This document shows, piece by piece, positions 1-64,000 of a stretch of 64,000 nt of DNA. The DNA lies in assembly GCA_020536535.1 (NCBI GenBank), contig JAHLWZ010000721.1, positions 1 through 64,000 on the forward strand, given 5' to 3'. The notes under the pieces were generated by a model, which was given only the letters and a program-made list of their open reading frames with translations, had not been told where the DNA came from and ran no database searches. A program made the translations under genes and the position numbers. This stretch comes from Pelomyxa schiedti (lineage: Eukaryota; Protista; Evosea). Each line of letters begins with the position of its first letter. Within the stretch, counting starts at the first letter, position 1.

Positions 1-460
1 GTGCGAGAGAAGGTGATGGGGATGATAACGCAATTACAACAACTCTTGGGGCAGTTAGCTGTACTGATTAATGTGCACACACTGTTGCCAATCAGTTCAA
101 CCCAACAAGTGCCTGAAGTGTTTTTCACAGGAGAGAGCAGACCCCACACACAAGGTGCACAAAGTGCATGCACTATTGGTGCTTCCCCTCAACAGAGGAA
201 GAAGCCCCCTTCACCGACCTACCACCACCATCTCACTCTCAACAAGCAACTGGAAGCATCTTTCAGCTAGCTGAGGGTGTGCCTCAGTGGGCCTAGACAG
301 GATTCCAAAATGTCTACGTCAAAGTCTGTTTTTTCCCTTGGTTTGCGTTGCCCTCAGCCTTCCGCTTTTAGTCACCTACCAAAACAAGAATGTTGATTTT
401 CGACGAAAAAATGCTGGCGGGATTCGAAGCTATCAGATTTGAGTTTCTCATCAAAGCCAC

Positions 461-644
461 TTGGCTGAATAAAAAAAACACCAGACCGCCAGTGACACTG
501 GGTGATGACACGAAAACGCTGTCATTATTCTATCCAGCCAAATCACCAAACATGCATAGAATAATGACTTGATCAACAACTTGGCTGACTAAAATAATCA
601 ACAGACAGGAACGCTGTCATTTTCGTTATCGTCGCTCAGGATCG
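461..644. repeat. Dispersed short repeat with inverted-repeat ends, copy A
   Basis: 565-644 matches 19582-19660 (tgacttgatcaacaac..ggctga.taaaataatcaacagac.ggaacgctgt..ttttcgttatcgtcgctcaggatcg). 461-490 is the reverse complement of 19660-19689. 461-541 is bounded by ttggctg...cagccaa. Confidence 0.8.
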
Positions 645-779
645 ACACCGCCACTTGAAGAAGGCATTCACGTACTCCACCAGCAGGCTGTCATCCAGCT
701 CCAAATACGGGAATTACAGATGCTAACAGCTGTATTAAGACCGTACTTATTGGAACTGCAGAGACACTACACACCGACG

Positions 780-2248
780 ATGTCGTGGAAAGACGACGAA
801 CCTCCCGTTGTGAGCATACGCTCTACCACCGCCCCACCCACTCACTGCCTGTGGGCCCGCGACCAATTCCTGGCCCTCAGCGCGGCGGCCGTCCTCGGTC
901 GGTGCGGCGGCCGCGCATGCTGCCCCGCCCGCTGGCTCCCGTGCTCCCTCGCGGCCGACGCGATCGGCCGCCGCTGGGTCATGCAGAGGCACAGGGCCGT
1001 TTCGGTCAGACTGAGGCTGCAAAGCCTAGAGTATCGCCTAGACACGGCCTTCTGGATCGTGGTGCTCTCCGAGACCGGGGGCGCGCTGGACGTGGCGCCG
1101 TGGCGCGTGGGCGGCTACAGGCTGTGGCTGTCAGACACCATGGTCGCCGTCGGCGTCGAGCCGAATGGCTTTGGGGTNNNNNNNNNNNNNNNNNNNNNNN
1201 NNNNNNNNNNNNNNNNNNNNNNNNNNNNNNNNNNNNNNNNNNNNNNNNNNNNNNNNNNNNNNNNNNNNNNNNNNNNNTCGTGGTGCTCTCCGAGACCGGG
1301 GGCGCGCTGGACGTGGCGCCGTGGCGCGTGGGCGGCTACAGGCTGTGGCTGTCAGACACCATGGTCGCCGTCGGCGTCGAGCCGAATGGCTTTGGGGTCT
1401 TCCAGGGCGTCCAGGTGGTCGACTGCAGCGACCCTGGGGCGCCGGCGTGGGCGGGGCTCTCGGTGCCTGCCGGAAAGGACACGGCACTGTGTTGCAACAG
1501 CAAGTGGATACTGCGAGTGGGAGAGGCTCATCTGACAATTTGTGGCGTGGATGCAATTGCTGCCGCCGTTGCGCGTCGCCGGCCCGGCGGCACTGGCGAT
1601 GACGCCTGGCCCTCTGTGACTCTGGACATGCGCGACTTTGATGTGCCAAAGCCAAAGTCGATACTGTGGGTGAATTCCACCAGCACGGGGGACCTTGACG
1701 AGGTTGCTGTATGTTTGAACCAAGTGTCGGGGGGGGCCTTGTTGCTGTTTGTTGATATCAAGGAAAGCTATTCCAGTGGCACACTGTGCATCAAAGAACG
1801 TTTGCAGTGCTTCCGGACCACGAAAAAGATGCTGCACTCTGACACCCACAGGGCCATCGCTCTGATGTATCATGGAAAGGCCGCATCACCACTAACATAC
1901 GACCTCAGGAGCCTCGGCCCCAACTCGCACAAGGTTCTGAGGAAGTGCAAATCAACCCCACACAAGGTTGACTCACGGCACTTTGTTGAGGTCACAGACT
2001 GCAACCACAGGCTCGAGGTGTTCTCAACAGAAGATCTCGTGCACCCTTGCAACGTGATACACAACGAGACTAGGATTGGGTTCCAGTGTGGTTCTGGAAT
2101 CATTGCGTTCCTTGAGGATGACAGGTTCGTGATTGTTGATGCTGTCACTGGCTCTTTGGTTCTCAGTCAGCCTGTGCCCTTTGAGGTTGAAGCGGAGTCC
2201 TTCACTCTTAATTCTATTGGTGTCACTCATCATAGAACTCGCTTTTGA
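780..2248 (+). CDS. Hypothetical protein, apparently single exon, lineage-specific 'ARDQFLAL...RCG' N-terminal motif family
   Basis: ORF 720-1535 frame (ATG 780, MSWKDDEPP) joins the ORF 785-2248 frame once the N-gap 1178-1277 and its duplicated flank are removed. Confidence 0.7.
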
Positions 2249-2313
2249 AGCTGAGAGAAATGTTTTGGGCACAGTACTGAAAAAATGTTTCCTTCTTCTC
2301 AATTCAACGACTT

Positions 2314-3975
2314 TTACAGAAAATCAGAAGAGAGCAAAGTGATGTCCAGAACTCTAAGGGTGTCTATCCCCAGTGGGATCATGACGGGATGGTAAGAGTG
2401 CATACCTTCACTTGGATTGTTGGAATGAAAAAAGGAGCATAACATTACAAGGTGTGGGTGTAACAGTGGTAAATACTGTTTTGTGCAGTGAGTGTGGAAC
2501 AACGTTCATTTTACAGAAGCAGAACGCTTTGAGATCAGTGAGAGACTGGGAAAAATTGAGGGACACGTTTAATTTATTGTTACTTCACTGTTAATTACAA
2601 GAGGTGGAGGAGTGTAGTTGGAGGAATCTGGAGTGTCACTAGTTACAAGGCCTTTGTCAAATTCGACAGTGAGAGGGATTTCAGCAGGGGTCAGAGGTTT
2701 CTTGCAGATGTTGGCAAAGATGCTTTTGATTTCACTGAAGTACGTAATGCTGTATGTTGTCTGCATTCATGTCTGTCAGAGGCTTGTAAGGAATGTCTCA
2801 CATACAGAATTGATCAGTCCGCTTGTTGGGTCACAAAGTGAATGCAAGACTGCAAGAACGAAAGATTCTTCCCCAGTTATCAACCGCTATAAGGGAGGTA
2901 AGCTTGATATGGACCAACACAGCAGTTACATATATTCTGTGCAATGCTGGGCACACCCACGTCAGAGACACCACAAGAGGAAAGGGAGCAAGATACATGA
3001 GTGTGTTAATAGTGTCTGACTTGCGTTTCTGTTTCTTTTCTTCTCTGGGATTTATCCTATATATCTTCTTGAAGAAAAATCGTGTGACCTACTCTTTGTT
3101 AACATAAAAACCCTAGGAACAATACAAAACCAGAAAATACAAAAAAATGTTCACTCCGATGTAAAACCAGCACAGGGGATAGAAGTAGTAAAACGATGTA
3201 GGTCCCAAAATCCAACACCACGGTTCTATTCCTGTATCAAGTGAACTAAAACTAAGGTCGGCAGCATGCCAAGCCAAAATACAGACATTGGAACACACCT
3301 ACACACCCTCAGAACCATAACCAGCAGTAAAGAAAACTGCAATGCTGATAGCGAAGTTTGGTGTGGCCGCAATGGCCATCAAAAAGAATTCGTTCAGCCA
3401 CCATCTTGCCCTTGGGTCAGAGTGATGAACAACCATCATATACATTGCAAACGCAATCATCATTGGCCAAGCTATAGAAGTCAGGCACCCAGCCTTAAAG
3501 ACTGTTAAAAATGTCATCTTAGAAAAAAAAAAAAAAAAAAAAAAGAAAGAAAAAAGGCGTGCATTTTCCAGGAAGCCCATGGCCTGGCACCAGGGACCAA
3601 GATTCGTTTTCTTCAACAAGCTGCCCAGCTTGGCACAAGCAGGTACCAAGTCCCATGCGGCCAGCCACACAATCAACCGAGATTTGTACTGCCGTAGAAC
3701 AGGAGCTACAACACCAACATAAATACATTACGCTTGCTATATAAATAAATAGCCACAAGCACACAAATTATTCCCAGCGTGATGACAGTCGAGCAGGCAA
3801 TTACTGACAAAGTAGCACCCGTGATGGTCAACGCAATCAGGGTCTCAGTCTGCGACTCGGTGAAAAACCCCCCATCGACGCTGCTGCTGTTGAACGAAGA
3901 CGACGTTACGGGCTCCATTGACGCCAACCGTTCCAAAACATCACGCGCCGATTCGACCAGCGACGGTGGCGCCAT
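2314..3975 (-). CDS. 7TM GPCR-like protein, cAMP-receptor (CAR)/Git3-like; multi-exon, 3' end approximate
   Basis: Exons encode TM1 LIALTITGATLSVIACSTVITL, then CLTSIAWPMMIAFAMYMMVV, FAISIAVFFTAGYG and EPWCWILG...YYFYPLCWFYIGVNIFLY. The WCWI motif is typical of CAR-like receptors. Confidence 0.7.
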
Positions 3976-4165
3976 CACTATCCGACGAAAAGGTAGTCGA
4001 AATATAGATGGCAAAGGATCTTTTATGTTTTTAGGGGAAACACGTGTGTGTCTGATGTGTTGAGGTGATCGTTTATGTGACAAGAGATTGTGGTATCATC
4101 ATGTGCGCTGTACGGCGGGCTCGGCGACAACGACTTTGTAGTCTCCCTCCTCCAGAATGTGATTG

Positions 4166-7014
4166 CTAATGATGTCGTGGAGACCTGCCAGAGGGGAGTG
4201 GGAATGGAAGGGATTGTTTAGTGACCCACACAATCGGGATGATGAAAAGGAACTCACCGGCTAGTCTCTTGGTTACGTGTGCTGTGAGGTTTTTCATGTG
4301 CCCCATTTTCTCGAATGTCATTTGGAAGCCGGGCGTCATGGTCAGGCTGGACAGAAGCTCCACAGGGCCTTCAAGCTGTAATTTCATTTTTAGACAATAT
4401 GAATAGGGGGTGGGTGGATAACTTGAGTCTGATAGTCCTCAAACAGATTCTTGTGTCTGGGTACAATCTCAGAGGAGACTCGGGCGGCAATTGGGCCGGA
4501 AAACATGTAAAATGCAAATACATAAGACCAAGCAAGTGATCGTCGAGCCTACATAACGAGTTGGGAAGAGGATTTGAACTAAAAAGGGAGTTTCTTACAC
4601 GCATTACAACTGCATGAGCCTCGTCCAGAGTACCCGGGAAAATTGCTACACCTAACCCCACATTAGTAATACTACTGCTTCTGTGGTATCATACCCAGTC
4701 CCATATCATTCAGCTCCACCTTTGCTCTTTCAATTTGTTCCAGAAGCTTAGGTGCTATCTTGCGTGACTGGTCATGAGCAATAAACCTAGAAAACTGTGA
4801 GAGGTGAAAACGCGTGGCCTTAGCACAACCTCTCGTAATAAAACATGTATCTCTTCAACGCAGTTTCTGAGTTCGAAGCCTCTTTAGTAGCTTCTTCATA
4901 ACGACCGCAGGTGTGGCCTTCAATAGAGGTCCATGTATGAGCAAAACCAGTTGCTGCTCCACATAACTTTGTTCTCTCAGAGTAGACCCACGGGAGAAGG
5001 GAAAGATACCCAACAAAAGTACTGTCCACAACGGCACGTCATGAGATTACAGCCATCTCTCTTTCTATAGTGTTGTTTATTTCTTGAGAACAGGTAGGAA
5101 TTATACGCACTCTATGACATTTCCGCATTTGGGACAACTTTTAGTATTACTGGAGAGCCTAAGTTCGGGTTGGAAAATAGATGTGCTCAAATAGAGAGGT
5201 ACCAATGTGCAGTTTCACTGTCATCTTCACATTTTTTCTTCCAGAGAGCCACCATCTCGCAGCTTGCTGGTGAATGAACAGAACTCAAACACATGAAACA
5301 AAACTCAAGTCCACACTTAAGATAATTAGTGGTCATATGCTAATGCTGCGAGATATACATTACAGGTAACTTCAACAGAGACCTTATCATACGAACTGAT
5401 TTCAACTTAAGGGGATGAGGGGGATTCAAGTAATTGTAGTACATACTGCAGTTTCCACAAAATGGGATGGAGGGACACCACTTCACGTGTTTGTTATCTT
5501 CAACATAAGAATCCATCATTTTACGACTGTACTTTTCAAGAGTATCTCTATCAACAAACCTGACAAGAAAAAGATTACATATATAGTTTGTAGATTGGCA
5601 CATGTCATACGAAGCAATGTTAGAGTCGTCAAAAAGTGCATTGCAATTTTTTGCCATACAATACAAAGACTTAGCTTCACCATCCCTTATCTTAAAGGAT
5701 ATATAGCTCTAAAGGAATTCTGCCGTTACAATTATATACTAGTATTAAAAGGAATTAGAAACGCGTACGGCCCAGCAATTGTTGCAAAATCGGTGCCCAC
5801 ATGACAACTGCAATGTATCCTCTCCATCAACAGTGTCAAAACAGACGCTGCAAGTAAAGCTACCAGTATACATTGAATTGATAATTCCAGCAACCCCTGC
5901 TCGCTAAAATAAGTGTTAGTGGGGTAACACCTATGTAATATTTACTTACACGGTAAATATCCTCCTTTCCCATCTCAAAAAACTGAGTGAGAAGTTTCTC
6001 TAAAAGAGAGTGTTGAGCTAGGATCATTTTTTTTTTAAAGTGGAAACCTTTGTCCCATTTATAGTGGCGTAAAAGAGTTCGGGCAAATGCTTCACTGATT
6101 GATAGAACTTCGCGAACCTGGTTCAAGTTTTTCATTTGTGCATCCATCAGTGCCTTGGAGGACAGAACACGGTAGTGCACCACTAGGAAAACGAAAACGG
6201 ATACTTTTAGAACAAAACAGGGAAGCAAGTCCGTACTGTTTTTTTTCTCCTCTGTCTCATCTACCTCACAGTAAGCATCTTCAGTAGTCTTCANNNNNNN
6301 NNNNNNNNNNNNNNNNNNNNNNNNNNNNNNNNNNNNNNNNNNNNNNNNNNNNNNNNNNNNNNNNNNNNNNNNNNNNNNNNNNNNNNNNNNNNNTAGTGCA
6401 CCACTAGGAAAACGAAAACGGATACTTTTAGAACAAAACAGGGAAGCAAGTCCGTACTGTTTTTTTTCTCCTCTGTCTCATCTACCTCACAGTAAGCATC
6501 TTCAGTAGTCTTCACATGTTAGCTTGAAGTTAAGGCAAAACTTCTAAAGAAGATACCATTTCTACAAGTGAGTTAAAAAAAACCATACACACAACAGCAA
6601 AAGAAAGAAACACACCAATAAACCACAAGCACAAACACAAACACCGCACATCGCACATCGCACACTTGCAGCCGACGTCGCGCCCCTGCGTGTCCCGCCG
6701 CCCCCGCTGCTGCTTCTACTTCGGCTGCTCCTACTCGTGCTGCAACTCGTCGCCGCCGCCGCTGCTGCTGCGGAGGAGGAGCAACTCTTTGGTGCAGCCG
6801 TCGTTGTCGTCGTGGAGCCCCCGCTGCTGCGGCCTTTGTCCCCTCCTCGGGAATCTTGGCCCTCCTCCTCGACTTCTTCCCCACCGTCGTCGCTGCCGTC
6901 GCCTTCCTCTTCTTCGTAGTCGCCGTCTTGTGCACCGTCGTCGTCGTCGATTACGGCGTCGTCGTCCTCGTACGCTTCGTCGTCCGCTGCGCCATCTTCG
7001 TCGCTGTCCTGCAT
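4166..7014 (-). CDS. ARIH1: Ariadne-family RBR E3 ubiquitin ligase (multi-exon)
   Basis: Acidic N-terminus; UBA-like 'VLSISEAFARTLLRHYKWD'; RING1; IBR 'SYVEDNKHVKWCP...FCFMC..HSPASC'; RING2 'NTKSCPKC', 'HTCGRY'; Ariadne domain 'ALKRYMFYYER', 'QLEGPVELLS'. Confidence 0.9.
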
Positions 7015-7437
7015 GTTTGTGTTTAATTATGGGTTGTGGCTGGCGTGGGCGCGTAGTAGCAGTGCTTACCATGTCGTCGGTTGGTGGGCCCCGCCTGTTT
7101 AAAAAAATGAGTCAAATAACCCAATCAATCACATTTTCTTTCCAAGAATCTGTCATTGGCAGGCACCACTCCCCTGCGGCGCACGTGCCACTACGCTAAC
7201 CTACAATCCCCACAAAACCAAAAAAACCTCATACCTTCAGCTTCTTCCATGTATGCCTGGTTTCCTTTCTGTGATACCCTGCCCGCAACACACTGTGTAC
7301 GGTGTGGTATAAGCAAGGTACCTAGATCTTGGAAGCCGGACTGCCCTCAGCCGCGATCTGTCCGATGACCGTGCATTCTTGTTCTGTGCTGATTACACAG
7401 TGCAGCAGTTTTTATAGTTATCCTACACATCTCGAAA

Positions 7438-9936
7438 CTAACACTTACGCAGAGTTACGGAATCAGAGTGATGAGATAAAGGTTCAGAAAGAACAGGTAT
7501 TACTATGCTACTCATAGTGAACAAGAGACAGCCAAAGGATTTCCGGATTACGTTATTGGTGTAGAACATAGTGGAAGAAGTAGCTCCGTTTATATTATCC
7601 CCACTCCTTCTCATGTTCATTTCCTTAAATTAGAATCTGAAGGTGAAACGAAGCAACTGGAAATTAAACCGTATTGTCCAGCAAATAATATCAAACTTGC
7701 ATTGTTATGAACTTTACAACCAATGACAGTGATACGAACCACAAGAGTGAGAAATGGAACTAGCCTCTCTACTTCGAAGGTACTTTCCTCCCAACAAGGG
7801 AAATACTAATTCCTCCACAGGTAGTGTGATTTCCTTTGCCCAACAGTACTCCATCCACGGAGCTGTTTCACCTTTCCCTGCTGCTATCAACAAACGTAAT
7901 TTTAATGGTACTTTTGCCCTTGCTCCTTGGTACCAACTGGGCTCATCTTTCAACTTGTGACAGCTTTGCCTTTACCTCGGAAGAACACGGAAAGACTTTT
8001 GAACAAGAAAGAAGAAACTTTTTTTACTTTCCAACAAACTTTTCCTTTGCTTTTCCAAACAACACCACAAACAACCAAAGGGATTCGGGAGTTCAAGGTG
8101 GGGGCTTGAGTTCCACAGCCAACAGGCCAATTGAACATGCACGTCATCAGCTTCCAAGAGACTTCCAGGCTCAGTGAAGGTACCCTTGCTGCTTTGTTGA
8201 ATGGAGTCACACTTCCCTCCCAATGTGTTGGGGGCTGTTCCCCCGGCTCAGTGTCTCACACCACCGCTCCCATGTGACCCGGTATTGGCATCCCTTCCTG
8301 CTGCCCCGGTGTGGGAACCTCCCCATGGTCTGGGGGTGGAGGCACCGGCAGAGAGTTTAAAGTTACTGGATGCAGCAGCAAGAAGCGGCAGCCAATGATG
8401 GGTCAGGAGGGTGGTGCACCGGCCAATATTCTTCCAAGTTGTCTGTACTTATATACATCGCGAGTTTCGAAGGCGAGGGAAGTGTTTGCAGCAAAGGGTC
8501 TCCATCACTGAGCAACCGGAAGTCTCCCTCTGGATTCCCATTCCAGAGTTTGGTCACTCGATGTGTGCATGGTTCAAAAGGGTAGTCGGGTTTGTGGAAG
8601 GCAGCCCCCCGCTTGTTCCTGGATCCCGCATGGTGAGTAAATGATGTCAAATGGTTGGCTCTGGAGTGAGTTGTACTTGTTATTTTGGGTTGTTGGGGTT
8701 AAAATATTTTTCAATCCCGCAATTCTGCAAGGGATATCATACTCCGTACTGCAAGGATATAACGCTCCTTCTTCCGGAAATAAAAGCAGAGCATGGCACA
8801 TATAATAGAGCCTTCTCTCAACAGAACGGTGATATTCACAGTAATTCCCCAATAAAAAGGGACAGGGTGGTGCTGGCCAAACCACCACTTCCCTGCAGGC
8901 AGGCAAGAAGTAAACTCCCCCAGGGGCAGAATAATGCCTGTGTGATATGTTAGTTGCGAACATACCCGCAAGAGGATTGAAATACCTGAGGGAGTACTGC
9001 TAGACTCGAACACATCAGTCCCACTGGGAGGCAGAGAGCGGCACATTCACTCAAACAAATAAGTGCTCCCTGCCTCCCAATCTGCCGTGACCTAAAATGC
9101 AAGTCAGTTCCATCAATGACAAGAGTGAGTGTACCTTTGAGTACGGTTTTGACTGGGAACGTGGCTCGGTGCTGACCAGAGAGACCCGGCTGACTTGACT
9201 GCACGCAACAAATCAAATACATGTGACTGTGTGTGGATGCGCCTTGTGGGACCGCACTGTAAAAATGGGGTGCAACATGGTTTGTTGCTGATTGAGCTTA
9301 TTGTTGGCCAGCTTTTCTTCCCCGCTTGGTCCCACAATCACCGTTTATTACTCCCGCTCTCACACACCACTTCACTCGCGCATCCACACACTTCACCACC
9401 ACCAAAATCTCATTCATCTCAACCAATTTGCGGGTGGTTGTTGTTGGCAGAGGGGGCCCCATTTCGGTGGCTGGCTCTGGTCAGGATGACGTCTACATCG
9501 CCAAAAAGAGCGGCGATGCAAGTTGATGTCATGGCCTTCAGAACCAGCACACCCGTTGTCTTGTGGGGAATTTTTCATCTCTTTCCGGTAAGATGAAGGA
9601 CGATGAGGATGGTGAATGAGGGTGATGATGGACAGACATCCGTTGTTGTCCAAAACAAAACTTGTCCCCCGGCGGCCTGGCATGCGTTGGGTCATGATCC
9701 CGAATGCCAGAATGGTTGGTGATATAGCCAGCCCGTGCCGTCATGGTATTATGGGAGATCGCGGTGGTGGGTTGTCGTAGTCGACAATCACCCTCGTCCT
9801 CGTCCTCGTCGTCGTTGGGTGCCCCGTGCCTCGCCCCTCGGTGGGTGCCCCCGTGCCCCGTGCCCGTGCCTGCCATTGATGTTGCGCCCCGCGCCTCGTC
9901 GTACGACCCCGTGTACGATATTATCCGCGGCACCAC
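7438..9936 (-). CDS. Probable multi-exon hypothetical protein; structure unresolved
   Basis: A run of minus-strand ORF fragments (9538-9936, 8950-9222, 8574-8963, 8363-8650, 7714-7953) fills a 2.5 kb gap in a gene-dense genome and has a GC-rich 5' end. No recognised domain. Confidence 0.3.
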
Positions 9937-11017
9937 CAGAGGGGGTTTGTTGCGTGCTCAGCTGCATGAAAGTCCGACCCCCCGCAGTATCAGATCGTCG
10001 GCAACAAACAGATCCTGCGTGGAAGATCCAAGTCAGAAAAACCGAGAGTACAACGTGGAGGAAATGCATACTCGGCAAAGGCGGTTGCTTCCTCGGGGCG
10101 ATTCGCGGCGGAGAGCCTGCGTATCACCGTGTTAGCGCTGTTGGAAAACCAACAAAAAGAAACAGCGCGAATGCGTGGGGGAAAAAAAAAAAAAACGAAG
10201 GTGGGAAGTGTACCTACGACCATGTGCAGCAAGAAACGATGTCTAATTCGCGTGTCGGTATTGTAGGTCTCGCGTTACGCGTTGGTTGTTTTCAACAACA
10301 CAACACGACAACAACTGCTCCCCTTTGTTTTCATACGTTACTATGGAGACTGTCGCTGCGCTTTTGATAGTAGAGTAAATGCATTTTACTCATTTCCGCT
10401 GATTTCCAGGCAACACTGGCTTTTTGAGCTACTTCTGTGATTCCTAATCGCTTTCCCTATTTCTCATTAATGGGGAGTGCTTTATGGGTTTTTTTCCTTG
10501 TACATATTATGTGGACTCCCGTTACGAGGGAGGGAGAAGCCCATTGAGTTTCCTGTCACTTAGCGTGTATGAACGCAATCCTTTTGGAAACCATGGCAAT
10601 CAAACAATTAAAGCCATCAGTACAGGATTCTAACCACACTCCTTTTCTCAAGTCACAACAAAATGCATACTTGTGATAATGACTGCAGTTTGTATACAAT
10701 GACCAATAGTTTGGTACGAAACACTCACCTTCGAGATGTGCCCTGGGTACTTTCCCGTATTTATGCCTGTGGTCCAGAGGAAGTTCCGCGTGGGTTTCCA
10801 GGAACTTATTCCAGCCACACGCGGAACAATTGCTAAAAAAATGTAGATCCGAACTTTGCATTTCAAAGAAGGTGACTTTTTTTCTTGCCCGTGAGCCCCA
10901 AACCAAGGCCTTGGGGATTTGTTTGTTCCATTCCGTTTTAAGCTTCCCTCGAACAAACAAAACACAAACCACAACAATTCCTGTTCTGCTGGGAAAAACA
11001 AACACTCGCTCATCATC

Positions 11018-12654
11018 ATGAAGAACCTGCTCGTCACCACCTCGTGCTTTCTCCTGGCCGTCCTCGTCAGCGTCGCTGCACCCCACAATTCATTACCACC
11101 AAAGTCCCTCTCTGCCAACGTAGGTCCCCTGGACCTCGTTACTACGTGCACGGGCCACGCTGATCAAGAACCCCCTCCCCCAGTCTATTACGAACACAGG
11201 GGTTACAGGCCAGACTGGGACCAGTCATCAGATCCAAGCCTTCCTCAGTCCTACAGGGACCTCATGCTGTCTTACATGGAGACTTATGCTCAGCAGATTC
11301 TGGAAAATGCACCTCCGCACTGGGAGTATTTTTACGGGCCGTATGTGTATTATGGGGGCGCTGGTAGGTCTCTGGCATTTTTGAGGCTATATAAGTATTA
11401 TTCCAGTGTTGGAAGGTTGGATGATGCTGCCTCTGCTCTGGCAAATGCCGTGGAATATTCCAGATATGCTGTACAGAGGTGTGATCGCCCGAGTGAGGAC
11501 AACATTGCTTTCTTGAAGGGTCAACCGGGTGTTTATTCAGTAGCTGCTGTGGCTTATGATTTGAATGGGGACCATCAGAGTGCATTGGAATTGATTGACT
11601 CCGGAGTGAGGCAGGCCTTTTTGAATGTCACACTTTTATCTCCTCCCTTCTTTGACTTGGGAATTGCCGGTCTGCTGTATTGTGCAAGGTAAATTTAACA
11701 ATAAAAGGGGTTCAAAGGGAATATATGGTCATATATTTACTTAATACCCACATATTAGGTTCTTGGAGTCATATTTTGGACAAGTGATGATAGAAAGAGA
11801 ACTTATTGTTTCTGCTGCCAATACTTTGTATGAAATTGGTTTGGCAAATTCATCACCGGAAGGGGTCCTTCAGTACCCAGATGACTCTGGAATTGCTTAC
11901 ATTGGCCATGGAATGGGAGTGGCAGGTTTCTTCCTTACCTCTTCATCAAATCGTAACTTTTCACTGCAGGAATTCTCAGAGAACTCATGCTCATCCCTGA
12001 GATAACAGAAAATTCTGAAATTATGGAACATATTCACCTCACAGTAGACATGATTGTCGGTAGACAGGAACCCACCGGTCAAGTAATGGAAACCCAGTCA
12101 GAGTTCATTCCGCACCCTTACATCAAAGTACAATGGTGCCACGGGGCTCCAGGCCAGGTCATACCCACAATATAAAATAGCATCCTTCTCAAGGTCAACA
12201 ACCAGGTTCCCGTGTTTTCTCTAGCAGCAAAAACATTCCCGACAAATTCTACCCTCTACAATGAATGTGCCTACAATGCAGCCAATTTCACACTCCGGAA
12301 GGGTGCTCTTGTAAAAGGCATGTGCTTGTGTCATGGAACATCCGGAAATGTGTATATGCTTCTTGATCTCTACGCCCACACAAAAGACCCCCAGTGGCTC
12401 TACAACGCGAATACACTTCTCATGTTTGCATGTGAGACTCCCTCTATTCCCCTATTCTCCGCTTCTAACACTTCACACCAAAAGTGGATACACCGGAACT
12501 CACAAGTTGGTCTACAATGGTGGCCTGGGACTGTGTGCCCTACAGTGTATTTGTTGACAGTGTAGTTGCAGCAATGGCCACATTTGCAGACTTTTTGACA
12601 AACATTGATGCCCCTGAGAATTCTTCAATGCCGGCTTGGGGTTTGTCATGGTAA
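11018..12654 (+). CDS. LanC-like protein (LanCL/GCR2 family) with N-terminal signal peptide
   Basis: YYGGAG, FLKGQPG, DLGIAGLLY, VQWCHGAPG, KGMCLCHGTSGN, C-terminal PYSVF..F.DFL...P. N-terminus MKNLLVTTSCFLLAVLVSVAA. Confidence 0.88.
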
Positions 12655-12758
12655 AAAAAGCAAGTACCTTGTAACGGCAAAAAAAAATGCATGAGAGAAA
12701 CCAAATTTTGTTTTGTTGAAACTCTCTTGGCACTGCAAAAAGGGTACTTTGATTACAT

Positions 12759-15383
12759 TCAGTGGCGACTGTGTGGTGACGGCATCGGCATTTGTGGGCT
12801 GATGGCTTGGCTACGTGCTTGCACACAGTTCTGATACATTGGGCTGTGTGGGGAAATTAATTAATTTTAGGTAATGTTAGAGGGTGGTTGTACCTTGCAT
12901 GCGTTGCACGTTGAGCCCAATGTGACTGTTGTTGCTGCTGAAGGTACTGTTGTCCACCAGAAGTATAGGCTTCCGATGATTGAACGCCATATCTTTAGTG
13001 AAGGTCAGTATGATAGAACGAAGGGAGGGAAGATGCCTGGATTTAGCAATGTCAGTTAAGAGTTGTACACATATTGGGTCCTTTGCAGTTGCTGAGTGTG
13101 ATACGGCCTCTTCTGCTGATACCAGTACCTATGCGGCTTAAGCCTTAATTGTATTTGTGTCATTTCACCTGCCGAGCGCGATCAAAGTTCTTCTCCATCG
13201 CAAACTTATTTGCATCCTGAATTGCGCGAGCCACTGTTATCCTATTTCTCTGTAGATCGACTGCCAGGTTGGTTGTTTGAGGGGGTAAGTGTGCTGGCTC
13301 ATATAACCTTAGCATAGTTGAAGGAACGTTGGAACTGAGGATTGGTACTTTACGAGCATATTAGTTGAGCAGGTTCCTTGAGATCTACTGGAAGTGATCT
13401 CATATGTTGCAGTCACACTTAAGAAGGACTTTGGACTCTCAGATTCCGGCTCCTGTGGGAGTTGTGCAATAAGAGGAATATCACGAGCCTCCTCACTAAA
13501 TAGGTCAGGAACAGTAACAGAAATGCCAGGTGGGGCTGGGATTTAAGCATGAGCTTACACGCTGATAGGACAAGAGAGGATGTACCCGGAACGGTTGGAT
13601 AATTCGTCATGACGCTCACAATTGCCGCACCATTCTCGGGGGTAATAGTAATGCGTATAGACTGAGCATACACACTAAGCAAACCACCGAGGCAGTTTCC
13701 AAACGCTTCACCAACTTTTGAAATATCAGGAATGTAGTAGAACATGCCGTGGCAAGCCTTTATGAAAGTATGGTAATAAGTTATTAATTTTAAATAGCTG
13801 GATCATTATTTAAAAAAAAACTATGAAAGTACCTCAGCAACAGAATTGAGAAGTTTAGCTTGATGTGAAAGGCATGTAAGTAACAAACAGGAATTAATAG
13901 GTAAATTACCATCGTGATCTGGCCCAAACCCAAATGTGTATATACTACAATTACTTCCAACGGATTTGAAAATTTGTTTTGTTGCCTGCAGGAGGTTGCT
14001 GTTTGAGTCCTGGCCTGTGAGTAGTTAGAAGGTGCCCCGCATTTGATGTGATGAATCACCGTCTGTGAGTAACATTACAGACGAAACAGGGTTCTTTGTC
14101 CTGCGAGCCTGAAATATGTTCAGCGCTGTTTGTATCCCACTTAAAATATCTGAAAGAACGTCATTGCCATGGCATCGTGGTTAATAGGTACTTGTTCCGC
14201 CTGAAGTGTAAATATTATCTATAACTTTGTTGAAAGCCGGTTTATTTGTTGAGTTCCTGGTGAACTGGTTAAAAGAGGGAAAATAAGGGAAGAATTGACT
14301 ACATAGGTTGTAGTCGAGTGAGTCTCGATGAAGTACTCTGAAAAGTAACAAGGGACAGCCTATCATACGCTTGAAGTTGACCAACTATAAACTTCAGTGT
14401 GTCTTTTACAATAGCAATCTTGCTGCCGCCCATGGAACCAGAAACATCAATCTGAAAAAGGTAAAAAAAAAAGGGATTTGCCACAAGTTCATCTACTTAC
14501 AACTGCAATAATGTCTGCTGCTGCTCGTGGGCCACTTACATCCTCAGACATTATTCTGGGTGCTTGCAAATGCACACAAGTGAATAAATTTGTTCCTATG
14601 TTGGATGCATCTTCAAATTCTTTGTGCACTTCCAAAGTCATTCCAGTTGCTGATATGGGGGTACTAGAGGCCGGAGGTTGTACAGCAGCAGGCTCATCAT
14701 CAGCAAAATTCCCCGTAGGCCCCGTAGGAGGGTGACTAGAGGGGGGCGGGGGGTAGCCGGTATGAGGTGGATAGCCAGAAAATGGTGAGTAGACAGCCGA
14801 GCCCGGATATCCATGCGGAGGTGGGAAACCTGGAGGATAAGCTGATGGGTAGCCTGGTGGATAACCCATTGGTCCATATGGAGACGTCACAGTGGGAGGA
14901 GGCATTGGTCTATTGATATAAGAAGATAGGTTGGCAGACGGAGGAGGTGGAGGACGAGACCCCGTGAGCACTGGGTGGGCTGGGGTAGGTGGTGGTTGTG
15001 GTAGTTGTTGAATAAAAGAATTTGTGTTTGCGAAGTTAGCTGGAGTTGCCGCTGGTGGTGCTTGGGCTTGTGGCGGTAGGTGCCTGTGGAAACAAGTTAA
15101 ACGGAAAAGAGTAGTACACTTGGTACACAAACCTGCACAGAGGGCATGTTATTGTCCCTGTCGCAACAGATTGTTTCAAACATGTGAACTACGCGCAATT
15201 AAAACAAAAAAAAGAGCAAAGGAAAAAGGGAAATAACATGGAAAGTGTGTCCGCAATCAGTCGTGAATATAGCCTTGCCCTTGACCATGGGTGCCTACGA
15301 AAACAGTCAATACAACTAAGAACGATAACCACGATTTAAGTGCGTACAAGGCATATGGGGCAGTCCTCCGGTGTGCTTGTCAT
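12759..15383 (-). CDS. RING-H2 + Pro-rich + vWA (+Vwaint-like) protein, putative E3 ligase of the WAV3/EDA40 architecture
   Basis: Spliced N-terminus MTSTPEDCPICL|APMVKGKAIFTTDCGHTFH|FTCLKQSVATGTITCPLCR; MIDAS DVSGSM; SGGT; VMLLTDG; MFYYI...VGEAFGNCLGGLLSV. Confidence 0.85.
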
Positions 15384-15712
15384 CTTGTCTTGTTTTATTA
15401 TGTAAAATGATGAGAGATGGTCGGTTTTATTTCAATCTTTATTTTTTCGTACAGTCTCTTTCAGGCGCCTATTTAACAGCAGGGGTCAGATAGAAAATGA
15501 GACCTAGCAGGGCAACTTGGCATGTTGCGAATTTCTAAAGGCTCAACTTGTCCACTTGAATGTTACAACAAACATTAACATGTAGGAAAAATTGTTTTTT
15601 ATGTCTTTTTATACATTGGTAGTTGTGATATGTTACAAAACAAACAACCCACCGCGGGTGTGGTTACAGCCAAAAAGCAGTGGGTTTTCCTCAGGAAGGG
15701 GCAGCAAAAGCT

Positions 15713-17682
15713 TCAGTACCTCACAAATTGTGAAGATACGAACGGCGTTGTGTCAAGAATACAGGGGGAATCTGTGAAGAGAGAATGAGATACAACAGGA
15801 TGAAGACGAGAAAGGTACTCACAGGGGTGGGGACAGTTTCCATCAGGCATCTCAGTAAGGAAGTAGTCTGGTGATACACAGGGTCTTGGATTGGTTTCCT
15901 GCAAGAGGCGGTAAGGAAAGGAGTATTTAAGAGTTTGTGTTACATAAAAAGCGGCCCAATCGTTGAGGAACGGTTGCGTAATGGTATCGCCACAGGGGAA
16001 TCCTCGTGACGGCACGGTTTGTGGCTGAGAATTGAGCACAGGGTAGGGAAATTGTTGTGAGTTCAACAGGGAAGCTAAGTGGTTGGAGATATCTCCAAGT
16101 TGATACTGTACATGCAGGTTCCTCGAATTATTTGAAGGGAGGCCCGGGGTCACAGGCTGGTTTCTGCTTAGAGGGAAAGCAGAAAGGGAGTCATTGGAAT
16201 AAGTCTCTACTGATTCCAACCCAGATGGTTGGTTTGAGGATGAAAAGTGCTTTGGGTAGTGTGGTTGTTGGTAGGGAGGCTGATACTGATTATCCTCAGC
16301 TGGTGCTTCTTCAGAAATTGCTTGTTCTTGTGGGAGCTGTGAAAGCTGATATTCAGTTTCGTCACTCTCGTTCTCTTCGTCATTGTTTGGAGGATTATTA
16401 GAAGTCTCAATTGGGAACTCTTTCTCGACTCCATTTTCTTCAGGTTCATGATGGTGGTGATGCCGCCGGTGGTGCTTGTGAGTTCGGGACTGATCAGGGC
16501 AGCACTGAGGTTCGGGTACGGGTTGAGACTGAACAGGTTGATTATCTACAAGGGGAGGGGCCTGTTCTGGGGGAGCCAAAAAAGGGAACGGAACGGCGGG
16601 ATCGGACTCTGTTGCTGGAAAAGAATCAGGTTGTGCGGGATCGGGATCCACACCGCAAGTCGGGGGTAGAGGCTCCGGCTTGACGAATAGTTAAGGTGAG
16701 GGCTAACAGAAAGGGAGGAAAATACCTGTGTGGGTGTGATATATGTCTTCTTGCGTGGCTTTTTTGTGATGGAACCCTTCTTCATAGTGTGTCCGGAGCG
16801 CTTGGATATTGGAGAAGAATTGCCAGAGTAACTTGTCTGGTTTGAGGTATTTGTAGGGGAGTTTCCAGCAGAAGAATTGCTGCTGTTGTTCAGAGGAGAA
16901 GCTGGTGATAATAGAGGATTAAGGCTGGAAGAAGGCGTCATCACAGAAGCCGGAAAAGAGGGAGAAGAAGTTGAGTGAAGTAATGGTGACTCAAGGGCAC
17001 CAACCCTACGCTAATAGAAAAATGAGTAATGCCCAGTAAGAATGAAAGGGTACCTTAAGAGTAGAGTTCCAGCGATTTTTGATTGCGTTTGCCGGACGTC
17101 CCTGGAGCATTTTGGCAATCTCTACCCATTTATTACCCAAGCTACTATGTGCTTGAATAATTAGTTCATCCTCTTTTGCTGTCCACGCATCCTTACGCAC
17201 CTCAGGAGCCAGGTGGTTATAATACCTAAGATTGTAGGCTTAGCACGCAGAATGCATAACTCAGAATACCTTTCGCGGCACTGTTTCCCAATTCTACCCT
17301 CAATCTTTGAGGCAATGTCGGACCAATCCTTAGAGCCAGATCCACTGACTAGCATTAACAACATAGTGTCCTCCTATTTTTTGAGAATTAAAAACCTCAT
17401 TCGAGATTTAAGGGACAACCTCGGGTGTCCAAGACCCCTTTTTTTGTGGTCGGTGTCTGTGATCATAAATACAAAGAAACAATTTCTTTTAAAAAAAGAC
17501 GAGAAAAAGCACACCCCGTGTCGGAATCGGGACTAGAGGGCTATTTCAAATGAGTACGATAAAATGTATAATATTATTGTTCGCAAAAAAACTGCACGTA
17601 CATTATAATCGCGATGGCGAGTGGCGTGTTTGGCACTGTGGTGAGTTGTGCCGGTCGGTACTTCGACAGGCGAAGCCATCAT
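15713..17682 (-). CDS. R2R3-type Myb transcription factor
   Basis: KKGSWTPE|EDTMLLMLV...[20 protein letters not shown]|[57 protein letters not shown], followed by a low-complexity C-terminus. Start codon inferred. Confidence 0.9.
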
Positions 17683-17933
17683 CGCCCACAAGATCTGTTT
17701 TATTTTATTGTGTTTGTGCTTTGAAGAAGAGGAAATTTCGAGTCAGGAAAATTGGTCTTCACTGAAAAGACGTCTTCGGCAACCGTTATTTTTAGTCTCC
17801 TTACTACAAAGGCAACTCGATGGTGATTGCTCCAATTGCTCCGAACTTTTTCGGCCGATCGATCTCCTGGAGAACAGCATTGAGTTTCTTGAGCGTCCAG
17901 TGAACAAGCTACAACAAACAAAATAATCAACGC

Positions 17934-19290
17934 ATGTCGGGCACTACCAACCACCAAATTACGATCGTGTCCTGTGCCGTGGGACGCGGTCTCGATCCAG
18001 ATGCGCTGGGCACCTCTCTGGGCCCAGGGTTCTCAGTCTCCGCCGTTCCGCTCTCCCTCCTCTACTCCGCCATTGTGGGACCCACCGCCGCCACCGCCAC
18101 CTCGGCGTCGGCCAACGCAGACCAGCACGTGCTCCTACGTGCAGTCTCGATGTCGTCGTCTGTCGTCGTCGTCGACTTGGGGCCGCCTCTCCACCAGAAC
18201 CCCCCAGTCTCGTCCTTTGTCCACGGCTTCCTGCTTTCTCGACGGCGGCCCTCGACCGTCGTCCACTTCCACCCACAGACCCACGACGGCCCAGACGACT
18301 ACGACTGCGGCGGCGACCCGTCGGGCGCCAAGTTGGGTGCCGATCGGCGCAGTTGCTGCTCGCTGCCGAGCTGCACGTCGGGGATCGAGGCCTGCGCCGC
18401 CGCTTGCAGAGCGGCGGTTTCCGAGAACGAAGCCGATCTGGACGTGAAGCAGGGGAGCTACAGGAGCCTGATGATCAGGCCGAGGGGCTGTGACCCGTCG
18501 TTCTTGGATAGAACCCTGAGGAATTCTATCTGTGAGCACACATCTGGTGCTATTTATGTTTGGGTTCCTGTTGTTTCTCAGTCGTGCTCACATTACTTGG
18601 AAGTTGCTGTGAGGTGGTTTTCTTTTTTTCTCTGTTCCTTTAGTACCTTTTTTTTTTTTCCCTATCTCACTTGTTGCTTGCTGTAGGTATGGGTTAAAAC
18701 CGTGGCTGGCTACGCCAAAGTATCTTATATATTATAAATGGAACAAGATAGGAAAGGATATGGTACCAAGTGCAGCTACTTCCATTGCAGGTGCTCAAGC
18801 AGTGCTTCTGAGCCCAGACAAATCCAAGGTGCTCATGACCAAGGAGATACGGGTAAATGACCCAGTGTATCCCTATTATGACAAAAGCAGGCCTCCCACT
18901 GAGCACACCTGGCGTTTCCCAGGTGGTGCCGTCGACTTTGGCGAGTCTGATGCAGAATCAGTGATACGTGAACTACAAGAAGAACTCGGAATCGCGGTGC
19001 CATTGGAGGGTTTGCACCTCGTCAATACATACAACATGAAGAAGGCCCGGGCCTGGGGAGTTTTTGATCCTGGTGATGAGCCACTTTATGTCAATGACCA
19101 CCTGCAGGTATTTGTAGCCTTCCTGGATCCATCTGTACCACTGCAGCCTGAAGAGGCAGAGATTATTAATGCACAGTGGTTTCCGATATCTGAGGTACTC
19201 TCTGGTACACTACCAGGGGCTTCAGCCAGGACTACTTATCGCCTAAAAGAAGCACTTGACCACATAGAGAGAAACAACATTCACCCATGA
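17934..19290 (+). CDS. Nudix hydrolase (NUDT6-like organisation), two exons
   Basis: Nudix box WRFPGGAVDFGESDAESVIRELQEELGI; 'PSAATSIAGAQAVLL' and 'EIINAQW' as in NUDT6-type enzymes. Confidence 0.88.
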
Positions 19291-19581
19291 GCAGTGCTTG
19301 GGACCAAAATCTTAGAGTTCCTGAGTCACATTGATTTCCATGGCGTTCCTCAGCCATACTGCAAATCCTGGCACCCGATCCATTTACGTTCTCTTTCCAA
19401 ATTTTCGAAAAGTGCCCAACTTTTTGCTCATAATACACCATTCTGTTGCCATCGAGGGTCTTCGAAGGAATTATTTTGTTATTATTCTCTCAAGATCAGT
19501 GAGTACGGTGTTGCAGGTGAATCGCCAGGCCAGTCGCCTTGAAAGGCTGAGCCCAAATCTGGGTTCTTTGAACCATCACTC

Positions 19582-19697
19582 TGACTTGATCAACAACTGG
19601 CTGAATAAAATAATCAACAGACCGGAACGCTGTACTTTTCGTTATCGTCGCTCAGGATCGGCGGTCTGGTGTTTTTTTTATTCAGCCAACTGTTGGC
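19582..19697. repeat. Dispersed short repeat/hairpin, copy B, upstream of LRR-caspase gene 1
   Basis: Homologous to 461-644. Internal inverted repeat tggctgaataaaa...cagaccg / cggtctg...ttttattcagcca. Confidence 0.8.
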
Positions 19698-19830
19698 CGC
19701 TTCTTGTGTTTTTAGGGTTTCCTTTTCACACAATAGTCCCTGTCTCTTGTTGCAGGGACAAGCTCTTGCCAATAATTAACAAAAGAAACAGACCAGAACC
19801 TCTCTCCTTGTGCGGTACGGGCAAACTCAC

Positions 19831-22800
19831 ATGGTACAGTTAGAGGATTTTTTTACTTCCCAAACAACTCGAAGGGCGCCGAAACGAGCAGTCTCTTGCA
19901 AAGTGACCAAGTTTTCACCAGAAGTTACGACTTTCAGCTTGAGAGGGTGTGTGCCGAGCTTGTNNNNNNNNNNNNNNNNNNNNNNNNNNNNNNNNNNNNN
20001 NNNNNNNNNNNNNNNNNNNNNNNNNNNNNNNNNNNNNNNNNNNNNNNNNNNNNNNNNNNNNNNGAGGATTTTTTTACTTCCCAAACAACTCGAAGGGCGC
20101 CGAAACGAGCAGTCTCTTGCAAAGTGACCAAGTTTTCACCAGAAGTTACGACTTTCAGCTTGAGAGGGTGTGTGCCGAGCTTGTGAATCCGCGGTGTACT
20201 TGTAGGAATTTGCGCATTGAATGTAAAATTGGGAGTGAGGGAGCAACAAGCATAGCGAGGGCACTCGAATTTAACAAGTCACTCGTATCCCTGAGTCTCA
20301 GAGGTATTTGCCTTCGTCCCATTGTGCGCTCTCTCTCTCTCTTTCCAAATGATGGGGGTTGACTCTCCAAAACACACACCCAGACAACAAAATTGGGAAC
20401 GAGGGAGCAACAAACATTGCAAGAGCACTTGAATTGAACAACTCACTCGTGTCTCTGGATATATCATGTGTGTTCCCATTGTGCTCTCTCAGTTCTCGAA
20501 TAATGATGGGGGTTGACTCTGCAAAAACAAAATCACACAGCCAACGCAATTGGGAGTGAGGGTGCAACAGTAATTGCGAGAGCACTCAAATTGAACAAGT
20601 CACTTGTGTCTCTGGATATATCAAGTGACTGTTCCCCTAGTTCAATTTTGCTCTCTCTCAATTCTCAAATGATGGGGTTGACTCTCTACAAAACAAAATC
20701 ACTCAGAAAACGAAATTGGGAGCGAAGGAGCAACAAGCATAACAAGAGCACTCGAGTCGAACAAGTTACTCGTGTATCTGAAGCTCTGTGGTGTGTGCCT
20801 TTATTTCATCTCTCAATCGAGTGATGGGGTTGACTCTCCAAAATACACAAAATCACACATCCAGACAACAAAATTGGGAGTGAGGGAGCAACAATCATTG
20901 GGAGAGCACTCGAATCGAACAAGTCACTCGTGTATCTGGATATATCATGTGTGTTCTCATTGTGCTGGTGGACTCTCTCCAAAACACAATCATACAGGCA
21001 ACAACATTGGGAGTGAGGGAGCAACAAGCATCGCGAGAGCACTCGAATTGAACAAGTCACTTGTGTCTCTGGATATATCAGGTGTGTCCACTCTTTCTCT
21101 CAATTCTCAAATGATGGGGTCGACTATCCAAAACAAAATCACAGACAACAAGATTGGGAGTGAGGGAGCAACAAGCATCGCGAGAGCTCTCGAATCGAAC
21201 AAGTCACTCGTATCTCTGGATCTCTGGGGTATGTCTCATTGTTCCATTGTTCTCTGTCTCTCAATTCCCAAGTGATGGGGCTGACTCTCTCCCAAAATAA
21301 AATCACCCAGCCAACGAAATTGGGTACCATGGAGCAACAAGTATCGCGAGAGCACTCAAAACGAACAAGTCACTCGTGTCTCTGGATATAGCATGTGTGT
21401 CCCCATTGTGCTCTCTCTCAATTCTCAAATGATGGGGTTGACAATTCAAAACAAAACCAATCAGTAAATGAAATTTGGGACATTTGGGGTGAAGCGGCCG
21501 CGAGAGCACTCGAGTTGAACAAGTCACTCATGTACCTGAGCCTCTTTGGTGTGTGCCTTTGTTTCATTGCTCTCTCTCCATTATTGAATGATGGAGTTGA
21601 CTCTCCAATACACAAAATCACTCAGGGAACAAAATTGGGAGTAGGGGTGCAACTACCATCGCTGGAGCACTCGAATTGAACAAGTCACTTGTGTCTCTGA
21701 ATCTATCACGTGTGTTCCCATTATGCTCTCTCTCACAATTCTTGAATGATGGGTTGATTCTCCAAAACAAAATCACCCAGTCAATCACATTGGGGATCCA
21801 GGAGCAACAAGTATCGCGAGAGCTCTCGAATCGAACAAGTCTCTCTTGTATCTGTTCCTAGGACGTGTGTTGACATCATCCCATTGACTGTCAATTCTAA
21901 AATGACTCTCTCCAAAACAAAATCGCCAGAAAACGAAATTGGGAACGAGGGAGCAACAAGCATTGCGAGAGCACTCGAATCGAACAAGACACTCGTGTCT
22001 CTGGATATACATAGTGTGTTCCCATTGTGCTCTCTCTGTCAATTCTCGAATGATGATTGACCCTCAAAAAAAAATCACCCAGTAAACTCAATTGGGAGTG
22101 AGGGAGCAACAAGCATCGCGAGAGCACTCGTGTTCAGCAAGTCGCTGGTATATCTGGATATATCATGTGTGTTCCCGTTGTGCTCTCCAGCAAGTCTCAA
22201 ATGATGGGGTTGACTCTCTCCAAAACAAAATCATACAGGCAACAACATTGGGAGTGAGGGAGCAACAAGCAAGTCTCAAATGATGGGGTTGACTCTCTCC
22301 AAAACAAAATCACACAGTCGACAAAATTGGGAATGAGGAAGCAACAAACATTGCAAGAGCACTCGAATCGAACAGGTCACTGGTATCCCTGGTTCTATCA
22401 AGTATGTTCCCATTGTTCTCCCTCTCAATTCCCAAATGATGGATTGACGCTCTACAAAACAAAATCGCCAGAAAACGAAATTGGGAACGAAGGAGCAACA
22501 ACCATCGCGAGAGCACTCAAATCAAACAACTCACTCGTGTCTCTGAATATATCACGTGTTTCCATCATTCCATTGCACACTCTCTCAAATGATGGGGGTT
22601 GACTCTCTCCAAAACAAAATCACCCAGATAACAAGATTCGTGGTGAGGGAGCAACAAGCATTGCGAGAGCACTTAAATCGAACAAGTCACTCGTGTCTCT
22701 TGAGATATCACGTGTGTGCCCCATTGCGCTCTCTCTCTATTCTCATATGATGGGGTTGACTCTCTCCAAAAACAAAATCACTCAGGCAATAAAATTGGGA

Positions 22801-25545
22801 GTGAGGGAGAAACAAGAATCGCAAAAGCACTCTAATCGAAATCGAAATCGAACAAGTCAGTGTCTCCGAATCTAGGAGGTATGTCTCTTTGTTCCATTGT
22901 TCTCTCCCAGTTCCCACACCACGGTGACTCTTCACCCACAGAGATACAACTCTTTTGGTTTACATGGGTTATCCATTCCACTTTGGGTGTTTCTCTTCTG
23001 GTCTTTCTTCGACCTCATAATTCGGAATTTTCGTGCTCTACTGTTGGTGGCACCAAATACCCTCTGAACTCGGACCTTTGGCTTGTCTCAGGAGGCCCAG
23101 AAAACACACTCTCTGATGCCCTTTTTGAAATTCCCATTGAGATTTTTGATTCACAGAATCGCCCTCCCAGTTATGGATATCCTTATTCCTCTATTTGCTG
23201 AATCTCCCCCTCCATCCCTCTCGAAACAGGGACACACCCGAATGCAATGGCAGTTGCCACAGGCAAAGAATACTTTGACTGTAACTTCACAAAATCACCC
23301 ACAAGTTCTGCCCAGACTCGCTCGACAATGCCAGAAACTCCAGTCGAAGAAATTCCTCAACACAACCAACAACCGTTTCCAGACTCCTCAATGACTTCGG
23401 CACCTGTAGAAAACACACAAACAGCCCCCACGTCTTTGCATTCTCCAAATTTGTCACTCCCGTTTGCCCAACGGTCATCAGCGGCATCTAAACTGGGCAC
23501 TCCTTCACAATCACCTGAAACACTCACCACCGAAATTCCACCGTCACTCCCAGGCAAACCGCCAACAATAGCACCAAAACCTGAAACCATTCTAATTCCT
23601 CAACACAACCAACAACCGTTACCAAACTCCTCAATGACTTCGGCACCTGTAACGAACACACAAACAGCCAGCACATCTTTGAATTCTCCAAAGTTATCAT
23701 TCACGTTTGACCCACCGTCATCAGCAAGAGCATGTAACCTGAACACTCCTGCACAAACACTAGAAAGTCCGGCAACAGCAGAAGAAATTCCTCAACACGA
23801 CCGACAACCGTTGCCAAACTCCTCAATGGCTTCGGCGCCTGTAACGAACACACAAGCAGCCACGGCCAGCACATCTTTGAATTCTCCAAAGTTATCACCC
23901 CCGTTTGACCCACCAACAGCATGTAAACTGGACACTCCTGCAACAGCAACACCATTTCAAATTGAAACAGCCAACGCAGAACAAACGTGTTGCTGGCTCT
24001 CATCTGTTGGTGCGGATGACGACTGCCTGAAAATCATCAGAGCGAACAAACTGAGAGGAAAAACACTTGCCAATTGCTCTGTGCAGAAATTGTGTGACCT
24101 TGGCCTCGTTTTTGGTGACGCGGAATTCATCGTCGGGGAAGTAAAAGCACTTTTATCATCAAGATGTCAAGAGCAACCATCTCAGATTCCCCTCAAGAAG
24201 TCGACAGGTTGGCAACTGTCGAGCATAGAAAATACTCACTTGGCCTCTCCCTGCTCTTTCTTCCTCTAATTTTTTTTTCAGTTGGAGCAGAACCTCTCTT
24301 CTGTGCTGAGATGAGATACAAGTGCTTTGCGTTTGTTGTTGGAAATCAATNNNNNNNNNNNNNNNNNNNNNNNNNNNNNNNNNNNNNNNNNNNNNNNNNN
24401 NNNNNNNNNNNNNNNNNNNNNNNNNNNNNNNNNNNNNNNNNNNNNNNNNNAAATACTCACTTGGCCTCTCCCTGCTCTTTCTTCCTCTAATTTTTTTTTC
24501 AGTTGGAGCAGAACCTCTCTTCTGTGCTGAGATGAGATACAAGTGCTTTGCGTTTGTTGTTGGAAATCAATGAATGTGAGGTGTCTTCCATTTCCCGAAG
24601 CTTCAAACTTTGTTTTTTTAAATTTTTTAACATCGAGGACAATGCAGTTCTTGAAGAACAAATGTCAATTTGAAGTGGTCTGCCACAAGAACATCCCAAA
24701 CATCGACGTGTTCAATGGCCACTTGCGAAAATTCCAATTGACACTGATCAAGCAACAAAGGGCAGGAAACAAGGTTTTGATTCTGTCTCCCTCTTTCCCT
24801 TGTGTTGTCGAATCTTGGGAATGACAGACATCCATCAGGTTGCAAGCATCTTTTATTTTGCCGGACACGGAAGGCAGGTGAACGGGCACAACTTCCTGCT
24901 GATGACAGAAGACGAGGCTGCTTTCGAGGAGGCCGATTTTGCCGCCATGGAACTCAAAGCACCGATGGTTGGCACTGTGATTGATGGAATGAAGAAGTAC
25001 TCTGACCTGACAATCGGCATTCTTGATGCTTGCCGCCAATCCAATGAGAAGGGTGGCTCCAAGGTGAGTTCAAGTTCTTCCTTTCACATTCAGCCACACA
25101 CTGATCTTCTTCTCACAAATTGGCCCAGTCACGTGGTGGATCTGAGCCGACACAGGAACTCCAACTGACGAAAGAAGATTTCCGAGCTGGGTGCATTTTG
25201 ATTTATCCAACAAGCCCAGGTTTTTTTCCCCTCCTTTGGGTTTCACCCTGAATCAACGTTTCACTTCTTTGTAACGCACAGGGAGGACAACACAGGATGT
25301 TTGCACTCTCCCAAACAAGCAGAACCATGGATTCTTCACTGGTTGTTTCCTCGAAGGTTGCTTCGCCTCCGTCTCTCTTACATCACTCACTCAACCACGC
25401 GCTCCCAGTTGTCGAGAATGCAGAACCCGGCACATCGTGGAACGACGTCGAGTCCGCCATCATTCAGATTGTGCAGACGGAATCTCATGACGAGCAGACA
25501 CCTTGGGTCTCAAAGAGTTCTGGACTTCGCTTTGCTCTCTTCTGA
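19831..25545 (+). CDS. LRR-SAM-caspase(C14) protein, copy 1; carries lesions (possible pseudogene, exon-skipped gene or misassembly)
   Basis: ATG|intron|GAETSS; 18 LRR units; SAM (WLSSVG...LRGKTL...LCDLGLVFGD); FYFAGHG and ILDACR. Truncated exon at 22239-22270, in-frame TAA at 22833 and a deletion/TGA near 24571. Confidence 0.8.
20223..22878 (+). repeat. Tandem exon-intron LRR array, about 155-bp units (84-nt exon + homologous intron), 18 units
   Basis: Consensus xNxIGSEGATxIARALExNKSLVSLDIS (28 aa, RI-like LRR). Introns gtgtgt..ccattgtgctctct..aaatgatggggttgactctccaaaacaaaatcac.cag. Confidence 0.95.
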
Positions 25546-25647
25546 GAACAATCAACTTACTTGTTGAAACGTTTAACGGAAACAAAAAACGAATTTGGTA
25601 CCAAAGGTGTGCGGATTCGACCGGAGGATTCGAGACCGGCGCAGAAG

Positions 25648-28600
25648 ATGGTTTACGGACCCTTTTTTTTTTTAAACGCCCCCAACTGACTCGAAGGGCG
25701 CTGAAACATCCTCGCGGGGCAGTCTCTTGCAAAGTGATCAAGTTTTCACCAGAGGTGCCAACTTTAACCTTGGGAGGGTGTGTGCCGAGCTTGCGAGTCC
25801 ACTCTGTACTTGCAGGCACCTGCACCTTGACTGCAAAATTGGCCACCAGGGAGCATCAAGCATTGCGAGAGCACTCGAAGTGAACAAGTCACTCGTGTCT
25901 CTGAATCTCAATGGTGTGTGCCTTCATCCCATTGTGCTCTCTCCCAGTTCTCAAATGAACGAAATCATCCAGACAACGAAATTGGGAACGAGGGAGCAAC
26001 AAACATCGCTGGAGTACTCGAATTGAACAAGTCACTCGTTTCTCTGGATATATCATGTGCGTTCCCATTGTGCCCTCTCAGTTCTCGAATAGTGATGGGG
26101 TTTACTCTCTCCAAAACAAAATCACACAGCCAACGCAATTGGGAGTGAGGGTGCAACAATCATTGGGAGAGCACTCGAATCGAACAAGTCACTCGTGTCT
26201 CTGGATATATCAGGTGACTGTTCCCGTCGTTTCTTTTTGCTCTCTCAATTCTCAAATGGTGGTGACTCGCCAAAGCCAACAACATTGGGAATGAGGGAAC
26301 AACAAGCATCGCGAGAGCACTTGAATTGAACAAGTCACTCGTGTATCTGAATATATCATGTGTGGCTCCTTTGGTCTCTCCATTTTCAAATGATGGGTTG
26401 ACTCTAAATCACTCAGGGAACTCAATTGGGAGTAAAGGAGCAACAATCATCGCGGGAGCACTCGAATTGAACAAGTCACTTGTGTCTCTGGATATCCGGA
26501 GTGTGTTCCGTCGCCCCATTGGGCTCTCTCAATTTCCAGTTATCAACGATGGGATTGACTCTCTCCAAAACAAAATCACCCAGGGAACTCAATTGGGAGC
26601 GAGGGAGCAACAACCATCGCGAGAGCACTCGAATTGAACAAGTCGCTGGTATCCCTGGATCTTTTATGTGTGTTCCCATTGTGCTCTCTCTCAATTCTCA
26701 AATGGTGATTGAATCTGCAAAACAAACATCACTCAGACAACGAAATTGGGAGTGAGGGCGCAACAATTATCGCGAGTGCACTCGAATCGAACAAGTCCCT
26801 TATGTATCTGTGTATATCATGTGTGTTCCCATGGTTCTATTGTGCTCTCTCAAATGGTGATTGACTCTCCAACACAAAATACCAGCCAACAAAATTTGGA
26901 GCGAAGGAGCAACAAGCATTGCAAGAGCACTCGAATCCAACAAGTCACTTGTGTCTCTGGATATATCATGTGTGTTAGCCTTGCTCTCTATCTCTCTCAA
27001 TTCCCAAATGGTGTTTGCTTCTCCAAAACAAAATCACTCAGGGAACTCAATTGGGAGTGAAGGAGCAACAAGAATTGCAAGAGCACTCGAATCCAACAAG
27101 TCACTTGTGTCTCTGGATTTACGAAGTGTGTTCCCATTGTGCTCTCTCTCTCAATTCCCAAATGACGACTGACTCTCAAAATCACACAGCCAACACAATT
27201 GGGAGTGAGGGAGCAACAGGCATCGCGAGAGCACTCGCATCGAACAGGTCACTCGTGTCTCTGAATCTCGGGGGTATGTCTCTTTGTTCCATTGTGCTCC
27301 GTCTCAATTTTCAAATGATGATTGACTCTCAAAAAATAAAATCACACAGCCAATGAAATTGGGAACGGGGGAGCAACAAATATTGCGAGAGCACTTGAAT
27401 CGAACAAGTCACTTGTGTCTCTGGATATATCATGTGTGTTCCCATTGTGCTCTCCCTCAATTCCCAAATGATGGGGTGACAACATCACTCAGACAACAAA
27501 ATTGGGAGTGAGGGGGCGACAAACATCGCCAGAGCACTCGAATTGAATAAGTCACTCGTGTCTCTGAATATATCGCGTGTGTTCCCGTGGTTCCATTGTC
27601 TCTCTCAAATGATGGTGATTGACTCTCTCCAAAACAAAATCACCCAGATAACAAAATTGGGAGTGAGGGAGCCAGAAGCATCGCGAGAGCACTCGAATTA
27701 AACAAGACACTTGTTTCCCTAGATATATCACGTGTGTTCCCATCGTTACATTGCTCTCTCATATGGTAGTGATTGACTCCAAAACAAAATCACTCAGGCA
27801 ATGACATTGGGAGTGAAGGAGAAACAATAATCACAAGAGCGCTCGAATCGAACAAGTCACCAGTCTCTCCGAATCTAGGAGGTATGTCTCGTTGTTCCAT
27901 TGTGCTCTCCCAGTTCCAACAAAGTGGTGACTCTTCATCCACAGAGATACAACTCTTTTGGTTTACATGGGTGATACACCCCACTTTGGGTGCTTCTCTT
28001 CTGGCCTTTCTGCAACCCCAAACTTCTGCATTTTCGTGCCCTAGTGTTGGTGGCACCAAATACCCTCTGAGCTGGGGCATTTGGCTTGTCTCAGGAGGCC
28101 CAGAAAACACACTCTCTGATGCCCTTTTTGAAATTCCCATTGAGATTTTTGATTCACAGAATCGCCCTCCCAGTTATGGATATCCTTATTCCTCTATTTG
28201 CTGAATCTCCCCCTCCATCCCTCTCGAAACAGGGACACACCCGAATGCAATGGCAGTTGCCACAGGCAAAGAATACTTTGACTGTAACTTCACAAAATCA
28301 CCCACAAGTTCTGCCCAGACTCGCTCGACAATGCCAGAAACTCCAGTCGAAGAAATTCCTCAACACAACCAACAACCGTTTCCAGACTCCTCAATGACTT
28401 CGGCACCTGTAGAAAACACACAAACAGCCCCCACGTCTTTGCATTCTCCAAATTTGTCACTCCCGTTTGCCCAACGGTCATCAGCGGCATCTAAACTGGG
28501 CACTCCTTCACAATCACCTGAAACACTCACCAGTGAAATTCCTGCAACAAACCCTCCACCTGCAGCCACCACACCGAGACCCTCACTCCCAAGTAAACCT

Positions 28601-30014
28601 CCAACAGTTGGACGAAAACCTGAAAGTAACGGAACACCATTTCAAATTGAAACAGCCAACTCAGAACAAACGTGTTGCTGGCTTGAATCTGTTGGCGTGG
28701 ATGACGACTGCCTGAAAATCATCAGAGCGAACAAACTGAGAGGAAGAACACTTGCCAATTACTCTGTGCAACAATTGTGTGACCTTGGCCTCGTTATCGG
28801 TGATGCAGAATTCATTGTGGACGAAGTCAAAGCCCATTTATCATCAAGATGTCAAGAGCAATCGTCGCACAGTTCCCTCATCAAGTCGACAGGTTGGCAA
28901 ATGCTCTCCGATCTCAACTTTTTCTCACTTTTTTTTCCCAGTTGGAGCAGAACCTCTTTTCGGTGCAGAGATGAGCTACAAGTGCTTTGCATTTGTTGTC
29001 GGGAATGAATCCTATGGGAATCGTTCACTCAAAAACTCCATCAATGATGCAGAATCTATTTGTGAGGTCTCTTCCATTTCCCAAGTCAAACTTTGTGTTT
29101 TTGACATCGAAGACAATGGCAGTTCCTGAAGAACAAATGTCAATTTGAAGTGGTCTGCCACAAGAACATTCGAAATCTCGATGTGTTTACTAGCAACTTG
29201 CGAAAATTTAAAGAGACACTGCTCGAGCAAAAAATTGCAGGAAACAAGGTTTGATGGTGGCACCCTTTTCAAGCTTTGGGGTGACCAGACATCAGGTTGC
29301 AAGTATATTTTATTTTGCAGGACACGGGAGGCAAGTGGAAGGGCACAACTTCCTGCTGATGACATGTGACGAGACTGCTTTTGAGGAGACCAGTTATGGC
29401 CGCATGGAGCTCAAAGCACCGATGTTTGGCACTGTGATTGATGAAATTAAGAGCTACTCTGACCTGACAATCGGCATTCTTGATGCTTGCCGTCTATCCA
29501 AGGAGAAGAGTGCCACGGCGGTACAGATAATCTCTTTTATTCATATTCAGCACACTGATCTTTTTTCCAAATTGGCCCAGTCGCGTGGGTTTGGAATTAG
29601 CAAAGAACCCCTCTTGGCGAAAGAAGAAGATTTCCGAGCTGGGTGCTTCTTGATTTATCCAACAAGTCCAGGTTTTTCCTTTGTGCCTTCCCCTATTATT
29701 TTTTTTTCCCTTTAAACATCGCCGCACACTCATCTGACTCATGTACAGGAAAGGGAACACAGGATGTTTGTGCTCTCCCAAACAGGAAGAACCATGGATT
29801 CTTCACTGGTTGCTTCCTCGAAGGTTTCATTCCCTGTTTCCCCAGCCCTCCTGACAACTGTCACCACACATACTCAGTTGTCGAGAACGCAGAACCCGGC
29901 ACATCGTGGAACGACGTCGAGTCCGCTATTATTCAGATGGTGCAGACGCAATCTCATGGTAAACAGACGCCATGGGTCTCAAAGAGTTCTGGACTTCGCT
30001 TTGCCCTCTTCTGA
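25648..30014 (+). CDS. LRR-SAM-caspase(C14) protein, copy 2; apparently intact
   Basis: ATG 25648|intron|GAETSS; 14 LRRs, all open in phase 1; SAM at about 28640-28840; caspase fold AFVVGNESY..SLKNSINDA, FYFAGHG (His codon 29323), ILDACR (Cys codon 29488), YPTSPG, NHGFFT, QTPW. Confidence 0.9.
25834..27881 (+). repeat. Tandem exon-intron LRR array of copy 2, 14 units
   Basis: Thirteen 84-nt exons (25973 to 27798) plus the LRR in the preceding exon; introns homologous to those of array 1. Confidence 0.95.
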
Positions 30015-30040
30015 TGTGAATTACTTCAGAGGTAAAATGA

Positions 30041-30096
30041 ACGGAATCTCATGACGAACAGACACCATGGGTCTCAAAGAGTACTGGACTTCGCCT
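30041..30096 (+). pseudogene. Relic duplicate of the caspase-gene 3' end
   Basis: acggaatctcatgacgaacagacaccatgggtctcaaagagtactggacttcgc repeats the terminal exon (TESHDEQTPWVSKS.GLR). Confidence 0.75.
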
Positions 30097-30399
30097 TGCT
30101 TTCTGCCGAGGCAACAAGCCACTTTTGTAAAAACTGCACTGTACATAAAATGGAAGCATTATTTAAACCATTGTAGCTTTTGCGGTGGCCAAAAGAAAAA
30201 AAATCAAGAAGGTCTACACATCAAATAAATTTTTAAGATGGAAAACACAGCCTACAATTTACATTACCACGATGGTGGTGGCAGAAACAATCTTGTAGAA
30301 AATACGATTTCAGTAAAAGCCACTCTGTATGGAGTATTTAGGAAAAAGGAGAGATGTATGTACGTGAGAATTTACTTTATTTTAGTACAGGACCCGCGA

Positions 30400-33300
30400 A
30401 GCTGCCCATCTAGTATAACATCAAAATTGCGTTCTGAAGAGATTTCCACCCAAGCAACAGGAATGGAGGTGCCCCTTCTTGCTCGTTTCTTTAACCAAAA
30501 TTAGCATCTATTCAGGCCGTACTTGTTCAAAGAAATGCACACCACGTCACTTGGATCACAGTGGAGTTGAAGCAGCATGAGATGCTCTGTACAACCAATA
30601 TCCTGTTTCATCTCCGCAGAATTCACTCTCAGGCTTTCGGTCATTGTCTGTTTCACAACTCCAGATAGATCCACCTTGATGTTAATAGTTAACAATTGCG
30701 AGAGGAAAACATTGCAGATTTTCTAGGATTTGGGGATTATCGTACAATTGCATATTTCAACTCGACTGTAAAGAAGGAAGTGTTCTTTCCACGGGAAGAG
30801 TGTGAAACAGAACCAGGCGTAATGATTGAACAACTTTTCAGGAATGGGTGAGTGTAACAAGGTTGATGCGGACTTTCGCACTGACAAACTAAAATCGGGA
30901 TCTTTGATTCAATTACCAAAAATGTAATATAAAGAGAAACATACATTTAGTGCATAAGTCGCCTCTCGGAAGAAATTTTCTAACGTCGAACGCACAAGCG
31001 ATGCCGGATTCGCAATTTTACTGCCTATAAATGCAGTTTGAGGTCCATGTCTCAAGTCTTCAGCATCCGGGGCCTCAATATTATCTTGCAATGTGGGCTT
31101 AGGAGCTGGGCGAATTGGAGAATCTTCCAGGGTTTCCACTCTGGAAGTGATTAATGTTTGCTGGAATAAAAGCAACAAGGTTCAACCTTTTCCCTCTCGG
31201 TAATGGTGGGAACACCGGCAATATCTCCATCATTCCTTTGCACATGCCCACAACGTACCGACAGTACCTTGATGGAATTAGAAGGAGACTATTAGCCATT
31301 GGGGTGTAAACCAGGCATCTTGCTCACATAACAGCTGACAATAAAAGGATTCTGGAGCAGGAAGAAGATAAAAGATAATATCTACAAAAATGTTGAGTGA
31401 AAATTTGTACGGGGTTGGAGCCAACCTTTGTCAGAAAACAGTGAATTGCACTGCTGTCTAAGCAATAAATACGAGTTGAGCACAGTGAAAATTAACGCGT
31501 CAGTTCCAATCACACCCACACGTACAGCTTTCATCTGGGTGAGTGAGAGCTTTGTTTTCAGAATTTGAAAACAAGGGTGAGATTTTATGGCATCCTGCTG
31601 TGAATTGATGGATGCAGTTGATGTTGGAACCGATGGAGATGATGGAGCTTTAGCAGGGATAGTAGGGGGAGACTCACTACAAGTGATATCCCAAAATTTG
31701 AAACTAAGTGGAGGTGGCCTAACATCTCAATCAGAAAGAGTTAAAGAAAAGAAGAGGTACAGCATATATTGTAACAGTGGAGGTTTAAATGCTTGTCCCA
31801 CATTCATGCACCCAAAAATTTTGTCTTTCAGATGATTTAATTTTACAAAACAAAATTGCTTGGCGTGATTTGGAGGCCTGCCAACAACTTATTTAATTAT
31901 CAGGAAGGCTGGGAAAGTATCACTGCATACATGCTTTCTGCCTTCTGCGTTATTTCAACTGCTTCAGTGAAAAATCTATCTACATCTGCCATCAAGCAAT
32001 GAGATAGACCAAGTAAATCAGTATCGATTTTCAAAACCCGAGACAGCAGATCTATTTTTGTTTTCACGCTTTTGTTCAAGTTTCATATATTTCCCAAAGT
32101 TACATTATTGTAATTAAAGTAAAATAATTGACAAAACTTACTTGCTAAAATGCTGCAGCGTATTTCGTGTGGGGATGGTGACCATGGTTGCCAAAAACTT
32201 GACATGTCCCTAATTCCCACGGCCCACCCGTTTTTCCCTTCAATGAGAACATCAGTATCATTTTGTTCCATTTGACTTTGGTGGATGTTATTGGGGGAAA
32301 AAAATGTGGTTTAGTACACAATCAATGGAACTGGTGGTGGGAACATACGAGCTGGTATTAGATAGAATTTGTGGTGCTTCTTGGAAAAAGAAATTTCTCA
32401 TGTAAGTTCCGGGTATAGATTCTTCCCTGCAATAGTACACCAATAAGAGGCAAAGCAGTTACAAGATAAATACATGGCGAGAATATGTAGAAGTTCACTG
32501 GCAAGTTTGGAATAAGGGTTTTGCATAGCATAACAAAGTTTCAAGGCGTCCGCAATAGAGGCCGCTGTAACACCGTCGATGAAGGGACACTGCAAGTAAG
32601 TTATAACGTGCTGGGTGATTGCAGTGTCATACACTATGTAAAATTATCCTCACTAAGTGCAGTAATGCCAGAAGTCTTGAACCTTTCACAAGAATTTCTG
32701 GTACTAGAAGTGCAATTATACCATTGACAATGGATTGCCAGGTGGACTGCTTGCAAAGCTGGTTTCTTATGTAAGGAAGTGCAAGATACTTACAGGCTGA
32801 GTGTTAGGGAAAAAAGTGAGTTGAGGATGGGGTCCCGGGAATAAGAGAGAAAAGGAATGTTTGGTTGCACACCACTGCAAGTCTTTTTGAGTTCGATTGA
32901 AATCCGTCTTGTCAATTTGACTCCAACGCAATCTGACACCCAATCCCAAAGAGGATTGTTTGTATCTCCAATCAGTAACAAAACATTGACACGTTGTGAG
33001 AAAACTGTCATGGAGCTAAGTGATGATACTTCCACCCATCTGTCCATCACATTTTTGAATGTTGAATCAAGTGGATTGAACGGTGCAAACATTGCCACAA
33101 AATACAGAGACCGAACAAGAGTATCTTCGCCAACTCCGCCGCCATCACCCCATGCCAATGTTATCGCTCCATTCCCCAAAGTCTGTGATCCAGACTGCAA
33201 CGAGGAAGACGAGGCGGAATTGGACAGCGAATTAGAGGACGAACTAGAAGCCAATGCAGAACCAGAGCCCTGCGAGCCAATTCCACCACCAGGGTTGGAA

Positions 33301-34193
33301 TCAGATACCCCAGAAGAAGAAGAACCCCCAGAACTAGAAGCAGAATTAGAAGCCGCAGAAGCGGCCGCAGAGCCCTTAGCCTCACTCGCGTCCCTGTCGC
33401 CGGAATCGAAGAGACCAGCCACCACGTCCCCCTCGTCCTCCTCCTCGTCTCCCCCCTCGCCGCCCCCCTGCTCCTCTCCCTCTCCCTCGCCCCCTCCTCC
33501 CCCCTGCTCCTGCTGCAGCGTCATCAGCTGCGGGCCCCACACCATGGGGCTCATGTCCCGCAGCCCCACCAGGGCGCTGGCCAGGTCCACCACCCCGCTC
33601 GCCGCGCTGTTGCCGCAGAAGAACATGGAGGAGGAAGACAGCGGCGGCGGCGCAGCAGAGGACGACACCGAGTCGGAGCGCAGCGAGGGCGACGGCGACG
33701 GCGACGGCGTGGGGGTGGGCGAGGGCGAGGCCGAGGGCGACGGCGACGCCAGGTGGGCGATGGGCAGGCCCAGGGCGACGGCGCGCTGGACGACGGCGGC
33801 GCCCAGCACCGCGGCGAGGTACGACGTGGCCGCGGAGGGGTGCGAGTGCACCGCGTGCCAGAGGCGGCGGTACCGCTGCGGCGTGTTCACCAGCCCCCGC
33901 ATCGACAGGAACTGCTGCACCAGCCCGCACATCGCCCACTGCGCCGCGGGGCCGGACCCCCCCGTCCCGGCGCCCGTGCCCCACCCGCCGGACCCCGGCG
34001 ACGACGGCACCAGCGAGACCGACAGCGCCGTCTCCGCAGACACGGGCGGCGCCGGCGGGAGCAGCGCCTCGTACTCCAGCAGCGACCTGCGGGACGGCCT
34101 GTGGCTCGTCGCGATGGCCGGGCTCGGTGGGGCCAGTGCCGCGGGCGAACCCCCTCGTTTCCTTGATGTAGGTGTGCCTGGTGGATCGACCAT
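30400..34193 (-). CDS. Large multi-exon hypothetical protein with Ser/Pro/Gly/Glu-rich N-terminus; 3' end approximate
   Basis: Long first exon (ORF 32790-34328, ATG 34193 MVDPPG) followed by minus-strand exons 32398-32634, 32083-32271, 31099-31299, 30909-31178, 30737-30946. No family recognised. Confidence 0.6.
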
Positions 34194-34339
34194 GTCTCGC
34201 GCCGCTTCGTTTTGTCTTCTTCTTTTCTTTTTTTGATTCCAGATAGCAGATAGAAAACAGAATTGATAGATAGTGTACACAACAGAGAGGAAGAGGGGTT
34301 GGTTGGGAGTATGTCTGTAGGTATGCATGGATGCGTGTA

Positions 34340-36628
34340 TCAGAACCTCCAGGGCACGGAGGAAGCTGTGGTGAGGGCAGGGGGAGGGTATGCGCTCACA
34401 GCCACATTGCTATGGAATGCACCCCCGCCTTGCCTAGGGGAGGCCGAGACCCCAGTGTGGGGCCAGCCGAGGTACGATGTTGTGATGATGGATGGTGGCA
34501 CGGCCTTGGTGGAGTATGCTGTGCTGTATGTCGAGGTGTACTGCGGGGCCTTGGGGGGTGTGATCCCGATGCCTGTTACAACGAGCGGAGGTGGGTTGGA
34601 GGGTGATGGCTTGGGTGGCGGGAATAGGGACGGGTAGTAGGATGTGGTGCCGGTGGTTGTAGTTGGGAAGTTTGTTGTAGGTAGCTGCGAGGTGCCGGAA
34701 ATGTATCTGGACCCCAGAGGTGGGGTGGGGTGTGTTGCTTGCCGCAGCTTGGCTACTGCTGCAAAGGCAGTGGTGCTTGTGGTGGCGTTGCTGGGCTTTG
34801 GAATGACGTTGGTTGCTGGGTTTGTTCTCTCGTATACACAGGGTGATGTGTCAGCAGGAGGAGGTAAATTGACTCTGGGTGATGCGAATTTGGAATTGAG
34901 AGGGGGGGTTGGTTGGGGTTTATTACGGACCGATAAAGGTGTAAGTGCAAAAGTTTCTCTTGTAATTGTTGATGGAGTTGCAGCAGGTTGTGAGATATTG
35001 TTTCTACACGTTGATTGTGTGCTGCGGAACGATGAAGAGTTTGATGAAGATGTGGATGACGCGGAAGATGGTATGGGTGGGAGAGAGGGTGCTTGTTGTT
35101 GCAGAGGACCCCTCGAAGGTGTGTAACCTGTTGCAGCAGTGGAAGCTTTACTGGGAACTGTGCTTTGAGGGGGAGGGGAGGCCTTATGAGTTACGTGTGA
35201 CGGGTGGTTGTCAGCTCTGGGACCTCGGTTTGATGAGCACGCCTTGTGGTCAGAAGTTAGAACAGAACTTATTCTTTTAAAGGTATACCTCTTCTACATT
35301 GCTCTTATCTTTAGTGGGGGGTGGTGCCGAAGTACTGGAAGAGGGAGTGGTTGTGTTTGTGTTTGTTGAAGGTTGAACAGGCAACATTGTGTGAACTTTT
35401 GCAAAAAATGGGTGGTGCAATGCCTGCTGTGCTGTCATTCTTTTGTTTGGATCGTACAAGAGAAGTCGCTCCATAAGGTCTATGGCCTCAGGACAAGCAT
35501 TGGGTATGAGCTGCCGCAGAGGTGTGGGAGCAACCTTGAATTTTTTTTTTAAGTTTTTCTAGTTCCTTCAAACCTAGGAAATACCTGAGACAATCGAATG
35601 TTCAATGCTGAAGCTAGCTTAACACCTTCAGCCCAATTATAAACAGTTGGTGAGCCCAGTACAGAGGAAATCTTGAATATCTGAAGATGTTATATTAGGG
35701 TTTGATTTGAATGATGATGTATACTTGGTCGGGCTCATTATTTCCAGGGAAGAGTGGATGTACAGTGTACAACTCTGCAATAATGGCTCCCATTGCCCAA
35801 AGATCTGTTTTCGTAACTGGTTAGAAAACTCACCAACCCTAGTTCAATTACCAACGGGAGAAGTATAATGCGGGCTCCTAAGCAATACTTCTGGGGCGCG
35901 ATACCACCGGGTTGAAACATAGTCTGTGTAGGGAGGTCTTGATCTAATTTCGCGAGCTAAGCCGAAATCGGCTAATTTGGCAATATCATTGGTCATAAGC
36001 CTGTGAGCGGTTATTTTACTTGTCGGATAATGGGACTTACAAATTTTCAGGTTTCATATCCCTAAAAAGAAGGTAAGGATAAAGTGCGAATATATTTAGG
36101 GTGTACCTGTGAAAAAAGCCTTGTTTGTGCATGTACTCAAGGGCAAGGAATACCTCAATGAAACCAAGTGAGTTGACTTACACATAAAAGCCAATGTTGT
36201 GTACCTGATAGGCAATGATCCTAATTTTGTTTTCCGGTAGCCCAGTGGACCTATTTTTTATTCTGTCATACAAATTCGACTCCATGTACTCAAAAACGAA
36301 GTAGAGTTCGTCGTTTTCCCGCACCACTTCACGCAGTTTGATAATGTTGGGGTGGTTCAACTTCCTCAAGGATTTCACCTCCCTAAGTTGAACGCATTCT
36401 TCCTGTAGGGGAAAAAAAGGGGAAGGAGAACAACAAGTCAGAAAAGCTGAGAGATGGTGAAAACAACGACAAGGCATTCTCATTCAAATCCACACGCACC
36501 CAAGATGGAAACTTCCTCTTCATTTTCTTGATGGCAACTACATCGCCGCTGGCTTTTTCAATAGCTTTCGTGACAACGCCGAAGGCACCGTCACCAAGCT
36601 CCGAGATCGTCGTAAACCGCGATTGCAT
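34340..36628 (-). CDS. MAK: MAK/ICK (RCK family, CMGC) Ser/Thr kinase with long Pro/Ser-rich tail
   Basis: [78 protein letters not shown] (TDY motif). Confidence 0.93.
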
Positions 36629-36990
36629 GTCGCGCTGGCAAATTATGGGCACTAAGATCCACAGAACGCACGACCGTCACTGCACCTCCACCGCACAAAA
36701 AGATCGCTCGTAACTCCGCTTTGTGTGTTACGTTGTTTTTTTTGTTTTCTGACCAAATAAATAAGATCAAAGGTTGAACTTCGGGGAAGGAAATTGTCAG
36801 CTTAGTAGATCCTGAGCCGCTGACCGGTGCAATCATCTTGGGTGATAAGGATCCCCCAGGATATCAGCAGCACTAGTTCTTGCAGTACTCCCTCAGTGAC
36901 CTTGGTTCTCGGCACTCATCAATCGATCAATGGATCGTTCCACGGAACTTCGGCAAAAAACAAAAAACAAAAAAACAAGTCGAACCGGAG

Positions 36991-39900
36991 ATGAGCAACC
37001 CCTTTGATGACGACGACGTTACGCCGCCCCCCAAGACCGTGGGTTCGATCCCCAGCGGCACCGGTTTGGGTTTGTTCAGGCAGCTCCAGCCGACAAAGCC
37101 CGCAGCAGCACCCACCTCGCAGCCTCCCACAATCCCAAAGCAGCAACCGCCTCCCAAAGTCACAACCACAACAGCCCCCTCCCAGTCCCTCAACCCCTTC
37201 GACGACGACTCCGACACCTCTGCCGTTTCTGTATCTGTACCAGCTTCTACTTACGGCGGCGCCTCTTCGACTCCCCAATCGTCACAACAACAGCAGCAGC
37301 CAAAGAAATTCATGCCCTCCGTGGTTCCTTCTTCCGTGGGCACCAAGTTGGCTCCTCAGCCTTCCTCCTCCTCGTCGTCTGCGTCCTCTTCGTTGAACCC
37401 ATTTGATGACGATCCTCAGCCGGTTCCCGTAACTGCTAAACCTGCTGCTATTGCTCCAAGTGCTACAATTAGCACAACTAAAAATACCCCAATCCCTTCA
37501 TCAGTGCAACACACTCCTTCTTCTAATCCTTTTGATGATGACACACCCTCTGAAGCAACTGTGACTCCTCAGGTGACAAAAACCACCACTTCTAACCCAT
37601 TTGAGGATGAAGAAAGTGACCCACCAGAACGAATTTCTGCTGCACCAATAAGACCCGTTCCAGCCAGAGTGAACCCTGGAGTTCAATTATCATTAACACC
37701 TTCCAACACAACATCAAAACCAACTGTTACATCACAACAACCTCTAGTCACCACTAAAACCGCAACATCAGGTCCGCCACTGGTAATTCGTCCAACACCT
37801 TTATCAACTACAAAGACTCCAACAGAGGTCAATAAAACTACAACAAGCTTTCCAAAAGGAGCTTCCACTTCCTCTCTTCCTTATCCACCACCTGCTCTCT
37901 CTCCCCCAGGAAACTACACATCATCTGTATCTCCTAATATCACCACTACAACACATTCTCCACAGGCTTCGACTGTACCGAGCACAACTACAAACACAAT
38001 CAAAACCTCAACTTCCACTTCCACTACACCAACCGTAACCAAGGATCCAACTGGTGCCACTAAGGAAGTTGTCACTGTGAACGAAGGCCTACGTGGTGAA
38101 GAACTGGTTGCTGTCATCATTAACCAAATAGGACTACTTGACGATTTATTCTCTTCTTCGCGTTTCAAAAGAAACACCGGTAGAGCATCTCCGGCAATTC
38201 CTGTAGTACCGAACTCCACCACACCTGGGGCAACTCCCAAAGATTCCAACTATACACAGTGGCGTCTTGCACTCATGAATAACGCCTCCACCAAGGGATT
38301 GATTTCGACGGAGGTAGGCGTTTGAATTGAATGTTTTCTGTTAATTCAGTAACTTGCAGGGGATTAAAGATAGAAGGAACCACTATCTAAGATTCAGGGA
38401 ACAGCTGCTTGTCAACAAATTTGGCAGGTCTCAATTTGATTTATTCTTTCTCTCCAACTTGCTTATAGACCTGATATTCGAAATCCCACTGTTGAAAAAC
38501 CCCTACCTAATCCACTGCCAATGACACCCTCTCCTGTACACACATCTGCCACTGCTACACCATCAAAGCCTACAGGGAGACCAAGAGCATCCACAGTTGG
38601 TGGGGAAATTCTTCCTGTAAATCGACAGGTTTTTTTAGGCCTCCTTTTTATTTTTTCATGGTCACATTCCCATAGAGTTGGACAAAGAAAACGGCTGGAA
38701 CAGTATATGCGTTTGCTGGAGTGCATCATATATTTACCTGTCATTCTCGGGCAGGTACGTTAACTCCAGTGAGCATTTTGGATGTTTGCCTTAAAGATTG
38801 GTTTTAGTGAAGGTAATAAAATTTGCTAATGATGACCGGGACCTGTTGGCGTTTGCCTCGGATGACGGCACCATATCAGTGTGCTCAGTTCTGACAAACC
38901 CAACTTGTCTCAAAACGCTCTCTGGGCACACACAATCTGTCACCGGTAGAAATTCGGTACAATAAGTACTTCATTAACTCACAAATAGATTTTGATTGGG
39001 GAATGACAAACGATACTATTGTTTCAACTTCTGCTGATAAATCATTGCGAATCTGGGTCGTGGCAGAGTGAGCAATGTGTTTCCCTGTTTTTGTTGTTTG
39101 CTGACATAGTGTTAGTGGAAGCTGCCCTCGCATCATCCCTGACAAAGAAATATGTTGGTGCTGCCGATATTTGCCAACAAACGGCAATATTGTCATTGTG
39201 TGTACCCTCCACTCAGCCTTTCTATGTGATGCAATTCTTATTTGCTTTATCTTTTCCTTGGTTTTTTTCCCTGCTGTTTTTGATAACTTTTTTCTTCCCT
39301 TGATTTTATGAGTGCTTGTTTATTCAGTTTTCTGTGGTGTTAATTGTGTGGGTTCTCCCCTTTCCTCTTGGTGTAGTATGGAACAGGACCACAAAACAGC
39401 TTACAAGGAAGCTTAATTGCTGTTAACGCAAGCACTGGTAGGACAGTTGGACTACTCAAAACAAAAGCTTCCGTACTCTGCATGACATTTGATGGAACTG
39501 GATCCTATCTCTTTGTGGGAGACAGCAAAGTACGTTACAATCCACCTTGTCCATATAACCCACATTACACTCAGGGAATTGTGACAACACTCCGAGTTCA
39601 CGGATCTGGGCCAAATTTCTTCGAACCTCTGCGAACAAGCAACGTTGTTTCACCCCCACATAGTTTGCAGTTCAAAGGATGGACAACTAACAACACTTAT
39701 GAGCCTACGCTGTTGGCCTGCTGCCTAGATAATTCTGTGCGATTTTTAGGGTAAAACCTTCTCAAACAAGTTGCCTGTGCCACCTAAAAATATTACAGTT
39801 GTGGGCCAAACGTTCTTGGGACATTCACAACAAAGAACAAATTCGTAGTCAGAAGCGGAAACAACCGCATCCGCGCTTCGTTCTGTCCTTTGATATCCAA

Positions 39901-40214
39901 GTAAATGCCTGTTAATCTTATAACACAAAACCTTATGTGCACATAAGGGACACTGCATGCATCGTGTGCGGGAGTGAAGATTCTTCTGTATACATCTTCG
40001 ATCTGTTAAGGTATTCCAAAGGAGCTACAGACGGCTTTCACCTCTCTAACATGTCACCAACAGAAGTGACAACAAGCCCATCAACAAGTTACAAGGTCAT
40101 TCTGGTGTTGTTTTTGATGTGTGCTGGTCATATGATGAAACAATGCTAGCATCATGTGACCAAGAGGGCACAGTATTTGTCTGGAAAAGAGTCCTACAAC
40201 CCTCAGAAGCCTAA
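36991..40214 (+). CDS. WDR13: WDR13-like WD40 protein with a long NPF-motif-containing disordered N-terminus
   Basis: YAFAGVHHIF..H, KFANDDRDLLAFASDDG, GHTQSVTDFDW, IRASFCPLI, IVCGSEDSSVYIFD, VWKR. Five NPF[DE]D[DE] motifs in exon 1. Confidence 0.85.
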
Positions 40215-40674
40215 AAGGTCCCTGAATTCTATTGCTTAGCACCACAACAAACAAAAAGACAAAAAACATGCACACAACCAAACAAGCGGAAAAAGAAAAA
40301 TCCACCCCCCCAAGACAAGCATGTACCCCCGGAACTACTAATCCAACTTGGCTGCAGGGGGATTTCTCGTGTGTCCATTCCACTGCCAAGAAGCGGGGAA
40401 ACAAATTATGGCAACGAAAAAGCAAGGAAACCGCCGGCGTCGGGTCCCGCCACGTTCGCGAAAATCGTTCTGCTGTCTTTGAAGAAATCAAAATCTTGTA
40501 TTCCCTTTTTGAGTGAAAGTGATATTTGGCCAGTTACTGCCGAAAACTACAATTACAAAGGACGCAAGGAAAAATTAAAAAAAAACCTTGGAAAAGCAGT
40601 ACGGTGGCGGGCGCACGAAGTCACGTGTCCGTAAAGAAATTAAACGAGGGCCACTACTAATCTGTGAGTGTGAG

Positions 40675-43600
40675 ATGGTGCAGAGCCGGAGGTGCGACAG
40701 ATGGCAATGCGGATCTGGCGATTGTGGTCGCCGAGCGAGATCTGTGGGGGTAACTTGTTTGGGCCGGATCTTGGCGAGATCGCTGTTTGCTGTTTGTTGC
40801 GTGTTGGGGTTCGCTCTGTCTGTTGGCGGTAAGGTTTGCAGTCAAAAGACACCTGTGAAAGTGCAGTTGCACTGGACAGCACAAGCGCAGTTTGCTGGTT
40901 ACTATGCTGCACAGGCGCGTTTGTCTCCATTCCAATGTTCAGTTTTAAATTAGATTTTTTTTTTTTTTTTTAAATGCAGATTGCTTCCTCCTAATATGAT
41001 GATATAGGCCCTGGGGTACTTTTCCGACGAGTGCCTTGATGCCAAGATTATTGCTGGTGGCCCTGGCTTTGATCCTGTTGTGGAACTAACAAGTGGAAGA
41101 GCACAGTTTGCGAATCTCTGGGCTGGAGCAGTCATTGGTGCTCGGGAAGCTAATATTCCTTTGGTGGTCGTGAGCCAATTATGGCAGAGTACCAGTTTGA
41201 CATGTGTTTCCTTAAAAACTTCAGGCATAAGTAATCCTACTCTATGGCCAGGCCACAAAGTCGGCGTATGGGATGTAACTGGACTGCCCACTGAGGTATG
41301 AACTCTTATTCCTGTTAACGGTTTTTTCTGACTCTCACTGTAGGTTCGAGCTCTGGCCCTCTCACAAGGGGTCCAACTTTCTGAATACGACGAAGAAATT
41401 CAGCCTTTCAATGTTCTGCCACTCTTTGACAAAAGTCTTGATGTAATTTCTGCCATGACCTACAACGAACTGTCATTAGTTTTTGAGACAATCAACCCAG
41501 ACACTGAAGACCTATGGTCCAAGGACGATCTGTACATTGTCTCTCCTGCCGACAGTGGTGTTGTCATTGTGGAGGATGGTGTTGCAGTTACAGAAGAATT
41601 TCTTGAAAATAACTCCACCATTGTTGAGGCTTTCTTGCGGGGACTCACTAAGGGATGGCTGGCCTGCAGAGAAACACCCGAGTACTGTGTAGGGCTGCTT
41701 CCTATCTCTGATGATCACCAAAGATGGATGATGAATGAAGTCAACCATATGCTGTGGTTGCACCCAGGGAGTCCCTTTGGAATTCCTACGGAAGCAGCCT
41801 GGAATAGCTCTCTTGTTCTGACGCACAGCATTGGTGCTCAAAATAATTCAATTTCAGACCCCATCTACACCAGAGCCATTAACACTACTATCCAAAGGAA
41901 CGTGGATGCAATATTGAGTACAGAAGGCTATGATGTATACGGCGAGAATTACACTTATACTCAATATAAGTGGTGTCTAAAATGTGGAGGTGACAAAGCA
42001 GAATTGTGTGCAATCGATAAAACCAATGGGACAATATCAACAGAGATTATTGTGGCTATTGTTGTCCCTTTTGCTGTGACGGGAGTTGTTGTCACAATTG
42101 TGCTCGTTGCACTGCTTCACAAACTTAAGAAGATTCACAACAGAGTTCAGCAACTAGAACTGGAAATTGATAAGCGTGCTTGCTTCAGTGTTGTTGGTGC
42201 TCCTGCTCAGCAGGCAATAGACACACTGCTCAAATTAAAGAGGAAGAGATTTCTAAAAGACTCTGATCACTGTGAACTGTCACGGGTGGTCTCACTTATT
42301 GCCAGCAATAGACTTTACAACTCAGACATGCTCCACCAAGCCCTCCAGAACAACAAGGTTGACTCAGATGTTGATGCCTTTCTGGTGGACCTTTTGGTGA
42401 AGCATGATACTGTAATTGCCAATGTTGTACGGAGTGACACAGCCAGCAGTGTCATGACAATTCTTAACGAGGCTGACCCCACTCTGTCAACGCAGCGACT
42501 ATTCAGAAGTCCTCCAGTGGTCGCTGTTGATGCCTCTTCTAGTGCACTAGCCATTTGCGGTAACAGCGGATGGGATTTTGACATCTTCTCTATGGCGCCG
42601 AATACAATGTTCTCACGTATGAAACTTAATCCTTGTGCGGTTTTTTACTTATCAACAGCATTCGAAATGATTGGATTGGCATTATTGGAAGAGTTTGGAC
42701 TGGTGGCGCATTTCAAGTTGGACGTGAGACTTCTCATATCATTTTTCAGGCGAATTTATTCTGGGTATTGTGCCACAAATCCCTACCACAATGCTCTCCA
42801 TGCTGCTGATGTTGCCCAAGTACTTCTCAAAAAAATGGAAATGTCGGGCTGATCTCCTTTTTAGGGAATGGGGGTACTACTACGACAATATCAGAATGAG
42901 TGCCAAGCCCAACTTGACTCTCAAAGCATGCTTACCCCAATTGAACTTTTGAGTGCGGTGATTGCCTCTCTGATTCATGATTACGGGCACCCAGGTATGA
43001 ACCTTCCTTAAGAAATGCAGTCTCACTCTCCCCAGGCCTAAATAATAACTTTATGACTGCAACTATGCATGAAATAGCCCTCAGGTATTCTCAATATGCG
43101 GTAGTCTCTCAACTCATGTGTATAGATACAACCTTCTTTCTCCACTGGAAAATATGCACGTTTCTGAGTCACTTCAGATTTTACTCAGGTTCATTTGGTC
43201 TTTTTGTGCTTTTAAGAACCAACAAGTTGCCAAACAGATCTGAAAATAACTTTTTGGCCCAGATTCCGAAAGAGGAATACTTAGAGTTTCATAGAAACGT
43301 TGTAACTCTAGTCCTTGCGACAGACATGACAAGACACATAGAAATTACTGGACAGTTTACAGCCAAACTCTCTGCTGCGGGAAATACGGGAGAGAGGTTC
43401 GTGCCACTGTTATTCCCTCCCACTCACCTGTTCCCAGAATGCTGAAATCAAAGGTTGACCACCTGTTGTACCTTCAAATACTCCTCAAGTACGCGGACAT
43501 CTCGGCTCCCTCCAGAAAATGGAACATATGTGAACGTTGGGCCTATTGTGTCCGCGACGAATTCTTTGCCCAAGGGGACCGGGAGCGTGCTCTCGGGCTT

Positions 43601-43813
43601 CCTGTGAGCCCCTGTATGGACAGGACTAACACTAACTGGGCCAAGTGCCAGTCATCATTCCTCAAGTATGTGGTGATACCTCTGAGTGAGGCGGTGTCAA
43701 AGATAGTGGACACAAACTCGATGAAAATCGATAGCAACCTCTCCGACAACTACCAAAACTGGGCGTCACTGGAGACACGGAACTCCACAGCAGGAGACAC
43801 CAAGATTGTATGA
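40675..43813 (+). CDS. Receptor-like class I cyclic nucleotide phosphodiesterase: signal/anchor + NMT1/THI5-type solute-binding domain + TM + PDEase_I
   Basis: VQLHWTAQAQFAGYYAAQALGYF...IIAGGPG, KVGVW, AMTYNE (ThiY/NMT1-like SBP); TM IIVAIVVPFAVTGVVVTIVLVALL; PDE motifs YHNALHAADV, HDYGHPG, LATDM, ADIS, EFFAQGDRERALG. Confidence 0.9.
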
Positions 43814-44253
43814 AACAATCAATTTTGACATCATACCACCCCACTGCATATTATCACATCAAGAACCACACACCAGTATGGTGCACCAAACAACGTGCTC
43901 CGTATGTAGCAACCTCACTTATGTAATCATAAGTACATGAAAAACCAACTCGGAACAGATTTTCTAGTTTTTTTTTCCCCTGTTGATTTCCAACAACACG
44001 GTGAAGCGTGCCGGGGTCTCAAAAAAACCGTGAAAGTGTGGTGATGATTCTTCATCGGTTTGTATTGTCGCTTGTGAGGGTGTTTGTGGGAGCTCCGCGG
44101 TTCCTTGTCCTAGGGTCTAGTCACTGTGAGAAAGCCCGGCAAACCTCTGGGCGTTTGGGAAATTCCATATTTCCCCGCCTTTCACTTCGACGACTTACAG
44201 AAAACAAAGACAAACATTTTTTTAAAAAAGAAGGCACCACCTCAAGATCCGAC

Positions 44254-45366
44254 ATGTCCGCAGACTACGACTACATCTTGTTGGGACGGAAGAACTGGCG
44301 TCCTCATGCCGTGCGGGAAGATATCTTTGCAGAGTTGCCGTACCCCTCAGAAGTGTATGTCCAGTCCCCGCTCATCTCCATCTCCTTTCTGCACACTGAT
44401 GTCCGCAGGGAGGAAATAGACCGTCGCGCGAAAAACTTGGTTTGGTACAAATTCAAATCATTAGAATTGCTCAACCACACGCTACATCATCCCGCTGCCG
44501 CTCGTTTGCGCCTCGAGATTGCCACGGATTATTCTAAGAAATGGAAGAAGTACATGGTGAAAGCAGGATTGGGACTATACAAAGACCCTGCCAATACTAC
44601 TACATCACACCAAGTGCCTGCCCCTTCACCAGCGCCTCTTATTTGTTCAACCTCACAGCAGCTTAAAGACGCCCCTGCCACTGTTTTACCACCTGCCTAC
44701 ACAGACACTACTGGTCACGAACCTCCAAAGAGTTATGGTTGTTCCACAAACCAAGATGTAGTGACTACCTCAACTCCGTCGACAACCTTTGCAGAACCAA
44801 CAAGAAGTGGTCCTGATGTCACCTTTGGGATTGATGATTCCACCAAGTTGACACATTCTAGTTGTGAACCACCCTTGGCTGGGCGTAAAAGGAAGATGTG
44901 CACACTAGATTCACATTCCTCTCGGGAACTGGAAGGAGAAGAGCCAGGAAAGGGATCCTCAGCATCGCACTATGTGGTGTCCACTTCACAAGTCAGAGTA
45001 ACCCCTGCACCCACCCCAACCCAGCTGCTATCACGTGGCGAAGTACTTGCAAAATCTGGTGCCCCTCACCTTGCTCCTACACCAAACAAAAACATTGAGG
45101 CTATGTCCGGCACTGAGGTTTCCTGTGGATTTACTGAGGATCCCACAGTCAGGGTCGTTGAAGCAGGTTATTGTTTGTCACCTGTATTTGGAGTTCTAAT
45201 TTGTACCATAGCTCAATTCCCTCAAATTTCTCCTGAAGTAAACACTTATGCTGTGACAGGCACTGATCCCGCACCCTCCGCAGTTGCTACCCATGGTATC
45301 ATAGTAGGTTATTGGGATGGTCCCCTACTACACCCACCAGAACCGCTTATAGAAGAGCAGGAATAA
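44254..45366 (+). CDS. Hypothetical protein, single exon
   Basis: 370-codon ORF from MSADYDY; helical-looking N-terminal 110 aa followed by a Pro/Thr/Ser-rich region. Confidence 0.65.
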   Translation: MSADYDYILLGRKNWRPHAVREDIFAELPYPSEVYVQSPLISISFLHTDVRREEIDRRAKNLVWYKFKSLELLNHTLHHPAAARLRLEIATDYSKKWKKYMVKAGLGLYKDPANTTTSHQVPAPSPAPLICSTSQQLKDAPATVLPPAYTDTTGHEPPKSYGCSTNQDVVTTSTPSTTFAEPTRSGPDVTFGIDDSTKLTHSSCEPPLAGRKRKMCTLDSHSSRELEGEEPGKGSSASHYVVSTSQVRVTPAPTPTQLLSRGEVLAKSGAPHLAPTPNKNIEAMSGTEVSCGFTEDPTVRVVEAGYCLSPVFGVLICTIAQFPQISPEVNTYAVTGTDPAPSAVATHGIIVGYWDGPLLHPPEPLIEEQE

Positions 45367-45612
45367 CCTTGGCACCAACCTCCACTCCTGGCTTTGTTGT
45401 AAGACTTCAACGTTCAAATTTTTTTTGGAATTGGAACTTGAAGAATTGGCAAGTTCTTTCCCACCAGCCTACCTTCTTTCTTAATGCCCACTCTCTGAGA
45501 ACAGAGAACCCTTCGTTCCAACAAGGAAATCTTTTTACGATTGGAAGATAAACAAAAATCAAAGCCGCCTTTTGAGATCGTAGTTGCGTATCGTAAAGAG
45601 GGGAGTGAAAAG

Positions 45613-47961
45613 ATGGAGGTGGATTCGACGGAGTTGTTGGTGTTACTCTCGTCGTTGGTTTTGTTGTTCGCCATCCTCCTCGTTATCCTCACCAGTTCAT
45701 GGAAAGTGCTTCACGTATTGCATGGTGCGGGCCAGTTATCCCTATACTTCTTTCCCTGAGAGGTTTCTTCGTTATTTTCCTTACTATGTCCCAAAAAAGA
45801 GTCTGGGGCGGTACTTATATTTGGGGTACTCATTGGCGTGATTACGTGGCTGGTGTGCATAGAAGATATACCTTTTATTTTGTTTCTCTTAATTGTCATG
45901 TCTGATGTTGTCTTAACGCTATTGAGTTAATAGATTGCAAACTTTCCACCCTACTACCAAATTCCTATATTGATGCCTTCAGCTATAAGAGAAATGTTTT
46001 ATGTCATTTTACTCCCTTGTATCATCTTTAATGCTGGTATGCAATTCTTTGAATAATCCCCTTGAGGTAATTCTCTACAGGTTTTTCAATGAAAAAAAGA
46101 AATTTTTTCAAGAATATTGTATCTATTCTGACCTATGCAGTTTTTGGCATGTTTATGTTGTGTTTCCTGTAATTTTTTTGTGGGTTATTCTTTTTTCACC
46201 TGGAACCTAACCTTTACCAGGAACTATTGTATCTTGTGCCACCTTTGGTGGTGTACTTTATGGGCTAGGATATGCAGGCTGGATACCAAGTGCAAACAAT
46301 TTTATTGAGTGCATGTTATTTGGTGCTTTAATGTCTGCTACTGATCCAGTTGCAACACTCGCACTTTTTTTAGTAGTATTTTCAACCTTTGTTGGAAGTT
46401 AATCCTGTTCTCAGGAGCTAAATGTAGACCCCTTACTTTATTCACTTGTATTTGGTGAAAGTGTTCTAAATGATGCAATTGCCATTGTGCTTTTTAGGTT
46501 CAAAGTACCTGCTCATTCTCCAAGTAACCCAATTTCAGAACTCTTTCTGGGTTCATTGGAGTGGAGATTGACGCCATGATTCTTCCCAAAATTGTAGTCT
46601 CATTTCTAATTATTTCTCTGGGATCTCTTGCTGTTGGCGTAGGAATAGGATTTTTTTCTGCTTTTGTGAGTAGAAGTATTTTTTTTTCGTTTGTCTCTAA
46701 CTGGCCAAGGTGATGAACAAATTCAGACATCTTTCTCTGTCACCTACTTTTGAAATGACATTAGTTGTATTTTGGGCTTATATATCATACCTGTTGGCTG
46801 ATGTCATCCATTTATCTGGCATTTTAGCATTATTTGTTGTGGCTATTCTATCTAGTCACTATCATTGGTCTTTTCCTTATTATTTACATAGTTTAATTTA
46901 CCGATTCAATAGGTATTCAATAGCCCGCACTTCGAGAATAACACTATTTTATGTAGCTGGGTACTCCTCTTTTATCCAACATTGTTTAGTCTCACCAAAG
47001 CAGAGCAGTCTCATTCGTTGCTGAAACGGCAGTCTTTTTATCTCTGGGACTCAGTCTCTTTGAGACAGATGACCCTTTTAACAGCGAAGAATGGGACTTT
47101 TTATATATACTTGCCTCATTGGTAACCCACCTACCTTCAGTCTTGATTCCTGTGTTTACGCTCAAATAAGCTTCTGTGTTTCATCAGCCGGGCAGCAAAT
47201 GTCATCCCTCTATCCCTTCTATTGAATCTCTTCCGAAAACAGAAAATACCTTTGAAGCACATTGTAGTTCTGTGGTTTGCAGGTTCCACGTTAATGCTGT
47301 TCCGTTTTTTTTTTTTTAATTCAAGAAATTCCAGGTCTCAGAGGAGCAATTGCACTTATTTTGGCTCTTAGTTTAACAACCCCTCATGCAAGGTTGATAA
47401 CAAATACTACCTACGTTATAGTGCTATTCACCAATCTGGGAATAGGGTGAGCCCATTTATTTACACCATAATTACCAACTAAAACGCTTGGCAGCATAGC
47501 TACAAAGCCGCTTCTTTTGATCCTGAAAATCGAAGCCGGCGGAGATGTAGCCTTCAACGTCCGCGATCCCGAAGTCGACCCGGTACGCGAAATCTCATCC
47601 AAAACTCCCAAAACTCACCAGAGGTCTCTCTCCGTACTTAGCAATCTCTAACCAACGATGATGCCACGGGATCCGCGGCCAGATTATCACAACCACTGAT
47701 CACTCGTACACAACACAAATCCAGGCTCCACGACGCCTGGCGAGCCTTTGATGACAAGTAAGTCGAAAATCCCGCAGCCACAGCCACCCAATTTTTATCC
47801 CATAACTTACCAACACCTTCAGGTTCCTCAAGCCCATGTTTGGTGGGAAGCGAGCCGACGTCGAAGGCTCAATCAATGTTGACCGTGAATATGACCCAAG
47901 TATCACATCACGCACTGTCCGCACACTCAGAGACACAACATACTCTGAGATACGGTTTTGA
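45613..47961 (+). CDS. Na+/H+ exchanger, CPA1, organellar NHE/NHX type
   Basis: LLPCIIFNAG, FGALMSATDPVATLA, LYSLVFGESVLNDAIAIVL, SYLLADVIHLSGILALF, WFAGLRGAIA. Confidence 0.92.
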
Positions 47962-48229
47962 AATAGAAACAACAACAACAACAACACATGTCACTCCTCA
48001 GTCTACGTGTTTGTGCTATGTGTGTTTGATCTTCTATGAAGTCGTCTTGCAAAACCATATGCCGATAAGCAACTGCCCATCTGGCTTCATCGGGGAAATT
48101 TTTAACGAAAACAACGGAAACAAGGAAAAAACAAGAAAAAAGCCAAAAAAGTTGGTGGTTGTGTGAGAAGATCCAAAGGGGCGGTGGTTTGGTGGTGTCG
48201 TGTCATTCATTGTTGTTCGGATCTCGGGA

Positions 48230-51070
48230 ATGATGCTTACGTACGAGACGATGGCCGGGGAGGTGGTCGTTACGTGCGCGTTTGCGTTGTCGATCTCGTG
48301 TTCCACGCTGTACTTGATGAACAAGACTTTACCCAAGTCTTACAGGCTGTGGAACATCCCTGTTTTCCTTGCTGGTTTGAAATGACGGCCAACCTTTTTT
48401 TTTGATTTTTTTTCTTTTTTTTTTTTATGTGACATTGGTTCAAGGTATCGCATTGTCTGCAACATCTTTGACCGTTATTGATTTCACCAAGATGCTTGAC
48501 CCAATGGTAATTGTGTTGATATTTCTGCCTCCGATATTATTTCAGTCTGGGCTTGAAATGGACTTCCACGTTTTTAGGAGGCTGGCCTTTCAATCCATCC
48601 TTCTGGCTGGACCAGGTATCCTCATTGCCAGTGCCTTTTATGTATTTAACCAAGTAAGGTGTATTAATTAGTGCTGCCTTGACTGCAGTCTTGGCTAAGT
48701 ATGCATTTTTTAATTACTATTGGGACTGGGATGAATGCTTTTTACTTGTGTGGTCCTCAAATTAATTCCTCATTTAATCTGTTTTCAACAAAGGGAGCCG
48801 CTCTTGCAGCCACTGATCCTGTGTCAACTATTGCCACCGTAAAAAAATTGGGTGCTTCACCACGTTTAAGTGTTCTCATTGAAGGTCTTTAATAGTTTGA
48901 ACACCCAGTTCTCTTACATCTAGTGAAGGTGAAGCATTACTTAATGATGGCACGGCTATTGTTCTTTTTGCCATTGTGGAAGGAGTGCTTATTGAAAATT
49001 CACTTTCACTTTCCTCTGTCCTGCTTACGTTCTTGAAGGCATCCCTTTTACATCGGAGTGTGCGCTAATATTATCCTAGTTAACTGGTGGAGGCATAGTA
49101 ATGGGCCTTGTCATGGCCGTTATTACACACACAGTAATTTCCTCCATACACAAAAAGCCAATCCTTGAGATCACTACACTTATCACTGCAGTTTTTTCGA
49201 CAATGTTTATATCAGGTACAACGACTTCTTTTCATTTTTTCAATGTAACCTGTTTTCAGAATACCTTTCCGTTTCTGGAGTCCTTGCTGTTGTTACATTT
49301 GGTCTATATGCTGCAAATACAAGACAAATTGGACTCAGCCTCAGCACTCATGAAGTTTGTACTGAAGGAATCAATAAAATCAACTAATACACCAGTAACC
49401 AGGCCAATTCCATTGTCTGGCAACAGTTGGAATATGTCATCAACTCACTAATTTTCCTATTTTCTGGTGTGATCGTTTTTCACTCACTACGGTTTGACAC
49501 TACCGGATGGGACTGGCTTAACATGGGGATTCTTTTTCTAGGGCTGCAGGTAAATACCATACTGCATTTCAGCCAATTCACTTTATTATCCACAGATTAT
49601 TCGAGCAATTACAATTCTGGTACTGGCACCAGTTTTGGCCATAACAGGATATGGATTTGATAGAAAAAAATTCGTCATGCTCTGGAGTGCGGGCCTACGT
49701 GGCGGCGTCTCACTGTCTCTTGCGCTTTTCGCTTCAAACAATCAAAACTTTGAATTGGAGTTCCGTAATCACTTTGTGGACCAGGTATGCAATTGAAACA
49801 GACTAAATAGCCTCCTGACGAACCACCACTTTCAGGTCATTGGTGTTGTTTTTCTCACCTCAGTTATAAATGGTTCTTTGGCCAAACCACTCTACCAGCT
49901 GTTGAGATTTGATGTTGTAAACCCCCAATGTATCGACTCTTTCTCTTTTGCACTCAAGGAGCTGGAAAAGTGCTTTATCCTCCACTTAAGAAGTAGGGAG
50001 ATTAACTTTTGTCAAATAGATCGACTTCCGATTTCATAGATAGCCTGAAAACTAGGAAAATTTTTGGTGCTGCCAACTTTCACATCATTGAGGAAGCAAT
50101 TCCTCGGGTCACAGCCCTGGAAGGAAAAATTGTAATAGAATGGAAGAGTGACTTCAGTTTATGGAAGCGCCTCCTCGATACACAGATCCTTGAAGAAGAG
50201 CGAACCAGAGTGGAACGAGCAAGTGAGAGTGACGATGACAGTAGCTCCAGCGACGACGATGATCGCTACAGCCGGGCTGCTTCGTCAGTAGTGGAGGAGG
50301 AAGGAAGCTCTCTTCCTACCGCTGAGCTTGATGACAGAAGTGCATCAGTGACCAGTACTCTGGTGAGTCACAACTGTCGTTACTGAGTTGTCTCCACCCA
50401 CTCACTTTTGTCTTCTTCAAGGCCAGCTCACTCTTTGTCAGAATTCTCAAGGAGAACATAATACAAATTTCTCAATCGGACGAGTGCCTGACGCCGCACA
50501 AACTTCCTGACTTGATTGGATTCATAGATGAAGTACGCCGACCCTCTGTGGTCTTCCAACTGGCACACGAAGAGCTAAGAAGGACATTTCACCCTCCATT
50601 CGTATGTATAAGGTTTCCTCGTGTCCTTATCTAATCTTGGTTTTAACAAAAAGGAATTGCCGCGGATCCAATCCGTTCCATTGCTTAAATATGCCTCACT
50701 GTATTTACAATTTAAACATGTACGGCACACAGTGACTCATTGCAACGGGTTGCTGAAGGCCTTTGATGATGCCGCCCACACAGCAAGCGCACTCACAGGG
50801 GCTACTTTTGATCACCAAGTGGAAGACCTGTGGCAGGAAGTGGACCAAGAGCTGGGGACCATCAAGCACGATTACCCAAAACTGTACTTGCTTGTAGTTA
50901 CTTCAGCAGTAGTCAAGATGGTTCTGCACTTCAAGAAGAACCACCTTGAGCACCTGAAGTGCCGCGGTCTCATTGATGAGAAAACACGTGACCTAGGCAT
51001 GAGGACTTGCAACGTTGTATACAGAAGTATGCTTCTAAAACACCCCAACAAACATACAAAAAAGAACTGA
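48230..51070 (+). CDS. Na+/H+ antiporter, CPA1, NhaP/SOS1-like type with helical cytosolic tail
   Basis: IFLPPILFQSGLEMDFHVFRR...LLAGPG, ATDPVSTIATVKKLGASPRLSVLIEGEALLNDGTA, SGVLAVV, EYVINSLIF, WSAGLRGGVSL. Confidence 0.9.
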
Positions 51071-51435
51071 CACCTCTGCAAACAATCCCAGAGTTGCACT
51101 CAATACCCCTGATGTGGCATTTCGCCAAGTGGATATTTTCCAGTGTAGAACAAGCAGCTCTTCTCAACTGAATTCACAAAACACCACCCATTTTTGTTGT
51201 AAACGAAAAATCCTGGTATTTATCCCTCTGTCACAGAAAAGCACATGCCGCTATTTCCCCACAAAAAACAAAAAAAAAAGGGGGGAGAGGGAAGTACCTA
51301 TCTTATTGGTATTGGGCACCTCTTGGCTTCACTCATCACCACCCCTCCCCTTTGGCAACCACCACAAGAAACCATTTCAGGGCTGTGTATGTGGACTGAT
51401 TGGTGTCTTCCGAGAATCTCATTGTAGACAGGGTG

Positions 51436-53058
51436 ATGGCCAACTTCGCTGGGCGGTTCAAGGCGGCTGGGTGTGCTACGCTGGTAATGGTGGGAATTTT
51501 GGCGGTAATGGTGGGTCTGTTGGTGTCGTTCGAGAGAGCGGACCCCTTCGCCGACCAACGGTCGCCCCTTCTGCAATATGACCTCGTTGTGGACAGTTTC
51601 CCTCAGTCGCAATCGTGGGCCGATGCCATGGCACGTATGGTTTTTTTTCCCTGTTACCAACTTTCCCCCCCCCTCCTTACTGTCAAATTATTGGCATGCT
51701 CATGCACAGTATGTCTTTTTAATACTGTACTGACCTGGGATAATTAGAGGCTGGAGTTGTGTGCCACTATTCTTCGGGAGTGGTGACAAGTTTTTGGGAC
51801 ACCAATTTGACTGTGTGGGTACTGGGACGCACTCTTGACTTCGCCTCCTCAGGCTCAAGGTCCTACGTAATTGACACGTCGGCACTTCTCTACAACGGAG
51901 TTGTTCCCAATTCCACACTGCTCGATGTGGCGTACTATCTCAGTGGTGGAGTGGCTGAAAGTGCTGTGGAACCTTCTTTAGGTATCCTCCACTCCCTCCA
52001 TTTCGTTATCCCTCACTGTGATCGGGAGTAAGACCAAGGACTATATTCTATCGAGCCCAGGTCTATTGTAGCTATTTCCTCCGTCCAGGCTGTGATGTAT
52101 TACGAGGTTCAGAAATACAACAAAAAAAAGAGAAGAGGCATTGACCAGTAGCCAGGTAAAGCTTCGAGATACGGGCTCGCACTATCGGTATTCAGCAGGC
52201 CTGTGGACCTATAACCCCTCCAGTGGCTTAGCTTTTCAACAGTACACATTAAAGTCACTTTCCTCACGGCACTAATGAAATTCAGGCTAACTACCAATGG
52301 GAACAATAAAAGTTGCCCAATAGCTTCTGTTCTTAATCAAGAGAAGGATGTGGTTTACCACTTTTTCAATGACTGGGTTGGTATGACAAACGAATCTTCG
52401 CACCCTACGAACAACACTTACCACAGTGAACAGACTCCGCGTTTGTGGTCAAAGTTGCCCAAATAAACATATCAGATATTGCAACTAGCCCCTTTGAATA
52501 TCAATTTCTGAGACGGGGTTCAGAATTCTCTGAATCTATTTCCCTAGCCTTGTCTAAACCTGTGATAACCACTGCTGAATCGATGGTTAGTTTATCACCA
52601 TCTTTTCACTCTTCTGAGGCTTCAGTGCATTGACGTGTTCTTATCATATGTCAAAATAGATAGCCGTCAACTACAATAAGTTTCTTGAAAGATATTTGGT
52701 CATTACTATATCCAGTAACGGACGTAATATCATAGCCAGAACAGCAACAGTACCGTGGGGAAGGTACTCAGATAAAGTTATATTTCCTTACCCTGACCTG
52801 GGTTCTTTGAGGATCCGTTCTGTATGTATTGCAATTCCGAACCCTAGCACTCATTTCTCCCTCACAGGTGCAGATTTTGCCCTCCCAAGAAGCAGAAAAC
52901 ACTATTCTCGTATCTTGCGATGTAGCTGGGCATTCCTATGGGCCTCCTTATCTCCTCAGGTTATCCCTGCTATAAAAGATGGGAGACCCAACCAGACCCT
53001 GTGGGCACTTCATTTTTTATGGCTGGGCAGCCTCCAGGAGGCTCGGACTGTTTTGTAA
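51436..53058 (+). CDS. Hypothetical membrane-anchored or secreted protein, multi-exon; 3' end approximate
   Basis: N-terminal hydrophobic helix LVMVGILAVMVGLLVSF, then plus-strand exons 51759-52031, 52275-52466, 52445-52633, 52696-53058. Confidence 0.5.
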
Positions 53059-53232
53059 CATGAGATTGTAAATGGGATTATGGGCTTGTCTGTATGGGTA
53101 TTGCCTGCCGCAAACACCCATGCAAGCAACTTTTTAGAGGTTCCACAAAAACCTCACCAACACATTAAAAAAAAGAAAGAACTATCACAAGTGTGTTTTT
53201 ATTTTACAGCGTTGATAATACACACAGTACTA

Positions 53233-56200
53233 TTACGCTAGCTTTTTTTCTTCAGTGAAAATATCCTTGAAGTGTTCCCAAAGGTACTTGAAGAGTGATG
53301 CGAAGAATGCAGTTACATCCGCCACTATAATTTGGAGGTGATTAAAAGGAAAGGAGTACCATAAAAAGCATAAAAAAACAACATTAAAACAGAAGGAGGC
53401 AAAAGAGGATGGAGGATGACACACAGTTGATACAGAGGTCATCAGTACAGAATGGGTGGGACTTAAATAGTACACCCTCGATGTGCAACCTGAAACTAGT
53501 GTTCATGATATCAGCAGAGTCAAGGCTGAACATTATTGTCATTTCGTTGATGCGCAACAAGTTGCGTGGGTCAAGTGCATCAAGGAAGTCAACAAAATCA
53601 GCAAAGCCTTCAAGAGCACCCTGTGCCCTCAAGCAACAAGCACGTGCTTGCAGAAGTTGCTTTCCAAGGTCACCATTGATGAGCTCTTTGAAGGCCGCAA
53701 CCACTTTTTCCCTGCTTTCTTCACGTGTGATATACATGTGGCCCAGCACTGCTTTTGCTTGTGTGAGGTGCATGTATGCTGCGCGGCCAAGCTCTTGAAC
53801 TTCTCTGCTTTGTGTCTGGCTTAGTTGGGGGTAAGAGTTGCAAACTGTTTGGCCGGGGTTGTAAGGTTGGATTGCAAAACACAACTCCTGAAATAAATCC
53901 TGAAGAGCGGTGCGTCCAATGATGGTGCTTACCTTCGAGAAGAAGGCGCTAAGGTGGGAGATTCCTCCCCCCATGAGAGCATAAATACTGGAAATGAATT
54001 GCCTTGTTTCTACGGCAATCTTTGATGGTGGAATTGACGGAATTTTGAACTGTTTTGTACTTTGTAGTAGCTGGTTCACTTCTTGTCGATTGTGTGCAGG
54101 CAGAAAAGAAAGGAAGGAAAGAATGACTGGGGTCAACTTCCTGAACACTTCAAGGTGGTTGTTCAGTTCCGATGCCTTGAAAGCAGCTGTAACAACCCTG
54201 GCAATCGTATCGATAATGGACCAACAGCAGGATTGAAGCTCCTCACATGTTCTGCTGTACTGGAGCAAAGATAGTGCTTTCTCAATGCAAGAAATAAAAG
54301 GAGAGTCAGTGGTGCTTATGTGTGAAAACTGAACGAGAAGTTTGATGCACGGTGTGCCATTCAGCTTTGAGATGTAGCTCCGAATGAGTACCAACTGAGT
54401 CTTGGAAAGCTCAATGAGCTTTTTGAGGTTCTCCGAGGAAGAGAGTGCCTGCGAAGCAGCAACAAAACAGTTTGTTGCTCGCACCACGTCGTTGACTGAG
54501 GCCTGTCCCTGCAATGCGGCACATGCGGCCAGGAATTCCTGCATCTTCTCGTTGCCGATGATATTATCTATGCCAGCGAGGGTCGCTTGGATAAGCCTCC
54601 CCACACAGTCTAATGCGGAGTTAACAAGGAGGTTCACTGATTGCAGGAGGTCTTGCACGTGATCTGGCTGTTGCTCAAGGTTGGCCTGCAGTTTCTTTGC
54701 TGCATTACTTGCATCTTCTAACTCATTAGATGCTTCAGTGACCTCTTTTTCTCGTTGTTCTTGGAGTTTGCGTAAAGCATCACCCAATTCCTGCAAAGAC
54801 TTGCATTAGCGTAAAGGTTTTCTTGTTGCAAACATACATTTGATTTGGAGTTCAGGCTATTGCTTGCCTGATTGACTGCACTCTGGGCGCCCTCTACCGC
54901 GGATTTAGCCTTATTTACTGCCACGTGATACCCCGCAGCAACAGCCCCAGCAACGGGCAGTGCAAGAAGTACTGGGGGGAAAATCCAACCTAAAATTGTG
55001 GCTGCACCTGCACTCCCCACCGCCACTCTTGATTGGAAGAGGGAACGTTCGGCATCTTGCAAATCCTTTTGTGCTTTGGCCAACTTTTGTTGCTCATTCT
55101 GTGTCATTGTCAAATTTTGGGGGAAACACTTGAACTACAAACCTCAAGAGCACACAGGAGAGGTGCGACAGCAAGGTCTTTTTTCCTGCTTTCTTCTTCA
55201 ATTATCTTACTCCACGACGTCTCTGCAGCCCGAATTTTAGCTTTGCAGGTATCCATGTCTGAAACTGCTTTGGACACTTTCTGTACGAGCTCCTCAGTGA
55301 TTCCAGACTTGTATGAAGCTGCTTCCAGGTTTATGAGAAGTGTGTTGATCTCAGTGAAGTCCTGTTGAATCACCTCAATGTCATTACGGCGCTGCTTGAC
55401 ATCAGCCATGAACAACTCATCCCGTTCAATGAATTCATTGCAGGCAGCAGTGATCTTCCTCCGAAAAGTATCCTCTGCAACCCTGACCTTTTGTTCTGCG
55501 ATACCAATGTCCGTCGCATTTGCGCGCGCAGCATTCCTAGCAAACTGAAGGACACCATCGCTTACAGTGTCCGAGGTATCCTTGAATGACCCCACAAACT
55601 CAATCTTGATTCCTGCCAGATCTCTGATGTTGCCTTCGAGCTTGCATTTTAGGTCGAGCATGAAATTGCCAATGTAAAGGTTGCCTTCGAGGTCGATACC
55701 ACTTGAATCAATCTTCACGAACACCCCAATAGAGAAGATGTCAGCCACCTCCAGAGCACCATCAATCAGGAATTCTGGTAGTTTGCTCGTGCTCACAAGG
55801 AGGTGGAACTTTGGGTCAGCACCATTCTTGCCGTGCACTTTCAGGGGGCCAATCTGGAAGTGCTCCACACTCCCATCAACCTGGCAGAGGTTGGTGCTGA
55901 GGCGTGCATAAACTTCTGCCTTTTTCGAAAGGATGGTTGCTTGACAGTGGAACGAGAAGCCTTCCTGAAACTTTAGTGCGCCAATGTAACCACCATTTGG
56001 CCCGGCAAGGCAAACTGATAGGTTTTGAAAGGAGAGAACATTTGGCGATATGTTTGTGAGAGAATCGGGGAGGATATTACCCATCAGTGAAGTAATTCCA
56101 CTGAACAGGTCTGCAAGTGAAAGGCCTTGAATGGCGCAAACAAGAAGCATGTCATTGGGGTTTGGGCTTAACATGAATCCTAGCTTCCCTGTGATATGGC

Positions 56201-57983
56201 CCAGTTCCAGCTCACCGTAAATGCCCACTTTCGGGCCTGGCTGCGGTGATCCAAATTCTATCCCCAGCTGCGCTGCCAGAGGCCCAACAGAAAGTTTGTT
56301 AATGCCAAATGGATGTTTCCATTTGGAAAGCATTGTAAGAGAGCCACTGAACGATGTCGGAGACACTTCTATGAGCGCCTTAAACTTCAGAGTTTGTTCG
56401 TTTACACTTGATCCCACCACTGCATTGGCATCAAATTCCAGCACAAGTTGGGGCATCTTCTCAAGGTCAATGTACACATTGATGGATTCACAGGTTAGCC
56501 CATCACAAAGCGTGATGTTGAGTGGCGTTTTTGGGGATAATGAAATTCTTCTAGGTGTAGAAGAATATGACAAGATGAGTGTCCCAGCTCCCTCTTGCAT
56601 CCCCAGTTTGCGGAGGGCACTGTTGAGTGCTGAAATCTCAAGCTCAGCAAACATAGCAAAACCTTCTTTAATCGGTTTAATTGGGAGGCTGTCTGGCAGG
56701 GGCACTGTGTTTGGCACTTCAGCTGATGCCCATGATGCACCAAAAGCCAAGGAAACGTCTGGCAGTACAGAGCACAGGCTATTAAAATTGAAGCCTTTCT
56801 CTAGTGCATAGACAACATATTGCGGCTGGTTGGAAGTGTCGACAAATCTTGCTGCACCTACACTTACATCCACGCCAAACAAGGAGGCCACACCATAAAT
56901 TGCACACTGCACTGGTTCATTTTTGTGCACAATCAGCTTCAGTCTTGCTTCTTTAATGGTGAGGCCAACCACAGTGAATGAGCCCTGAAAGGAGAGGTCA
57001 ATATCAAGTCCTGCATCATGGCCTGTGGGTTTGAACTTGACCGTGCCCTCAACATTTTCTGTGTTATCATAAATACACTTCACCACCAACTTCACACCCT
57101 GCTCCACTGGCACACCTCGTCCAATAACACCACTTGCAGAGGAAAGTGATATTTCAATGTGTCGGAAAAAGAGAAGTGAGCCATGGTTGCTGGCATCAGG
57201 AAGCTCAGTGGATGGGGAGAGGCTGCGGAAGAAAGCAACGATATCACCCCAGTAGAAGTTTTGCACAGTTGCCTGAACACCTGTGATGGCCTTGCTCAGG
57301 GTTCCATCAAGAGAGATTTGAAATTGGCTCTGTTCTGGCCCGCGGAGCAGCTCAATGGTTGCCCACAGCTGCAGTGTGGCCGATGACCACGCACCGGCCT
57401 CCACAAGAAAGGTGACACCTGTGTTGCCAATGGTGAGTCCATCAATGCCAAAGGCATTGGACCACTGCTCCACCGATGCACATACCAATACAGCCTCTTT
57501 CTGAAGGTTAACGGCAAGGGAGCCTTTCATCCTGAGCACCGAAGATTGGCTGAACTTCACAGCAAGTGCGCCACGCAGCGCAATGCCGCAGTCGGTGCAG
57601 GCGTAGCGCCCCTGATATATATCGTATCTGGAAACCAAGAACAGCTCCAATGCCGCGTCTTCCAGCGAGATGTCGTCGCTCAGCGGCACACTGGTTTCAA
57701 GCGACGCAGTGAGTGTCAGGTCGCCAAAGTCCGGCACGCCACCAGCTGCGGGGCACTTTGCAGTGAACCGCAGATTGTCGAGGTGCAGCCCCGACATGAC
57801 ACGGGTGAGGACCGAGGCGGTCTTGCCATCGAGGCAGGCGGAGAAGCTGGCCTCGAAATGCTCGTTGCTGTTGAGCTTGAATGACAGCTCGGGGGCCACC
57901 GCGTTCACGAGGGCGCCGACGGCGCTGTCGAGGAGGCCGCTGCTGGTGATGTGTTTGAGAAGAGCGCTCCCGCTAGCTGACAT
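53233..57983 (-). CDS. Large (about 1500 aa) protein: beta-strand-rich N-terminal region, coiled coils and a central hydrophobic hairpin
   Basis: ORFs 55110-57983, 54718-55113 and 53384-54796 are joined by short GT-AG introns (gtttgt..cag near 55102-55143; gtatgt..gctaat..cag near 54791-54837), with a probable last exon ending at 53233. Confidence 0.8.
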
Positions 57984-58219
57984 TTGTATTCTGTAAGGGA
58001 ACTAGATGCCCCCAAATAAATCGCGCTGCAAAAGCGACGGTCTAGCGTTTATTTTATTGTACCAACTAAGGAGTTCCGGATGATTATTGATTATTTTGTT
58101 CTCGAGTACTCCCAACTTTGTTCTCCCAAACAGGAAAGTTGGTTTTTGGTGGTTGCGTTGTTAATGGGGTAGAGGCGGGCAGGTTTTCCAGACTGAGTGG
58201 GTGGAAGTGTGTATGCACC

Positions 58220-59089
58220 TCATGGAGGAAATTGAAAACCCTCAAGCAGCTGGTGCACCACAAGCAACTGTACAGTGTTAACTCCTGTTGGGCCAGAGAA
58301 AAGTCTTGCATTCACTGGCTTTTTTGCCATGTGGGCAAGAACGTCTCGCCAGTTAGTAAAATTGCACAGTTCAGCACCAACACCTGTAAAATACAAGCGG
58401 AAGGCGGAGTGCAATAAATCTGGCCTCACTTCTTCCAAGAGCGCAGTTGAAAGCCAAACCCGTTTTGGTGGTTCCCCATAGAAGTATCCAGTGCAGTAGG
58501 TCTGACCCCATATCCCAGAGTTAAGCCTGTTTAGTTCAACAAAAGTCAAGAAGCCAAAGAAATCAGTGATGGCTTCATCTGGGGTGGACAGTGTTTGGAG
58601 ATCCCCAAGTGACACACCCTGCAAACCGTTGCCCAAGTGTGACTGAGAGTGGAAGTATTCATGTATGATGGTAGATGCAATCTTCGGTTCTCCACCGGGC
58701 TCATATTCTGCGTTGTGAGCGTTCAGGTATATCCTGCCCAGGAGTGTAAAGGCTGGTGGGCACTGGCTCTGCCTCAGGAGTTTGATGTCATCAAGTTCTT
58801 TACTCAACTTTGTTTTTTGTTCTGGGGCAGAAAATTTGGCCTTTGCCACGTCTTCAAGTCTTTTTCGATAAGCACACAGGTAGTGGCTGATGTTTAGAAC
58901 GTACACGACTACGTTGTTTGGGTTGACATATTCATGATCAGTGGTAAAATCGAGTTCCTGCAACACAGGTGCCTCTGGAGGATTGGCATACTGTGCAATA
59001 AGAACCGCTGCAGTTCTAGCTATGTATGGCTTGATTCTCGCATACGCGTCGCGGGCCATTTCCTTCACTCGCTCTGCTGGCGTGTTCAT
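58220..59089 (-). CDS. Intronless zincin-like metallopeptidase (HEXXH + distal Glu)
   Basis: GRIYLN...STIIHEYFHSQSH...PDEAITDFF...Y; ATG 59089 (MNTPAE). Confidence 0.75.
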   Translation of the reverse strand: MNTPAERVKEMARDAYARIKPYIARTAAVLIAQYANPPEAPVLQELDFTTDHEYVNPNNVVVYVLNISHYLCAYRKRLEDVAKAKFSAPEQKTKLSKELDDIKLLRQSQCPPAFTLLGRIYLNAHNAEYEPGGEPKIASTIIHEYFHSQSHLGNGLQGVSLGDLQTLSTPDEAITDFFGFLTFVELNRLNSGIWGQTYCTGYFYGEPPKRVWLSTALLEEVRPDLLHSAFRLYFTGVGAELCNFTNWRDVLAHMAKKPVNARLFSGPTGVNTVQLLVVHQLLEGFQFPP

Positions 59090-59334
59090 TTTTAGTTGAA
59101 GAATAGAAAAAACCACCGAGAAGCAAGAATTGATTAGTAGTATCAAGTTGGTCCGAACAATTGTCCTTCTGATTTCCAGGAAAGGCTGAGAGCAACCCAG
59201 GGACGGCATCCTAGGTGGTAGGGCTCTTCCTGAGAGCTCTTGACTACAACTCTTCTTGAGAGAGGATTTGATTTGTCCGGTCCCAATAGCCAGTTGTGAG
59301 GTCCATTCTGCTAAAGAAGAACAAAGCCATCACA

Positions 59335-62034
59335 ATGAGCACCGCCGATCGTCGGCAGGCACCAGCGCAGGCACCGGCACAGGCCGTCGATGTCTCTCAA
59401 CAGCAATTTGCACGCCCTGTTGTCTCAGAGATCAACGCCGACGGCGGCGACGTAGAGGAGGAAGGGGCGCCCTCGGCAGACACTGGTAGTACGCCTACTG
59501 CAACTACTGTTACTACCGCCGCAACGGGTACCGAGGCAGTGGCAAATTGTGGGACGGGGGCGGCGGCCGTTGGTTGCGACGCGACTGGATACAGGTTGGT
59601 GCTGCACAACTTGCCCAAGTACTGTAAGGAGCCCAAGTTGCGAAAACTACTAGATTCGTTCGGCACACCTCTCAAGTACTCGAAGGTGCGTGTGTGCTTC
59701 GTATTGTTGTTGTTGTTGATTTACACGCAGAGTGAAAGGGGGGGTGTTATGTCGGGTTGTTTGGTTGTGTAACACTGCCTGCATGTGTAGATAAAGAAAG
59801 TTGCTCCTTCACCTTCCGCTGTTGTTATGTTTGACACCAAGGAAGATATGGAGGCCGCCCTCTCGGTTATTCAAAACGCTCCGGCCAAGACTGGCGAATT
59901 CGCACGTCTAAAAGTCGAATGTGCTGATGTCAGGAACAAGCGGAAGCTTGACCACGTGCTGGAACTGATGAATTCAAAGCAATCCCGGAATCAGAACGCC
60001 ATATCTGCAACGCATTCTGGTTCTCAAACTATGAGTTGCAATGGAAATGGTGGAAGTGCGGGCATTCAATCTACCACTTCAGTCACGCCACTGACAAAGG
60101 AAGAGGAAAGAAAGAAACTGAACGATGCGGCTGCACCTTGGTGGAATATCCCCTACGACGAGCAACTGCAGCGAAAAGCGCGAATCGTGTTTAAAGTGCG
60201 TTGTATCGTGCCCAGTTTAAAACGCATTAATTACCACCAAAGTAGGCAATGGGAACTTTGTATCGAGACCTCCTAAAGGAAGGGCAACAACAGAAACCCC
60301 ACTGGGTTGTAGAAGCAGAAAAGGCACCTCCTCAGTTAGTGGTTCCAATAAATTATAAAGCACTTATATCACCCACCTTGGCTGAGCCTGCACCTGCCAA
60401 ATTACCACAAGGGGGGAATGTACCAGAGGCAAGTGCCGCTAAAACCCCTCGATACCAACGTCACATTGTGCCCTTTCGTGGGGAGATTATTCCCAGCCCT
60501 GTCACAAACTGCTATCGCAATAAAGTGTCTTTCAGCATTGGCTTGGACTCCCAGCTTCACCCCTGTGTTGGATTTCTTCTCGGGGCAACGCATGAAGGCA
60601 TCATAGCGGTTGGGGACCCATCACAATGTCCTATTGTCCCGGAATTTGCCCTGACTTTACGGAATGCAATGCAAACCTACATAAGTCAGGAAGGGAAGAG
60701 ATATGAACCCTACGACAAACTCGCACAGAAAGGCTTTTGGAGAGAAATGATGGTAAGGACATTTACAACAGGAGAAACTGCAATTGTCATCCAGGTTTGC
60801 TTGTGGCTCTTAGTATTCTTTCTCACAAAATAGAAAGGTTAATCCCAAAGGAGTCAGTGACGCCGAGTTAGAAACAGTGAAATTAGAATTAACAGCTGTG
60901 TTTCAGGCAGAAAAGGCAGGGTCACTTGCCCTTCAGTGCCATACAGGTTCATCAAATGTGGCTGAGAATACACCATCAACTCCTATATACGGTTCACAGA
61001 CTGTTCATGAGTCTCTGTTGGGAATGAGGTTCCGTATCTCACCTGCTGCTTTTTTCCAAGTGAATACCAAGGGATGTGAGAAGTTGTATTCCTTGGTGCG
61101 GGAATCAGTTCAAAAGATCATAGAAAAGATAAGACAGGGCAATAACGATGCTCAAGTTGTCCTTCTAGATCTGTGCTGTGGTGTGGGCACAATTGGACAG
61201 ATCTTGGCACCATTAGTAAGTCGCGTTGTTGGAGTGGAAATATGCCCAGAAGCTGTTGAGGTTCTTTTTCCTCTTCCCTCCGGAAAATGGCCAACTCACC
61301 TAGGTTGTTTGCAGGATGCACGAATAAATTGCCAATTGAATGGCTTGACCAACGTTACTTACATGAATTCTAAGGCTGAAGCCGTAATGGAAGCGATTCT
61401 GTCATCCAATGAACATTACATTGCTGTAGTTGACCCCCCTCGGTACCTCTTTCCCAGTACAAAAAACACATAGATGAACAAACAAACAACTAAACATTAC
61501 ACGCAATAAAAGCAAACTCCACTCGGCAAAATTCAACAGCTCACAACCTTTCACAGAGGTGGACTTCATCCAACGGTTAGCAAAGCGCTGCGGAGATGCT
61601 TACGGGTGACCGACGTTGTCTACGTGTCGTGCAACCCCAAGTCGCTCGTGCAGGACATGAAGACTCTGTGCCGCGGTGCTTCCAAGAACATGCCGCACAC
61701 TCCCTTCGCCCCGGTCAAAGTCACCGCCGTCGACATGTTCCCACTCACGGACCACGTGGAAGTTGTTGTATCTATGCAAAGGGACACAACCTCACAGCAA
61801 CCAACACCAACACCAACACCAACACCAACACCAACACCAACACCAACACCAACACCAACACCAACACCAACACCGGCAACAAACGCAACAACCACAACAC
61901 CAGCATCAACACCAAGTCCAGAAATGGCATCAACATCAACACCTCACACAATAGCCTCAGAACCCACAAGCACAACAACAACAACATCCAATGACAAATC
62001 CACCTTCCCCCAAGCAACAAGCCAAGTCCCTTGA
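59335..62034 (+). CDS. TRMT2A: tRNA (uracil-5-)-methyltransferase, TRMT2A-like
   Basis: N-terminal RRM; PWWNIPYDEQL; YRNKVSFSIG; GFWREMMVR; FRISPAAFFQVNT; LDLCCGVGTIG; VDPPR; VYVSCNP; AVDMFPLTDHVE. Confidence 0.95.
61801..61873 (+). repeat. (CCAACA)n coding microsatellite (Pro-Thr repeat)
   Basis: About 12 perfect hexamer units in the TRMT2A C-terminal tail. Confidence 0.95.
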
Positions 62035-62117
62035 TAAAACTGGCCACTAATACCGCAACACACCAAAAGGCCAAAACTTTTTTCCCTTTTTTTCTCTTTT
62101 TTCGTCGAAATCGGGGA

Positions 62118-64000
62118 ATGACGACCCACCCGACTCGGAACGACGCGAGCGGCGACGAGAGCGGGGGAGGAGGGGCGAGCTCGGCTGGGGCCGGGGCGAT
62201 GGACCTGCCGAGGGACGTGGTGGGGAGGGTGCTGGTGTACGTCGCGGGGGAGCCGAGGGCGACGCCCAGGGGGTGGGGCGCGAGGCTGGGCCCCCTGTCC
62301 GGGCTGCTGGCGTGCGCCCTCGTGTGCAGGGCGTGGCGGGACTATGTAATTCGCCACCCACCCACCCATCTCGGCACCAGCGCCCATAATGCCCACCGCA
62401 CCCCCCACACACCTACCTCGTCGTGGTTGTGGCTGTTGTGGTTGTGGCGCAGGCTGATGTTCTGGTGTTCATTATGGGAGTGTTCATTTGTGTTTAAACC
62501 AAAAACCAAACCAAAACAGGACAAATAAAAACAAATAAAAGCAGCACCTGAACAACTTTAGGTTTATGATATGTGCCAAGGGCCACCTTGCAAAGGCACC
62601 AATTTTTTGAGTGCTGTTGAGCCAAGAAATGACCCTCTGGTCCTTGAGTACACACCAGCTGCCCCTACCCCTCCCCCCTCAGGGGCTTCTTCTTCTTTGG
62701 CCTCTTCATTTTCATCACTTTGGTCATATGTTCCTAAAGTGTGGGGCACTAGCAGTTCAGCGACACCCAGCACCACCGCTCCTCTTATAAATAATGCCAG
62801 TGTCACTTTTTCGCCAAAGCAGTCATCCACCCTTCTTGCCCATAGCGGAAGAGTGACTGCTGTGGCCTGGATGGATGATAAAGGAATGGTATCAACATCA
62901 TTCGACAGCACAGTCTTACTCACAGTATGAACTTCTCAGACCACTTATTGTATATGTGGGTGGGGAATCAAACCTGAAGAAGTTAATAAAATAGATGTGT
63001 AACAATGCCGTCTACAGCGTTGGTCCAACGACTATGGTGCTGTCTATATACAGAGTGTTCTTAGAACACACTCCAACTCACTGCTCTCTTGTGATACATC
63101 GCCTTCTGGATCCATAGCGGTAGCTGGAGGAATGGATGGTACTGCTCTCAAAATACCTAAATGATGAAACAATAACTATGGTGCCATTATAAGGGATCTT
63201 GACTGCGATTGATACTAATGGACGAAGCATTATCAATGATTTCCACATTGACCATAGTGAAGATGGCCCTGGAGCAATGGCAGTAAAATTCGTTGATAAT
63301 GATCACGTCATTGTAGGATGTTCTGACGGCACATGCATTGCACTCTCCTTACAAGGGTGGAAACAGAGCACCTCATTTTCGACTGGAAAGGTTGTTCAGT
63401 AATATATTTGCTTGAGTAATAACTACGATAGGACGAAATAACTTGTATTTCTCACAATCCTGTGTTTAATCTTCTGGCGGTTTCTACTCTCCAATGTGCC
63501 AAAATTTATGACTTGCGGTGTGCAACAAAACAAGCTGTCACTTTGGGGTCAGGGTGGACCAGTGACATCACGTCTATTTCTCTATCTCCCAGTGGACACA
63601 TTGTTGCCACAGGCGGTACAGGTGTGTTTCACGTTCCATGGGATTAAATATATTCACATTCACAAACAGACTCTTCTTGCTCCGTCTATGATATCCGGCT
63701 ACCCAGTTTCGCAACAGGAACTCTCAAACACCCATATTACCCAAAACACCGGGTCATTACACACTCCCCCACCGCCTTCACCAAGCCACTCACTCCCCCA
63801 CTCCGCACCGGAGTTTCCGGCATAGGATTCTCCAGCAGCGGCTACCTCCTGGCCAGCTACTGTGACCCGATTCCAGAGGTCCGCGGCTGGTGCATATCAA
63901 CCAGCACACCCCAGTGTGTATGGACCAGCCCAAATAGCTTCCCCCTGCCCTCCACATGCCTCTCTGTCAACCGCACTTACTCAGCCTTTGCTGTTGGCTC
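62118..64000 (+). CDS. F-box/WD40-repeat protein, runs off the window end
   Basis: DLPRDVVGRVLVYV...LLACALVCRAWRD (F-box); AHSGRVTAVAW...VSTSFDSTV, VIVGCSDG, ITSISLSPSGHIVATGG (WD40). Confidence 0.8.

Follow-up and report, generated by a model that had tools for sequence, protein, structure and literature searches.

A Pelomyxa schiedti gene family that places leucine-rich repeats, a SAM domain and a paracaspase-like protease in a probable single chain

The paracaspase MALT1 (C14B) is activated by dimerisation, and its residues Asp365, Asp462 and Glu500 set specificity for Arg (PMC4357240); a death domain and Ig domains accompany its protease. SARM1 (ARM-SAM-SAM-TIR) holds a repeat module, a SAM oligomeriser and a proximity-activated effector within one chain (PMC7688312). 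NLR/inflammasome receptors (NOD2, NLRC3, NLRP) carry 28-aa RI-type LRRs; bacterial caspase-family (orthocaspase-like) proteins have modular Sel1, TPR, PEGA and SH3 partners (PMC6426788); and the exon-shuffled candidate receptors of Ectocarpus (LRR-ROCO and NB-ARC-TPR) have frame-preserving exons that each hold a single repeat, differ in repeat number, occur as clustered paralogs and vary at concave residues (PMC3341825). We examined how two paralogous genes, here copy 1 and copy 2, compare with these systems. Both lie within a 64,000-nucleotide window (the whole stretch of DNA analysed) on contig JAHLWZ010000721.1 of Pelomyxa schiedti; the source is confirmed by the best database match to copy 2, KAH3758966.1, which is 100% identical.

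P. schiedti is an anaerobic amoeba, and the host contains numerous cytosolic prokaryotic endosymbionts; its genome is a single-cell assembly of 52.4 Mb in 5337 scaffolds, made using SPAdes with k up to 121 (PMC8887013), and the public gene models were reportedly built with Augustus, PASA and EVM. An exact 121-bp duplicate flanks each of the four N runs (4/4) in the window, and two of these runs fall within copy 1 (19843–19963 = 20064–20184, and 24230–24350 = 24451–24571). The duplicate equals the assembler k-mer length of 121, and therefore no DNA was lost at the gaps and the two sides are continuous after collapse; missing DNA at these positions was ruled out by the exact flanking duplicates. 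Search queries were exon sequences or database proteins, and the joined, spliced model of copy 2 served for frame checks only. The features of copy 2 are as follows.

25648..25913, + strand: start of copy 2; ATG-only micro-exon (25648–25650), then exon 25697–25913 encoding G-A-E-T-S, the N-cap and the first LRR; same start in the public model
25973..27881, + strand: LRR array; thirteen 84-nt exons (phase 1-1), each encoding one 28-aa RI-type LRR (LRR_6; fold match)
27945..28300, + strand: orphan segment of ~100 aa; exon 27945–28172 and the start of the next exon (low-confidence beta-rich model)
28301..28633, + strand: Pro/Ser/Thr-rich linker, sharing an exon with the SAM
28634..28855, + strand: SAM, with a basic mid-loop and an acidic start of helix 5 (fold and paralog SAM_2 matches)
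28942..30014, + strand: MALT1-like C14B protease in six exons, stop at 30012–30014 (profile, fold, motif residues)

The coordinate-built model of copy 2 (25648–30014, + strand) comprises 23 exons with short introns (46–83 nt, the longest 83 nt), all GT-AG, and encodes 992 aa with a single terminal stop. Its order is an MGxxxS start, 14 RI-type LRRs (the thirteen 84-nt exons plus the LRR in exon 2), the orphan segment, the linker, SAM and protease, so that LRR, SAM and MALT1-like protease share one open reading frame. A preliminary description, made from the letters of the window, had proposed this order for both paralogs, each with a myristoylation-type start, an unknown ~100-aa domain and either 14 or 18 LRRs, and with the gene split over more than 20 exons and hidden from the open-reading-frame track. 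The order proved real, the exon count held, and 14 is correct for copy 2; the larger number counts two faulty LRR exons of copy 1 (below). The gene is nevertheless present in public annotation, where KAH3758966.1 ("Protein NLRC3", 857 aa) has the same MG start and the same order with five LRR exons skipped. Pfam matches to that protein are LRR_6 (E 2.6e-35), Peptidase_C14 (E 1.9e-20) and, at only E 0.014, SAM_2. The name NLRC3 is misleading, being drawn solely from the RI-type LRRs. In agreement with the preliminary description, which saw no NACHT/NB-ARC Walker motifs, a Walker A motif was not found in the 992-aa model, nor NACHT or NB-ARC among the Pfam matches.

The MGxxxS start, an N-myristoylation consensus, is present in both copies and in paralog models P0003, P0030 and P0005; it depends on the ATG micro-exon, which was read from the DNA and the public model. 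Another frame in exon 2, with an intron at 25780–25816, would remove this motif; it was rejected because the MG frame is open throughout, agrees with the public model and is kept in paralogs. The orphan segment had no match in Pfam, the atlas or any non-Pelomyxa sequence, and a look-alike segment of P0009 did not match it when the two were compared. A transmembrane helix was considered for this segment; the case was weak (maximum hydropathy 1.41, and beta strands in the low-confidence model), and the segment is probably not transmembrane.

It is very probable that LRR, SAM and protease form a single chain, because the introns are short and canonical, the frame is open, the LRR-orphan-SAM-protease order is colinear at nine loci, and public single-chain models exist for four of these. 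The one RNA run, which covered scraps of the gene, gave no joint linking LRR, SAM and protease; the same run contained signs of LRR-to-LRR splicing from some member of the Pelomyxa LRR-SAM-protease family.

Copy 1 has the same layout and the following features.

19831..20303, + strand: start of copy 1; ATG micro-exon 19831–19833 and exon 2 at 20096–20303, split by the artefactual gap 19964–20063
20384..22878, + strand: LRR array; 15 intact 84-nt exons, a truncated exon from 22239, and a last exon of 93 nt (22786–22878)
22942..24207, + strand: orphan segment, a longer Pro/Ser/Thr linker, and SAM (23949–24170)
24503..25545, + strand: protease exons with His and Cys intact (also read from P0002)

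Sixteen LRRs of copy 1 are intact; beyond these there is the truncated LRR exon, and the last LRR exon (22786–22878) bears an in-frame TAA at 22833. Both faulty exons can be skipped in frame, and skipping leaves the frame open up to the protease. There, the first protease exon is 47 nt short at 24571/24572 (78 nt, compared to 125 nt in copy 2), exactly at the end of the second gap's overlap. The contig from DNA run X2 is identical over 24452–24571, then has ~50 other letters and resumes at 24575, giving an insert of the same length as copy 2; the X1 and X3 contigs stop at 24571. Since X2 carries the longer version and X1 and X3 stop at this point, the 47-nt deletion is probably an assembly branch for which a full-length version exists, and it is doubtful as a certain lesion. 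No other locus exactly matches that stretch. Public annotation cuts copy 1 in two at the gap (KAH3758964.1 and KAH3758965.1). The copies are ~79% identical in the protease region, and a 453-bp identical tract (23077–23529 of copy 1 = 28080–28532 of copy 2) shows recent conversion between them.

The preliminary description had called the protease a caspase-fold enzyme with intact His and Cys. The fold and the dyad stand (His827, codon at 29323; Cys882, codon at 29488), but the enzyme is, as judged from profile and structure model, paracaspase-like, with caspase identity excluded. Family profile searches gave MALT1 at E 1e-28, caspase-1 at 1e-10 and metacaspase at 7e-7. The predicted structure (mean pLDDT 84.8) had MALT1 as its top match (Foldseek E 7e-13, VIA Z 25), and metacaspases ranked below both MALT1 and caspases by fold (Z 13–19 versus 25 for MALT1, an indirect comparison). 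In the profile alignment Asp769 (29046), Asp880 (29482) and Asp928 (29763) align with Asp365, Asp462 and Glu500 of MALT1. The cysteine motif is D-A-C-R with an acidic pocket, rather than the Q-A-C-x-G and basic S1 pocket of true caspases (C14A), and family members retain both the dyad and the S1 residues. Because the acidic S1 triad of MALT1 is kept, the protease is likely to be active and Arg-specific. A conserved T/S-R-G motif in the loop after the cysteine (the L4 loop) is a possible self-cleavage site. Between the two copies dN/dS was 0.42 for the protease and 0.27 for the SAM. Differences from MALT1 are substantial: identity is ~17%, LRR, orphan segment and SAM stand ahead of the protease, neither a death domain nor Ig domains were found by Pfam scan or in structure models, and no CARD-BCL10 partners are implied. 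The nearest non-Pelomyxa sequences are the bacterial orthocaspase-like proteins (E 1e-6 to 1e-3, ~25–30% identical across the domain; one match is named, from Microcystis). They share the motif set, whereas SAM or RI-type LRR partners were not seen among them, and the Pelomyxa genes, rich in introns, group in a long-branched clade of their own.

The SAM assignment made in the preliminary description is confirmed by fold together with paralog matches: the SAM model (pLDDT above 90) superimposes on known SAMs, including those of PHC3, Scm and DGK-delta, with Z about 10 and rmsd 1.5–1.9 A over ~69 residues, and, while the copy 2 SAM falls below the Pfam cut-off, 14 of 15 paralog SAMs match SAM_2. 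All 15 paralogs (15/15) carry a mid-loop region of +2 to +5 and a start of helix 5 of -2 to -4. The usual charge pattern of polymerising SAMs is the reverse of this. Though apparently inverted, the two surfaces are complementary, and by sequence they would suit head-to-tail assembly. The SAMs of SARM1 were among the fold matches (Z 9.5). Homology to SARM1 is limited to this fold, since SARM1 has ARM repeats, two SAMs and a TIR NADase while the Pelomyxa protein has LRRs, one SAM and a protease; by analogy, the most likely mode of action of the latter combines a SARM1-like layout with MALT1-like catalysis, and the protein does not belong to the SARM1 group. NLRs share with it the RI-type LRRs and the proposed LRR-to-caspase-fold logic; in Pelomyxa there is no NACHT/NB-ARC or CARD/PYD, and the protease is in the same chain and predicted to be Arg-specific. 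By its defining features the copy 2 protein is no NLR, caspase, metacaspase, MALT1 or SARM1.

The genome-wide paralog count proposed with the preliminary description gave 28 matches each for the SAM and for the core exon of the protease, of which 24 were adjacent in the same order, placing the SAM-protease unit at at least 24 loci in the P. schiedti genome. The unit is thus reused behind many different front modules, assigned here from public models, from 1.5-kb flanks and from the coordinates of the matches. An LRR-type front occurs at nine loci, one of them a third copy on contig JAHLWZ010000721.1; the other fronts are Sel1, MORN (two), TRAPPC13-like with Ras, ankyrin with a PARP regulatory domain, a second caspase-fold domain, and one unnamed domain. 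MORN, Ras and TRAPPC13-like fronts suggest membrane or trafficking inputs, with the LRR only one of several interchangeable fronts. In a tree without MALT1 and Dictyostelium sequences, the Pelomyxa protease domains formed one clade (98/97) and the LRR subfamily a subclade (100/100); metagenomic, probably bacterial, relatives fell outside, and the base of the tree showed no resolved branching. A SAM-protease fusion was not found outside Pelomyxa by database and atlas searches, including exact-word searches bounded by length range, and no paper on the LRR-SAM-protease architecture was found in the literature. Within these searches the family is lineage-specific, and its architecture, built from known parts, appears to be undescribed, as had been suspected.

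Each internal LRR occupies one 84-nt phase 1-1 exon, and therefore the gain, loss or skipping of a repeat leaves the frame intact. Among close paralogs the repeat number is ~2 to 17, and the stretch between start exon and orphan exon covers ~0.4 to 2.9 kb. For most repeat units the other copy offers no close match at the corresponding position (best matches 74–84%, one pair 91%), and the LRR repeats are also subject to gene conversion. The LRR framework is conserved (pN 0.12, pS 0.33), while at five exposed strand positions pN is near pS (0.33 and 0.35). Immediately ahead of the ladder Asn, the intron interrupts a codon that encodes 15 different residues in 30 junctions. Positions 1 and 2 of this codon are saturated (0.76 and 0.74, versus 0.28 at four-fold sites), and they show 10–11 parsimony changes versus a mean of 4 at four-fold sites (P 0.003–0.008, uncorrected), an excess that is not significant when set against the fastest synonymous site. 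Codon 10, on the helical face, is equally variable. The junction-codon pattern suggests diversifying selection, as read from these sequences, and repeat-number variation together with the hypervariable junction residue favours a recognition role. Ectocarpus differs in having 72-nt exons and a GTPase/NB-ARC output, compared to 84-nt exons and a SAM-protease output here, and in Pelomyxa the most variable residue is the intron-split codon.

We give roughly even chances to the explanation that the protein is a cytosolic, probably myristoyl-anchored, single-chain receptor-protease that is clustered by its SAM. A predicted N-myristoyl anchor would hold it at the membrane on the cytosolic side; SAMs would self-associate head to tail through contact of the basic mid-loop with the acidic end helix, and so bring the protease domains into the dimer that the fold requires; the front module would keep activation off until a target is bound; and the activated enzyme would cut after Arg, possibly first at its own L4-loop T/S-R-G. 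Activation through the SAM, judged from the charges, is on balance the better bet, and induced proximity fits because dimerisation activates MALT1, the nearest enzyme with a solved structure (PMC4357240), and because the complementary charged surfaces of the SAM are conserved. The LRR front may be a fast-diversifying recognition surface, given its one-exon-one-repeat structure, changing repeat number and hypervariable junction residue; its targets would most likely be foreign molecules, from prey, symbionts or pathogens. An immune role itself we rate at somewhat below even chances. The sensor-protease reading of the preliminary description therefore keeps its anatomy, but the output is predicted to be Arg-specific and the LRR is only one of several fronts.

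That variety of fronts could also represent non-immune signalling, in which the front modules recognise proteins of the amoeba itself (membrane, trafficking or cytoskeletal) and direct a SAM-clustered paracaspase to them, for example in vacuole handling or encystment. The MORN, Ras GTPase, TRAPPC13-like and ankyrin-PARP regulatory fronts agree with this, as do the MG start in 7 of 13 family models and the top fold matches of the LRR, which include axonemal structural LRR proteins along with RI/NOD2/NLRP, RI-type LRRs being known also in axonemal and structural proteins; but ~2 to 17 repeats among close paralogs and a hypervariable surface residue are unexpected for housekeeping adaptors, and orthologs outside Pelomyxa were not found in database searches, leaving this reading rather unlikely. 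Many SAMs are heterotypic adaptors, and members with different fronts might co-assemble, or dock on a separate SAM scaffold, and be activated as a network. The SAMs are 40–92% identical across fronts and share one charge pattern, which would allow cross-assembly; four SAM matches have no protease-core match nearby; and SAMs that form heterodimers (CNK/HYP, Scm/Sfmbt) are matched as well as those that form polymers. Both complementary surfaces are nevertheless on one SAM, as self-association needs, and we regard heterotypic docking as improbable.

The least probable reading, and a distinctly poor one, is a turnover-prone repeat family of little function, its LRR exons multiplied by unequal crossing-over, with many decaying copies or with LRR and SAM-protease transcribed apart. 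The stop and truncated exon of copy 1, several truncated public models, the poor RNA coverage and the recently converted 453-bp tract could all represent such turnover. It is opposed by a copy 2 fully open over 23 exons, by purifying selection on LRR framework, SAM and protease, by family-wide conservation of dyad and S1 residues, and by the lack of intergenic space between the parts (no copy 2 intron exceeds 83 nt).

SAM-driven activation is established for the TIR enzyme SARM1 and dimer activation for MALT1, but a SAM coupled directly to a caspase-fold protease was not found in any described protein. With its single output and many fronts, the 24-member family offers a compact way to ask whether CARD/death-fold filaments can be replaced by SAM clustering, and the SAM-protease unit (~350 aa) is easy to assay. 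For the receptor-protease explanation, a further and tentative possibility is that these genes are a set of single-chain innate receptors evolved independently by a unicellular amoeba: polymerisation of the SAM, with no NTPase or death-fold filament, would activate a paracaspase, and gain, loss or skipping of LRR exons would diversify specificity by rewriting an intron-split, ligand-facing codon. Such a system may police cytosolic endosymbionts or prey, and would offer a candidate handle on non-self recognition by a symbiont-laden protist.

Among the protease genes of P. schiedti, a separate caspase-fold set (loci L001, L002 and L007 on contig G000:C511, and L003 on C165) was placed by the protease-domain tree outside the SAM-linked paracaspase family; some of these genes carry Q-A-C-R-G-like motifs, and the set possibly represents true-caspase-like enzymes in an amoebozoan. 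A caspase-like motif, A-A-C-R-G, was also seen in the first of the two caspase-fold domains of protein model P0015 (2008 aa; L004/L041, G000:C406), which has in addition dynamin-like and kinase-like domains and no SAM; its second caspase-fold domain belongs to the SAM-linked family.

The following features were recorded in the window, on either side of the tandem pair.

1178-1277: 100-N gap, exact 121-bp duplicate on both flanks, as at the copy 1 gaps
6294-6393: 100-N gap, flanked in the same way
18760-19290, + strand: Nudix hydrolase ORF without introns (PF00293, E 2e-15), immediately 5' of copy 1
30030-30105: end of the last exon of copy 2 repeated in short tandem, just 3' of the stop codon
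32790-34328, 44008-45366, 55110-57983 and 58220-59209: four long ORFs (329-957 aa), each without a Pfam match

Annotation that spans the first two gaps will falsely split or duplicate genes.

About eight family members have a second unnamed domain of ~120 aa, N-terminal to the linker and SAM (models P0031, P0012, P0013 and P0008; loci L026, L027, L029, L034, L038, L042, L044 and L045), and nothing in Pfam matched this domain. L038 (G000:C388) is a broken family member with a local inversion, which puts one of its protease exons on the strand opposite to that of the neighbouring exons. Model P0006 (G000:C694) branches early within the SAM-protease family; its SAM is of canonical type (Pfam E 1e-14), it has two C14 domains, and it possibly represents the ancestral form of the SAM-protease unit.

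Follow-up and report, generated by a model that had tools for sequence, protein, structure and literature searches.

Among eukaryotic surface receptors that carry their own enzyme, kinases, phosphatases and cyclases are known. Receptor cyclases of the trypanosome ESAG4 family, laid out as ectodomain, one transmembrane (TM) helix, coiled coil and catalytic domain, have expanded with varied ectodomains. In the rhodopsin-phosphodiesterase (rhodopsin-PDE) of Salpingoeca rosetta, a helical linker connects a membrane sensor directly with a class I PDE; this protein is multi-pass and light-gated and is, to our knowledge, the nearest known case to a chemically gated receptor PDE. Sensor histidine kinases feed the PDE RegA in Dictyostelium, and loss of eukaryotic sensor histidine kinases has been reported in the Archamoebae lineage. 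The animal natriuretic peptide receptors are receptor cyclases with the ectodomain, single TM, coiled coil and catalytic domain in the same order (accessible part of PMC1592074), and bacterial c-di-GMP phosphodiesterases combine Cache or PBP sensors with EAL or HD-GYP domains (accessible parts of PMC8915833 and PMC1592074).

In the literature searched we found no description of a class I PDE that acts as a receptor and degrades cAMP/cGMP under chemical control. The search likewise returned no description of the receptor-PDE architecture reported here; figure supplements of the Mastigamoeba genome paper and of PMC4758236 (fig. S15, on PDE architectures) could show it. In one supplementary file of the Mastigamoeba paper, "phosphodiesterase", "NMT1" and both gene ids are absent.

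Gene model, domain layout and predicted topology

The window (the whole 64,000-nucleotide stretch of DNA analysed, from the anaerobic amoeba Pelomyxa schiedti) contains a receptor-like class I PDE gene with an ATG at 40675 and a stop at 43813, coordinates that agree with those given initially. Its exons and the two 5' introns are as follows.

40675..43813, + strand: 9-exon gene for a receptor-like class I PDE, 912 aa
40675-40914, + strand: exon 1
41008-41295, + strand: exon 2
41344-42616, + strand: exon 3, uninterrupted from the C-half of the binding domain through TM and coiled coil to the juxtamembrane module
42659-42819 and 42865-42994, + strand: exons 4 and 5
43036-43084 and 43126-43188, + strand: exons 6 and 7
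43238-43396 and 43438-43813, + strand: exons 8 and 9
40915-41007, + strand: intron 1, GC-AG with a poly-T run inside, placed by homolog alignment
41296-41343, + strand: intron 2, placed by gap-free homolog alignment

Six of the eight introns, those at the 3' side, are confirmed by joints in RNA contigs from one study, and one contig spans the 42616/42659 joint, linking the juxtamembrane module to the PDE. Introns 1 and 2 and exons 1-2 have no RNA cover, including in a second read mapping, and this absence is uninformative. Removing 40915-41007 yields a gap-free match with paralog P0003 and bacterial relatives in the alignment; GC-AG introns make up 1.59% of introns in P. schiedti (accessible part of PMC8887013). 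The initial annotation had taken the fusion of a solute-binding protein (SBP) domain, TM and PDE to be genuine on the ground of a single open reading frame (ORF), 41455-42852. The stretch from the binding-domain C-half through the module is indeed one exon (41344-42616); the ORF is more than one exon, as it holds a 42-nt in-frame intron (42617-42658) and enters another at 42820. The fusion itself is genuine: domains, exon structure and RNA joint agree, and homologs carry the same fusion.

GenBank offers another reading: KAH3758970.1 (1655 aa, WD40-SBP-PDE) splices a WD40 gene onto exon 2 of the window gene. This reading, or an artefact of gene model or assembly, might draw on the lack of RNA cover over exons 1-2 and the interval 40041-41478, but we regard either as extremely improbable. 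KAH3758970.1 omits the binding domain's conserved first motif and 21 internal residues, all of which every homolog retains; the upstream WD40 ORF ends at its own stop (40214); homologs begin with a leader instead of WD40; and an artefact is opposed by the single exon from binding domain to module and by the RNA joining module to PDE. The GenBank model probably fuses the window gene to the upstream WD40 gene in error.

The protein of our model is laid out as follows.

40768..40824, + strand: hydrophobic leader, aa 32-50 (hydropathy maximum 2.2), predicted signal peptide or signal anchor
40837..41970, + strand: NMT1/THI5-fold ectodomain, aa ~55-385 (Pfam NMT1; pyrimidine-catabolism ABC subfamily)
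41971..42015, + strand: Cys-rich stalk (W-C-L...L-C), from alignments
42046..42117, + strand: single TM helix, aa 411-434 (hydropathy 2.9), basic residues after it
42118..42180, + strand: juxtamembrane coiled coil, predicted continuous with the TM helix
42181..42405, + strand: conserved helical regulatory module, from profile and alignments
42367-42402, + strand: candidate PDE4-UCR2/PDE1-type autoinhibitory helix, last helix of the module
42565..43774, + strand: class I cyclic nucleotide PDE domain, aa ~584-900 (Pfam PDEase_I), motifs intact

Topology was read from hydropathy, charge and NxS/T sequon statistics. The 912-aa model has exactly two hydrophobic segments, the leader and the TM helix. 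The basic n-region of the leader is unusually long (31 aa, from a predicted start codon position); the N-terminal stretch of homolog P0211 is short and hydrophobic, and among the 44 family models no more than 26 start with a hydrophobic stretch. One lysine or arginine flanks the TM before it and four after, and the "several" sequons noted earlier number nine, seven of them in the binding domain (up to aa 404). Across the family, sequons are denser before the TM in 43/44 proteins (1.51 versus 0.43 per 100 aa) and K+R is higher after it in 37/44, a bias that places the family ectodomains outside the cytosol. The window-gene ectodomain has 1.96 sequons per 100 aa, versus 0.26 in 122 bacterial relatives. 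Leader, ectodomain, one positive-inside TM and an enzyme domain predicted to be cytosolic together describe a type I single-pass receptor-enzyme, and the opposite-side placement of the two domains proposed initially is borne out at this level: the product is very probably N-out/PDE-in, with the binding domain predicted on the outer or vacuole-lumen side.

PDEase_I matches occur in the downstream ORFs of the window gene (E 3.7e-12 and 5.7e-27) and on P0001, which agrees with the model at the C-terminus (E 4e-70, 236.7 bits versus a cut-off of 24.8). The positions checked comprise the metal/catalytic motifs YHN..H, HD..H, E..H, TD and D, the invariant Q and the clamp F; 17/18 fit the class I family, the sole mismatch being Ala at the specificity position equivalent to PDE4 Asn321. 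Every metal and catalytic position checked is present, as had been claimed. By these motifs the PDE domain is intact, and cAMP/cGMP hydrolysis is predicted.

Origin and predicted ligand of the binding domain

Exons 2 and 3 each hold a Pfam NMT1 match that passes the cut-off (E 1.4e-12 and 7.4e-6, respectively). An AF2 model of paralog P0003 has pLDDT of 90+ over most of the binding domain, and its best Foldseek match is ThiY 3IX1 (E 4.7e-15, 17% identity, TMt 0.81, rmsd 3.4); with the Pfam match, this identifies a two-lobed class II periplasmic binding fold, which TauA and SsuA also have in the structure search. Across 26 bacterial rows, 57 columns are conserved at a level of 90% or more, and the domain keeps 41 of them. 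Some bacterial-conserved positions near the presumed pocket are altered (N173, E174, G143, L252), so specificity may have drifted; that the pocket retains ligand binding is likely.

In the tree of binding domains, the five eukaryotic copies form one group within a bacterial subgroup (94/99), as expected of the bacterial-type, horizontally acquired domain initially proposed. The eukaryotic branches are long, and the tree singles out no bacterial donor. The same domain is N-terminal in the class C (7tm_3) GPCRs P0211 (Rhizamoeba) and L086 (a metagenomic eukaryote), and is thus a receptor head elsewhere. The Cys-rich stalk is found also in the PDE of Mastigamoeba and the GPCR of Rhizamoeba; bacterial relatives lack it. 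Judged from these comparisons, the acquisition is old, common to the Rhizamoeba GPCR and not Pelomyxa-specific. Binding domain and PDE are alike in GC/GC3 (0.46/0.43 versus 0.46/0.50) and so give no sign of a recent transfer. None of the eight loci in a metagenome scan holds a further NMT1-PDE gene: one is a eukaryotic GPCR locus and the other seven are of bacterial type. An ESM Atlas search gave no usable match.

The ligand had been described as possibly "pyrimidine/thiamine-related". The first half of this description is the likelier one, as the bacterial relatives belong to ABC operons of reductive pyrimidine catabolism; thiamine is unlikely given the low identity to thiamine-type structures, the missing THI5 residues and the operon context. 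Motifs and tree position place the domain in the pyrimidine-catabolism ABC binding-protein subfamily (SMc01827 type), to which it is 34-43% identical, versus 15-18% to ThiY/THI5 structures. The Pfam name suggests a receptor PDE that senses thiamine or, as aminopyrimidine precursor, HMP or FAMP. We consider this very improbable: among solved folds, ThiY (3IX1) and an SBP with bound thiamine (4NMY) match best, and the Trp and Glu aligned with the ThiY pocket are retained, but the identities point to the pyrimidine subfamily, the ThiY Asp and Tyr, which we take to be ligand contacts, align with His and Met, and no thiamine genes were found among the common neighbours examined at the bacterial relatives' loci. 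A ThiY-type FAMP/HMP-binding identity was rejected on the replaced Asp and Tyr and the pyrimidine-catabolic operons of the relatives. An identity as THI5/NMT1 HMP-P synthase was also rejected: the equivalents of THI5 Lys62 and His66 (the latter position visible in 4ESW/4ESX) are Leu117 and Ala121, mapped through P0173, and the CCC run is absent from the 912-aa model. Lys62, His66 and the CCCxC motif presumably have PLP-binding/enzyme roles.

All three annotated bacterial loci opened contain dihydropyrimidinase and further pyrimidine-catabolic genes, as does locus L084. For Sinorhizobium-type S. meliloti SMc01827, uracil and uridine are reported inducers, and the ligand evidence is induction and 5-FU sensitivity rather than direct binding (PMC6421345, PMC3484140); the S. 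meliloti locus examined was equated with SMc01827 by gene order, not by sequence match. The ligand is reasonably likely to be uracil, uridine, thymine or a dihydro-, ureido- or beta-alanine intermediate, rather than thiamine.

The closest relatives, mostly Chloroflexota, have a different setting. Here a class III aminotransferase accompanies the transporter at 61/80 loci, its best PDB match is taurine:2-oxoglutarate aminotransferase, some loci include a PLP decarboxylase, and dihydropyrimidinase is not among the common gene clusters. Such neighbours, together with the fold shared with TauA and SsuA, would suit a receptor PDE for a small amine or sulfonate (beta-alanine, taurine), and the long eukaryotic branches a ligand newly gained after transfer. 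We consider this alternative improbable: in Deinococcus and Thalassospira the operon for pyrimidine catabolism itself contains a class III aminotransferase, which serves a late step there. The preferred prediction, a pyrimidine of the uracil type, is narrow and testable by one screen; if true, the amoeba detects uracil-type breakdown products from prey or sediment bacteria.

An ectodomain-swapped family and its proposed coupling

The NMT1 and PDEase_I combination is also present in Pelomyxa paralog P0003 and in Mastigamoeba P0124 and P0125, and a tree built from just the catalytic domain groups these three with the window gene (SH-aLRT 97). Among 141 rows, 30/32 single-TM-plus-ectodomain PDEs fall in one 46-row FastTree clade (0.962), and a 25-row clade has an SH-aLRT of 99 in a 72-row hand-picked subset; P0162, P0133, P0179, P0375 and P0248 are single-TM PDEs placed outside the clade. 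Ectodomains in the clade include NMT1, dCache_1, PBP_like_2, Peripla_BP_6, CUB, LamG/Big_9 and VWA. In these trees, the window gene is one of dozens of single-pass PDEs in an Archamoebae-rich clade with swapped ectodomains, the counts being lower bounds from best-150 and best-120 lists. The Mastigamoeba genome paper notes a PDE expansion and does not dissect it; the swapped-ectodomain family accounts for part of it. The earlier reading of the locus had overlooked this large family.

The juxtamembrane coiled coil and helical region described initially are present, uninterrupted in exon 3, and in the P0003 model an unbroken helix (413-449) crosses the TM into the coiled coil. (The PDE half of this full-length model is of low confidence owing to only two PDE rows in the alignment.) The register after the TM is nearly fixed across the family in alignment, despite the different ectodomains. 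A module profile built here matches 113 of the 150 best PDE rows listed. The last helix of the module is in register with the PDE1 helix and with that of PDE4D, the latter match being carried by the catalytic domain. The PDE4/PDE1 pattern sought was V, W/F, L/I, T and F on one face, ~42-46 aa before the catalytic domain; in the window gene V, F, L and the spacing agree, and the T and F positions are both L. At the equivalents of PDE1B V97/W100/L101, family rows have V in 34/49, F/Y in 45/49 and L in 35/49, and the helix aromatic lies 64 residues from the catalytic W-x-F-D motif, as in 7/7 fetched motif-bearing PDE1 proteins. The F105-equivalent is Leu in 40/49 rows, a substitution not tolerated in PDE1B (PMC12610503 section 3.3). 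None of the 11 PDB matches to the stand-alone module profile at E<=10 is a PDE, and hhalign of module against PDE1 gave a probability of 2.5% (P 0.018). An AF2 prediction for the isolated module (pLDDT 70, pTM 0.40) had no Foldseek match at E<=0.001 and a best VIA Z of 4.8, an uninformative outcome. The alignment of the helix with the autoinhibitory helix of PDE4/PDE1 is weak, and the helix is a candidate switch.

On balance we favour a one-component receptor, in which a ligand would close the binding domain and alter the rate of cAMP/cGMP hydrolysis; an effect of ligand binding on PDE activity is somewhat more probable than its absence. The outer domain would close on a small molecule, which we predict to be a pyrimidine from the degradation of uracil or thymine; the TM-coiled-coil helix would then rotate or shift, as in receptor cyclases and kinases, and reposition the juxtamembrane module, whose last helix might cap or uncap the active site like UCR2 in PDE4. 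This route of coupling, drawn by analogy, is tentative. A dimer is assumed, also from analogy; the output could be either on or off, and the substrate cAMP, cGMP or both.

The ectodomain might instead serve only sorting, clustering or adhesion, on a membrane-anchored PDE that is constitutive or cytosolically regulated. Many TM-bearing class I PDEs have no defined regulatory domains (Toxoplasma; accessible part of PMC7720076), the module is found also in PDEs that are multi-pass or lack a TM, and some family ectodomains are of adhesion type (VWA, LamG, Ig, EGF). Set against this are pocket columns kept across Pelomyxa and Mastigamoeba, repeated recruitment of small-molecule sensor folds (Cache and at least three PBP types) and the near-constant TM-to-coiled-coil register, which make a mere anchor rather unlikely.

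Under the receptor reading, removal of cyclic nucleotides would be tied to a distinct external cue in each member of the family. It is quite possible, if somewhat less likely than not, that the Archamoebae hold a class of receptor PDEs in which bacterial or GPCR-derived heads gate a PDE4/PDE1-type helix and which replaced the lost histidine-kinase sensing, the window gene being the uracil-type sensor. The family would be a testable substitute for that lost route; if the proposal is true, input from the far side of a membrane can drive the capping helix of PDE4/PDE1, and the swapped heads are a natural panel for mapping coupling and for ligand-controlled PDE tools.

Comparison with known systems

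The binding domain shares W-x-x-Q-A-Q-F, M-T-Y-N-E, E-D-G and H-Q-x-x-M-x-E-V with SMc01827-type NitT/TauT proteins; these are transport proteins that stand alone, at 330-410 aa, whereas the domain in the window gene carries many sequons and a Cys stalk and continues into a TM and a PDE. Compared with rhodopsin-PDE, the window gene has one TM and a soluble-ligand ectodomain instead of a multi-pass light sensor. Dictyostelium Pde4 differs in having its catalytic domain outside the cell; that of the window gene is predicted inside. RegA is a signal-regulated class I PDE too, but soluble and phosphorelay-controlled (accessible part of PMC4758236), and apicomplexan membrane PDEs bear TMs like the window gene, mostly without regulatory domains (accessible part of PMC7720076).

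PDE4 (UCR2; 4WZI, 3G4G) and PDE1 (PMC12610503) resemble the window gene in catalytic domain and motifs, and in a candidate upstream helix, equally distant, with 3/5 key positions alike. The terminal Phe of that helix is Leu in the window gene, and stand-alone homology is not significant; PDE4 and PDE1 are soluble enzymes under PKA or Ca/calmodulin control, whereas the input here is a TM helix and ectodomain. Sensor-fused c-di-GMP phosphodiesterases follow the same logic, from extracellular sensor to second-messenger phosphodiesterase across a membrane, but with unrelated catalytic domains and another messenger, the window gene encoding a eukaryotic class I cNMP PDE. By architecture, the family is likened to the receptor guanylyl and adenylyl cyclases, in both layout and expansion of varied ectodomains; those receptors make cyclic nucleotides, whereas the window gene carries the domain that destroys them.

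Gene structure and the NMT1-PDE fusion

The window DNA is intron-rich and eukaryotic in character. The gene that the initial annotation claimed at 40675..43813 (+) was recovered at that extent, as an ORF of 912 aa running from the ATG at 40675 to the stop at 43813 once two upstream introns are included. RNA contigs from one study give six GT-AG introns of 41-49 nt each in the phosphodiesterase (PDE) region. They do not cover intron 1, which requires a GC donor and whose removal produces a gap-free alignment to the Pelomyxa paralog P0003 and bacterial relatives; a passage of PMC8887013 gives 1.59% of P. schiedti introns as GC-AG. GenBank model KAH3758970.1 joins the upstream WD40 gene to exon 2 of the PDE gene by splicing, and is without the first conserved head motif and 21 internal residues. 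We judge this joining to be a prediction error. The neighbouring features are as follows:

36877-40214, + strand: separate upstream gene, with a long Pro/Ser/Thr-rich N-terminus bearing NPF repeats, then WD40 repeats (five introns RNA-confirmed)
44005-45366: 453-aa ORF between the PDE gene and the exchanger fragments, no Pfam match
45700-47200, + strand: downstream Na+/H+ exchanger gene fragments

Elsewhere in the window, a weak LANC_like match (10895-11692, +; E 1.4e-4) falls under the cut-off. The RNA contigs differ from the window by single bases at 43720 and 37356, probably strain or allele differences.

The fusion of a solute-binding head through one transmembrane segment (TM) to a class I PDE had been held to be no modelling artefact, and the exon structure bears this out: a single exon (41344-42616) holds the C-terminal half of the head, the TM and the juxtamembrane module, and RNA connects the module to the PDE. 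The PDE motifs are complete as described, with every metal and catalytic position intact. The same NMT1+PDEase_I pairing is found in P0003 and in Mastigamoeba P0124 (a tandem pair merged into one model) and P0125; in the ENA/Logan protein P0002, head, TM and module are likewise the same, and the sequence stops at the PDE start. Because the four NMT1-PDEs form one group on the catalytic domain alone (SH-aLRT 97), the fusion is probably older than the Pelomyxa-Mastigamoeba split.

A family of PDEs with exchanged ectodomains

The window protein model has two hydrophobic segments, with seven sequons before the TM and two after, and one K+R before it and four after. Among 44 family members, selected for a TM preceding the module, sequons number 1.51 per 100 aa before the TM versus 0.43 after (density higher before it in 43/44), the positive-inside rule holds in 37/44, and 26/44 models have a hydrophobic N-terminus. 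Given this sequon and charge bias, the head is very likely extracytosolic (cell surface or vacuole lumen), in agreement with the original placement of an extracellular-type head across one TM from the PDE.

Many of the best 150 representatives matching P0003 align from the TM onward and have different N-termini. A Pfam scan of 47 of these and 20 further proteins found dCache_1, PBP_like_2, Peripla_BP_6, OpuAC, SBP_bac_3, CUB, LamG/Big_9, VWA and EGF heads; many other heads in this set matched nothing in Pfam. A FastTree was built on 141 catalytic domains, after 3 of 144 had been removed for too short a cover. In it, a single 46-row clade (0.962) holds 30 of the 32 rows to which a hydropathy criterion assigned one TM and an ectodomain. 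A quick IQ-TREE of 72 hand-picked rows recovered a 25-row core clade (SH-aLRT 99), in which the 18 rows carrying names are all Pelomyxa, Mastigamoeba or Mastigella. P0162 (OpuAC), P0133, P0179 and P0375 are weakly placed outside this core, and P0182 was left out by the length filter. P0248, with an ANF_receptor ectodomain, one TM and a class I PDE, is placed far from the Archamoebae clade, which suggests that it arose separately and is possibly an independent receptor PDE. PMC8136499 reports expanded cyclases and PDEs in the Mastigamoeba genome, and that Archamoebae have lost the eukaryotic histidine kinases; PDE architectures are absent from its account of the expansion in the sections covered.

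Within the PDE domain, 44 of the 46 rows of the clade have Asn at the equivalent of the adenine-contacting Asn321 of PDE4 (aa 811, window 43502-43504 region), but the window protein and P0003 have Ala. Since Ala here is reminiscent of PDE5/PDE11, a substrate change to cGMP or dual specificity is possible for both proteins.

The profile of the post-TM module (approximately 95 aa), for which Pfam has no model, matches 113 of the best 150 rows for P0003, among them multi-TM and GAF PDEs as well as PDEs of chytrids, oomycetes, Thecamonas and Acrasis. Many of its bearers are multi-TM class I PDEs with 4-7 helices (e.g. P0158, P0161, P0176, P0210; also P0224, P0230, P0231), whose TM part has no Pfam match among those scanned; the oomycete multi-TM proteins have an Ion_trans domain. 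The module is a tentative candidate for a capping-helix switch of the PDE4/PDE1 type. With the family profile, the last helix of the module lines up with NQVSEFISNTFL, a helix of PDE4D, and the profile reaches into PDE4B (4WZI, starting at residue 136). In hhalign this helix is in register with the inhibitory helix of PDE1 (P 0.018, probability 2.5%), and its distance to the catalytic domain, 64 aa, is identical in the family and PDE1. However, when a profile of the module alone was run against the PDB, no PDE was matched, and the final key Phe of the PDE1 helix is Leu in the module, a change not tolerated in PDE1B according to section 3.3 of PMC12610503. We regard such a switch as a lead, somewhat less likely than not.

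Origin and predicted ligand of the head

The five eukaryotic heads cluster together (98/97) and nest with a bacterial subgroup sharing an insertion (94/99), as expected from the earlier proposal of a horizontally acquired head. Named members of this subgroup are Chloroflexota and Actinomycetota; the eukaryotic branches are long, and the subgroup does not single out one donor. A Cys-rich stalk is common to the eukaryotic copies, and the bacterial relatives are without it. One of the five heads is the N-terminal domain of a Rhizamoeba saxonica 7tm_3 GPCR (P0211), and the same pairing is present at a metagenomic eukaryote locus (L086:4500-7853). The usual ligand-binding head of class C GPCRs (7tm_3) is a Venus flytrap, whereas in these two receptors an NMT1/THI5-fold head replaces it; they are possibly pyrimidine-sensing GPCRs of amoebae. 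The simplest reading of the sequences would be a single early transfer of the head into Amoebozoa, with later shuffling between GPCR and PDE.

The AF2 model of P0003 is confident across the head and matches ThiY, a thiamine-bound binding protein and THI5 at 15-18% identity. Closer relatives are NitT/TauT-annotated bacterial binding proteins (34-43% identity), and of 57 columns strongly conserved in bacteria the window protein retains 41. Around one close relative, 61 of 80 GTDB loci have an ABC operon that includes a class III aminotransferase; in the PDB, this enzyme is most similar to taurine:2-oxoglutarate aminotransferase (E 4e-98, against 5e-74 for the next match). All three annotated loci examined, out of 36 matching records, have a reductive pyrimidine-catabolism cluster:

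Sinorhizobium: RutR, Zn hydrolase, hydA
Deinococcus: preA, hydA, hydrolase, aminotransferase, methylmalonate-semialdehyde dehydrogenase
Thalassospira: aminotransferase, dehydrogenase, nitrilase, hydA

Locus L084 likewise carries a dihydropyrimidinase above the cut-off. Its gene order makes the cluster in Sinorhizobium likely to be SMc01823-27, which parts of PMC2848018, PMC3484140 and PMC6421345 describe as serving uracil/uridine uptake and as induced by uracil and by uridine. Our best guess for the ligand is a uracil-route pyrimidine, followed by beta-alanine or taurine. The initial suggestion of a possibly pyrimidine/thiamine-related ligand thus gains on its pyrimidine side, from the catabolism clusters of the relatives, and loses on its thiamine side, given the low identity to ThiY and THI5 and the absence of the THI5 Lys/His positions.

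At another locus (L088:779-3747), the gene directly after that of a bacterial NMT1-type binding protein encodes a membrane protein of 653 aa, for which NCBIfam gave no match at 1e-30; the pair may be a two-gene sensor with an NMT1-type fold.

Relation to known receptors

No description of an NMT1-head receptor PDE was found in the literature searched (mainly open-access main text, on Pelomyxa/Mastigamoeba PDEs, on NMT1 with periplasmic binding and PDE, and on receptor/transmembrane PDEs), nor was the NMT1-TM-PDE architecture in the parts covered of PMC4037983, PMC4758236, PMC7720076, PMC8915833, PMC1592074 and PMC13095499. The new element would be a class I PDE built as a receptor with chemical gating, its anatomy strongly supported and its gating function proposed. 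Its novelty is limited to a variant of a familiar design, because the parts and logic are already known from receptor cyclases, bacterial sensor c-di-GMP PDEs and rhodopsin-PDE.
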